Source: a virus | Length of the DNA: 10,494 nt | Strand: one strand, 5' to 3' | UHGV virus genome: UHGV-1956501 | Shown here: piece after piece, positions 1 through 10,494 of the stretch | Layout: each line of letters opens with the position of its first letter | Numbering within the stretch: the stretch's first letter is position 1 | Notes under the pieces: model-generated | Database searches by the model: none | The model's input: the letters and a program-made list of their open reading frames with translations, nothing else | What the model was told of the DNA's origin: nothing | Program-made: the position numbers and the translations under genes

Positions 1-96
1 AGTATATTCTACATAAGTTAAGTATATGTACTTAGTACCATAAGTACTAGATCTTTTATTTTTTATTATTTAGTTATTTTAGTTATATTCTTTATG

Positions 97-177
97 TGTC
101 CGTATCACGGACAGTTGGTGTCCGTATTACGGACAGATGTGTCCGCGTGACGGACAGTAGTGTCCGTATCACGGACA
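97..177. repeat. Four tandem 17-bp palindromes TGTCCG-N5-CGGACA (97-113, 119-135, 140-156, 161-177), phased 21-22 bp; candidate operator/iteron array
   Basis: Read directly: TGTCCGtatcaCGGACA, TGTCCGtattaCGGACA, TGTCCGcgtgaCGGACA, TGTCCGtatcaCGGACA. Arms are perfect reverse complements; start-to-start spacing 22, 21, 21 bp (about two helical turns). Sits beside an AT-rich tract (40-95) with TAGTTAT direct repeats. Confidence 0.85.
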
Positions 178-252
178 GTTAATAGTATCTGTTCTAGAGC
201 GAACATAAAACATACGAATCCTTATAGTACAGATATTTAAGTTTTTACTGGT

Positions 253-603
253 CTAACCAGTTGTTGACATTCGAATAACCTCTTCTGGTGGCAAAACTTT
301 GGAAAATGTGCATCTTTTACCTCTCCCTTGTGTGGATATTTCAACCACTCCTGCACATTCTAAAGTTTTAACGCACGCTGCTGCTTTTGTTTTCTTTATC
401 CCAACATCTGCTGCAATTTTCCTTGTGCTGGGTGTGAAGCGTGAATTTCCTCCAAGCTTGTACCAGTTGTGCAGGTAGCAGTATACGATCTTGTCATATA
501 AGTCAAGAACAACAACCTCCCCAGTTGTGTCATTCAAAACTTTTGACATAGACAGTATTTCAAGGGGGACTTTAAGATATAGCAGCTTATCCCCATCTTT
601 CAT
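253..603 (-). CDS. Hypothetical small protein, possible helix-turn-helix DNA-binding protein
   Basis: 116-aa ORF with ATG start and AGGAG Shine-Dalgarno just upstream on the minus strand; no competing plus-strand ORF. Segment FTPSTRKIAADVGIKKTKAAACVKTLECAGVV looks HTH-like. Function is inference only. Confidence 0.55.
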   Translation of the reverse strand: MKDGDKLLYLKVPLEILSMSKVLNDTTGEVVVLDLYDKIVYCYLHNWYKLGGNSRFTPSTRKIAADVGIKKTKAAACVKTLECAGVVEISTQGRGKRCTFSKVLPPEEVIRMSTTG

Positions 604-650
604 ATCTCCTGATTCTCCTTGTGTGGCAATTTTCTTTAAAATAGCAGGGA

Positions 651-1226
651 TTACTCCCCGCTGTCAATAGCAAGACTCATTGCAATACGGTATGCCTCTT
701 CTAATGGTAAGAGTCTCCCCCACACATCCCAACCGACATCAAACTGCCTGCCAAACAACTGCTGTGTGGTTCCGTGAGCATGACCGAACAGTTGGACTGA
801 TCCGTGAGGCTTTCTGTTCCACTTTGCAAACTGGTAATGGCTCATACAGATCAAATTCTTGTTGTGGCGAAGCTCGTAATAATCTACAACCTCATGACCG
901 AACTCTTTCATAATTCTGACAGTCGTCCTTGTGTCATGGTTGCCACGAACAAGAATAATATGCCCGTTCAACATATTTAGAATATCTGGAAGTAAGTTGT
1001 TGATATTCTTATCATTAGTGCACGCAATATCTCCCAGGTGGAACACAGTGTCTGCAGGTGACACAACAGAGTTCCACTCGGTGATGATTCCCGCATTCAT
1101 ACTGTCAAGATTGTGATCATATTGAGATCTGTGTTTTTGACATGAATCAAACTCCATGACCCGCTGTTGGAGAAAGTGTGTGTCGCTTGTTACAAAGTAT
1201 TTTAATGCAGATGACCTAGTAGACAA
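651..1226 (-). CDS. Calcineurin-like metallophosphoesterase
   Basis: Ordered metallophosphoesterase motifs in the translation: SDTHF (D-x-H), HLGDIA (GD), VRGNHD (GNHD), later His, FGHAHG (GH-x-H). Longest ORF starts at TTG (1224-1226) with no in-frame ATG before motif I, so the start codon is uncertain. Confidence 0.75.
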   Translation of the reverse strand: MSTRSSALKYFVTSDTHFLQQRVMEFDSCQKHRSQYDHNLDSMNAGIITEWNSVVSPADTVFHLGDIACTNDKNINNLLPDILNMLNGHIILVRGNHDTRTTVRIMKEFGHEVVDYYELRHNKNLICMSHYQFAKWNRKPHGSVQLFGHAHGTTQQLFGRQFDVGWDVWGRLLPLEEAYRIAMSLAIDSGE

Positions 1227-2106
1227 AGGTCTTGTAACCAGTCGGTATTATCCAGATCTTGGATTAAAGATCTATAAATATGCCAGAAAAGTATTCTACA
1301 ACAATCTGTGGCATTTGTCTCCGCGTTTACTGGAGTGCCGAGGTATTGTTGTTGGCAATGAGGGGAATGTTGTGGCATGGCCTTTCACAAAAGTATTCAA
1401 CTTAGGAGAAAACTCCACCAACCTACCGGACAGTAAACTTGTTACTGCGGTAGAGAAAAAGAACGGATTCCTTGGTGTGGTGTCATCTCATAAAGGTGAA
1501 CTATTGTTCTCAACAACCGGGTCTCTTGATTCTCCATATTGTAACCTTGCAAAGGAAACCATCCAGGAGCAATGTGGTAATTTAGATCTTATCAAGAAGG
1601 TTATGGGCAATGAAAATATGACATTCATGTTTGAAATTTGTCACCCCTCAGATCCGCATATTGTTCAGGAAGATCATGGCGCATATTTGATAGGTTGCAG
1701 ATATAATGATTCTGGAATAATACTACCAGAAGCAGCTTTAGATGGGATTGCCAAATACCTTGGTGCAAAACGTCCTCACACTGTGCGTGAAATTCCGTTC
1801 AGTTATGCAAAAGAATTAGCTGCAGAAACAAGAGGTGAAGGGTATATGATTCGTAAGCCTTACTACCCTTATGATCTGCAGCTGAAGATTAAGTCTCCAT
1901 ACTATCTGGCACGGAAGGCCGTAATGAGGGGTAAAGCTTGGAAGATTTGGGATGATGATATCTTTAAACGTGTTGACGAAGAGTTTTACGGCATGGTAAA
2001 CTTCATTCGCAACAACTACACAGAGGATGTATGGAACTGCCTCCTGGAGCAGGAACGCCGTGAGATACTTGACTACTATTTCCACAACGAGGACTATATG
2101 CAATGA
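1156..2106 (+). CDS. rnlA: ATP-dependent RNA ligase, T4 Rnl1 (RnlA)-like, with short C-terminal region
   Basis: Nucleotidyltransferase motifs: motif I K-x-N-G (EKKNGFLGVV), motif IV EGYMIRK, motif V LKIKSPYY. N-terminal segments KYFNADDL, LLECRGI and KVFNLGEN match the T4 Rnl1 N-terminus as recalled from memory. ATG 1156 overlaps the divergent phosphoesterase 5' end; GTG 1180 is an alternative start. Confidence 0.75.
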   Translation: MTRCWRKCVSLVTKYFNADDLVDKGLVTSRYYPDLGLKIYKYARKVFYNNLWHLSPRLLECRGIVVGNEGNVVAWPFTKVFNLGENSTNLPDSKLVTAVEKKNGFLGVVSSHKGELLFSTTGSLDSPYCNLAKETIQEQCGNLDLIKKVMGNENMTFMFEICHPSDPHIVQEDHGAYLIGCRYNDSGIILPEAALDGIAKYLGAKRPHTVREIPFSYAKELAAETRGEGYMIRKPYYPYDLQLKIKSPYYLARKAVMRGKAWKIWDDDIFKRVDEEFYGMVNFIRNNYTEDVWNCLLEQERREILDYYFHNEDYMQ

Positions 2107-2453
2107 AGAAGTTGATTGTGTGGCTGGATGACTTGAGAGACCCGTCAAATTATGGGCTCCCAGACGCTATTTGGCTAAAGAATTCCTCCGAGTTTATGGA
2201 TTTTATTAACGATAATAGAAAGCTCTACAGACGCGTTTCTGAGTGGCATATGGACAACGACCTTGGAGAGGTATTAGAAGGGTACGATTGCCTATCTATG
2301 TTGGAGGAAAAATTTGTATTTGGTAAGCCTCCTGTAGTTGACAACGTGAAGATTTTCGTGCATACTTCTAACCCATCAGCTGCTCGTAAATTCATGCTTG
2401 CAGCTGACTCGTTTAAAAAGTTTGGAATAGAGATTAAACAAAACATCTACTGA
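2103..2453 (+). CDS. Hypothetical protein (116 aa); possible CheY-like receiver / flavodoxin-like fold
   Basis: ATG overlaps the upstream stop (ATGA, 2103-2106), suggesting translational coupling. Acidic residues and a Thr/Lys pair at CheY-like spacing (D9 D10, D51/D53, T88, K105/K106); fold assignment is speculative. Confidence 0.6.
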   Translation: MKKLIVWLDDLRDPSNYGLPDAIWLKNSSEFMDFINDNRKLYRRVSEWHMDNDLGEVLEGYDCLSMLEEKFVFGKPPVVDNVKIFVHTSNPSAARKFMLAADSFKKFGIEIKQNIY

Positions 2454-2461
2454 GGACACTT

Positions 2462-3223
2462 ATGCGACGACTTATTATTATCTCCGGTGCTGGTTTGAGC
2501 GCTGAATCTGGTATTCCCACTTTCCGATCTGGTAGCACTGCAATGTGGGAGAATTTCAGCATCGATGAGGTGTGCAACATTCACACCTTTGCCAAGAACT
2601 ACTATAAGGTGCATGACTTTTACAATGCACGTCGTGTAGCTCTAGGCAGTGTTGAGCCTAACCTTGCACATCTTCGGATCGCTGAGTGGTATTCCCGCTG
2701 GTCTGGTCGTGTGATCAACATTACCACCAATGTGGATGATTTGCTGGAGCGTGCTGGTGTAAAACATGAAGATATTTTACATGTCCACGGGTATTTGCCA
2801 GAAATAGTCTATGAGGACGATGAAGGAAGTAACGTCATTAAGGACATTGGATACTCTGAGGTAGATGCAGAAAAGTATACCTGGGTTAAGCCTAATGTGG
2901 TGTTCTTCGGAGAAGTAGCTCCGAAGTATACAGACATGTACGACCTGTTGACTTCCCTTACGAGTAATGATATGGTTATCCTTGTAGGGTGTTCCAACAC
3001 AGTTATCAATTTTAACTGGGAGCTATTCCCTGCCTGCAATAAGGGAACCAAGCTGCTGATCGTTAACAAATACGACTCACAGCATCTAGAGGAGAATGGC
3101 ATTTCACGTAGTGATATTTACCAATATGAGGATCGCGGCATCCCAGTTTGGTTTAACGGGGCGGTTGATGCTTTCTCTGATAAAACATTCATTGAGACCG
3201 TAGAAAACTTTATGGAACTTTAA
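2462..3223 (+). CDS. Sir2-family protein (sirtuin-like NAD-dependent deacylase / ADP-ribosyltransferase / NADase), no zinc ribbon
   Basis: Sirtuin Rossmann motifs: ISGAGLSAESGIPTFRS (GAG-x-S-x-x-SGIP-x-FR), ITTNVDDL (TQN-x-D-x-L-like), LHVHG (catalytic His-Gly), VVFFGE (FGE), ILVGCSNTV. No CxxC...CxxC zinc-binding module is present. Confidence 0.85.
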   Translation: MRRLIIISGAGLSAESGIPTFRSGSTAMWENFSIDEVCNIHTFAKNYYKVHDFYNARRVALGSVEPNLAHLRIAEWYSRWSGRVINITTNVDDLLERAGVKHEDILHVHGYLPEIVYEDDEGSNVIKDIGYSEVDAEKYTWVKPNVVFFGEVAPKYTDMYDLLTSLTSNDMVILVGCSNTVINFNWELFPACNKGTKLLIVNKYDSQHLEENGISRSDIYQYEDRGIPVWFNGAVDAFSDKTFIETVENFMEL

Positions 3224-3236
3224 AAGGAGACCTTTA

Positions 3237-3950
3237 ATGCTGAATACCAAATTAATTGACAACCTGGAAAAACTGTCCCAACCTGAAAACTACCTTTGGT
3301 CTGCCAACTGGGTGGAAAACTGGAACCGTGTGGCAGCTAAAGTGAAAAAATCATACACACCATTCGAATTACAGCTTAGCTTCATTGAGGAAGAGTTCAA
3401 TGAAGTTTTGGAAGAGCTGGAGAAAGGTGATGGTGGAGATCACCTGCTAAAAGAGGCCTGCGATCTTCACGTTGTCACAAGTTATGCCGCTTATCTTGTT
3501 AATGATAATCACGAAAAGTGGTCAAACCTGTTTGATAATCCACGAGGCCTTAAGTTCAAGATCGGTGAGTTCTATGATACCCTGATCGCTGCGAAAAACA
3601 CCTCCAAGCAAAAAGCGTCCGCTTACCGCTTAGCAGAGTTGTCAACAGCTTTGCTGTTCCAGCTTCGCGGCGATGTGTGCGGGATGATGCGTAAGGTTCT
3701 CAAATCGAATGACAGCAAGTTTGCACGGGTCAACCATCTACGGTATTCACACGGTGCCAGTGCAGATATGCCTGCTGAACAACTCATCGAGTTGGAGATT
3801 AAAGATCTTGAGCGGCGCTTTGATGGTCGATATGAAGGTTTTGTTGCTAAGGAAGAATTCTACAACGGTAATAAAGTTATCATATTCCTTGACAGTAAAG
3901 GTAAGATCATGAAGCCTTCGAGCTTCAAGGATGTAACAGAGTATATTTAA
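3237..3950 (+). CDS. Hypothetical protein; possible all-alpha NTP pyrophosphohydrolase (MazG/HisE-like) N-terminal domain
   Basis: AGGAG Shine-Dalgarno (3225-3229) before ATG 3237. Acidic helix pattern SFIEEEFNEVLEELEKGDGGDHLLKEACDLHVV resembles the E-x-x-E...E-x-x-D metal-binding helices of MazG-like enzymes; assignment is tentative. Confidence 0.5.
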   Translation: MLNTKLIDNLEKLSQPENYLWSANWVENWNRVAAKVKKSYTPFELQLSFIEEEFNEVLEELEKGDGGDHLLKEACDLHVVTSYAAYLVNDNHEKWSNLFDNPRGLKFKIGEFYDTLIAAKNTSKQKASAYRLAELSTALLFQLRGDVCGMMRKVLKSNDSKFARVNHLRYSHGASADMPAEQLIELEIKDLERRFDGRYEGFVAKEEFYNGNKVIIFLDSKGKIMKPSSFKDVTEYI

Positions 3951-3956
3951 CAACAT

Positions 3957-3985
3957 AGCCGGGATTACCCGGCTTTACTTGTTGT
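3957..3985 (+). terminator. Putative rho-independent terminator
   Basis: GC-rich hairpin AGCCGGG-atta-CCCGGCT (7-bp stem, 4-nt loop, 3957-3974) followed by T-rich TTACTTGTTGT, directly after the 3237..3950 stop. Confidence 0.5.
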
Positions 3986-4013
3986 GGAAAGTATGCAAGT
4001 GAGGAAGATAGTT

Positions 4014-4322
4014 ATGTACAAGCACTCTAGAGATCTTGAAAACGATGCTGTGTTTGGGGATCAGATGAAAGAGTTGGTTAAACTCATAGGCAGGATAGAG
4101 GATAAGTTTGACACTAAAATCTACATCGACAGCAAAGTATTCAACCACAAAATATGGACAAATCTGTGTGTTGGACTACATGGAGATAAAGATGTGGTAA
4201 ATTTAGTTGTAATTAAGTTCATAGTGTGGCAGAATAAAACTATAAATTATTACGATCCACACCTACTTGTTTACCCGATAAAAGACCTATTAGATAAGGA
4301 GGACTGCAATGCCGTTATTTAA
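4014..4322 (+). CDS. Hypothetical protein
   Basis: Longest ORF starts at GTG 3984; in-frame ATGs at 3993 and 4014. ATG 4014 has the best Shine-Dalgarno (GAGGAAG, 4001-4007). No recognisable motifs. Confidence 0.45.
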   Translation: MYKHSRDLENDAVFGDQMKELVKLIGRIEDKFDTKIYIDSKVFNHKIWTNLCVGLHGDKDVVNLVVIKFIVWQNKTINYYDPHLLVYPIKDLLDKEDCNAVI

Positions 4323-4578
4323 TCTTGCTAAACCTGTAGAAGCACACCAGTTTGACGGAAGCTCTTCATCAGTATCTGATCTGCAACGGTGGATTGATAC
4401 AGGTGTGTTTACATCGTCACCTGTTCGGACCAGAGATCTTCGTCGCATGTGTGAGCTTGTAGAGCCGTTTGGTAACCTAGTCTTGTACCAGGGAGATTGG
4501 TTAGTTGACTTTATGGGAGACTGGTTGGTAATGAGTAAAGAAGAGATGTTTAAAATTTTTAAGGAAGAGGCCGAGTAA
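4309..4578 (+). CDS. Hypothetical protein (89 aa)
   Basis: Strong Shine-Dalgarno AAGGAGG (4296-4302) 6 nt before ATG 4309; stop overlaps the downstream start (TAATG). No recognisable motifs. Confidence 0.55.
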   Translation: MPLFNLAKPVEAHQFDGSSSSVSDLQRWIDTGVFTSSPVRTRDLRRMCELVEPFGNLVLYQGDWLVDFMGDWLVMSKEEMFKIFKEEAE

Positions 4579-5861
4579 TGCATCAAATCAAAACAACACT
4601 GTACGCACTGAATAAAGATGGCAGCTACCAACAGTGGAAAGTATTCACGGATGGTGATAAGGTTATCGTAGAGTTTGGCAAGCTTGATGGTAAACTGCAA
4701 TACAAAGAGACGATCTGCACACCTAAGAACGTTGGTCGCGCCAATGAAACTACAGCTGAGCAACAGGCCGAGCTGGAAGCGATCAGTAAGTGGGAAAAAC
4801 AGGTCCGACTTGGGTACGTGGAGAGTATGGAAGATTGTGAGCAAGGTGTTGATCTTCTACCCATGTTGGTGCATGACTACCTGAAGCGTGGCAAGGCACT
4901 TAAATTACCTTGCTGGATCTTGCGTAAGTTAGATGGCCTTCGTCTACTTGTTGTTTTCCAGAATGGTGAGCCTAAATTTATTTCCCGTGGTAATAAGTCC
5001 TACCCTATTCAAGGAAAGCTTCTGGAGCAACTTCGCTCTTTCCACCTAACCACCGGGATTAAACAGCTCGACGGAGAGCTCTATATTCATGGTCTTCCTC
5101 TGCAGAAAATAGTGTCTCTTGCTAAACGGTGGCGCACACAGGAAGAAATTCAGGCCGAGATCGATAAAGACTACAAGGCAGATAAAAAACGCCGTCAGGC
5201 TGCGATTAAGGCAGGTTTAGCAACATACAAAAACTTCAACAAGATGGACATTCCTGTTGATGTTGAGCCTGTTCGTGATGATTTGCGTTACGGAGGGTAC
5301 TGCAGCTACGATCTGGAGTATCACATTTTTGATATTCCTAGCGACAAGGTGTGGTGGGATCCAGAAACAGAGTCTGGACGCTGCAAGGATCTTATGGATG
5401 CAGAGGATACCGTTACCACTCTGATGCTTGACCATATCAAGGTTGTTGACGCAGAGCTTGCGTACACAGTTGATCATTGCGAAGAATCTGTTGGTATATT
5501 CATGTCCGAAGGATATGAAGGTACTATCATGCGTAATTTCTGCGGTAAATACGAGTACGGTCAGCGAACATCTGAAGCATTGAAATGGAAAAAGTTCAAC
5601 GACGCAGAGGTGAAAGTTATTGACGTTGAGAAAGATAAGAATGACGAAGGTGTTCTTATCTGTGTTGACAAGGAAGGTGTTGTTGTTAAAATGAAGATGA
5701 AAGGTACGCACGAGGAGCGTAGCTATGACAGGATGCAGGAAATGATCGGAAAGTTCGTCACCTTCAAATATCAAGCAAGGACAGAAGACAACAACTACCA
5801 ATTCCCTGTCGGTATCTGCGTCCGAAATGTTAACCCAGATACTTGGGAGGTTCTGGAATGA
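4578..5861 (+). CDS. ATP-dependent DNA ligase with about 115-aa N-terminal extension
   Basis: Covalent nucleotidyltransferase motifs in order: motif I ILRKLDGLRLLVV (K-x-D-G-x-R) with downstream ISRGNK, motif III LDGELYIHG, motif IV EGTIMRN, motif V LKWKKF, C-terminal OB-like region. ATG overlaps upstream stop (TAATG). Confidence 0.8.
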   Translation: MHQIKTTLYALNKDGSYQQWKVFTDGDKVIVEFGKLDGKLQYKETICTPKNVGRANETTAEQQAELEAISKWEKQVRLGYVESMEDCEQGVDLLPMLVHDYLKRGKALKLPCWILRKLDGLRLLVVFQNGEPKFISRGNKSYPIQGKLLEQLRSFHLTTGIKQLDGELYIHGLPLQKIVSLAKRWRTQEEIQAEIDKDYKADKKRRQAAIKAGLATYKNFNKMDIPVDVEPVRDDLRYGGYCSYDLEYHIFDIPSDKVWWDPETESGRCKDLMDAEDTVTTLMLDHIKVVDAELAYTVDHCEESVGIFMSEGYEGTIMRNFCGKYEYGQRTSEALKWKKFNDAEVKVIDVEKDKNDEGVLICVDKEGVVVKMKMKGTHEERSYDRMQEMIGKFVTFKYQARTEDNNYQFPVGICVRNVNPDTWEVLE

Positions 5862-5987
5862 TGTAGGAAGGTTTAGTAGGTAACGGTAGCCAATTGAATG
5901 ATGGTTTTTCAAAATTGTCACCTATATAACCACACTATGCAGTGTTGTTGATCTGGTTAATTATGAGTAAACTGGAGAGTATGAAAA

Positions 5988-6485
5988 ATGAAACTTGATA
6001 AAAATGTTCAACGAAAAGCTTTCTTGGATCTTATTGGCTGGGCAGAGGGAACAACAACCCCCCCTGCCACCAAATGTGGAGGATACGATGTTGTAGCATA
6101 CGGGATGGACGGAAAACCTGAAATCTTTACAGATTTTTCTACGCACCCTTTTGCAAACGGTCGCCCTGGTAAAGTGTTTAACTCAAAAGGGCAAAGAACT
6201 ACAGCCTGCGGTAAATATCAATTTCTTGTCAAATACTGGGAACACTACAAAAAACAGCTTAAGTTGCCGGATTTTGGACCAGACAGTCAGGATAAGTGGG
6301 CGATCCAGTTGATCAGGGAACGTAAAGCACTTGAAGATATAGATAACGGTCATATTAAATCTGCTATACGTAAGACCTCAAATATTTGGGCTTCGTTCCC
6401 CTACAACCAGTACGACCAAAATCCAAAAACCATTGACAAGTTGCTTAAGAAATTTGTAGAGTTTGGAGGTGTTGTTCTGGATTAA
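5988..6485 (+). CDS. Endolysin, lambda R-type lytic transglycosylase
   Basis: Near-collinear matches to lambda R as recalled: QRKAFLD, GWAEGT, GYDV, FTDFS-HP, GKYQF, YWEHYKKQLKLPDFGPDSQD, IRERKAL, SNIWASFP, FGG. GGAGA Shine-Dalgarno 8 nt before ATG. Confidence 0.9.
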   Translation: MKLDKNVQRKAFLDLIGWAEGTTTPPATKCGGYDVVAYGMDGKPEIFTDFSTHPFANGRPGKVFNSKGQRTTACGKYQFLVKYWEHYKKQLKLPDFGPDSQDKWAIQLIRERKALEDIDNGHIKSAIRKTSNIWASFPYNQYDQNPKTIDKLLKKFVEFGGVVLD

Positions 6486-6492
6486 TGATTAA

Positions 6493-6515
6493 AAGGTAGG
6501 CCACTCGCCTACCTT
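6493..6515. other. Stem-loop (9-bp stem AAGGTAGGC / GCCTACCTT, loop CACTC) after the endolysin stop
   Basis: Read directly. On the plus strand it is not followed by a U-tract; the A-run before it would give a U-tract on the minus strand. Possible weak or bidirectional terminator or RNA-processing site. Confidence 0.25.
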
Positions 6516-6539
6516 GCTACACCAGAGGTGTGTTGAGAT

Positions 6540-7301
6540 ATGACGATACATTTCTTTTTCAATGATCACTACCCTTATTGGTACAAGGATGGTGATCTAA
6601 TCTTTTGGAAACCTGGCTGCAGTAGGAATGGAAATAGGGCTGGACACTACAACAAAAAGACTGGATATTTCCAAGTGTACAATAAGCTGACAAATGTTAA
6701 ACGTGGCAGACATAGGGAAATTTTTGACATGTTTTACGGATGTGTCACAGATACTTGGCATATTGATCATATTATCTCTAAGAAAAATTCTACTAACGGA
6801 GTGCCTGTAGACAAGATAGAAAACCTTCAAATGTTGAAGCCTTGGGATAACTACTGTAAGAGAGCCTTGGAAAATGTGCAAAGCAATAACACCTCTACAG
6901 TGACTGGTGTGGTATGGCTGAAAAGAGAGGGTAAGTGGAGGGCAAGTAGAAGGATAAATAGGGTAAATGTTAGGTTGGGAGATTTTGACACTTTCGAAGA
7001 GGCTAAGTCTAGGGTTGAATGGTCAATAGCCAACCCGGAAGAGGCTTTAAAGATAGTTCCAAACCCGCACAAGAATAATATCCTGCCAGGTATTGATTGG
7101 TCTAAGAAAGATACCTGTTGGAGGGCACGAGATAACAAAGGAAGAAACTTAAGGTGCTTCAACGACAGGAAGTGGCTAAACCCCTGGTGGGAGGCAGTTT
7201 GTGCAAGAAAGTCTTGGGAAGTAAACTGTCTCTACGGAGGAATGTCACTAACTGAGTGGAAGTTATCCAGAGGCTATCCAAGACCTTGTGTTGAGGATTG
7301 A
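6540..7301 (+). CDS. HNH homing endonuclease with AP2-type DNA-binding domain (free-standing)
   Basis: HNH core WHIDHIISKKNSTNGVPVDKIENLQMLKPWDN (H...N...N). Downstream AP2-like segment TGVVWLKREGKWRASRRINRVNVRLGDFDTFEEAKSRV. Inserted between endolysin and the next lysis-region gene, typical of mobile phage homing endonucleases. Confidence 0.85.
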   Translation: MTIHFFFNDHYPYWYKDGDLIFWKPGCSRNGNRAGHYNKKTGYFQVYNKLTNVKRGRHREIFDMFYGCVTDTWHIDHIISKKNSTNGVPVDKIENLQMLKPWDNYCKRALENVQSNNTSTVTGVVWLKREGKWRASRRINRVNVRLGDFDTFEEAKSRVEWSIANPEEALKIVPNPHKNNILPGIDWSKKDTCWRARDNKGRNLRCFNDRKWLNPWWEAVCARKSWEVNCLYGGMSLTEWKLSRGYPRPCVED

Positions 7302-7304
7302 TCA

Positions 7305-7333
7305 TTGACATAACCACACGGACGTGGTATTGT
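7305..7333 (+). promoter_or_regulatory. Sigma70-type promoter candidate (TTGACA-N17-TATTGT with TG extension)
   Basis: -35 TTGACA at 7305-7310, 17-nt spacer, -10 TATTGT at 7328-7333 preceded by TGg; then GAGAGGG Shine-Dalgarno and ATG 7365. Confidence 0.5.
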
Positions 7334-7364
7334 TGCCTCATAGAATGTTCGAGAGGGTTTAACC

Positions 7365-7571
7365 ATGAAAGATTTTCTGTTGGCAATTTTGTTCATGGCA
7401 GCATGTCTGGCCTGTGGTGTCGTGTTTGCAGGTGAAACAGCGTATCTTGTCGATGTATATCGGGACAATGGTAAACGTATTTGCCTTTATGAGACAAGCC
7501 AAGGTGAGCTCTACGAGCTTGTGAAACAAGGCGAGGCAGGTTCCTGCCCTCGCACCCATTTCTTTGAATAA
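7365..7571 (+). CDS. Small secreted or membrane-anchored protein (68 aa) with N-terminal signal/TM segment and two Cys in the mature part
   Basis: N-terminus MKDFLLAILFMAACLACGVVFAG is a hydrophobic signal-like segment (possible cleavage after VFA; non-canonical lipobox). Own promoter and Shine-Dalgarno. Sits in the lysis-type region. Confidence 0.6.
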   Translation: MKDFLLAILFMAACLACGVVFAGETAYLVDVYRDNGKRICLYETSQGELYELVKQGEAGSCPRTHFFE

Positions 7572-7580
7572 GGAGGATAC

Positions 7581-8045
7581 GTGGAAGACGGACGTTTAAT
7601 GAAGTCTGAACGCAGGCTTATTGTGCAACTGATCCCAGAAACAGCTTGGTATAATAACCTCCGAAACGCTGTAAAGAAGAGTGAGTGGGATAAGATCCGC
7701 AAGAAGTGCTATAAAGAAGCCAACTACACCTGTGAGGTGTGCGGCGGTAAAGGCAGCAAACACCCAGTGGAGTGTCATGAACTTTACACTTTCGAAGAGG
7801 GAGTGATCCGGCTTGTCGGACTGATAGCGTTGTGCCCAGATTGTCACACATCTGTGCATCCTGGGTTAGCAAATATCCGTGGAAAGTATGCTCAGGCAGT
7901 TAGTCAGTTGGCTAAGGTGAATAAGATCACCAAGGGTATGGCAGAGGCGTATTACCGAGACTGCTTTGCAGAGTGGCGTGAGCTTAGTAAAGTTCCAGAA
8001 TGGAAGACTGACTTTTCGTGGATAGAGGGTTACCTTGATGGCTAA
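7581..8045 (+). CDS. Zinc-binding His-Me-finger (HNH / EndoVII / NinG-like) protein, putative nuclease
   Basis: AGGAGG Shine-Dalgarno (7571-7576) 4 nt before GTG 7581. Motif CEVCGG-x6-HPVECHE-x-LCPDCH-x-x-x-H resembles the CxxC...H...CxxC-H arrangement of beta-beta-alpha-Me nucleases. Nuclease activity is inferred. Confidence 0.55.
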   Translation: MEDGRLMKSERRLIVQLIPETAWYNNLRNAVKKSEWDKIRKKCYKEANYTCEVCGGKGSKHPVECHELYTFEEGVIRLVGLIALCPDCHTSVHPGLANIRGKYAQAVSQLAKVNKITKGMAEAYYRDCFAEWRELSKVPEWKTDFSWIEGYLDG

Positions 8046-8328
8046 GAAACCTTTAAAAGAGAAATTTGATAAGACAGCTTTTGTATTCGATACACCTCTG
8101 GACGACATCATCAGAGGTATGCAATCCTTGTATCGGAAGGCTGAATCTGAGCAGTTGTCTGAATCAGAACTTTACTGGCTTTGTTGGTGGGAGTTAAACC
8201 TGCCTAAAGCTGAAAGTTCTTGTCTGAGAACTGTTAAAACGTGCGCCCAAGAAAACGCTGCACTTGGAATCTACCACAAAAGGAAAAGATCAACAAAAAT
8301 CTCTCCAAGAAAGACCAAAAAGTCTTGA
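8038..8328 (+). CDS. Hypothetical protein with strongly basic C-terminal tail
   Basis: ATG 8038 overlaps the upstream stop (ATGGCTAA). C-terminus YHKRKRSTKISPRKTKKS is Lys/Arg-rich. No homology recognised; could be spurious. Confidence 0.4.
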   Translation: MAKKPLKEKFDKTAFVFDTPLDDIIRGMQSLYRKAESEQLSESELYWLCWWELNLPKAESSCLRTVKTCAQENAALGIYHKRKRSTKISPRKTKKS

Positions 8329-8354
8329 CAAAAGTGTTATTAATCTGATATTAT
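8325..8354 (+). promoter_or_regulatory. Strong sigma70 promoter (TTGACA-N18-TGaTATTAT, extended -10)
   Basis: Perfect -35 TTGACA (8325-8330), 18-nt spacer, -10 TATTAT (8349-8354) preceded by TGa; then AGGAG Shine-Dalgarno (8375-8379) and ATG 8388. A GATATC-centred palindrome (about 8359-8366) lies near the predicted transcription start. Confidence 0.7.
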
Positions 8355-8387
8355 CGGTCAGATATCTATAAACTAGGAGAACTAGAT

Positions 8388-8696
8388 ATGCTTAAAATTT
8401 TTATTGTTGAAGATAAAGATATTGTCCAGTTGTATGCAAACGAGAATCATAAAGGTATGATTCTGAAGAAGGCAAGCAACCTTCATGAAAACACAATTCA
8501 ACCTGGCGATGTAATTAAGATCTGTGGTTATATGATATCAGACTCCTTGATGAAAATAACCCACCACTGGGGGTCTAATCCGTTCCTTTTTGAAAAGTAT
8601 TGGGATGTTGAGTCACTTATTGCAGAGAGTGATGATGCATTCCATTACAGCATCCAACCATCTTGCAGAATAACTAACAGGAGGGTCTTTGAGTAG
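8388..8696 (+). CDS. Hypothetical protein (102 aa), first gene after the strong promoter
   Basis: ATG with good Shine-Dalgarno spacing (8 nt) directly downstream of the consensus promoter. No motifs recognised. Confidence 0.6.
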   Translation: MLKIFIVEDKDIVQLYANENHKGMILKKASNLHENTIQPGDVIKICGYMISDSLMKITHHWGSNPFLFEKYWDVESLIAESDDAFHYSIQPSCRITNRRVFE

Positions 8697-9828
8697 AGAA
8701 TATCCACTTATTGAGTCCATAGATTGTCTGGCTGATCTTCTTGAACCTGACGCTATAGTTTATTATGACTTCGATCAGGTTGCATATCAAGCTGCAGCAA
8801 GTTGTGAAAAAAGGACAATTGAGGTAACACACAAAGCCTCCGGACGTAAGAAGATGTTTAAAACACGAACAGAGTTCTGGGGTCGGCAGAAGAACACCGT
8901 TGGTGGTTGGTTAAAAGCTGAGAATACCAACCGTGAAGCCGCATGTAAAAAGTCTGGTAAGGAGTTTATTCCGTGGACACGTGAAGATTTTGATGTCTTG
9001 GATATCCAAACACCTGACCCTGTAGAGAACTGCTTGCACACAATAAAATGTAAGGCAAATGCAGTTCTTAACTATCTTGGTATTCCGGAAGAGCGATGTG
9101 TCGGGGTGTTGGGAGGAACAGGTAACTTCAGACTAGATCTTCCAATGCCGGAAAGATACAAAGCCAACCGTAACAATACCCTTCGACCACTGCTGCTTGG
9201 AGATGCAAGACAGTATCTCCAAAAGCAGTATAATGCTCAAGTGATCAACGGTATCGAGGCTGACGACTGGTTAGCTATCCAGCAATTTGAAGGTTGGAAC
9301 CACTACCAAAAAACAGGTAAGTTCAACAAGTTTATTATCTCTATTGATAAGGACCAAAGAACACTGCCGGGGCTTGTGTTCGATCCCATGCGAAACGATA
9401 AGGGAGATTTTGTAAGGGAAACCCCTATGCTGATCGATAACGGTATGGGGAACATCTTCATGAAGCCTAATGGAGAGGTTGGTGGTTACGGAATGCTGTT
9501 CTTCGGATACCAAATGCTGTGTGGTGACTCTGCCGACAATATCAAGCCGTATCAAGGACTTATCGGTAAGGGTAAGTTCGGGGATGCCTCAGCATTCTAC
9601 CTACTGTCTCAGTGCAGCACTCCAAAGGAGATGTGGGTGGCTATTATTGATCAGTACAAGAAGTGGTTCCCGAAAGGTGTTGTTAAGTATACTGACTTCA
9701 ATGGTGTTGATCGTAGAATTTCCGTAGGTCAATGGATGAGTATAATTTTTGACTGTTTGTATATGAAGCGAACATTCAATGATCAAACAAAACTTGTTAA
9801 CGTTCTTAGAAATGTTGGAGCAATTTGA
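8689..9828 (+). CDS. rnh: FEN-family 5'-3' exonuclease / T4 RNase H-like nuclease
   Basis: N-terminal YYDFDQVAY (compare T4 RNase H LIDFSQIAL), GIEADDWLAI (compare EADDHIAV in T4 RNase H and EADDMAAY in T5 D15), and GDSADNIKPYQGLIGKG (compare GD-x-x-DNI...GIG-x-K helix-hairpin-helix motif). Comparisons are from memory. Start is TTG 8689, 4 nt after AGGAGG (8679-8684). At 379 aa it is longer than T4 RNase H. Confidence 0.7.
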   Translation: MSREYPLIESIDCLADLLEPDAIVYYDFDQVAYQAAASCEKRTIEVTHKASGRKKMFKTRTEFWGRQKNTVGGWLKAENTNREAACKKSGKEFIPWTREDFDVLDIQTPDPVENCLHTIKCKANAVLNYLGIPEERCVGVLGGTGNFRLDLPMPERYKANRNNTLRPLLLGDARQYLQKQYNAQVINGIEADDWLAIQQFEGWNHYQKTGKFNKFIISIDKDQRTLPGLVFDPMRNDKGDFVRETPMLIDNGMGNIFMKPNGEVGGYGMLFFGYQMLCGDSADNIKPYQGLIGKGKFGDASAFYLLSQCSTPKEMWVAIIDQYKKWFPKGVVKYTDFNGVDRRISVGQWMSIIFDCLYMKRTFNDQTKLVNVLRNVGAI

Positions 9829-10160
9829 TGACTAAAAATTCTGTAGATAGTGCAATTATGGAAGCTGTTTTTGAGGATGATCATACAACAGGGACACTTA
9901 AAACAAAAAATACATTCGTTGTTGCCACAGGTATGTGGCGGTTGTATGAAGATGACACCATTTCATACATCCTGTACACTGATGATTACGCAGATGACCG
10001 TGTATGGTCTGCTGTTTTAAAAGAGGATTGTGAACTGATTGAGGGCGAGCGGTTATGCATGTTCACCAGTGTGGAAACAGATGTTAAGCTTTGCTCTCTC
10101 GTCTTGTTCAAAGATAAGGCTTATGCTCCTGATGAAGGAGAGGAGGATGAGGAAGTATGA
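9828..10160 (+). CDS. Hypothetical acidic protein with Asp/Glu-rich C-terminal tail
   Basis: ATG 9828 overlaps the upstream stop (TGATG). C-terminus PDEGEEDEEV; Asp/Glu are frequent throughout. Function unknown. Confidence 0.55.
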   Translation: MTKNSVDSAIMEAVFEDDHTTGTLKTKNTFVVATGMWRLYEDDTISYILYTDDYADDRVWSAVLKEDCELIEGERLCMFTSVETDVKLCSLVLFKDKAYAPDEGEEDEEV

Positions 10161-10494
10161 GAGAGCGTCTATTATCCATAGACCAGTCGTTGACACACAC
10201 AGCTTGCGTTGTATGGGACGATGGAAAGCCTGTTCATAAGGTTGTGTTACGAACTCAAAGCTCATCTGCAAAAGAGAAGAAACCAGGGACGGTTTCTTTT
10301 GCAACAGCTGCTGAGCGTATTAACTGGATCTGCAAACAGGTCAGATATTATATCCACACGCACGGAGTTGACACCGTGGTTATGGAAGGACTTTCCTTCG
10401 GATCTCGCGGGGATGCCACACGTGAACTGGCTGGGTTGTTTTACGGTCTCGAAGTTATGCTTTGGGATGCTTTAGCTGATTGTGAAAATGACGG
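10157..10494 (+). CDS. RuvC-like Holliday junction resolvase, 5' partial (runs off window end)
   Basis: Not in the supplied ORF track because it has no stop inside the window. Hand translation from ATG 10157 (ATGA overlap with upstream stop) is open to 10494: MRERLLSIDQSLTHTACVVWDDGKPV...VDTVVMEGLSFGSRGDATRELAGLFYGLEV, with an RuvC-like N-terminal I-D-x-S/G and the conserved Glu in VVMEG. Confidence 0.6.
   Translation, partial: MRERLLSIDQSLTHTACVVWDDGKPVHKVVLRTQSSSAKEKKPGTVSFATAAERINWICKQVRYYIHTHGVDTVVMEGLSFGSRGDATRELAGLFYGLEVMLWDALADCEND

Follow-up and report, generated by a model that had tools for sequence, protein, structure and literature searches.

Iteron origins with a winged-helix initiator are a classical kind of element. 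The lambdoid origin consists of iterons and an AT-rich region located midway within the O gene; O dimers bind the iterons, each of them an imperfect inverted repeat, and for unwinding, two iterons with the AT tract are enough (PMC7466680). The iterons annotated in the lambda genome (NC_001416) are TCCCTC-AAAAC-GAGGGA and its variants, and they start after codon 116 of O. In the RepA_N plasmids (pSK41/pTZ2162; PDB 5kbj, 4pql), a tandem array of binding sites is combined with an AT-rich unwinding element and a winged-helix initiator, and the rep gene is located beside the array and not around it.

The rV5-like phages (Vequintavirus) are widely used as candidates for the biocontrol of E. coli O157 and for therapy; to our knowledge, their replication origin has never been located. 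An array of four palindromes in a genome of this type is described here. Judging by sequence comparison, it is probably the iteron part of the phage replication origin, bound by the product of the neighbouring 116-aa gene. The window, i.e., the whole analysed stretch of 10,494 nucleotides from the UHGV virus genome UHGV-1956501, starts at approximately 64.16 kb on the map of rV5_ev147 (LR597647.1), and its first 3 kb show 90–98% identity to about 120 Vequintavirus genomes; the window itself is rV5-like, at approximately 97% identity. It opens inside a 660-bp non-coding region flanked by the 116-aa gene, annotated either as 'putative transcriptional regulator' or as 'replication initiation protein', and by a gene for a 192-aa protein of unknown function. 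Further to the left follow a tRNA cluster and the genes for terminase and portal, and a divergent transcription switch is found approximately 1.4 kb rightwards. A helicase-primase and a DNA polymerase of the T7 type are encoded by the phage itself. The features of the region are collected in Table 1.

Table 1. Coordinates of the features of the candidate origin region (positions in the window).
Feature	Position	Strand	Details
Conserved AT-rich segment	1..53	none	9-bp inverted repeat GATCTAGTA...TACTAGATC at its ends
AT-rich tract, candidate DNA-unwinding element	40..96	none	TTTAGTTAT x2 at 69-86; GATCTTTTATTTT at 50-62
Iteron 1	97..113	none	TGTCCG-TATCA-CGGACA, exact match; copy closest to the AT-rich tract
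Iteron 2	119..135	none	TGTCCG-TATTA-CGGACA, exact match
Iteron 3	140..156	none	TGTCCG-CGTGA-CGGACA, exact match; spacer diverged
Iteron 4	161..177	none	TGTCCG-TATCA-CGGACA, exact match; copy closest to the winged-helix gene
Spacer between gene stop and array	178..252	none	75 bp
Winged-helix gene, candidate iteron-binding initiator	253-603	(-)	116 aa
Sigma-70-like promoter of the winged-helix gene	638..667	(-)	TTGACA-18-TG-TATTTT, consensus match only

A preceding sequence-only reading had described four copies of TGTCCG-N5-CGGACA at intervals of 21–22 bp. All four are indeed exact matches, with start-to-start distances of 22, 21, and 21 bp, and when extended, the repeat unit is about 22 nt long (GTGTCCG-N5-CGGACAG and a linker). 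The same reading correctly noted that the third copy has a diverged spacer (CGTGA, versus TATCA, TATTA, and TATCA in the other copies) between conserved arms, and these arms are invariant among relatives. No further copy was found in the 10.5-kb window, even with up to two mismatches; in 200 dinucleotide-preserving shuffles, the mean number of matches was 0.14, and none reached four. In the complete rV5_ev147 genome (136,384 bp), the palindrome is confined to the array (64,260–64,340), and only two copies with two mismatches and none with one mismatch occur outside it. This genome-wide search excludes a generic hairpin scattered over the genome. The 'VRxTD' reading frame of the array is not the frame of the winged-helix gene. 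In Rfam, the array and the neighbouring GC-rich element matched no family, the sole match (rli43) being at chance level. A site for a host factor was dropped as a reading: neither DnaA boxes nor IHF consensus sites were found in the array region, and the LexA, NifA, and GlrR-type motifs have spacings unlike that of TGTCCG-N5-CGGACA.

The geometry of the locus is that of the lambda origin. Each of the two has four iterons, which are inverted repeats of 17–18 bp with dyad symmetry and the same 6-N5-6 form, spaced at about two helical turns (20/24/23 bp in lambda and 22/21/21 bp in rV5). In both cases, the iterons are located directly downstream of the DNA encoding the initiator winged helix and precede an AT-rich tract of approximately 40–55 bp, which in rV5 lies on the array side away from the winged-helix gene, as in lambda-type origins. 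The codon of O after which the lambda iterons begin equals the length of the rV5 protein, and transcription enters the lambda origin just as it enters the candidate origin of rV5. There are also differences. The iteron sequences are not the same (TCCCTC in lambda and TGTCCG in rV5), and the lambda origin is inside the O gene, whereas the rV5 array lies 75 bp past a stop codon. Lambda O has 299 aa, with a C-terminal part matching DnaD-like and replisome-organiser PHROGs, whereas the rV5 protein is a single winged-helix domain of the length of the N-terminal part of O, without the C-terminal domain that recruits P/DnaB. The 116-aa protein matched neither Phage_rep_O nor phrog_277, and an hhalign comparison of the rV5 family profile with residues 1–116 of lambda O gave a probability of 0.2%, i.e., no direct similarity. 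In addition, lambda uses the replisome of its host, whereas the rV5 phage has its own T7-type helicase-primase and polymerase. Given that an intragenic origin, the C-terminal domain, and detectable homology to O, three features that define the lambda family, are absent, the locus is not filed as a strict member of it.

The position of the gene beside the array, the tandem sites, the AT-rich element, and the winged-helix binder (in rV5, a candidate one) are shared with the RepA_N plasmid origins. However, the RepA_N matches of the rV5 protein fall short of significance, with E about 1 and a Foldseek probability of 0.5–0.75. Plasmid iterons are mostly asymmetric direct repeats bound by monomers, whereas those of rV5 are palindromes, and plasmid Rep proteins carry a second domain, unlike the rV5 protein.

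The gene next to the array, previously noted as a small HTH gene whose product is an evident candidate for the binder, does encode a winged-helix protein, and the array begins 75 bp past its stop codon. The promoter-like site of the gene agrees with the consensus in 10 of 12 positions and has an extended -10 TG. In Pfam, the protein reaches 24.5 bits for HTH_36 (cut-off 25) and 27.1 bits for DUF6945 (cut-off 28); precomputed Pfam annotation assigns PF13730 to its cluster representatives. Its full-length match, with an E-value of 2.5e-80, is to PHROG 12838 'replication initiation protein', which is its own genus-level family and bears a name that was itself inferred; weak matches to phrog_8102 (7.5e-6) and phrog_428 (9.8e-4) were also obtained. 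The AF2 model, with a modest pLDDT of 63, contains a three-helix bundle (H1-H2-H3) and a beta wing. Sequence and fold searches in the PDB indicated 4RO3, a protein of unknown function, generic MarR/GntR-type proteins, and, weakly, RepA_N. Taken alone, the 116-aa protein is indistinguishable from a regulator. Its generic winged-helix fold, which is also like that of MarR/GntR regulators, counts against the origin reading, and so does its lack of a domain for recruiting a helicase or a loader.

The protein family is almost restricted to the genus: a search among 1.8 billion representatives (word-based search, full HMMER) revealed, apart from its members, no more than a few HTH_36/DUF6945 proteins with E-values from 1e-4 to 1e-3. 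In the loci of the closest relatives outside the genus (L074 and L075), no phased array is present 3' of the gene, which also argues against the origin; GGTAC-type palindromes are dispersed there in the upstream non-coding region. Two of the HTH_36/DUF6945 relatives, P0011 (217 aa) and P0012 (194 aa), have acidic tails (...DEDPDAPF and ...DCDEAPF) that are absent from the rV5 protein; these tails resemble the C-terminal tip of SSB that docks replisome proteins.

The AT-rich tract next to the array, which had been pointed out together with its TAGTTAT direct repeats, is 87.5% AT at positions 40–95, compared with 57.6% in the whole window; the GC content of positions 51–100 is 14%. The repeats, at 71–77 and 80–86, belong to a perfect 9-bp tandem, TTTAGTTAT x2 (69–86). 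Further left in the tract, GATCTTTTATTTT (50–62) matches the pattern GATCTnTTnTTTT, which we take to be the consensus of the E. coli oriC 13-mers, and this is the single match on both strands of the 136-kb genome. The inverted repeat GATCTAGTA...TACTAGATC has arms with 100% complementarity and 40 nt between them; the right arm occupies positions 45–53, and the left one (L001:5996-6004, in the coordinates of the rV5_ev147 locus) crosses the window edge. GATC (Dam) sites are present in both arms, and the phage encodes two N6-adenine methyltransferases.

A GC-rich non-coding element of about 270 nt (L001:5690-5960, corresponding to 63,850-64,120 of rV5_ev147), which is highly conserved and looks structured by eye, is situated between the AT tract and the gene that follows, starting approximately 40 bp to the left of the window. 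It contains short ORFs only and was found in Vequintavirus alone. A covariation analysis of either strand yielded one compensatory pair against eight broken ones, at a divergence too low to be informative. Possibly it is a non-coding RNA associated with the origin.

Cumulative GC skew has its global minimum at about 65 kb, at the transcription switch and beside the array. Since coding-strand slopes are similar in all transcription blocks, the skew tracks transcription and gives no independent support for an origin; it was rejected as evidence. In the rV5 genome paper, skew analysis aimed at the origin showed only transcription switches, and the origin was not found (PMC3606486).

Several other features of the window can be noted. 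At positions 1195–1202, about 545 bp of rV5_ev147 (L001:7206-7750) is absent; with it, the polynucleotide kinase gene and the divergent promoter region are lost, as are the start codons of the genes for the phosphoesterase and the RNA ligase, and the junction is an 8-bp microhomology, AAGTATTT. Either this is a naturally occurring deletion mutant, or the gap arose in assembly. An RNA-repair-like set is encoded at positions 651–3223 (metallophosphoesterase, T4 Rnl1-type RNA ligase, 'cyclic-phosphate processing receiver' (cREC_REC), and Sir2), and an ATP-dependent DNA ligase gene is located at 4578–5861. Eighteen records that carry the title 'Campylobacter phage' and give C. jejuni as host share about 97% identity in this region with rV5-like phages of E. 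coli, which suggests mislabelled or contaminating phages in that data set.

Conservation of the locus was compared in an alignment of nine genus-level sequences, whose 116-aa proteins are 86–100% identical. Only 1 of the 48 arm columns is variable, compared with 4 of the 20 columns of the 5-bp spacers. The arms of iteron 1 are invariant in the nine sequences, and those of iteron 3 remain so while its spacer varies; in iteron 2, one arm reads TGCCCG in six of the eight aligned relatives, with no compensating change in the other arm. The most variable intergenic part is the 75-bp linker that leads from the stop codon to the array; about a quarter of its columns vary, as estimated from the alignment by eye. 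Half-sites that hardly change, next to variable spacers and a variable linker, are consistent with recognition by a protein. Almost no variation within the genus is seen in the AT tract either, or in the segment with GATCTAGTA...TACTAGATC at its ends.

Like the GC-rich element, the winged-helix gene and the 192-aa gene are restricted to Vequintavirus. Other genera of Vequintavirinae differ in gene order and in intergenic palindromic repeats, and no orthologous comparison is therefore available. In a Seunavirus (L032:2158-2262) and a Klebsiella phage (L033:1945-2051), TATTCC-N6-GGAATA occurs in two to three copies with 24-bp spacing, and in a Henunavirus (L035:2211-2253), a 20-nt repeat occurs twice with 23-bp spacing. 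These repeats are located in the divergent intergenic region upstream of the phosphoesterase/RNA-ligase block and could be analogous control or origin sites.

IMG/VR viral contigs were scanned for two adjacent copies of the palindrome, which revealed 18 contigs from seven protein families, with a GC content of 30–70% and lengths of 7–169 kb. Their loci contain 2–7 phased copies (3–7 in six of the families) with a spacing of 20–25 bp, and every array is located within, or at the 3' end of, a gene encoding an N-terminal winged helix. Five of the seven families match PHROGs annotated as 'replication initiation O-like', 'replication initiation protein', or 'DnaD-like helicase loader'; HTH_36 is present in three families, above the cut-off in one. 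The order in all origin-like loci is the winged helix followed by the iterons, and in rV5, L007, L010, and the L014 family, the iterons are followed by a stretch with a higher AT content than the contig and with direct repeats of 9–12 bp. The rV5 layout is found in L013, a 169-kb contig with a 120-aa winged-helix gene, a stop codon, four palindromes, and an AT-rich repeat. In L007:4906-5030, from a viral contig with 70% GC, the spacer types CGTGG and TATTG alternate, those of rV5 being CGTGA and TATTA/TATCA; despite nearly the same spacers, no similarity between the L007 and rV5 proteins was detected.

A scan of one genome per bacterial species added 37 further loci. Arrays of 3–6 copies at prophage-like loci, in contigs of Actinoplanes, Treponema, Kiritimatiellae, and Parachlamydiaceae (L040, L042, L043, and L047), are embedded in ORFs with matches to PHROGs of O-like initiators (E-values down to 1e-26), and 117–217 residues precede the first iteron. 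The O-like initiator loci of metagenomic phages and prophages (L006-L023, L040, L042, L043, and L047) share with rV5 the half-sites, the 5-bp spacer length, and the position after the winged helix. Unlike in rV5, the array in most of them is in-frame within a protein of 250–510 aa with a C-terminal domain; the short-protein layout of rV5 is shared only by L013 and the L006 family. The proteins of these loci show no BLAST-level similarity to the rV5 protein, a tblastn search of the array-bearing loci with the 116-aa protein gave no match, and a profile scan of viral contigs confirmed no loci. However, an hhalign comparison of the rV5 family profile with the N-terminal domains of array-bearing initiators gave a probability of 94% and an E-value of 1.3e-7 over the HTH core. 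The weak PHROG matches of the rV5 protein (8102 and 428) recur in the proteins that bear the arrays of L006, L042, and L043, and these proteins have PHROGs 391, 678, and 345 in common with lambda O. The link between the rV5 protein and lambda O is thus indirect, passing through the shared PHROGs of third proteins.

The position of the array just past the 3' end of the gene also brings to mind a function in RNA, with the palindromes forming hairpins in the 3' UTR of the winged-helix mRNA that act as terminators, REP-like stabilisers, or RNase processing sites. The transcript strand folds far better than its shuffles (-59.5 kcal/mol, z -7.6), but this is a trivial result of repeated palindromes. 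No stem is followed by a U-tract, no terminator-like site was detected, and the only change of an arm within the genus, from TGTCCG to TGCCCG, has no counterpart in the opposite arm. In addition, the array is translated inside an ORF at most other loci, where a terminator would be harmful. Such a role in RNA is very improbable.

Hardly more credible is a site for packaging (pac) or of the partition type, to which a terminase small subunit or a centromere-binding protein would bind. The gene for the terminase large subunit is situated about 4.3 kb off, in the same strand block, in one bacterial locus (L045) the array is found 24 bp past a terminase large-subunit gene, and the assembly MG065672.1 breaks approximately 74 bp past the gene stop, at the array start. 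However, repeats commonly break assemblies, the neighbouring gene is of the initiator type and not of the terminase type, and no partition ATPase is annotated nearby. The genome, moreover, is reported to be circularly permuted (PMC3606486), which also speaks against packaging at this site.

Eight Burkholderiales/proteobacterial loci from metagenome-assembled genomes carry the same 17-bp palindrome at the stop codon of a sigma-54 activator gene. Six of them (L044, L046, L052, L054, L057, and L064) have two adjacent copies and one more copy 76–79 bp away, and L041 and L072 have two copies only. These palindromes look like upstream activating sites of enhancer-binding proteins. The gene has PAS, sigma-54 AAA+, and Fis-type HTH_8 domains, as scanned in L044; neither a winged helix nor an AT tract was seen at these loci, and the class of the binder differs from that in rV5. 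The first ten ORFs of the window contain no Sigma54_activat or HTH_8 domain, and none is annotated in rV5_ev147. Given that the palindrome also occurs beside sigma-54 activator genes, the motif alone is not diagnostic of an origin.

These sites, apparently bound by an activator, lend some weight to an operator or roadblock bank in rV5. The winged-helix protein would then be a transcription factor controlling leftward transcription into the downstream unit, composed of the GC-rich non-coding element, the 192-aa gene, and the tRNA cluster; it would activate or repress a promoter in the AT-rich tract or block read-through from its own operon. Many GenBank records name the gene 'putative transcriptional regulator', and the fold search gave mostly MarR, GntR, and Rrf2 regulators with similar scores. 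In the L074 and L075 relatives, the palindromes are in an upstream region that contains a promoter, and since no terminator is present between the gene and the array in rV5, a roadblock would have transcription to block. However, a scan for sigma-70-like promoters, as distinct from phage-specific types, found none on either strand within the array or next to it, and the promoter-like site of the gene itself is 460 bp from the array. A factor governing a regulon would be expected to have more sites, and there are no further ones in 136 kb. Finally, four phased sites and an AT tract past the gene of the binder represent the layout of an O-like origin at all comparable loci. With a motif that is not diagnostic, relatives lacking a downstream array, and a protein lacking a helicase-recruiting domain, the operator or roadblock keeps some credit, although we regard it as unlikely. 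Thus, of the two roles proposed from the sequence alone, operator bank or replication origin, the origin is favoured by the recurrence of the array with O-like initiators and by the lambda geometry, and the operator is weakened.

If the array is an origin, the four 17-bp palindromes would be occupied by dimers of the 116-aa protein, with a single monomer on each TGTCCG half-site. Since 11 bp separate the half-sites and 21–22 bp (two helical turns) the sites, the dimers would all lie on one face of the DNA. A complex similar to the lambda 'O-some' may bend or wrap the DNA and so open the adjacent tract with 87.5% AT, where the T7-type helicase-primase and DNA polymerase of the phage would initiate replication. 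Transcription of the PNK-phosphoesterase-winged-helix operon into the array might assist the opening, like pR transcription at ori-lambda; no terminator-like site was detected between the stop codon and the array.

A bolder proposal can be formulated, which is quite doubtful as a whole. An initiator of 116 aa, consisting of the DNA-binding domain only and acting on four extragenic iterons, would fire a T7-type replisome without a loader-recruiting domain, maybe with the help of operon transcription and RNA of the GC-rich element. The TGTCCG-N5-CGGACA palindrome would then be an ancient site of winged-helix initiators in phages of Proteobacteria, Actinobacteria, Spirochaetes, Chlamydiae, and Kiritimatiellae.

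Literature searches revealed neither a description of these iterons nor a paper joining iterons with rV5-like phages. The array and its neighbouring gene provide a precise origin candidate of approximately 140 bp and a candidate initiator for the rV5-like phages. If the assignment is true, a lambda-style origin would operate in a large virulent myovirus with a T7-type replisome. The iteron sequence recurs across otherwise dissimilar phage initiators and could aid the annotation of origins in metagenomic phages.

Follow-up and report, generated by a model that had tools for sequence, protein, structure and literature searches.

The window, a 10,494-nucleotide stretch of DNA from the virus genome UHGV-1956501, contains two divergent reading frames that overlap at their 5' ends. 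Both are present as listed in the initial annotation, one on the minus strand at 651 to 1226, coding for 191 amino acids from a TTG start, and the other on the plus strand at 1156 to 2106, coding for 316 amino acids from an ATG start and sharing 71 nucleotides with the first. The minus-strand frame codes for a metallophosphoesterase, with motif I (D-T-H) specified by GACACACAC on that strand at 1176 to 1184, and the plus-strand frame codes for an RNA ligase, with KYFNADDL at 1195 to 1218 (AAG TAT TTT AAT GCA GAT GAC CTA); both positions agree with those first reported. No in-frame ATG lies 5' of motif I in the phosphoesterase frame, the sole one being codon 24, past the motif. The ligase is followed on the plus strand by a cREC (cyclic-phosphate-processing receiver) gene at 2103 to 2453 (Pfam cREC_REC, 1.3e-14), the start of which overlaps the ligase stop by 4 nucleotides, and then by a Sir2-family gene at 2462 to 3223 (Pfam SIR2, 1e-27). 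A consensus scan revealed a retained sigma-70-like promoter on the minus strand at 638 to 667 (TTGACA, an 18-nucleotide spacer, and TATTTT with a TG extension), which corresponds to P76 of rV5, annotated at the equivalent place. Located within the 3'-terminal part of the phosphoesterase gene, it would drive an HTH gene farther downstream (253 to 603) and not the phosphoesterase. Over its full length the window is 95 to 97% identical to more than 100 Vequintavirus (rV5-like) genomes in GenBank and, at this level of identity, is a segment of an rV5-like Escherichia coli phage.

Comparison with Shigella phage CM1 (L001) yielded two collinear blocks. Window positions 1 to 1202 correspond to CM1 3001 to 4202, and positions 1195 to 2600 correspond to CM1 4748 to 6153; the two blocks share 8 bp, and 553 bp of the CM1 sequence is missing from the window. 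The shared 8 bp (1195 to 1202) is the single kept copy of a direct repeat, AAGTATTT, through which the window aligns to both CM1 flanks, and in junction alignments with CM1 and rV5 the switch point falls at this octamer. In CM1, one copy (4195 to 4202) adjoins the CAT of the phosphoesterase start and the other (4748 to 4755) lies just past the ligase ATG; the M-K-Y-F beginning common to the two proteins accounts for this repeat, which stands in direct orientation a short way into each gene. The boundaries were identical across the seven relatives compared base by base. When a 201-nucleotide query spanning the junction was searched against phage records, the best 60 all matched in two pieces spanning 751 to 754 nucleotides; none matched contiguously, and all carried the 553 bp between the flanks. 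A 25-mer covering the junction was absent from 50,697 phage records.

The window retains the phosphoesterase gene (rV5 ORF80/CM1_00073) as codons 2 to 184 plus the stop, on the minus strand at 651 to 1202, without its ATG, Shine-Dalgarno site, or promoters. This remnant is gap free and 97 to 98% identical to the phosphoesterase coding sequences of seven relatives, and it stops exactly one codon before their ATG. The ligase gene (rV5 ORF82/CM1_00075) is likewise retained as codons 2 to 304 plus the stop, on the plus strand at 1195 to 2106, without its native ATG, Shine-Dalgarno site, or upstream intergenic region, and from codon 2 onward it is gap free and 95.6 to 97.6% identical to the ligase coding sequences of six relatives. 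From the collinearity of 1 to 1202 and 1195 to 2600 with CM1, it follows that the native N termini abut at the 8 bp of shared sequence at 1195 to 1202; the initial reading of a genuine overlap between N-terminal coding regions was not confirmed. No conservation of the overlap was found in related genomes, the junction being present in 0 of the 60 best-matching phage records. Deletion via another short repeat, TTTAATGCAG, was also considered and rejected, as it would have retained the phosphoesterase ATG, which is absent from the window. There are no frameshifts in the remnant frames and only five private substitutions, two of them nonsynonymous, which argues that the deletion is recent; five is too few to test for relaxed selection.

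The apparent 5' overlap arises because each remnant frame stays open for a few codons across sequence antisense to the other. The phosphoesterase frame gains an 8-codon 5' extension (1203 to 1226, minus strand) to the TTG at 1226, antisense to ligase codons 4 to 11; these bases align with the 5' coding region of the ligase in CM1 and rV5 and not with any sequence upstream of a phosphoesterase. Read on the minus strand, no Shine-Dalgarno-like sequence was seen 5' of this TTG. The ligase frame gains a 13-codon extension (1156 to 1194, plus strand), antisense to phosphoesterase codons 5 to 17; CM1 and rV5 have the same bases, there lying opposite the phosphoesterase N terminus. The ATG at 1156 has no Shine-Dalgarno site, and the GTG at 1180 is preceded by GGAG at 1169 to 1172, 7 nucleotides upstream. 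On alignment, both extensions are fortuitous open frame of the length that chance gives. The gene caller of an ENA assembly took the GTG start, giving a ligase product of 308 amino acids. In a product look-up, this version and a 168-residue gene-caller version of the phosphoesterase from the internal ATG were found, and the 316-residue (ATG) ligase and the 191-residue (TTG) phosphoesterase matched no record. The statement that TTG is the longest phosphoesterase start is literally correct, but its cause is the deletion of the native ATG.

The 553-bp segment of the relatives contains the phosphoesterase ATG, the ligase ATG, both ribosome-binding sites, a gene for a 136-residue polynucleotide-kinase-like protein, and a 121-bp divergent intergenic region. 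Promoter P80 of the rV5 annotation also lies within it, and further promoter-like sites are found in the intergenic region; the Vequintavirus promoters of rV5-like phages are predictions only. The native start codon, ribosome-binding site, and promoter of both genes are all inside the missing 553 bp, and the suggestion of promoters and ribosome sites lying within the opposite gene was not confirmed. The 136-residue protein is annotated as an ATPase or polynucleotide kinase and matches Pfam AAA_33 (7.9e-11) and PHROG 505, polynucleotide kinase (8e-10). The family shows no variation in its P-loop, GxxGxGK(S/T), or in D35, the catalytic Asp after strand 2. A single-sequence phmmer search of the PDB gave no meaningful match, and a family profile was required; this profile matched Pnkp1, T4 Pnk, and CthPnk at 4e-5 to 1e-3. 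An AF2 model (pLDDT 90.7) gave T4 Pnk (1LY1) and CthPnk as the best Foldseek matches, with TM scores of 0.71 to 0.77; the top entries, 1LY1 and 4JT2, scored 0.71 to 0.74. By profile and model, the deleted gene resembles polynucleotide 5'-kinases of the T4 Pnk/CthPnk type. This gene is absent from the window; the earlier remark that no 5'-kinase is visible there was literally true, but only because the kinase gene has been deleted.

The phosphoesterase matches Pfam Metallophos and Metallophos_2 above threshold and PHROG 547, phosphoesterase, at 1.7e-50. All five motifs of the family (DxH, GD, GNH(D/E), H, and GHxH) are present in the window protein, and all 51 sequences of a family alignment share the corresponding residues (D7, H9, G57-D58, G87-N88-H89, H122, and G140-H141-x-H143); D7 and H9 belong to the motif I that is read directly at 1176 to 1184. 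The profile match and the five invariant motifs bear out the calcineurin-type identity first assigned to this protein. Family members typically start 5 to 8 residues before DxH. One private substitution changes the second His of DTHFxH to Gln (CAC to CAA; 1167 to 1169, minus strand); the codon is CAC in seven of seven close relatives, and 48 of the 51 aligned family members have His at this position. A close relationship to the Pnkp/lambda-phosphatase healing domain was not supported, the nearest solved relative being the uncharacterized Aquifex protein Aq_1665 (1XM7). At E <= 0.01, the family profile retrieved from the PDB Aq_1665 at 1e-30, followed by GpdQ-like phosphohydrolases, YfcE, and others, with neither lambda phosphatase nor a Pnkp phosphatase domain among these matches. 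An RNA-end substrate for the phosphoesterase is predicted only from its genomic linkage to the ligase and kinase.

The ligase was matched by Pfam RNA_lig_T4_1 (PF09511) at 1.6e-14, its 54.7 bits exceeding the gathering score of 28.3. The NCBIfam equivalog model TIGR02308 gave 37.7 bits against a cutoff of 242.25. On these scores, the protein is a member of the Rnl1 family and not an equivalog of T4 RnlA. A single-sequence phmmer search of the PDB again gave no meaningful match, and a family profile was needed, which matched T4 Rnl1 (2C5U) at 2.3e-14. Nucleotidyltransferase motif I (K-K-N-G, or KxNG) lies at 1456 to 1467, its first Lys aligned to Lys99 of T4 Rnl1 (rkvnGF with T4 tkedGS), and K88, N90, and G91 are conserved without exception across 48 homologues. 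F146-E147 of motif III, aligned with T4 E159, is invariant in the same 48. Motifs IV (E-G, 1837 to 1842) and V (K-I-K, 1885 to 1893) occupy 1837 to 1893 on the plus strand, with E215, G216, K231, and K233 invariant and aligned with T4 E227-G228 and K240/K242. An AF2 model (pLDDT 90.0, pTM 0.83) had 2C5U as its best Foldseek match (E 3.4e-12), with fungal Trl1 ligase domains next. The profile, the motifs, and the structure model all confirm the T4 Rnl1-like identity originally proposed. The C-terminal domain of T4 Rnl1 found no match in this protein; the profile alignment ends at T4 residue 249, and motif V is followed by only about 65 helical residues, modeled with lower pLDDT. GenBank records also carry a "tail attachment" label for the ligase, which we take to have been transferred from T4 gp63 by homology.

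In all sequenced relatives examined, two units diverge from the 121-bp intergenic region. The leftward unit consists of the polynucleotide-kinase-like gene and then the metallophosphoesterase, and the rightward unit consists of the Rnl1-like ligase, then cREC, and then Sir2. We propose that slippage or illegitimate recombination between the two AAGTATTT copies, mediated by this microhomology, removed everything between them. Such an event would have taken both ATGs, both Shine-Dalgarno sites, the entire kinase gene, the intergenic region, and the internal promoter P80, and would have left two otherwise intact frames fused head to head. We consider it very probable that the head-to-head overlap is a deletion scar in a damaged version of an already known repair module and not a new compact gene design; an arrangement with overlapping 5' ends was found in none of the relatives examined and would be derived.

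In the intact relatives, the module is predicted to repair RNA that nucleases have cut, by healing and sealing its ends. Phosphorylation of the 5'-OH would fall to the kinase, removal of the 2',3'-cyclic phosphate or 3'-phosphate to the phosphoesterase and/or cREC, and sealing via a lysyl-AMP intermediate to the ligase; we infer all of these enzyme activities. In this genome, the 5'-kinase step would be gone, the phosphoesterase would have no usable start 5' of its metal-binding motif I, and the ligase would be without its native promoter and start. Because the kinase and the native expression signals are lost, the module is most likely inactive here, the loss of expression being presumed. It would then be a natural knockout, tolerated on hosts without RNA-cutting defenses, presumably because RNA repair is dispensable on them. 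Some residual expression of the ligase is possible because of the GTG at 1180 with its GGAG and the weak promoter-like sites on the plus strand inside the phosphoesterase remnant (e.g., 931 to 959, with 9 of 12 matches); given a read-through transcript, translation could begin at that GTG. The notion of a healing-and-sealing counterdefense pair is supported in part: an RNA-repair role fits the family context, with kinase and cREC neighbors and the triad in three other lineages, but the copy seen here, having lost its starts, Shine-Dalgarno sites, promoters, and kinase, is likelier to be an inactivated module.

The junction might instead have arisen in vitro or in silico, by template switching in amplification or library preparation or by misassembly, from a natural phage with an intact kinase locus. 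Exact matches to it come solely from metagenome assemblies, one of the scaffolds is chimeric at its far end, where it is joined to unrelated microvirus-like sequence, and exact matches to the 25-mer numbered zero in IMG/VR, JGI metagenomes, and GTDB genomes, in addition to its absence from the phage records. However, three assembled contigs (ENA ERZ28603063 scaffold_840, Logan SRR585750_8526, and ENA ERZ1758141 NODE_2730) match the junction at 100% identity; the contigs may come from a single sequencing run, and since three assemblies with different naming schemes share it, it is probably real DNA. Coverage in one of them (NODE_2730, cov 5.5) is about 5.5-fold, which is not expected of random chimeric reads, and the 8-bp repeat could not cause an assembly collapse because it is far shorter than the k-mer or overlap of any assembler. 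Deletions between short direct repeats are, moreover, a common natural event in phage genomes. We regard an artifact as unlikely.

A still less likely reading is that the two frames form a working compact divergent healing-and-sealing unit, starting at TTG 1226 and at GTG 1180 or ATG 1156, with signals embedded in the opposite genes. Both frames are open and otherwise intact, GGAG precedes GTG 1180 by 7 nucleotides, and promoter-like hexamers occur near the junction on the minus strand (1226 to 1199; TTGTCT, a 16-nucleotide spacer, and TAAAAT) and on the plus strand (931 to 959). These putative signals, however, are antisense sequence already present in the intact relatives, and the arrangement itself is found in this sequence only, derived by deletion. 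Transcripts from the minus-strand site would begin 3' of the TTG, and the resulting protein would lack motif I; the TTG also has no preceding Shine-Dalgarno site. The phosphoesterase also carries its private substitution at a conserved His. Furthermore, an Rnl1-type ligase is unable to seal 5'-OH ends without a kinase. Alternatively, the window might represent the ancestral state, the relatives having gained a 545-bp mobile kinase cassette with an 8-bp target-site duplication. An exact 8-bp direct repeat does bound the extra segment, but the genes on both sides depend on this segment for their start codons and ribosome sites, and neither has a family-typical N terminus without it. The segment contains no transposase or integrase gene and is present in all relatives checked, missing from this sequence only. 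Linkage of its kinase with the ligase and phosphoesterase recurs in distant phages whose gene orders differ. We consider such a gain highly improbable. It seems improbable that the deletion, in place of neutral decay, was an adaptive escape, with loss of the module or silencing of the divergent promoter region selected by a host defense that senses an RNA-repair protein or product, or that the remnant is expressed from GTG/TTG as a kinase-independent pair; were either so, this phage from the wild gut would offer a natural test of when RNA repair benefits or harms a phage.

A single small deletion, in a genus of phages that is well sampled, fully explains the seemingly unusual overlapping design with its "missing" kinase, and the main value of the comparison lies in correcting the overlapping-gene reading. 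The module itself is already known, the window being a broken copy of it. Its reference form is rV5 ORF80-ORF81-ORF82 (phosphoesterase, P-loop kinase, and "RNA ligase 1 and tail attachment protein"), equivalent to CM1_00073-75 and to BASEL bas58_0213-0215, which are labeled "polynucleotide kinase," "RNA ligase," and "putative phosphoresterase." The window shares with the Vequintavirus reference locus the same genes and flanks at 95 to 98% nucleotide identity, as well as the downstream cREC, Sir2, and MazG-like genes, and differs from it in lacking the 553 bp with the kinase, both starts, the ribosome sites, the intergenic region, and P80. Should the source phage be recoverable, it would provide a natural triple knockout for testing the module against tRNA-cutting defenses. 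A literature search on RNA repair, RNA ligase, and phosphoesterase in Vequintavirinae/rV5 returned nothing relevant.

In phage T4, tRNA repair by Pnkp and Rnl1 counters the PrrC anticodon nuclease. The nucleotidyltransferase domain of T4 Rnl1 and its motifs I, III, IV, and V are also found in the window ligase, for which T4 Rnl1 is the top Foldseek match, and in the relatives the kinase has the same fold as the T4 Pnk kinase domain. The ligase is shorter, however (304 versus 374 amino acids), and its motif I is KxNG, compared with KxDG. The T4 C-terminal domain (residues ~255 to 374), which is linked to tRNA specificity, is unmatched because the sequence similarity covers T4 residues 31 to 249 only. 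Unlike T4 Pnkp, the kinase of the relatives is a stand-alone protein of 136 amino acids without a fused HAD 3'-phosphatase, and 3'-end healing would fall to the metallophosphoesterase and/or cREC; in the window the kinase is wholly missing. The combination of a P-loop 5'-kinase, a binuclear metallophosphoesterase, and an ATP-dependent RNA ligase also is found in bacterial Pnkp (Clostridium thermocellum Pnkp-Hen1 and Capnocytophaga Pnkp1-Rnl-Hen1). In contrast to these, the phage proteins are separate and not one polypeptide, there is no Hen1, and the phosphoesterase profile misses the lambda-phosphatase/CthPnkp phosphatase domains at the E value given above.

The comparison points to a conserved four-part set for RNA-end repair in Vequintaviruses and several other phage groups, comprising a Pnk-like kinase, an Aq_1665-type metallophosphoesterase, an Rnl1-like ligase, and cREC, all with predicted activities. 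The operonic linkage of cREC to RNA ligases has been described previously, and cREC was proposed, in a prediction by comparative genomics only, to clear 2',3'-cyclic ends for ATP-dependent RNA ligases (PMC7824862; Iyer et al. 2021). The window resembles the cREC/RNA-ligase/NAD-centered neighborhoods of that study in having cREC directly 3' of an ATP-dependent RNA ligase and beside Sir2, and cREC is predicted to belong to the same RNA-end-processing neighborhood as the ligase. Phapecoctavirus ukendt, Otagovirus phiPsa374, and Klebsiella phage K54_rec1 each carry the phosphoesterase together with the ligase and the kinase, with cREC also linked to the ligase in two of these three lineages (ukendt and K54_rec1). 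In these distant phages the genes are collinear and nonoverlapping and stand in different orders. PHROG 8238 (737 positions) matches the kinase in its N terminus and the ligase in its C-terminal part, from which it follows that kinase-ligase fusions exist.

The initial annotation presented a metallophosphoesterase and an RnlA-like RNA ligase as a divergent pair with overlapping 5' coding regions. The phosphoesterase ORF (651..1226, minus strand, 191 aa, TTG start) and the ligase ORF (1156..2106, plus strand, 316 aa, ATG start) do overlap by 71 nt, and the positions read from the sequence for phosphoesterase motif I (D-T-H, 1176-1184) and for ligase KYFNADDL (1195-1218) were exact. Both gene identities were upheld by Pfam, which assigns Metallophos/Metallophos_2 to the phosphoesterase and RNA_lig_T4_1 (1.6e-14) to the ligase. 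While these sequence facts stand, the head-to-head structure deduced from them does not, because the window carries a 553-bp deletion compared with its relatives.

Megablast returned 127 phage records matching the 10,494-bp window, 110 of which cover at least 80% of it at 90 to 99% identity; the named records are E. coli and Shigella Vequintavirus (rV5-like) myoviruses. The best whole-window matches were all split in two pieces, with record spans ~550 bp longer than the window. Against the Shigella phage CM1 locus (L001), window 1..1202 corresponds to 3001..4202 and window 1195..2600 to 4748..6153, two collinear blocks that share 8 bp and leave out 553 bp of CM1. Identical boundaries, base for base, were obtained with seven relatives. 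No contiguous match was found with a 201-nt junction-centred probe, for which any such match would rank above the 60 best phage records; these aligned in two pieces spanning 751 to 754 nt. The junction alignment showed that in CM1 and rV5 the phosphoesterase starts on the minus strand with ATG AAA TAC TTT, which reads ...AAGTATTT-CAT on the plus strand, and that the ligase starts on the plus strand with ATG-AAGTATTT-T. Since both proteins begin M-K-Y-F, an 8-bp direct repeat, AAGTATTT, lies just inside both genes (L001 4195-4202 and 4748-4755). A single copy is left in the window (1195-1202), and the intervening segment is gone. The overlap consists of sequence that is unchanged in intact relatives: minus-strand 1203-1226, up to the TTG, is antisense of the ligase gene, and plus-strand 1156-1194, with ATG 1156 and GTG 1180, is antisense of the phosphoesterase gene. 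The codons for K-Y-F read almost the same on both strands, hence the direct repeat. Another short repeat, TTTAATGCAG, is shared by the 3' end of the kinase gene and the 5' end of the ligase gene (L001 4222-4231 and 4753-4762), so that the locus is predisposed to such deletion.

The deleted segment holds both ATGs, both Shine-Dalgarno sequences (annotated as ribosome-binding sites in phage Murica), the 121-bp divergent intergenic region, a complete 136-aa gene (CM1_00074/rV5 ORF81), several promoter-like sites and, inside ORF81, the sigma-70 promoter P80, which the rV5 authors assigned to the phosphoesterase. The 136-aa product was assigned to Pfam AAA_33 and to PHROG "polynucleotide kinase," and its profile matched Pnkp1, T4 Pnk and CthPnk. 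In structure comparison, its confident model (pLDDT 90.7) came closest to CthPnk and the kinase domain of T4 Pnk. Polynucleotide kinase is already the label of this gene in several GenBank records.

The exact junction was not found in IMG/VR, JGI metagenomes or GTDB genomes. It is carried, at 100% identity to the window, by all three of the contigs encoding the scar-derived products, a 308-aa ligase (GTG start) and a 168-aa phosphoesterase (internal ATG start): ENA ERZ28603063 scaffold_840 (sample SAMN01760939), Logan SRR585750_8526 and ENA ERZ1758141 NODE_2730 (coverage 5.5). A repeat of only 8 bp is too short to mislead an assembler, and the three pipelines, which may share one read set, agree; the junction was therefore very probably a feature of the DNA that was sequenced. 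The distal end of scaffold_840 is chimeric with microvirus-like sequence. Beyond window position 4921, its positions 4906-5090 are unrelated sequence with ~81% identity to small human-faecal records titled "Bacteriophage sp.", which marks this end as a chimeric join; the sequence hints at a human gut metagenome as the source.

Judged from its sequence, the window is most likely a natural knockout of an RNA-repair module. The kinase gene is absent. Upstream of motif I, the phosphoesterase frame offers no start codon preceded by a ribosome site, and the single promoter-like site close to the new 5' end of the gene (1226..1199) has its predicted transcription start inside the gene. The ligase is without its native ATG, Shine-Dalgarno site and upstream region; a chance GGAG-N7-GTG in front of it (1169-1180) could direct translation only if some transcript crosses this site. 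The cREC, Sir2 and MazG-like genes may also be promoterless after the deletion, unless TTGACA-17-CATACT at 2338-2366 serves Sir2. The promoter at 667..638, which corresponds to rV5 P76 and is predicted to belong to the downstream HTH gene, is retained, so this gene should be unaffected. The HTH protein (253-603, minus strand, 116 aa) matched Pfam DUF6945/HTH_36 just below threshold and PHROG 12838 "replication initiation protein" at 2.5e-80, and is labelled transcriptional regulator, DNA-binding protein or replication initiator across records. The phosphoesterase and ligase remnants carry only five private substitutions, so the deletion is recent. One of the five, a His-to-Gln change at phosphoesterase codon 13 (window 1167-1169), where 48 of 51 family members have His, is compatible with relaxed constraint and is statistically not meaningful.

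In a 48-sequence family alignment, ligase residues K88-x-N-G, F-E147, E215-G216 and K231-x-K233 were invariant; they align with K99, E159, E227/G228 and K240/K242 of T4 Rnl1 (2C5U), which the family profile matched at 2.3e-14. T4 Rnl1 also was the best PDB match of the ligase AlphaFold model (pLDDT 90), followed by fungal Trl1 ligase domains. T4 Rnl1 is longer than the window ligase, and its C-terminal domain is unmatched. An NCBIfam score of 37.7 bits against a cutoff of 242 ruled out the ligase as an equivalog of T4 RnlA. All five metallophosphoesterase motifs were invariant in the phosphoesterase family alignment. Among solved structures, the closest relative is Aquifex Aq_1665 (1XM7, 1e-30), which is uncharacterised, and the profile search did not reach Lambda-phosphatase/Pnkp-type domains. 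Start-codon annotation of both genes is inconsistent across relatives: the ligase is given as 311, 305 or 304 aa (ATGs at -21, -3 or 0; rV5 L003 3125-4060), and the phosphoesterase of phage MiataMamis (L008 1052-1681) is annotated 75 nt longer, overlapping the kinase gene. In Escherichia phage ECML-10, the ligase region (L002 2748-3659) aligns with two gaps, and the ligase and cREC CDS are unannotated. Either sequencing errors or a frameshift in the ligase account for this, and ECML-10 could represent a second, independent inactivation of the module.

Phosphoesterase, ligase and kinase homologues are clustered in three distant phages, Phapecoctavirus ukendt, Otagovirus phiPsa374 and Klebsiella phage K54_rec1, with a cREC homologue in ukendt and K54_rec1; the Vequintavirus gene order differs from theirs. 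Kinase-like and ligase-like regions are fused in PHROG 8238. It has been proposed that cREC clears cyclic phosphate ends for RNA ligases of this sort (PMC7824862). The cREC_REC gene of the window (2103-2453; Pfam 1.3e-14) overlaps the last 4 nt of the ligase ORF, at its stop, and is followed by Sir2 (2462-3223) and the MazG-like pyrophosphohydrolase (3237-3950; PHROG 671); together they form an NAD/cyclic-phosphate-centred neighbourhood like those described in that study. The proposed healing-and-sealing function makes sense at the level of the gene family but is inapplicable to the window copy. T4 Pnkp/Rnl1 and bacterial Pnkp are RNA repair systems, and by analogy with them the intact module most likely restores RNA that host nucleases have cut, and this RNA is probably tRNA. 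In an intact phage, the kinase would create the 5'-phosphate, the phosphoesterase and/or cREC would make the 3'-OH, and the ligase would seal the ends. We found no literature on repair by this module in the Vequintavirus group. T4 pnk and rnlA mutants show that repair is dispensable on hosts without matching nucleases, and on such hosts the knockout would be tolerated. The locus is no departure from known kinds of system.

The gene content of the window agrees with its Vequintavirus assignment and comprises the HTH/replication-initiator-like gene, the metallophosphoesterase, RNA ligase, cREC, Sir2 and MazG-like genes, an ATP-dependent DNA ligase, a lysozyme, HNH-type endonucleases and an exonuclease. 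Between the lysozyme and a small membrane-protein gene lies a 253-aa ORF (6540-7301) with a weak AP2-domain match. It is present in CM1, is not in rV5, where P90/ORF90 directly follows the lysozyme, and is also missing from relatives covering only 88 to 89% of the window; the ORF resembles a mobile insertion of the homing-endonuclease type. About 20 UNVERIFIED GenBank "Campylobacter phage" records (MG0656xx, e.g., MG065655.1), with C. jejuni as host, are 95 to 97% identical to E. coli rV5-like phages and are classified by NCBI as Vequintavirus; probably, either the host label is wrong or the phages are contaminants.

Follow-up and report, generated by a model that had tools for sequence, protein, structure and literature searches.

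A phage sirtuin coupled to an RNA ligase: a predicted RNA-repair cluster of rV5-like phages and a 545-bp deletion within it

Why should a lytic phage encode a sirtuin next to an RNA ligase? The question is raised by a stretch of 10,494 nucleotides from the UHGV virus genome UHGV-1956501 (the window), which originates from a Vequintavirus (rV5-like E. coli phage) and shares 95–97% nucleotide identity with Shigella phage CM1, slur16, rV5 and 120+ other records. Four ORFs follow one another on the plus strand of the window, encoding an RNA ligase (1156-2106; feature given as 1180..2106), a 116-aa protein (2103-2453), a Sir2 protein (2462-3223) and a 237-aa protein (3237-3950). The first two share an ATGA overlap at 2103-2106, and the next gaps measure 8 nt (2454-2461) and 13 nt (3224-3236). 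A preliminary description of this DNA had reported the overlap, the short gaps and AGGAG sites; the overlap and gaps are present, but only one site is literal (AAGGAG at 3224), the other two being GAGGA at 2089 and 2452. Directly 3' of the 237-aa gene lies a terminator-like hairpin of the intrinsic type (3957-3974, plus strand; 7 bp, six G-C pairs, T-rich tail), which fits a four-gene transcription unit with the hairpin as its likely end. As read from the sequence, the genes for the RNA ligase, the 116-aa protein and Sir2 are translationally coupled and followed by a terminator, and the overlap and short gaps bear out the tight coupling of Sir2 to the ligase that had been claimed. The flanking genes encode a calcineurin-like metallophosphoesterase on the minus strand (651..1226) and an ATP-dependent DNA ligase on the plus strand (4578..5861; Pfam DNA_ligase_A_M and OB_2). 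Scanning the window for tRNA genes and Rfam families gave no match; slur16 has a cluster of tRNA genes 3-4 kb upstream.

We then assigned the neighbours of Sir2. The RNA ligase is an ATP-dependent, T4 RnlA-like protein of the Rnl1 family (Pfam RNA_lig_T4_1, 54.7 bits against a threshold of 28.3, 1.6e-14; phrog_562, 8.7e-66), and its score against the NCBIfam equivalog TIGR02308 (37.6 bits, 1.3e-9), far under the cut-off of 242, indicates that it is a divergent member. The 116-aa protein, previously listed as unknown, carries a cyclic-phosphate-processing receiver-like (cREC) domain (cREC_REC, PF20274; 55 bits against a threshold of 27, E=1.3e-14). Among five diverse homologues, D9, D10, D51, D53, S89 and K96 were invariant and T88 was Ser in one; the receiver-type Asp/Ser-Thr/Lys catalytic set is kept. 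A cyclic-phosphate phosphodiesterase activity has been predicted for cREC (PMC9503650, PMC7824862), which would process ADP-ribose cyclic phosphates and RNA ends (PMC9503650). The metallophosphoesterase (Pfam Metallophos, 2.5e-6, and Metallophos_2, 3.4e-6; phrog_547, 1.7e-50; 1xm7, 2.2e-10) may heal 2',3'-cyclic or 3'-phosphate ends. All 119 database relatives additionally carry an AAA_33 P-loop kinase gene (Pfam 2e-9), which has been removed from the window by a deletion considered below. Single-sequence PDB searches with the kinase and the RNA ligase yielded nothing useful.

The 237-aa protein had been described as MazG-like and possibly an NTP pyrophosphohydrolase. This assignment stands at the superfamily level, with an all-alpha fold shared with family members and an acidic EExxE...D metal-binding motif, but the fold resembles that of a dimeric dUTPase, with ~80 aa added at the C terminus. 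Pfam PRA-PH reached only 13.9 bits (E=0.074), under the threshold of 21.3, no MazG family scored above threshold, and a PDB profile search gave no match. Across loci, this gene tracks the DNA ligase gene and not Sir2, and the DNA ligase is syntenic with the module and the dUTPase-like gene in three of three phage lineages examined. More probably, the dUTPase-like protein serves dNTP sanitation alongside DNA ligase.

The Sir2 protein matched Pfam PF02146 with 97.7 bits (threshold 24, E=1e-27). The preliminary description had reported NAD-binding sirtuin motifs and no Cys4 zinc module, and both features were confirmed. GAG(9-11), S16, G17, F21, R22, N90, D92 and H109-G110 were invariant in 31 clade members, and GAGxS, the N/D of the (T)QNxD motif and the catalytic His aligned with CobB; with NAD-binding and catalytic residues all kept, the enzyme is predicted to be catalytically intact. 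Between H109 and K143, the zinc-cysteine region of CobB, there is no Cys or His, the CobB cysteine positions being occupied by Y, E, D, A and K. This absence is common to the whole clade. An AF2 model (pLDDT 89.6) still predicted beta-strands at 110-118, 124-128 and 142-146 in this segment, suggesting that the zinc ligands are gone rather than the whole small module.

Zinc loss had been taken to place this protein nearer to NADase or ADP-ribosylating Sir2 types than to deacetylases, a view that did not hold. Its best PDB sequence matches were CobB (1s5p, 2e-21) and SIRT5, together with Sir2-Af1, and the best 50 Foldseek matches comprised CobB, Sir2-Af1/Af2, SIRT5 and SIRT2 (TM up to 0.86), with no ThsA, DSR or SirTM structure among these 50. 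All NCBIfam matches were to 'NAD-dependent protein deacylase' models. The class III Tyr/Arg pair (Y54, R57) was invariant and aligned to the FYHYRR of SIRT5 (Y102/R105). A scan against the PADLOC defence Sir2 models gave no significant match (sole entry PDC-S65, E=0.0047 over 33 residues), and a defence-type identity was dropped. By sequence and modelled fold, the phage protein thus appears closest to class III deacylases (CobB, SIRT5) and not to defence NADases. Cellular relatives (42-52% identity), likewise devoid of zinc ligands, had metabolic gene neighbours and no RNA-repair neighbour, those of Marinobacterium lying among dehydrogenase, oxidoreductase and transporter genes, indicating that zinc loss alone is no sign of changed function.

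Like E. coli CobB and human SIRT5, the phage protein has the sirtuin fold (TM 0.75-0.86), the GAGxS, NxD and catalytic His elements and the FYxxRR Tyr/Arg anion-binding pair; unlike them, it has no zinc-ligand cysteines, shares only ~27% identity and sits in an RNA-repair gene context, and throughout its clade the substrate-channel motif GTSxxVxP is replaced by an invariant G-x-S-N-x-V-I-N-F. An ordinary CobB was ruled out by scores far under the NCBIfam CobB equivalog and subfamily cut-offs (124.6 bits for a cut-off of 243 and 106.6 bits for one of 320). Proteins of the clade are strongly acidic, with a median pI of 5.2 and a net charge of -12. No homology to PTS_2-RNA or ART-like (Tpt1/KptA) proteins was found, HMM and fold both identifying a sirtuin.

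To place this protein in context, we compared 76 Sir2 loci. RNA-end-healing genes adjoined Sir2 in about 40 of the 76, partly supporting a link with RNA repair. The preliminary description had let its reading depend on co-conservation of the gene set in related phages; such co-conservation was only partial, ligase, cREC, kinase and phosphoesterase accompanying Sir2 in about 12 of the 76 loci. In these ~12 loci with a ligase/kinase/phosphoesterase(/cREC) module, Sir2 identity was 43-56% and the gene order was another; the modules of L044, L053 and L055 have no cREC. T5-like phages use a different arrangement: in 28 loci, a HAD_SAK_2 phosphatase ('RNA repair' family) lies directly downstream of Sir2 and pairs with it instead of the ligase/cREC/kinase/phosphoesterase set. 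In one phage lineage, Sir2 was located ~33 kb from the cREC/ligase module, and in about 35 of the 76 loci the neighbours were all unannotatable. At two distant cREC loci without Sir2 (L093 and L095), where KptA was sought, the neighbours had no Pfam matches.

The cluster is real and already known. Iyer, Burroughs, Anantharaman and Aravind (2022; Viruses 14:1977, PMC9503650, section 3.7.3) described a type 2 sirtuin-centred phage RNA-repair neighbourhood, with Escherichia phage V5 and Proteus phage Mydo as prototypes, as a predicted NAD-dependent tRNA-repair system in which the sirtuin would remove RNA 2'-phosphates in the manner of KptA/Tpt1. The window matches this neighbourhood in phage group and in its sirtuin, T4-like RNA ligase, cREC, MazG-superfamily protein and calcineurin-like phosphoesterase, and differs from it in having lost the nucleotide kinase and promoter region. 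In the loci compared here, moreover, the MazG-like gene goes with DNA ligase, and the distance of Sir2 from the module can be ~33 kb. The finding of the cluster itself adds little, as annotation of the gene is routine and both its neighbourhood and its proposed role were described in 2022 for the rV5-like group. Our literature search for experiments on phage sirtuins, T5 Sir2 and Tpt1-like sirtuin activity returned only two papers, both comparative genomics by the Aravind group. The preliminary description had held that function could not be deduced, when a specific contextual prediction was already in print (PMC9503650, section 3.7.3); RNA was among the targets it had listed for Sir2, in agreement with that predicted role. 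Overall, its observation was confirmed and its interpretation partly supported.

Building on the observed gene identities, coupling, intact active sites and recurrent association with RNA-end enzymes, we tentatively read the region as an rV5-type sirtuin-centred RNA end-healing and sealing module, whose most likely task would be the repair of tRNAs cut by host anticodon nucleases. The pathway we propose, with its inferred substrates, step order and Sir2 activity, follows Iyer et al. (2022). A metal-independent host RNase would leave 2',3'-cyclic-phosphate and 5'-OH ends, the AAA_33 kinase would phosphorylate the 5'-OH, and cREC and/or the metallophosphoesterase would convert the cyclic phosphate to a 2'-phosphate. 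The Rnl1-type ligase would then seal the break, and Sir2 would take off the 2'-phosphate as Tpt1/KptA does. In this last reaction, a phosphate oxygen would attack C1'' of NAD+ and expel nicotinamide, after which His109 would activate the ribose 2''-OH to give 2'-OH RNA and ADP-ribose-1'',2''-cyclic phosphate, which cREC or the phosphoesterase may open; such a scheme would map step for step onto normal sirtuin chemistry. That the sirtuin-fold enzyme itself carries out Tpt1-like NAD+-dependent removal of RNA 2'-phosphates, or ADP-ribosylates phosphorylated RNA ends, in phage tRNA repair is possible, if somewhat doubtful. The likeness to Tpt1/KptA would be confined to the proposed reaction and to the context of an RNA ligase and a cyclic phosphodiesterase: Tpt1/KptA has an ART-like fold and phage Sir2 a sirtuin Rossmann fold, so that these unrelated proteins would be functional analogues at most.

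T4 Pnkp with Rnl1 and bacterial Pnkp/Hen1 likewise combine a kinase, a phosphoesterase and an Rnl1-type ligase, there against anticodon nucleases. Unlike in those systems, the rV5-type kinase and phosphoesterase are separate small proteins and cREC and Sir2 are extra, which points to an NAD+-dependent step absent from T4. T4-type Pnkp/Rnl1 repair, however, is not known to need 2'-phosphate removal, and this counts against the RNA-repair reading. That reading is favoured by the coupled ligase, cREC and Sir2 genes with their terminator, by the NAD and catalytic residues invariant in 31 homologues, by the Sir2 clade lying beside RNA-end enzymes in two unrelated arrangements and by the catalytic set kept in cREC. 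The distance from ordinary CobB (124.6 against 243 bits), the tRNA cluster upstream in slur16 and the published contextual prediction with its V5 prototype (PMC9503650) point in the same direction. Against it stand the nearest relatives by sequence and fold, which are protein deacylases, the invariance of an acyl-carboxylate-binding Y/R pair, and an acidity unusual for an RNA-binding enzyme. The metabolic surroundings of cellular members, the one separation of ~33 kb, the ~35 of 76 loci with unannotatable neighbours and the natural deletion of part of the module also weigh against it.

Much of this contrary evidence would suit an NAD+-dependent protein lysine deacylase of the CobB/SIRT5 kind, a deacetylase or desuccinylase whose structural zinc has been lost and whose targets are host or phage proteins. 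It might protect lysine-dependent enzymes, for example the RNA and DNA ligases encoded nearby, against inactivation by acylation, or it might reprogram host metabolism. Sir2 and the RNA ligase would in that case be neighbours as members of one early/middle block of nucleic-acid-metabolism genes, not as partners in one pathway. We consider this unlikely on balance, but the metabolic neighbours of the cellular relatives and the acidic protein keep it a serious rival. The PDB, Foldseek and NCBIfam matches argue for it, as do the invariant FYxxRR, the separability of Sir2 from the module and the presence of a DNA ligase and a dUTPase-like gene in the block. They are countered by scores at about half or less of the CobB cut-offs, the missing zinc ligands, the swapped substrate-channel motif, and the recurrence of Sir2 beside RNA-end phosphoesterases in two independent arrangements, here coupled to cREC and ligase.

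Sir2 together with cREC might also alter NAD+/ADP-ribose pools or destroy immune signalling nucleotides, as an NADase, an anti-Thoeris or anti-CBASS factor, or an ADP-ribosyltransferase acting on host proteins. The preliminary description favoured this direction. Sirtuins consume NAD+, a phage-like Bacilli contig encodes NAMPT two genes upstream of Sir2 (~460 bp away), and the ADP-ribose cyclic phosphates among the predicted cREC substrates (PMC9503650) would fit. Like ThsA, DSR1/2, SIR2-HerA and SIR2-APAZ/pAgo, the phage protein has an NAD+-using Sir2 fold without a zinc module; unlike them, it is a standalone protein of 253 aa from a lytic phage, with a deacylase-type pocket and no sensor or partner domains. 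No Macro, SLOG, TIR, HerA or pAgo partner gene was found among the neighbouring genes of the window. With the negative PADLOC scan, the lack of ThsA, DSR or SirTM among the best 50 fold matches and the conserved catalytic His and pocket, and given that NAD+ depletion would hurt the phage's own replication, we regard such a role as improbable. Mere synteny of four functionally unlinked genes, their tight spacing being typical phage packing, would suit dense genomes in which 4-nt overlaps are common, the lineage-dependent gene order, the displaced Sir2 and the three modules lacking cREC, but is very unlikely, as genome-level co-occurrence holds down to 43% Sir2 identity despite rearrangement and an independent Sir2-HAD_SAK_2 pairing exists in 28 loci.

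If the RNA-repair reading were shown to be true, sirtuins would gain RNA 2'-phosphate removal as a new activity, phages would possess a fungal/plant-style 2'-phosphate healing-and-sealing route, and cREC would have its first demonstrated function. It would also explain the carriage of Sir2 by ~2% of sequenced phages (983 of 50,697 records), among them T5-like and rV5-like phages employed in therapy and biocontrol. As the Tpt1-like sirtuin has already been published as a prediction, novelty would lie in its demonstration.

What is new here is the deletion. By blastn against slur16, the window lacks 545 bp between two 8-bp direct repeats (AAGTATTT; junction at 1195..1202), both of which are visible in L001 (7190-7780). 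The same interval spans 854 bp in all 119 database relatives versus 301 bp in the window. Lost with the kinase gene are the divergent promoter region and, on both flanks, the start codon and RBS. The RNA ligase, deprived of its native ATG-ATG start, now has ATG 1156 or GTG 1180 (GGAGA at 1169); the metallophosphoesterase, deprived of its native ATG and RBS, has TTG 1226 or ATG 1157 as possible starts, the latter of which would cost it the DxH metal-binding motif. With kinase gene and promoter region gone, the module in this genome is probably crippled or poorly expressed. An assembly artefact was judged unlikely because the 8-bp repeat at the junction is too short for assembly collapse. The only other contig with the identical junction, the ENA scaffold L079, may share the window's sample and would then not confirm the deletion independently. 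The variant is a small natural experiment, in which at least one sequenced population could lose the kinase and native promoter region, and it suggests that, in some settings at least, phages can do without the RNA-repair module.

The open reading frames (ORFs) of the preliminary description were all found on the plus strand where it had placed them. The stop codon of the RNA ligase gene overlaps the start codon of the 116-aa ORF (2103-2453) in an ATGA at 2103-2106, and the next two gaps, before the Sir2 gene (2462-3223) and before the 237-aa dUTPase-like ("MazG-like") gene (3237-3950), are 8 and 13 nt long. Ribosome-binding-site-like sequences precede the 116-aa ORF (GAGGA at 2089), the Sir2 gene (GAGGA at 2452) and the 237-aa gene (AAGGAG at 3224), and a G+C-rich hairpin of 7 bp with a T-rich tail (3957-3974) follows the 237-aa gene on its 3' side. 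Given the overlap, the short gaps and the hairpin, the four genes look like a single transcription unit. For the 112-aa ORF at 3984-4322, ATG 4014 (GAGGA at 4001) is the probable start, yielding the 102-aa protein annotated in phages slur16 and CM1; neither this protein nor the 89-aa protein encoded next has a known domain, and both accompany the module in Mydo-like phages.

More than 120 Vequintavirus (rV5-like) genomes, including Shigella phage CM1 and Escherichia phages slur16 and V5, match the 10.5-kb window at 95-97% nucleotide identity. Their depositors labeled the module genes "RNA ligase", "hypothetical protein", "Sir2 (NAD-dependent deacetylase)", and "nucleotide pyrophosphohydrolase". 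About 20 GenBank records in MG065635-MG065690, named 'Campylobacter phage' with C. jejuni as host, share 95-97% identity with E. coli rV5-like phages over the whole window, and this host looks doubtful.

The Sir2 protein matched Pfam SIR2 (E=1e-27). Across 31 aligned homologues, which share 50-96% identity with the window protein, GAG, S16, G17, F21, R22, N90, D92, and H109-G110 do not vary. The reported lack of zinc cysteines was confirmed: no Cys or His occurs between H109 and K143, the segment that lines up with the zinc-binding cysteines of CobB from E. coli. Because the AF2 model (pLDDT 89.6) still predicts three β-strands within this segment, what has been lost is the zinc ligands rather than the entire small module. 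From the missing zinc module, the preliminary description had drawn a resemblance to NADase-type or ADP-ribosylating Sir2 proteins, its central claim, which proved wrong. The top sequence matches among solved structures were E. coli CobB (2e-21), SIRT5, and Sir2-Af1, and the Foldseek search was likewise led by CobB, Af1, and SIRT5 (TM up to 0.86). The class III Tyr-x-x-Arg pair, Y54/R57, is invariant and aligns with the FYHYRR motif of SIRT5. The Sir2 scores do not reach half the NCBIfam CobB cut-offs, and the usual GTSxxVxP motif is replaced throughout the clade by an invariant G-x-S-N-x-V-I-N-F. A defence-type NADase identity was rejected, as the PADLOC defence models gave no significant match and none of ThsA, DSR2, and SirTM was among the Foldseek top 50. 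Taken together, the sequence and fold matches place the protein among the class III-like sirtuins, as a divergent member, and not with the defence-type NADases.

The 116-aa protein, previously described as unknown, exceeds the Pfam threshold for cREC_REC, "cyclic-phosphate processing receiver domain" (PF20274, E=1.3e-14), which was named and predicted in a 2021 jumbo-phage paper (PMC7824862). Its receiver-type catalytic set is kept, with D9, D10, D51, D53, S89, and K96 invariant and Thr or Ser at position 88. The gene upstream of cREC encodes an RNA ligase of the Rnl1/T4 RnlA family (Pfam 1.6e-14; phrog_562 8.7e-66), and the divergent gene (651-1226, minus strand) a calcineurin-like metallophosphoesterase. 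Literature that the preliminary description had also overlooked shows that, as a computational prediction, this system is not new: the authors who named cREC proposed that the sirtuin acts like KptA/Tpt1, removing the 2'-phosphates to which 2',3'-cyclic phosphate RNA ends give rise (Iyer et al. 2022, PMC9503650); we found no experimental test of this activity in the literature. Relatives of the window Sir2 were detected by tblastn in 983 of 50,697 phage records, usually labeled "Sir2 NAD-dependent deacetylase".

To follow the module across phages, we searched 76 viral-contig loci encoding Sir2 relatives (31-95% identity) with iterated profiles of the window proteins. About 12 loci, from 140-150-kb phages (Sir2 43-56% identity), retain the phosphoesterase, RNA ligase, kinase, DNA ligase, and dUTPase-like genes, and eight of them also cREC. 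The order there differs from that of the window: phosphoesterase, RNA ligase, cREC, kinase, Sir2, DNA ligase and, further on, the dUTPase-like gene, all on one strand. Three 147-149-kb contigs (L044, L053, and L055; Sir2 at 8001) retain the phosphoesterase, RNA ligase, kinase, Sir2, DNA ligase, and dUTPase-like genes, and cREC was undetected within 8 kb by the iterated profile. The 28 T5-like loci lack all six partners (phosphoesterase, RNA ligase, kinase, DNA ligase, dUTPase-like gene, and cREC) and carry, directly downstream of Sir2, a HAD_SAK_2 gene ("HAD domain in Swiss Army Knife RNA repair proteins", 4e-20 and 8e-18). In a third lineage, a cREC-phosphoesterase-DNA ligase-dUTPase-like block is intact, the RNA ligase and kinase are present in two of three loci, and some 33 kb of the same contig separate the block from Sir2. 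In the remaining loci (about 35), the Sir2 neighbours have no Pfam assignments. The gene coupling originally proposed was thus upheld in part: the association of this Sir2 clade with RNA-end-healing enzymes recurs in two independent arrangements, the module and HAD_SAK_2. Sharing an operon with the ligase and cREC is lineage-specific, and the dUTPase-like gene tracks the DNA ligase, not Sir2.

We tentatively favour the published RNA-repair model for the module. A host anticodon nuclease would leave 2',3'-cyclic phosphate and 5'-OH ends; the kinase would phosphorylate the 5' end, cREC and/or the metallophosphoesterase would open the cyclic phosphate to a 2'-phosphate, and the Rnl1-type ligase would seal the break. 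Sir2 would act last, transferring the 2'-phosphate to NAD+. In sirtuin and Tpt1 chemistry, nicotinamide is expelled when an oxygen nucleophile attacks C1'', after which a His-activated 2''-OH attacks the attached group to give a 1'',2''-cyclic species. The proposed 2'-phosphate transfer would fit a sirtuin mechanism, and the invariant Y54/R57 anion site could accommodate a neighbouring phosphate.

A CobB-like deacylase is a serious, somewhat less probable alternative. When bacterial and archaeal genomes were scanned, relatives with 42-52% identity turned up in some 20 genomes of Marinobacterium, in Haliea, and in others; these relatives likewise lack the zinc-ligand cysteines. Their neighbours encode an amino-acid dehydrogenase, a 2-oxoacid:ferredoxin oxidoreductase, transporters, and an FMN dehydrogenase, and genes for RNA repair are absent from the vicinity; such metabolic surroundings are typical of a housekeeping deacylase. 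The phage clade is also acidic (median pI 5.16, net charge -12; window protein -15), which is unexpected for an RNA-binding enzyme. The chromosomal zinc-ligand-less sirtuins of Marinobacterium and Haliea (L097-L118, Sir2 at ~6001-6700) are conserved across the genus Marinobacterium and may be either the cellular ancestors of the phage clade or its recipients. Manipulation of NAD pools or signals is improbable. On a phage-like contig of a Bacilli MAG (L117; endonuclease VII and NrdD nearby), NAMPT (4086-5528) lies two genes and ~460 bp upstream of a Sir2 homologue (5989-6723), a pairing of nicotinamide release and salvage that fits any nicotinamide-releasing reaction. Pure synteny with no functional link is likewise very doubtful, set beside the two arrangements.

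The proposed RNA-repair module is itself incomplete in this genome. The window is missing 545 bp that slur16 has: window 1-1202 aligns to slur16 locus positions 6001-7204 and window 1195-6029 to 7750-12582, so that 7205-7749 is missing. The junction (1195-1202) is an 8-bp direct repeat, AAGTATTT, present at both breakpoints, one copy falling within the opening codons of the phosphoesterase gene and the other within those of the RNA ligase gene; both proteins start M-K-Y-F. The deletion removes the gene for a P-loop kinase of 136 aa (AAA_33, Pfam 2e-9), the intergenic region between the divergent genes, and the native start codon and ribosome-binding site of both the phosphoesterase and the RNA ligase gene; the V5 record has a promoter annotated under the match to this region. 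The segment is kept in all 119 database relatives. An ENA metagenome scaffold (L079), possibly derived from the same sample, matches window 17-4921 at 100% identity, junction included. The ligase ORF still has GTG 1180 as a possible start (GGAGA at 1169), and the phosphoesterase is left with TTG 1226, or with ATG 1157 at the cost of its DxH motif. Since the 5'-kinase and native promoter are gone, the proposed repair module is likely impaired here, which suggests that it is dispensable in some settings. Past window 4921, inside the DNA ligase gene, the metagenome scaffold (KARL12-1 scaffold_840) continues into unrelated sequence (4906-5272) carrying a 136-aa minus-strand ORF, and is either chimeric or a structural variant.

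No tRNA or Rfam match was found in the window. In slur16, seven clustered tRNA genes (2899-3712) lie 3-4 kb upstream of the module, one labeled 'tRNA-???(atcc)' with an undetermined 4-base anticodon. Window 6030-7294 spans ~1.27 kb where slur16 has ~0.42 kb; the extra sequence, also in CM1, includes a 253-aa ORF (6540-7301) with a weak AP2-domain match and resembles a mobile insertion of the homing-endonuclease type, placed between the endolysin gene and the genes downstream of it.

Follow-up and report, generated by a model that had tools for sequence, protein, structure and literature searches.

The gene at positions 3237-3950 of virus genome UHGV-1956501 encodes a protein that very probably belongs to the all-alpha NTP pyrophosphohydrolase superfamily and that combines a dimeric-dUTPase-like architecture with MazG/HisE-like sequence motifs. 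Its home is a phage-specific family of ~230 residues which, judged by profile comparisons, lies outside every curated family (MazG, PRA-PH and PF08761). On balance, this protein is probably a (d)NTP pyrophosphohydrolase, dependent on Mg2+/Mn2+, whose role is to condition the dNTP pool for the replication of phage DNA. Three elements are added here to earlier annotations: the dimeric-dUTPase-like architecture, a conserved C-terminal K-x-x-K-P module, and a genomic linkage with DNA ligase and dNTP genes that prevails over the linkage with Sir2.

Origin of the window and neighbouring genes

The window analysed here, namely the whole stretch of 10,494 nucleotides (10.5 kb), is 95-97% identical over its full length to Vequintavirus genomes (Shigella phage CM1, E. 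coli rV5/V5 and JES2013). Another 20 records deposited as "Campylobacter phages" also match the window. The gene under study is genuine and well conserved, and its source is an rV5-like E. coli phage. The features of the window and of the gene are collected in Table 1.

Table 1. Genes, signals and protein regions in the window (aa, amino acid positions of the protein encoded at 3237-3950)
Feature	Position	Strand	Remarks
Metallophosphoesterase	651-1226	-	
Rnl1-type RNA ligase	1156-2106	+	PF09511
cREC domain protein	2103-2453	+	PF20274, 1.3e-14
Sir2	2462-3223	+	Pfam SIR2, PF02146, 1e-27; directly upstream of the gene under study
Ribosome binding site AAGGAG	3224-3229	+	7 nt 5' of the ATG; read from the sequence
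CDS, rV5 gp081 homologue, predicted all-alpha nucleotide pyrophosphohydrolase family	3237-3950	+	
Core helices 1-3, aa 20-87	3294-3497	+	Model secondary structure and conservation
Variable helical insert, aa 88-146	3498-3674	+	Model helices 92-97, 109-119 and 122-142
Fourth core helix, aa 147-163	3675-3725	+	S157-N158-D-S160-K161-F162; conservation
Family-specific C-terminal module, aa 164-237	3726-3947	+	pLDDT 91-98
GC-rich hairpin AGCCGGG-ATTA-CCCGGCT, candidate intrinsic terminator	3957-3974	+	Terminator-like scan and RNA fold
Two small proteins of no assigned identity	3984-4322 and 4309-4578	+	
ATP-dependent DNA ligase	4578-5861	+	
Endolysin	5988-6485	+	Name from the annotation of relatives; without Pfam match
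AP2-domain ORF	6540-7301	+	
HNH protein	7581-8045	+	Name from the annotation of relatives; without Pfam match
5'-3' exonuclease	8689-9828	+	

Compared with all listed relatives, 553 bp are missing from the window at an 8-nt microhomology (AAGTATTT, 1195-1202). This deletion takes out a nucleotide-kinase gene and the divergent promoter region, and with them the segments in which the phosphoesterase and RNA ligase genes natively start. The deletion junction recurs in one metagenome scaffold, which shows 100% identity over 4,905 nt and has a chimeric far end, and was not found in IMG/VR. For the first of the two small-protein ORFs, the start is more likely at 3993 or 4014.

Reading frame and flanking signals

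The ORF extends from an ATG at 3237 to a TAA at 3948-3950 and encodes a protein of 237 aa. It had been delineated by a first-pass annotation, which quoted two peptide strings from a pair of acidic helices; both strings were located in the product, EEEFNEVLEELEKGD at aa 51-65 and KEACDLHVV at aa 72-80.

The same annotation placed the gene at the end of an operon, before a terminator. A hairpin does occur 3' of the stop codon, with a 7-bp stem, a dG of -17.6 kcal/mol and a z of -4.8 (RNA fold), but its tail, UUUACUUGUUG, is only moderately U-rich and provides a weak U-tract. Moreover, same-strand genes resume 40-60 nt past the hairpin, so that the end of an operon at this position is plausible only. 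Elsewhere, an annotated terminator comes after the homologue of phage pf16, and an annotated promoter after that of PVP-SE1.

Family membership and database matches

When used as a tblastn query, the protein retrieved 298 phage records, including 121 at 95% identity or more and 177 at less than 60%; the matches listed at 29-36% identity derive from other Vequintavirinae and related phages. In an exhaustive profile (HMM) search, the matches formed 163 clusters when grouped at 50% identity; with few exceptions, these proteins measure 200-270 aa and match from end to end. With such numbers of relatives in both searches, a chance ORF can be dismissed. Among the longer matches of the representative search, P0105 and P0140 were discarded as artefacts of repeat proteins, and the extra length of P0085 (374 aa) is not accounted for by any Pfam domain. 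One structural match in BFVD is to a mimivirus protein of 471 aa that bears the name thymidine kinase.

The relationship with characterized enzymes emerges mainly at the level of the family. The protein matches PHROG 671, "nucleotide pyrophosphohydrolase", at 6e-22. Taken alone, it reaches PRA-PH in Pfam with an E value of 0.074 and 13.9 bits, below the Pfam cut-off of 21.3, and has no match to MazG (PF03819); it matches no PDB sequence even at E <=10. In an alignment of 86 members, PRA-PH is matched by 59 and MazG by 19 (E <=0.01), which argues for homology at the superfamily level and not for membership in either family. Likewise, the family profile matches HisE 1yvw (E 0.003) and MazG 3crc (E 0.024) in the PDB, exactly over the EExxE...D helices. 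Together with a near-invariant acidic motif, the Pfam matches of the relatives and PHROG 671 bear out the proposal, initially drawn from the acidic helix pair, of an all-alpha NTP pyrophosphatase. NCBIfam matches of the protein (PIN and DinD, E >0.02) were regarded as noise.

None of the 86 members matches the dimeric dUTPase profile PF08761 at E <=0.01, while positive controls were recovered (phiNM1 Dut, 9e-19; T4 gp56, 2e-5). Alignments (hhalign) of the family with staphylococcal phage dimeric Duts and T4 gp56 were not significant, with the acidic helices alone aligning.

Annotations of these proteins are inconsistent. The identical protein at NCBI (UWG72843.1) is named "phosphoribosyl-ATP pyrophosphohydrolase", and orthologues appear as "nucleotide pyrophosphohydrolase", "hypothetical protein" or "Sir2-like protein", the last of these labels being wrong. 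In the comparative study of Iyer, Burroughs, Anantharaman and Aravind (2022; PMC9503650), the phage V5 orthologue is described as 'a MazG superfamily pyrophosphatase'. The core idea of the first-pass annotation is thus not new, since the superfamily assignment was already present in GenBank and in that study. Our literature search for experimental or biochemical work on any member of the family returned comparative-genomics mention only.

Predicted fold and conserved residues

An AlphaFold model built from the 86 sequences reached a pLDDT of 94.9 and matches all-alpha NTP pyrophosphohydrolases. It superseded an earlier AF2 model based on 17 close homologues (pLDDT 76, with the other four models at 45-51). 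The four-helix all-alpha core is present in this model, and the structure prediction proposed at the outset as a check has thus yielded the fold of all-alpha NTP pyrophosphohydrolases. Structural similarity to MazG/HisE is clearly below that to dimeric dUTPases.

The landmarks of core helices 1-3 are a W29-N30 helix, Q46 and E52-E53-x-x-E56, and E73-x-x-D76-x-x-V79; acidic residues in an ExxE...ExxD arrangement, typical of metal binding, thus stand on adjacent helices. E53 and D76 are invariant in the 86-member alignment, as are N158, K161, K223 and K226 further downstream. E52 and E56 each occur in 84 of the 86 members, N30 in at least 90%, and an acidic residue is found at position 72 or 73 (E73 here) in all of them. 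Position 79 is Val in 83/86 sequences, and position 80 is either Val (68/86) or Thr (18/86). The insert at 88-146 is the least conserved segment, with 0.94 bits per position and not a single position at or above 70% identity. Beyond this segment, the fourth core helix carries the family motif S-N158-x-S-K161-F/Y-P.

The C-terminal module is composed, in this order, of a helix (180-195), G197-R198-Y199, a beta-hairpin (203-218) and G222-K223-I-M-K226-P227-S-S-F230. Its first part, a linker and helix at aa 164-196, is weakly conserved, and the conserved part (aa 197-231) ends with the family tail consensus G-K223-I-M-K226-P227-x-T/S-F/Y. P227 occurs in 83/86 members, and GKIMKP is encoded by nt 3900-3917. 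No Pfam or PDB sequence match covers the module at aa 164-237. Positions at or above 70% identity are as frequent in the C-terminal half of the protein (18) as in the N-terminal half (17), and the protein is therefore best described as a catalytic domain of ~163 residues followed by a conserved extension of ~70 (164-237). This departs from the initial picture of a minimal MazG domain with a motif-less C-terminal half: the core reaches residue ~163 and includes an insert, and the extension displays GRY and KxxKP motifs.

This pattern of conservation bears on a possible regulatory or structural function, in which the protein would mainly bind other proteins, as do the staphylococcal phage dUTPases that derepress Stl, with catalysis being secondary. 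The nearest structural neighbours, the phage dimeric Duts, do carry such a second function (PMC5608427), and the insert at 88-146 varies like motif VI of these enzymes. However, the putative catalytic residues are all invariant or nearly so across 86 diverse members, which argues for selection on catalysis, and the protein is without a known partner. A mainly regulatory protein thus appears highly improbable.

Gene context across phages

Gene context was surveyed in 36 loci with a family member, several of which are redundant or truncated. A degenerate DNA pattern for F-x-D-x-x-G-K-I-M-K-P was used to collect loci and retrieved 23; one of these (L037) was a chance match devoid of the family gene.

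The neighbourhood in the window largely corresponds to one already discussed in the literature. In section 3.7.3 of PMC9503650, the phage V5 neighbourhood is described with a sirtuin and a MazG superfamily pyrophosphatase, and NAD+-dependent RNA repair is proposed. The type 2 neighbourhood of that study comprises a sirtuin, a T4-like RNA ligase, cREC and a nucleotide kinase, with or without a calcineurin-like phosphoesterase. RNA ligase, cREC, Sir2 and phosphoesterase are present in the window, and the nucleotide-kinase gene has been deleted. The protein might be an accessory enzyme of this predicted Sir2-centred module, in which Sir2 would act in a KptA/Tpt1-like manner on 2'-phosphate RNA ends. 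The substrate of the protein would then be ADPr>P or ADPr-phosphate, whose pyrophosphate bond it would split in lieu of the Nudix enzyme of the jumbo-phage version; alternatively, it would process a nucleotide cofactor for the RNA ligase. Its gene does follow those of the Rnl1-type RNA ligase, cREC and Sir2 on one strand, with a metallophosphoesterase upstream, and Iyer et al. list this neighbourhood for phage V5. As dimeric dUTPases can use dUDP and other diphosphates as well (PMC5608427), an ADP-X substrate is chemically conceivable.

Several observations made across phages speak against this role in RNA repair. Only 10 of the 36 loci have Sir2 within 3 kb, and PVP-SE1-type genomes place the family gene past the DNA ligase, three genes after Sir2. 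In relatives with 55% identity, found on contigs of 130-140 kb, the 10 kb upstream are free of Sir2, RNA ligase and cREC; these relatives retain the DNA ligase, the family gene and the exonuclease. Outside the Vequintavirinae, the gene adjoins dNMP kinase (L008 and L009), ThyX (L008, L011 and L018) or ribonucleotide reductase with glutaredoxin (L011), and in Pseudomonas phage pf16 it separates the 7-deazaguanine synthesis genes from that of DNA polymerase. In addition, PMC9503650 assigns the MazG-like enzyme no specific step. An accessory function in Sir2-dependent RNA repair is therefore considered unlikely. A specific form of it, in which the family would be a non-Nudix, dimeric-dUTPase-like ADP-ribose-derivative pyrophosphatase whose lysine tail binds the extra phosphate of ADPr-1''/2''-phosphate or of ADPr>P produced by a KptA-like phage sirtuin, is likewise unlikely; if true, it would complete a new NAD+-dependent tRNA-repair pathway.

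The more widespread linkage is with replication and dNTP genes. An ATP-dependent DNA ligase, the constant neighbour in rV5 relatives (Vequintavirinae-like phages), is encoded within ~2 kb in 25/36 loci, usually with the 5'-3' exonuclease downstream. Among the loci with over 3 kb of sequence upstream, no fewer than nine combine the family gene with a DNA ligase and lack Sir2. Adjacency to Sir2 is thus specific to the rV5 lineage or to some Vequintavirinae, and the linkage with ligase and dNTP genes is the conserved one. The first-pass annotation had deduced a linked role in nucleotide metabolism from the position after Sir2; Sir2 is indeed directly upstream here, yet its scarcity at the other loci leaves that argument unsupported.

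Consistent with a dNTP-related setting, the genome of the close relative JES2013 encodes ThyX and glutaredoxin along with ribonucleotide reductases of the aerobic and anaerobic types, and has no annotated dUTPase. A tblastn search of this genome with E. coli Dut (an approximate query) gave no match. The family is represented once in JES2013, and neither a second all-alpha PPase nor a trimeric dUTPase was found there.

Proposed function

From the fold, the motifs, the conservation of the family and the gene context, we infer catalysis, residue roles, oligomeric state and substrate as follows. The protein would be a divalent-metal-dependent all-alpha NTP pyrophosphohydrolase converting NTP to NMP and PPi. 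The acidic cluster of helices 2 and 3 (E52/E53, E56, E73 and D76) would hold Mg2+/Mn2+ and the attacking water, and the base/sugar pocket would be lined by N30 and Q46 (helices 1 and 2) and V79 (helix 3). N158 and K161 on the fourth core helix are the candidate sugar and phosphate contacts. The conserved C-terminal tail (K223 and K226) may cover the phosphates, and the enzyme would probably be a dimer, like the dimeric dUTPases; the putative role of the tail as a lysine-bearing phosphate lid is suggested by large dimeric Duts, in which the C-terminal portion contacts phosphates (PMC5608427).

The substrates would be dUTP, dCTP or non-canonical dNTPs, which would be hydrolysed and thereby kept out of DNA. 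The protein may thus be a dUTPase-like, dCTPase-like or house-cleaning enzyme, and a dNMP product such as dUMP could be passed on to the phage ThyX. The putative base and sugar residues N30, Q46, V79 and N158 are nearly invariant in phages with very different gene contexts, which suggests that the substrate is shared by the family and does not vary by clade.

Several points count against a role in the dNTP pool, among them the sub-threshold Pfam scores of the protein, the failure of all 86 members to match PF08761 and the non-significant hhalign comparisons. The host supplies Dut anyway, the adjacency to replication genes may only reflect a common early/middle gene block, and in the rV5 lineage the surroundings of the family gene are those of the predicted Sir2 RNA-repair cluster of PMC9503650.

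The same early/middle position could also be invoked for a counter-defence enzyme depleting (p)ppGpp, cyclic (oligo)nucleotides or other immune second messengers, for which phage nucleotide-degrading anti-defence enzymes provide a general precedent. Depletion of alarmones or signalling nucleotides had been raised at first, but none of the results supports it. PADLOC returned no match, the neighbours are replication and dNTP genes and not known anti-defence genes, and all-alpha NTP-PPase chemistry acts on the alpha-beta bond of linear (d)NTPs. Going by the title of a study by Rihtman et al., cyanophage MazG reportedly cannot hydrolyse magic-spot nucleotides, which also points the other way. Counter-defence is accordingly regarded as very unlikely.

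If conditioning of the dNTP pool is indeed the role of this protein, rV5-like phages and many other large phages would carry their own dNTP-pool "sanitiser" of a distinct architecture, combining a dimeric-dUTPase-like core, MazG/HisE-type metal motifs and a lysine-bearing C-terminal module. The family could even constitute a third architectural class of dUTPase/dCTPase, replacing Dut in ThyX-carrying phages, which is a milder proposal than the ADP-ribose-derivative pyrophosphatase considered above. Defining the substrate would correct the inconsistent names in use (hypothetical, nucleotide pyrophosphohydrolase, phosphoribosyl-ATP pyrophosphohydrolase and Sir2-like), help to tell whether the gene belongs to the Sir2 RNA-repair system or to replication, and provide the all-alpha NTP-PPase superfamily with a further branch of defined biochemistry. 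Nothing is overturned by this finding, and the gene is a fairly ordinary one.

Comparison with known enzymes

Dimeric dUTPases (phiDI Dut 5MYD, C. jejuni 1W2Y and L. major 2YAY; PF08761) share with the protein the order of their helices: a base/sugar helix, ExxE, ExxD, a variable insert, and a last helix bearing an Asn followed by a basic residue at +3. In motif V of phiDI Dut, N158 and R161 have the same N-x-x-basic spacing as N158 and K161 here, and the two pairs would correspond to each other. The Asn of this motif anchors the deoxyribose, and the Arg contacts the phosphate (PMC5608427). The insert at 88-146 also occupies the position of the variable 'motif VI' of staphylococcal phage dimeric dUTPases (PMC5608427).

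Differences from the dimeric dUTPases are equally clear. In these enzymes, the deoxyribose is held between the two residues of a His(or Ala)-Phe pair that follows ExxD at D+3/D+4 and also confers selectivity for uracil (PMC5608427), whereas V79-V80 stands at this place in the protein, and the motif thus lends dUTP specificity no support. The metal motif, EExxE, is in the MazG/HisE style, unlike that of dimeric Duts, and the phiDI enzyme has no counterpart of the C-terminal beta-hairpin and K-x-x-K-P tail.

With MazG and HisE (PF03819 and PF01503; E. coli MazG 3CRA/3CRC and B. cereus HisE 1YVW), the protein has in common the EExxE...ExxD helix pair, the sole part of this likeness that is detectable by sequence. 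MazG/HisE domains comprise ~90-115 aa, compared with 237 aa here, including a 59-residue insert and a 74-residue C-terminal module.

For the role proposed, the closest analogue is T4 gp56, the phage dCTPase/dUTPase: this all-alpha d(C/U)TP pyrophosphatase serves to edit the dNTP pool and supplies a pyrimidine-modifying enzyme with dNMP. A Gln is found a few residues ahead of the acidic motif in both proteins. T4 gp56 has 170 aa and matches PF08761; aligned with the family by hhalign, it gave a probability of 1.3%, which is not significant. To our knowledge, exclusion of cytosine from DNA is not known in rV5-like phages. MazZ of cyanophage S-2L (7ODY) provides a further example of a phage MazG-like enzyme that reshapes the dNTP pool, encoded beside DNA-modification genes, a setting paralleled by the pf16 homologue with its adjacent 7-deazaguanine genes.

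A 553-bp deletion upstream of the family gene

Compared with the Vequintavirus genomes rV5, JES2013 and CM1, and with all other relatives listed, the window lacks 553 bp, and the deletion junction (positions 1195-1202) lies at an 8-nt microhomology, AAGTATTT. An AAA_33 nucleotide-kinase gene, corresponding to JES2013 ORF75, was lost entirely through this deletion, together with a divergent promoter region. The two genes at the junction also lost their native starts: the metallophosphoesterase ORF, whose native product starts with MKYFVTSDTHF, was deprived of its own ATG, and the RNA ligase ORF, natively starting with MMKYFNADD, of its first codons. Both ORFs now have chimeric 5' ends and overlap by 71 nt.

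The identical junction is carried by a metagenome scaffold deposited at ENA (ERZ28603063 scaffold_840, here L047), which shares 100% identity with the window over 4,905 nt, and was not found when looked for in IMG/VR. Beyond window position 4921, this scaffold continues into unrelated sequence (L047 4906-5272) that looks, by eye, like a bacterial gene for a MetQ/NlpA-type lipoprotein. L047 is chimeric, and its assembly is therefore unreliable at least at that end.

Among the deposited relatives, 20 records labelled "Campylobacter phage" (MG0656xx) were 95-97% identical to the E. coli rV5-like sequence of the window, a host label that looks doubtful for a Vequintavirus.

Coordinates of the features discussed (window positions unless a locus is named)
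Feature	Location	Strand	Remark
Metallophosphoesterase ORF	651-1226	-	
RNA ligase ORF	1156-2106	+	
Small ORF	3984-4322	+	Start by mechanical ORF call, GTG 3984
AP2-domain ORF, 253 aa	6540-7301	+	Weak AP2 match, E 2.5e-4
pf16 family member gp76	L019 5971-6660		Closes a cluster of QueD, two GTP cyclohydrolase genes and QueC

Annotation and C-terminal motif of the family protein

Several GenBank and UniProt records of the protein encoded at 3237-3950 (H18, H29, H31, the structure-database entry BFVD A0A7H0XDZ2 and UniRef entries) bear the label "putative Sir2-like protein". This protein displays no similarity to Sir2, and the name was probably carried over by mistake from its upstream neighbour when annotations were transferred. 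Near its C-terminus, a non-significant HMMER local alignment (score -0.4) paired residues 213-226 (nt 3873-3914), including vFrDdkGKImK, with residues 25-38 of Bacillus cereus HisE (1yvw), where the N-terminal segment YLFSKGEDKILK stands ahead of the EE helix. This resemblance may be due to chance, or it may mark a phosphate-binding element that arose by convergence or was displaced circularly.

Genes downstream of the family gene

In the JES2013 annotation, the small ORF starts at the codon corresponding to ATG 3993. The match of this ORF to PHROG 7684 sets in at residue 11, in keeping with a start at ATG 4014, which has GAGGA ahead of it. The gene is thus likely to begin 40-60 nt past the hairpin. 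Further downstream, the AP2-domain ORF is flanked by the endolysin gene and a 68-aa gene, and it looks like a homing endonuclease. It occurs in some near-identical contigs (L044) and is missing from others (L045, L046) and from JES2013, a patchy occurrence typical of mobile endonuclease genes.

The family gene in other phages

In Pseudomonas phage pf16, gp76 is followed on its 3' side by a terminator, beyond which lies the gene for DNA polymerase. For Cellulophaga phage phiST, five genes have been reported between those of the deazaguanine pathway and the polymerase genes, one of them dUTPase/MazG-like (PMC10516641). In one metagenomic phage contig (L009 8278-10728), a dNMP kinase gene lies directly 5' of the family gene, and PRPP-synthetase-like and NAMPT-like genes occur two genes downstream of it. 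We take this latter pair to resemble a phage NAD+ reconstitution pathway.

Follow-up and report, generated by a model that had tools for sequence, protein, structure and literature searches.

The window, i.e. the whole stretch of 10,494 nucleotides of virus genome UHGV-1956501 that was analysed, is from a Vequintavirus (rV5-like) coliphage. The locus studied here has the gene order ligase, endolysin and ORF90 and is syntenic with rV5, in which ORF88 to ORF91 comprise a ligase, the Gp89 lysin, promoter P90 followed by ORF90, a 'putative membrane protein', and the HNH gene ORF91 (GenBank DQ832317; Kropinski et al. 2013, PMC3606486). An earlier note, made from the sequence alone, had described a lysis-type region interrupted by an HNH-AP2 homing endonuclease. 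The features that it listed are all in place (Table 1), but the label given to the region did not hold, as the block extends from the ligase to a 5'-exonuclease and is a DNA-metabolism region with a lone endolysin gene. The gene upstream of the endolysin had been taken for a DNA ligase, and Pfam as well as PHROG matches confirmed this. The ligase is the resident left flank and lies outside the mobile cassette; the left-flank DNA is 96.8% identical to that of phage JeffSchatz, which is devoid of the homing endonuclease gene (HEG).

Table 1. Coordinates of the genes and other features at the locus, and the basis on which each was recognised
Feature	Position	Strand	Basis or description
ATP-dependent DNA ligase	4578..5861	+	Pfam DNA_ligase_A_M and DNA_ligase_OB_2 above cut-off; phrog_114, E 2e-83
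Lambda-R-type (GH104) endolysin, 165 aa, 'allele B' (by sequence)	5988..6485	+	PDB 1am7 and phrog_90 matches
Mobile cassette, 1264 bp: endolysin body, hairpin and HNH/AP2 gene	6030..7293	+	DNA alignment with JeffSchatz
Hairpin, endolysin/HNH intergenic	6493..6515	+	9-bp stem, 5-nt loop
Putative free-standing HNH_3-type homing endonuclease gene 'HEG-1', 253 aa, two AP2-like DNA-binding units	6540..7301	+	phrog_99
Sigma-70 promoter P90, extended -10, resident	7305..7333	+	TTGACA, 17-bp spacer, TATTGT, upstream TG; 10/12 matches
rV5 ORF90 homologue, 68-aa precursor	7365..7571	+	phrog_4641, E 4e-28
ORF90 signal peptide, aa 1-22	7365-7430	+	predicted
ORF90 mature periplasmic beta-sheet domain, 46 aa (predicted)	7431-7568	+	invariant C40, C61
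Second HNH endonuclease gene (rV5 ORF91)	7581..8045	+	phrog_5200, E 5.9e-72

The endolysin had been recognised as a lambda R-type transglycosylase, and sequence comparison supported this assignment. The protein matched lambda lysozyme over its full length in a phmmer search of PDB (1am7, E 9.2e-35, residues 4-163 against 3-153) and phrog_90 'endolysin' (E 1.5e-50), while a Pfam search gave no match at E<0.01. Alignment to lambda R and to two Vequintavirus alleles showed the catalytic Glu of 'AEGT' and 60 other columns to be invariant, including E20, G21 and T22. Judged from these matches, the protein is a lambda-R-type (GH104) endolysin. Allele B shares about 55% identity with the endolysin that is usual in Vequintavirus. 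It has no hydrophobic N-terminal segment and, being without an export signal, is predicted to depend on a holin.

The earlier note had found no holin adjoining the endolysin on its 5' side, and indeed no membrane-helix ORF was present between the ligase and the endolysin. The lack of a holin here is not peculiar to the window. The rV5 lysin was already noted to be without a neighbouring holin (PMC3606486), and papers on rV5-like phages describe the absence of an adjacent holin (PMC3606486, PMC6658697, PMC7471380). In DrSchubert, a close relative, spanin genes are annotated beside the terminase (PMC7344957). When the complete DrSchubert genome was scanned crudely by hydropathy, many small membrane ORFs emerged, among which no single holin stood out. 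Published and annotated holin candidates disagree (rV5 gp129, 78 aa, versus BASEL bas50_0114).

The hairpin reported after the endolysin was found. When the RNA was folded, the 76-nt segment around it gave -23.8 kcal/mol (z = -2.84), which was equalled by none of 200 shuffles. A second hairpin of 5 bp at 6519-6531 overlaps part of the Shine-Dalgarno sequence of the HNH gene. The first hairpin was rejected as a canonical intrinsic terminator, since it has no U-tract and the terminator scan makes no call. The gene that follows, HEG-1, had been read as a free-standing HNH-AP2 endonuclease gene, and profile searches agree with this prediction: the product matched phrog_99 'HNH endonuclease' (E 7.6e-20) and eight more HNH families. 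No Pfam match reached its curated cut-off (AP2, 21.7 bits against 33.3; HNH, 16.3 against 21.4; HNH_3, 10.5 against 24.8). Residues H77, N95 (ENL) and N104 are invariant in HEG-1 and in three other HEGs found at the locus, two of them scoring above the HNH_3 cut-off of Pfam, and, compared with related HEGs, the HNH core of HEG-1 is lengthened by an insertion of about 6-11 residues. The AlphaFold (AF2) model, built from a 5-sequence alignment, had an overall pLDDT of 44, too low for use in a fold search, with the HNH part at low confidence; within it, residues 124-164 are modelled as three strands and a helix (block-mean pLDDT 66-84) and residues 186-221 as a second, weaker AP2-like unit. A sequence search of PDB with HEG-1 gave nothing meaningful.

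The earlier suggestion that the HNH gene is mobile was borne out by comparison of relatives for its presence or absence. HEG-1 (at least 95% aa identity) is carried by 20 of the 121 related phage records that hold the locus and is absent or replaced in the rest, every other HEG being below 60%. Endolysins at least 95% identical to allele B were found in exactly these 20 HNH-carrying records, all other phage endolysins again being below 60%. In the pairwise DNA alignment, near-identity to JeffSchatz stops at 6029 and restarts at 7294 (GGATTGA), and the cassette between these points stands in for 421 bp of the resident endolysin. Codons 1-14 of the endolysin and the final two codons plus stop of HEG-1 are thus resident sequence, whereas endolysin codons 15-165 belong to the cassette. 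The HNH gene does lie where it was said to interrupt the region, but it is not a mere insertion, since the paired endolysin allele overwrote the resident one from codon 15 to the stop.

Matching junctions, one behind the AFLD codons and one at the stop codon of the resident endolysin, were seen in the sister-clade pair L022/L008. The sister-clade module with these same boundaries has just 70-74% DNA identity to the module of the window, and cassette copies within Vequintavirus are 97.8-98.2% identical. The pair of endolysin-B and HEG is kept as a unit in three contexts, at 70-80% aa identity: beside the ligase and ORF90 in the window, between a 184-aa gene and ORF90 in L022, and upstream of nrdD, without ORF90, in L023-L025. 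The flanks of the window are 96.5-98.4% identical to those of HEG-less phages, whereas its left flank is 92.7% identical to that of the HEG-carrying phage SophiaRose, so that clonal descent alone does not account for carriage. No donor lineage was found, and the most similar copies reach 70-80% identity.

Other phages have the locus in other states. RudolfGeigy has a different HNH_3/AP2 HEG with the same right boundary and a short converted tract, and YP-6 and L006 have a HEG of about 37% identity upstream of a third endolysin allele. That third allele is retained in V18, from which the HEG has been lost, and JEP1 has an internally deleted HEG remnant of 96 aa. All stages of the HEG life cycle are displayed at this locus. 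More speculatively, the endolysin itself may be cargo moved between genome positions by HNH endonucleases in Vequintavirinae.

We consider it quite probable that a free-standing homing endonuclease, together with a co-converted and presumably cleavage-immune endolysin allele, overwrote the body of the resident endolysin. This reading builds on the sporadic distribution of the HEG, the strict linkage of HEG and endolysin allele and the identical module boundaries. For the cleavage, its site and the immunity, which we infer, the following course is proposed. In a mixed infection, the endonuclease would cut or nick a HEG-less genome within or beside the endolysin gene, and the break would be repaired through recombination with a HEG-carrying genome. 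The donor endolysin would be too divergent for recombination inside it, and the exchange would resolve in the nearest shared sequence, namely endolysin codons 1-14 on the left and the resident stop codon and P90 promoter on the right. Confined in this manner, the exchange would copy in the HEG and its linked endolysin allele together. The divergent allele B would then shield the carrier from its own enzyme. The reading is weakened by the insertion in the HNH core with its low Pfam scores and by a structural model too poor to confirm a catalytic fold. As phage mobile elements go, a selfish HEG with a linked endolysin is ordinary.

Plain mosaicism, i.e. a single acquisition from a relative by ordinary homologous recombination followed by vertical descent, with the HNH gene as an inactive or domesticated passenger, is rather improbable. 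Phage genomes are generally mosaic, ordinary recombination between them could yield an equal allele pattern without an endonuclease, the HNH core is atypical and under the Pfam thresholds, and the high identity among the Vequintavirus cassette copies fits one acquisition; however, the module recurs with equal boundaries in the much diverged sister clade and has a third genomic setting besides, the identities of the flanks do not follow carriage, one gene has attracted three different HEGs that share an architecture, a decayed copy included, and the HNH ORF is intact in 20 of 20 carriers.

To the right of the cassette, the sigma70-like promoter that had been ascribed to the small gene was confirmed by its match to the consensus and bears the annotation P90 in the rV5 record. 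P90 is identical in all three locus states, and its architecture is kept in the sister clade (TTGACA-17-TATACT with TG), with a diverged spacer sequence. Since this is a near-consensus host-type promoter, ORF90 is probably made early. ORF90 is a resident gene outside the cassette. It is at least 95% identical in 120 records and is kept throughout Vequintavirinae, including phages with the endolysin about 13 kb off, so that its position beside the endolysin says little for a lysis role. The rV5 ORF91 homologue downstream of ORF90 probably belongs to the P90 operon. The JeffSchatz copy of this second HNH gene is 99% identical, and the gene is present in most Vequintavirus records inspected, truncated in phage V18 and replaced in the sister clade by an unrelated 145-aa gene.

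The small protein was predicted, in agreement with the earlier note, to have a signal peptide and to be exported. All 13 family members compared have a small-x-small motif ahead of the cleavage site, and the hydrophobic N-terminus is variable among homologues while the mature domain is conserved and its two Cys are invariant. The AF2 model (mean pLDDT 82) has a helix followed by four strands. Taken together, these data point to export via Sec and cleavage by signal peptidase I, with no retained membrane helix. The two Cys of the mature part (C40 and C61), which probably form a disulfide, and the lack of proline-rich spanin features (a single Pro in the mature part) were likewise as described before. 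Searches of Pfam, NCBIfam and PHROG gave an unnamed PHROG as the sole match. A profile searched exhaustively against 1.8 billion representative proteins returned 10 matches, about six of them small signal-peptide proteins of the ORF90 family; three long repeat proteins with weak matches over beta-hairpin repeats were judged spurious. Two distant relatives lie on contigs too short for informative context. Family members are predicted secreted beta-sheet proteins of about 45 residues with the two invariant Cys, and the known ones are all phage or phage-like. ORF90 was rejected as an o-spanin (FMAAC or CLAC lipobox), since C14 and C17 are absent from most homologues and the protein is not proline-rich. 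It was also rejected as a class III holin or signal-anchor protein, given the conserved signal-peptidase motif, the variable hydrophobic segment and a conserved part that is a predicted soluble beta domain.

Our best guess for ORF90 is an early envelope-directed function, for example superinfection exclusion, in preference to a core lysis function. As a specific role, an early periplasmic superinfection-exclusion or immunity factor, which would block envelope penetration or DNA entry by related phages in a Spackle-like manner, is a tentative possibility. The protein is small and predicted to be exported, its two invariant Cys could form a disulfide, its mature domain is conserved behind a variable signal peptide, and a strong host-type promoter drives it inside an early DNA-metabolism block. 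Possible targets are virion muralytic enzymes, of which the DrSchubert annotation lists a tail lysozyme and a CHAP hydrolase. ORF90 has no sequence or fold homology with T4 Spackle or RI-type regulators. Among the roles raised in the earlier note (lysis accessory, periplasmic inhibitor and superinfection exclusion), neither homology nor fold favours any. It is more doubtful that ORF90 and its relatives constitute a new phage periplasmic effector family, acting either in rV5-like lysis control or in a Spackle-like block of the muralytic tail enzymes of superinfecting phages.

It is unlikely that ORF90 is a lysis-accessory protein working with the endolysin, for instance as an antiholin-like timer in the periplasm or by regulating or inhibiting the transglycosylase, and that the HEG split a functional two-gene unit. 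The T4 RI protein acts in the periplasm, the location predicted for ORF90, and the adjacency of endolysin and ORF90 is kept in Vequintavirus and in the sister clade with different outer flanks, but distant Vequintavirinae homologues remain in the ligase-exonuclease block. Kashira has its endolysin about 13 kb off, and the annotated neighbours of ORF90 in SSBI34 include no endolysin. The rV5-like holin and any lysis regulator are still to be identified (PMC6658697, PMC7471380), which leaves room for such a role. Conversely, the endolysin-HEG module occurs without ORF90 in L023-L025, the near-consensus sigma-70 promoter of ORF90 suggests early rather than late expression, and ORF90 matched no holin, antiholin or lysozyme inhibitor.

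On the homing reading, an essential lysis gene can travel with a selfish endonuclease as an entire functional allele. HEG-borne allele transfer would lead to endolysins that differ by 45% between therapeutic coliphages otherwise about 97% identical, which matters for work with Vequintavirus endolysins (e.g. LysECP26) and for typing based on the endolysin. Among public BASEL phages the HEG is intact, replaced by an alternative, decayed or lost, which provides a convenient natural HNH-homing system for mixed infections; DrSchubert carries the module, and JeffSchatz and AlexBoehm have no HEG. The search for the rV5-like holin is narrowed, with ORF90 set aside as a holin or spanin candidate; as a conserved protein with predicted export, ORF90 deserves a knockout.

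The rV5 locus equals that of the window in gene order and promoter, and its ORF90 sequence is identical. However, the rV5 allele encodes an endolysin of 156 aa and is followed by P90 with no intervening HEG, whereas the window has the 165-aa allele, 55% identical to that of rV5, and the 253-aa HNH gene. Like lambda R (GH104 lytic transglycosylase; PDB 1am7, 3d3d), with which it shares full-length homology, the endolysin of the window has the catalytic Glu and no export signal. It is 48% identical to lambda R and, unlike it, lies outside any holin-endolysin-spanin cassette; two short insertions (alignment columns 41-45 and 68-72) are missing in lambda R and in the other Vequintavirus alleles. 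ORF90 resembles T4 Spackle and T4 RI by functional analogy only, all being small, phage-encoded, exported to the periplasm (predicted for ORF90) and possibly early.

The predicted domain order of HEG-1, with an N-terminal region, an HNH core and two AP2-like units, is that of the HNH_3 plus AP2 endonucleases of many sipho- and myophages (PHROG 99; Pfam PF13392 and PF00847). The insertion in its HNH core keeps HEG-1 under the Pfam cut-offs, unlike the Pfam-annotated enzymes. HEG-1 is about 30-36% identical to HEGs of T1-like, Kagunavirus and Klebsiella phages, and its closest relatives (70-79%) are on metagenomic contigs only. The free-standing homing endonucleases of T-even phages (SegF, SegG and MobE) carry out 'intronless homing' with co-conversion of flanking markers. 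As in those systems, the HEG of the window is an intergenic gene with sporadic occurrence among close relatives, the sequence of a neighbouring gene has been replaced along with it, and the flanking allele of the carrier differs from the target allele. In contrast to SegF, SegG and MobE, the enzyme of the window is of the HNH_3/AP2 and not the GIY-YIG type, the co-transferred tract is nearly a whole gene at just 55% aa identity, and the HEG-allele pair is linked across three genomic contexts.

Comparison of related genomes revealed that the endolysin and HNH genes of the window form a linked unit. By tblastn, matches to the HNH protein at 95% identity or above came from only 20 phage records, all others being below 60%, and the endolysin reached that level in the same 20, the remaining 612 records all falling below 60%. 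In a DNA alignment with JeffSchatz, which lacks a homing endonuclease gene (HEG) here, near-identity held up to 6029, i.e. endolysin codon 14 (…AFLD), after which homology was lost; identity resumed at 7294 (GGATTGA), the resident endolysin stop region, which now provides the last codons and stop of the HNH gene. Therefore, a 1264-bp module (6030-7293) has replaced 421 bp. The earlier note had the HNH gene interrupting a lysis-type region; its mobile gene stands, but simple interruption does not, as the replaced DNA included the endolysin body. The window flanks were 96.5-98.4% identical to those of HEG-less JeffSchatz and of RudolfGeigy, and the left flank was only 92.7% identical to that of HEG-carrying SophiaRose; thus, HEG carriage does not follow the flanks. 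A search of ~5.8 billion proteins gave HNH relatives at 79, 78 and 70% identity, and the genomic contexts examined for the latter two were of two kinds. A 128-kb sister-clade genome (L022) has a 184-aa gene, an endolysin of the window's type (80% identical), the HEG and a homologue of ORF90, the small signal-peptide protein gene of rV5. In three contigs (L023-L025), such an endolysin (77%) and the HEG precede an unrelated 62-aa gene, after which comes nrdD, with ~79% DNA identity to Vequintavirus nrdD. HEG-less sister-clade genomes (L004, L005, L007, L008) bear other endolysin alleles, and the L022/L008 alignment breaks at the window's two positions, one following the AFLD codons and the other at the stop codon of the resident gene. 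Taken together, these sequences point to a mobile HNH gene that brings its own endolysin allele.

Other states of the locus were also found. rV5 and JeffSchatz carry a 156-aa endolysin and no endonuclease gene, whereas the window and 19 others carry the 165-aa endolysin (allele B) with the 253-aa HNH/AP2 gene downstream. RudolfGeigy and at least four others have a 162-aa endolysin, whose final ~30 codons have become those of a third allele type by conversion, and a different 227-aa HNH_3/AP2 gene with the same right boundary. A 159-aa endolysin is accompanied in YP-6 and contig L006 by an upstream HEG ~37% identical to that of the window, in JEP1 by what an internal deletion has left of the YP-6 HEG (96 aa), and in V18 by no endonuclease gene. 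The locus is thus a hot spot at which every stage of the HEG life cycle is represented. More length variants near the endolysin occur in Gotham (L012), YP-6 (L013), JEP1 (L014) and V18 (L015); in Gotham-type phages a further 72-aa ORF (Gotham 1639-1857) sits between ORF90 and a second HNH gene, and in V18 the ligase ORF runs into the endolysin start. This second HNH gene (7581-8045; rV5 ORF91, phrog_5200), present in most Vequintavirus records inspected, replaced in the sister clade by an unrelated 145-aa gene and truncated in V18, looks like another free-standing HEG, nearly fixed, and probably shares the transcript of the ORF90 promoter, P90. In many of these phages another HNH_3 endonuclease gene interrupts nrdD, the anaerobic ribonucleotide reductase gene (L023 1264-4179; in Vequintavirus e.g. 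OR062943.1 17957-20211), and the terminase gene has an intron with a HEG; each genome has at least five putative HEGs.

Features of the locus and dispersed lysis-related genes of DrSchubert
Genome	Feature	Position	Remarks
Window	Endolysin	5988-6485	full-length lambda lysozyme homologue (PDB 1am7, E 9e-35)
Window	Hairpin	6493-6515	9 bp; surrounding 76 nt z = -2.84
Window	HNH/AP2 gene	6540-7301	strong PHROG HNH-endonuclease matches (phrog_99 E 7.6e-20)
Window	Promoter P90	7305-7333	TTGACA-17-TATTGT with TG; annotated in rV5
Window	Small ORF	7365-7571	rV5 ORF90, annotated 'putative membrane protein'
DrSchubert	Spanins	1-683	
DrSchubert	'Putative holin'	86.8 kb	
DrSchubert	78-aa two-helix ORF	104.6 kb	fits gp129 description
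DrSchubert	Endolysin	127.7 kb	

The lambda R-type endolysin, the hairpin after it and the putative HNH-AP2 endonuclease gene described earlier are all present. The endolysin retains the catalytic Glu and has no export signal. The usual 156-aa Vequintavirus endolysin (rV5, JeffSchatz) is only 55% identical to it, no nearer than the best matches from unrelated phages (P2-like Peduovirus gpK, 56.6%; Pseudomonas phages, ~56%). The hairpin is not a canonical terminator, because a U-tract is missing. Pfam AP2, HNH and HNH_3 match the HNH protein only below their cut-offs; when it was aligned with three other endonucleases of the locus, two of which pass the HNH_3 cut-off, H77, the ENL motif (N95) and N104 were invariant. 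Its AlphaFold model was poor overall (pLDDT 44), with residues 124-164 forming, at fair confidence, three strands and a helix as expected of an AP2 unit.

Megablast with 5700-7800 matched 121 phage records, all Escherichia/Shigella Vequintavirus phages (rV5-like myoviruses, ~137 kb) except 19 'Campylobacter phage' and two unnamed records. The 19, deposited as Campylobacter jejuni phages (MG0656xx: A147, A135, C11, C12, others), match E. coli Vequintavirus genomes with 95-98% identity at the locus; probably the host label is wrong or preparations were mixed. The gene order (RNA ligase, Sir2-like protein, ATP-dependent DNA ligase, endolysin, small ORF, HNH, 5'-exonuclease) is that annotated in rV5, SophiaRose, JeffSchatz and RudolfGeigy, and marks a phage DNA-metabolism block rather than the lysis-type region proposed earlier. 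Two downstream ORFs (8035-8328, 8388-8696) are labelled 'transposase-like' in rV5 and SophiaRose, one matching phrog_14449 'transposase'; the label looks unfounded because neither has a Pfam transposase domain.

The earlier note found no holin upstream, and this absence is already known: the rV5 paper found none adjoining Gp89 and suggested in its stead gp129, a distantly encoded 78-aa protein with two helices (PMC3606486), and the LL12 and Gotham announcements could not identify one. Spanins of rV5-like phages adjoin the large terminase gene. The lysis-related genes of DrSchubert, a BASEL phage with the same module, are dispersed, and the DNA just beyond the interval has no canonical holin-spanin set. 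DrSchubert also has, adjoining rIIA (MZ501060.1 58874-59374; L018 8874-9374), a SleB-like 'cell wall hydrolase' with an N-terminal hydrophobic signal-like/SAR-like segment and matches to PHROG endolysin families. Such sequence features suggest that rV5-like phages may have a second, self-exporting muralytic enzyme, which bears on their missing-holin puzzle.

ORF90 shows 95% identity or more across 120 records, with homologues at 63-87% in metagenomic relatives and ~35% in other Vequintavirinae (Serratia phage Kashira, Salmonella phage SSBI34). In 13 family members the hydrophobic N-terminus is free to vary in sequence, and each time it ends in a small-x-small motif (e.g. VFA, AWS, AHA, AEA) that stands two to three residues ahead of the conserved core; the two Cys of the mature part are invariant and probably form a disulfide. 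There is no lipobox, because N-terminal Cys residues are unconserved. The AlphaFold model (mean pLDDT 82) has a helix at the N-terminus, after which four strands form a sheet. From these features, the conserved small protein beside the module is predicted to be exported by Sec, processed by signal peptidase I and periplasmic (46 residues), in agreement with the signal-peptide protein lacking proline-rich spanin features noticed earlier. A holin or spanin was rejected on the signal-peptidase motif after a variable hydrophobic stretch and the lack of a lipobox. Endolysin-ORF90 adjacency is kept in two clades. However, linkage to lysis is weak, because the Kashira homologue stays in the ligase-exonuclease block with the endolysin ~13 kb off, that of SSBI34 has no endolysin annotated among its neighbours, and L023-L025 carry the module without ORF90. 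Fold and profile searches gave no functional lead. The sigma70-like promoter reported before this ORF is identical across all three locus states, and that of the sister clade (TTGACA-17-TATACT with TG) keeps the architecture with a different spacer, which argues for function. Being conserved, near-consensus and host-type, it suggests early expression; an early envelope-directed role, e.g. superinfection exclusion, is our favoured guess, and a rather doubtful one. The motif ATAACCACAC, followed ~8 nt later by GT.TTGTTG, lies just upstream of both endolysin and ORF90 (5916-5955 and 7305-7345), with two exact copies in the window and five with at most one mismatch, versus 0.8 expected; a regulatory element common to both genes could explain it, or a promoter-region duplication whose trace dates from the endolysin's entry into the locus.

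The feature is a homing-endonuclease module with its own endolysin allele, an element of a known kind. Free-standing homing endonucleases such as T4 SegF, SegG and MobE spread by 'intronless homing' with co-conversion of flanks, and the pattern at this locus is as expected of them. Observed here are the HEG's presence or absence, its linkage to the endolysin allele and the module boundaries; by inference, the window endonuclease would cleave a target site and allele B would be immune. A weak 5-bp hairpin (ACACC/GGUGU, 6519-6531) overlaps the Shine-Dalgarno of the HNH gene and, as sequence, recalls the translational occlusion that keeps T4 homing-endonuclease expression low.
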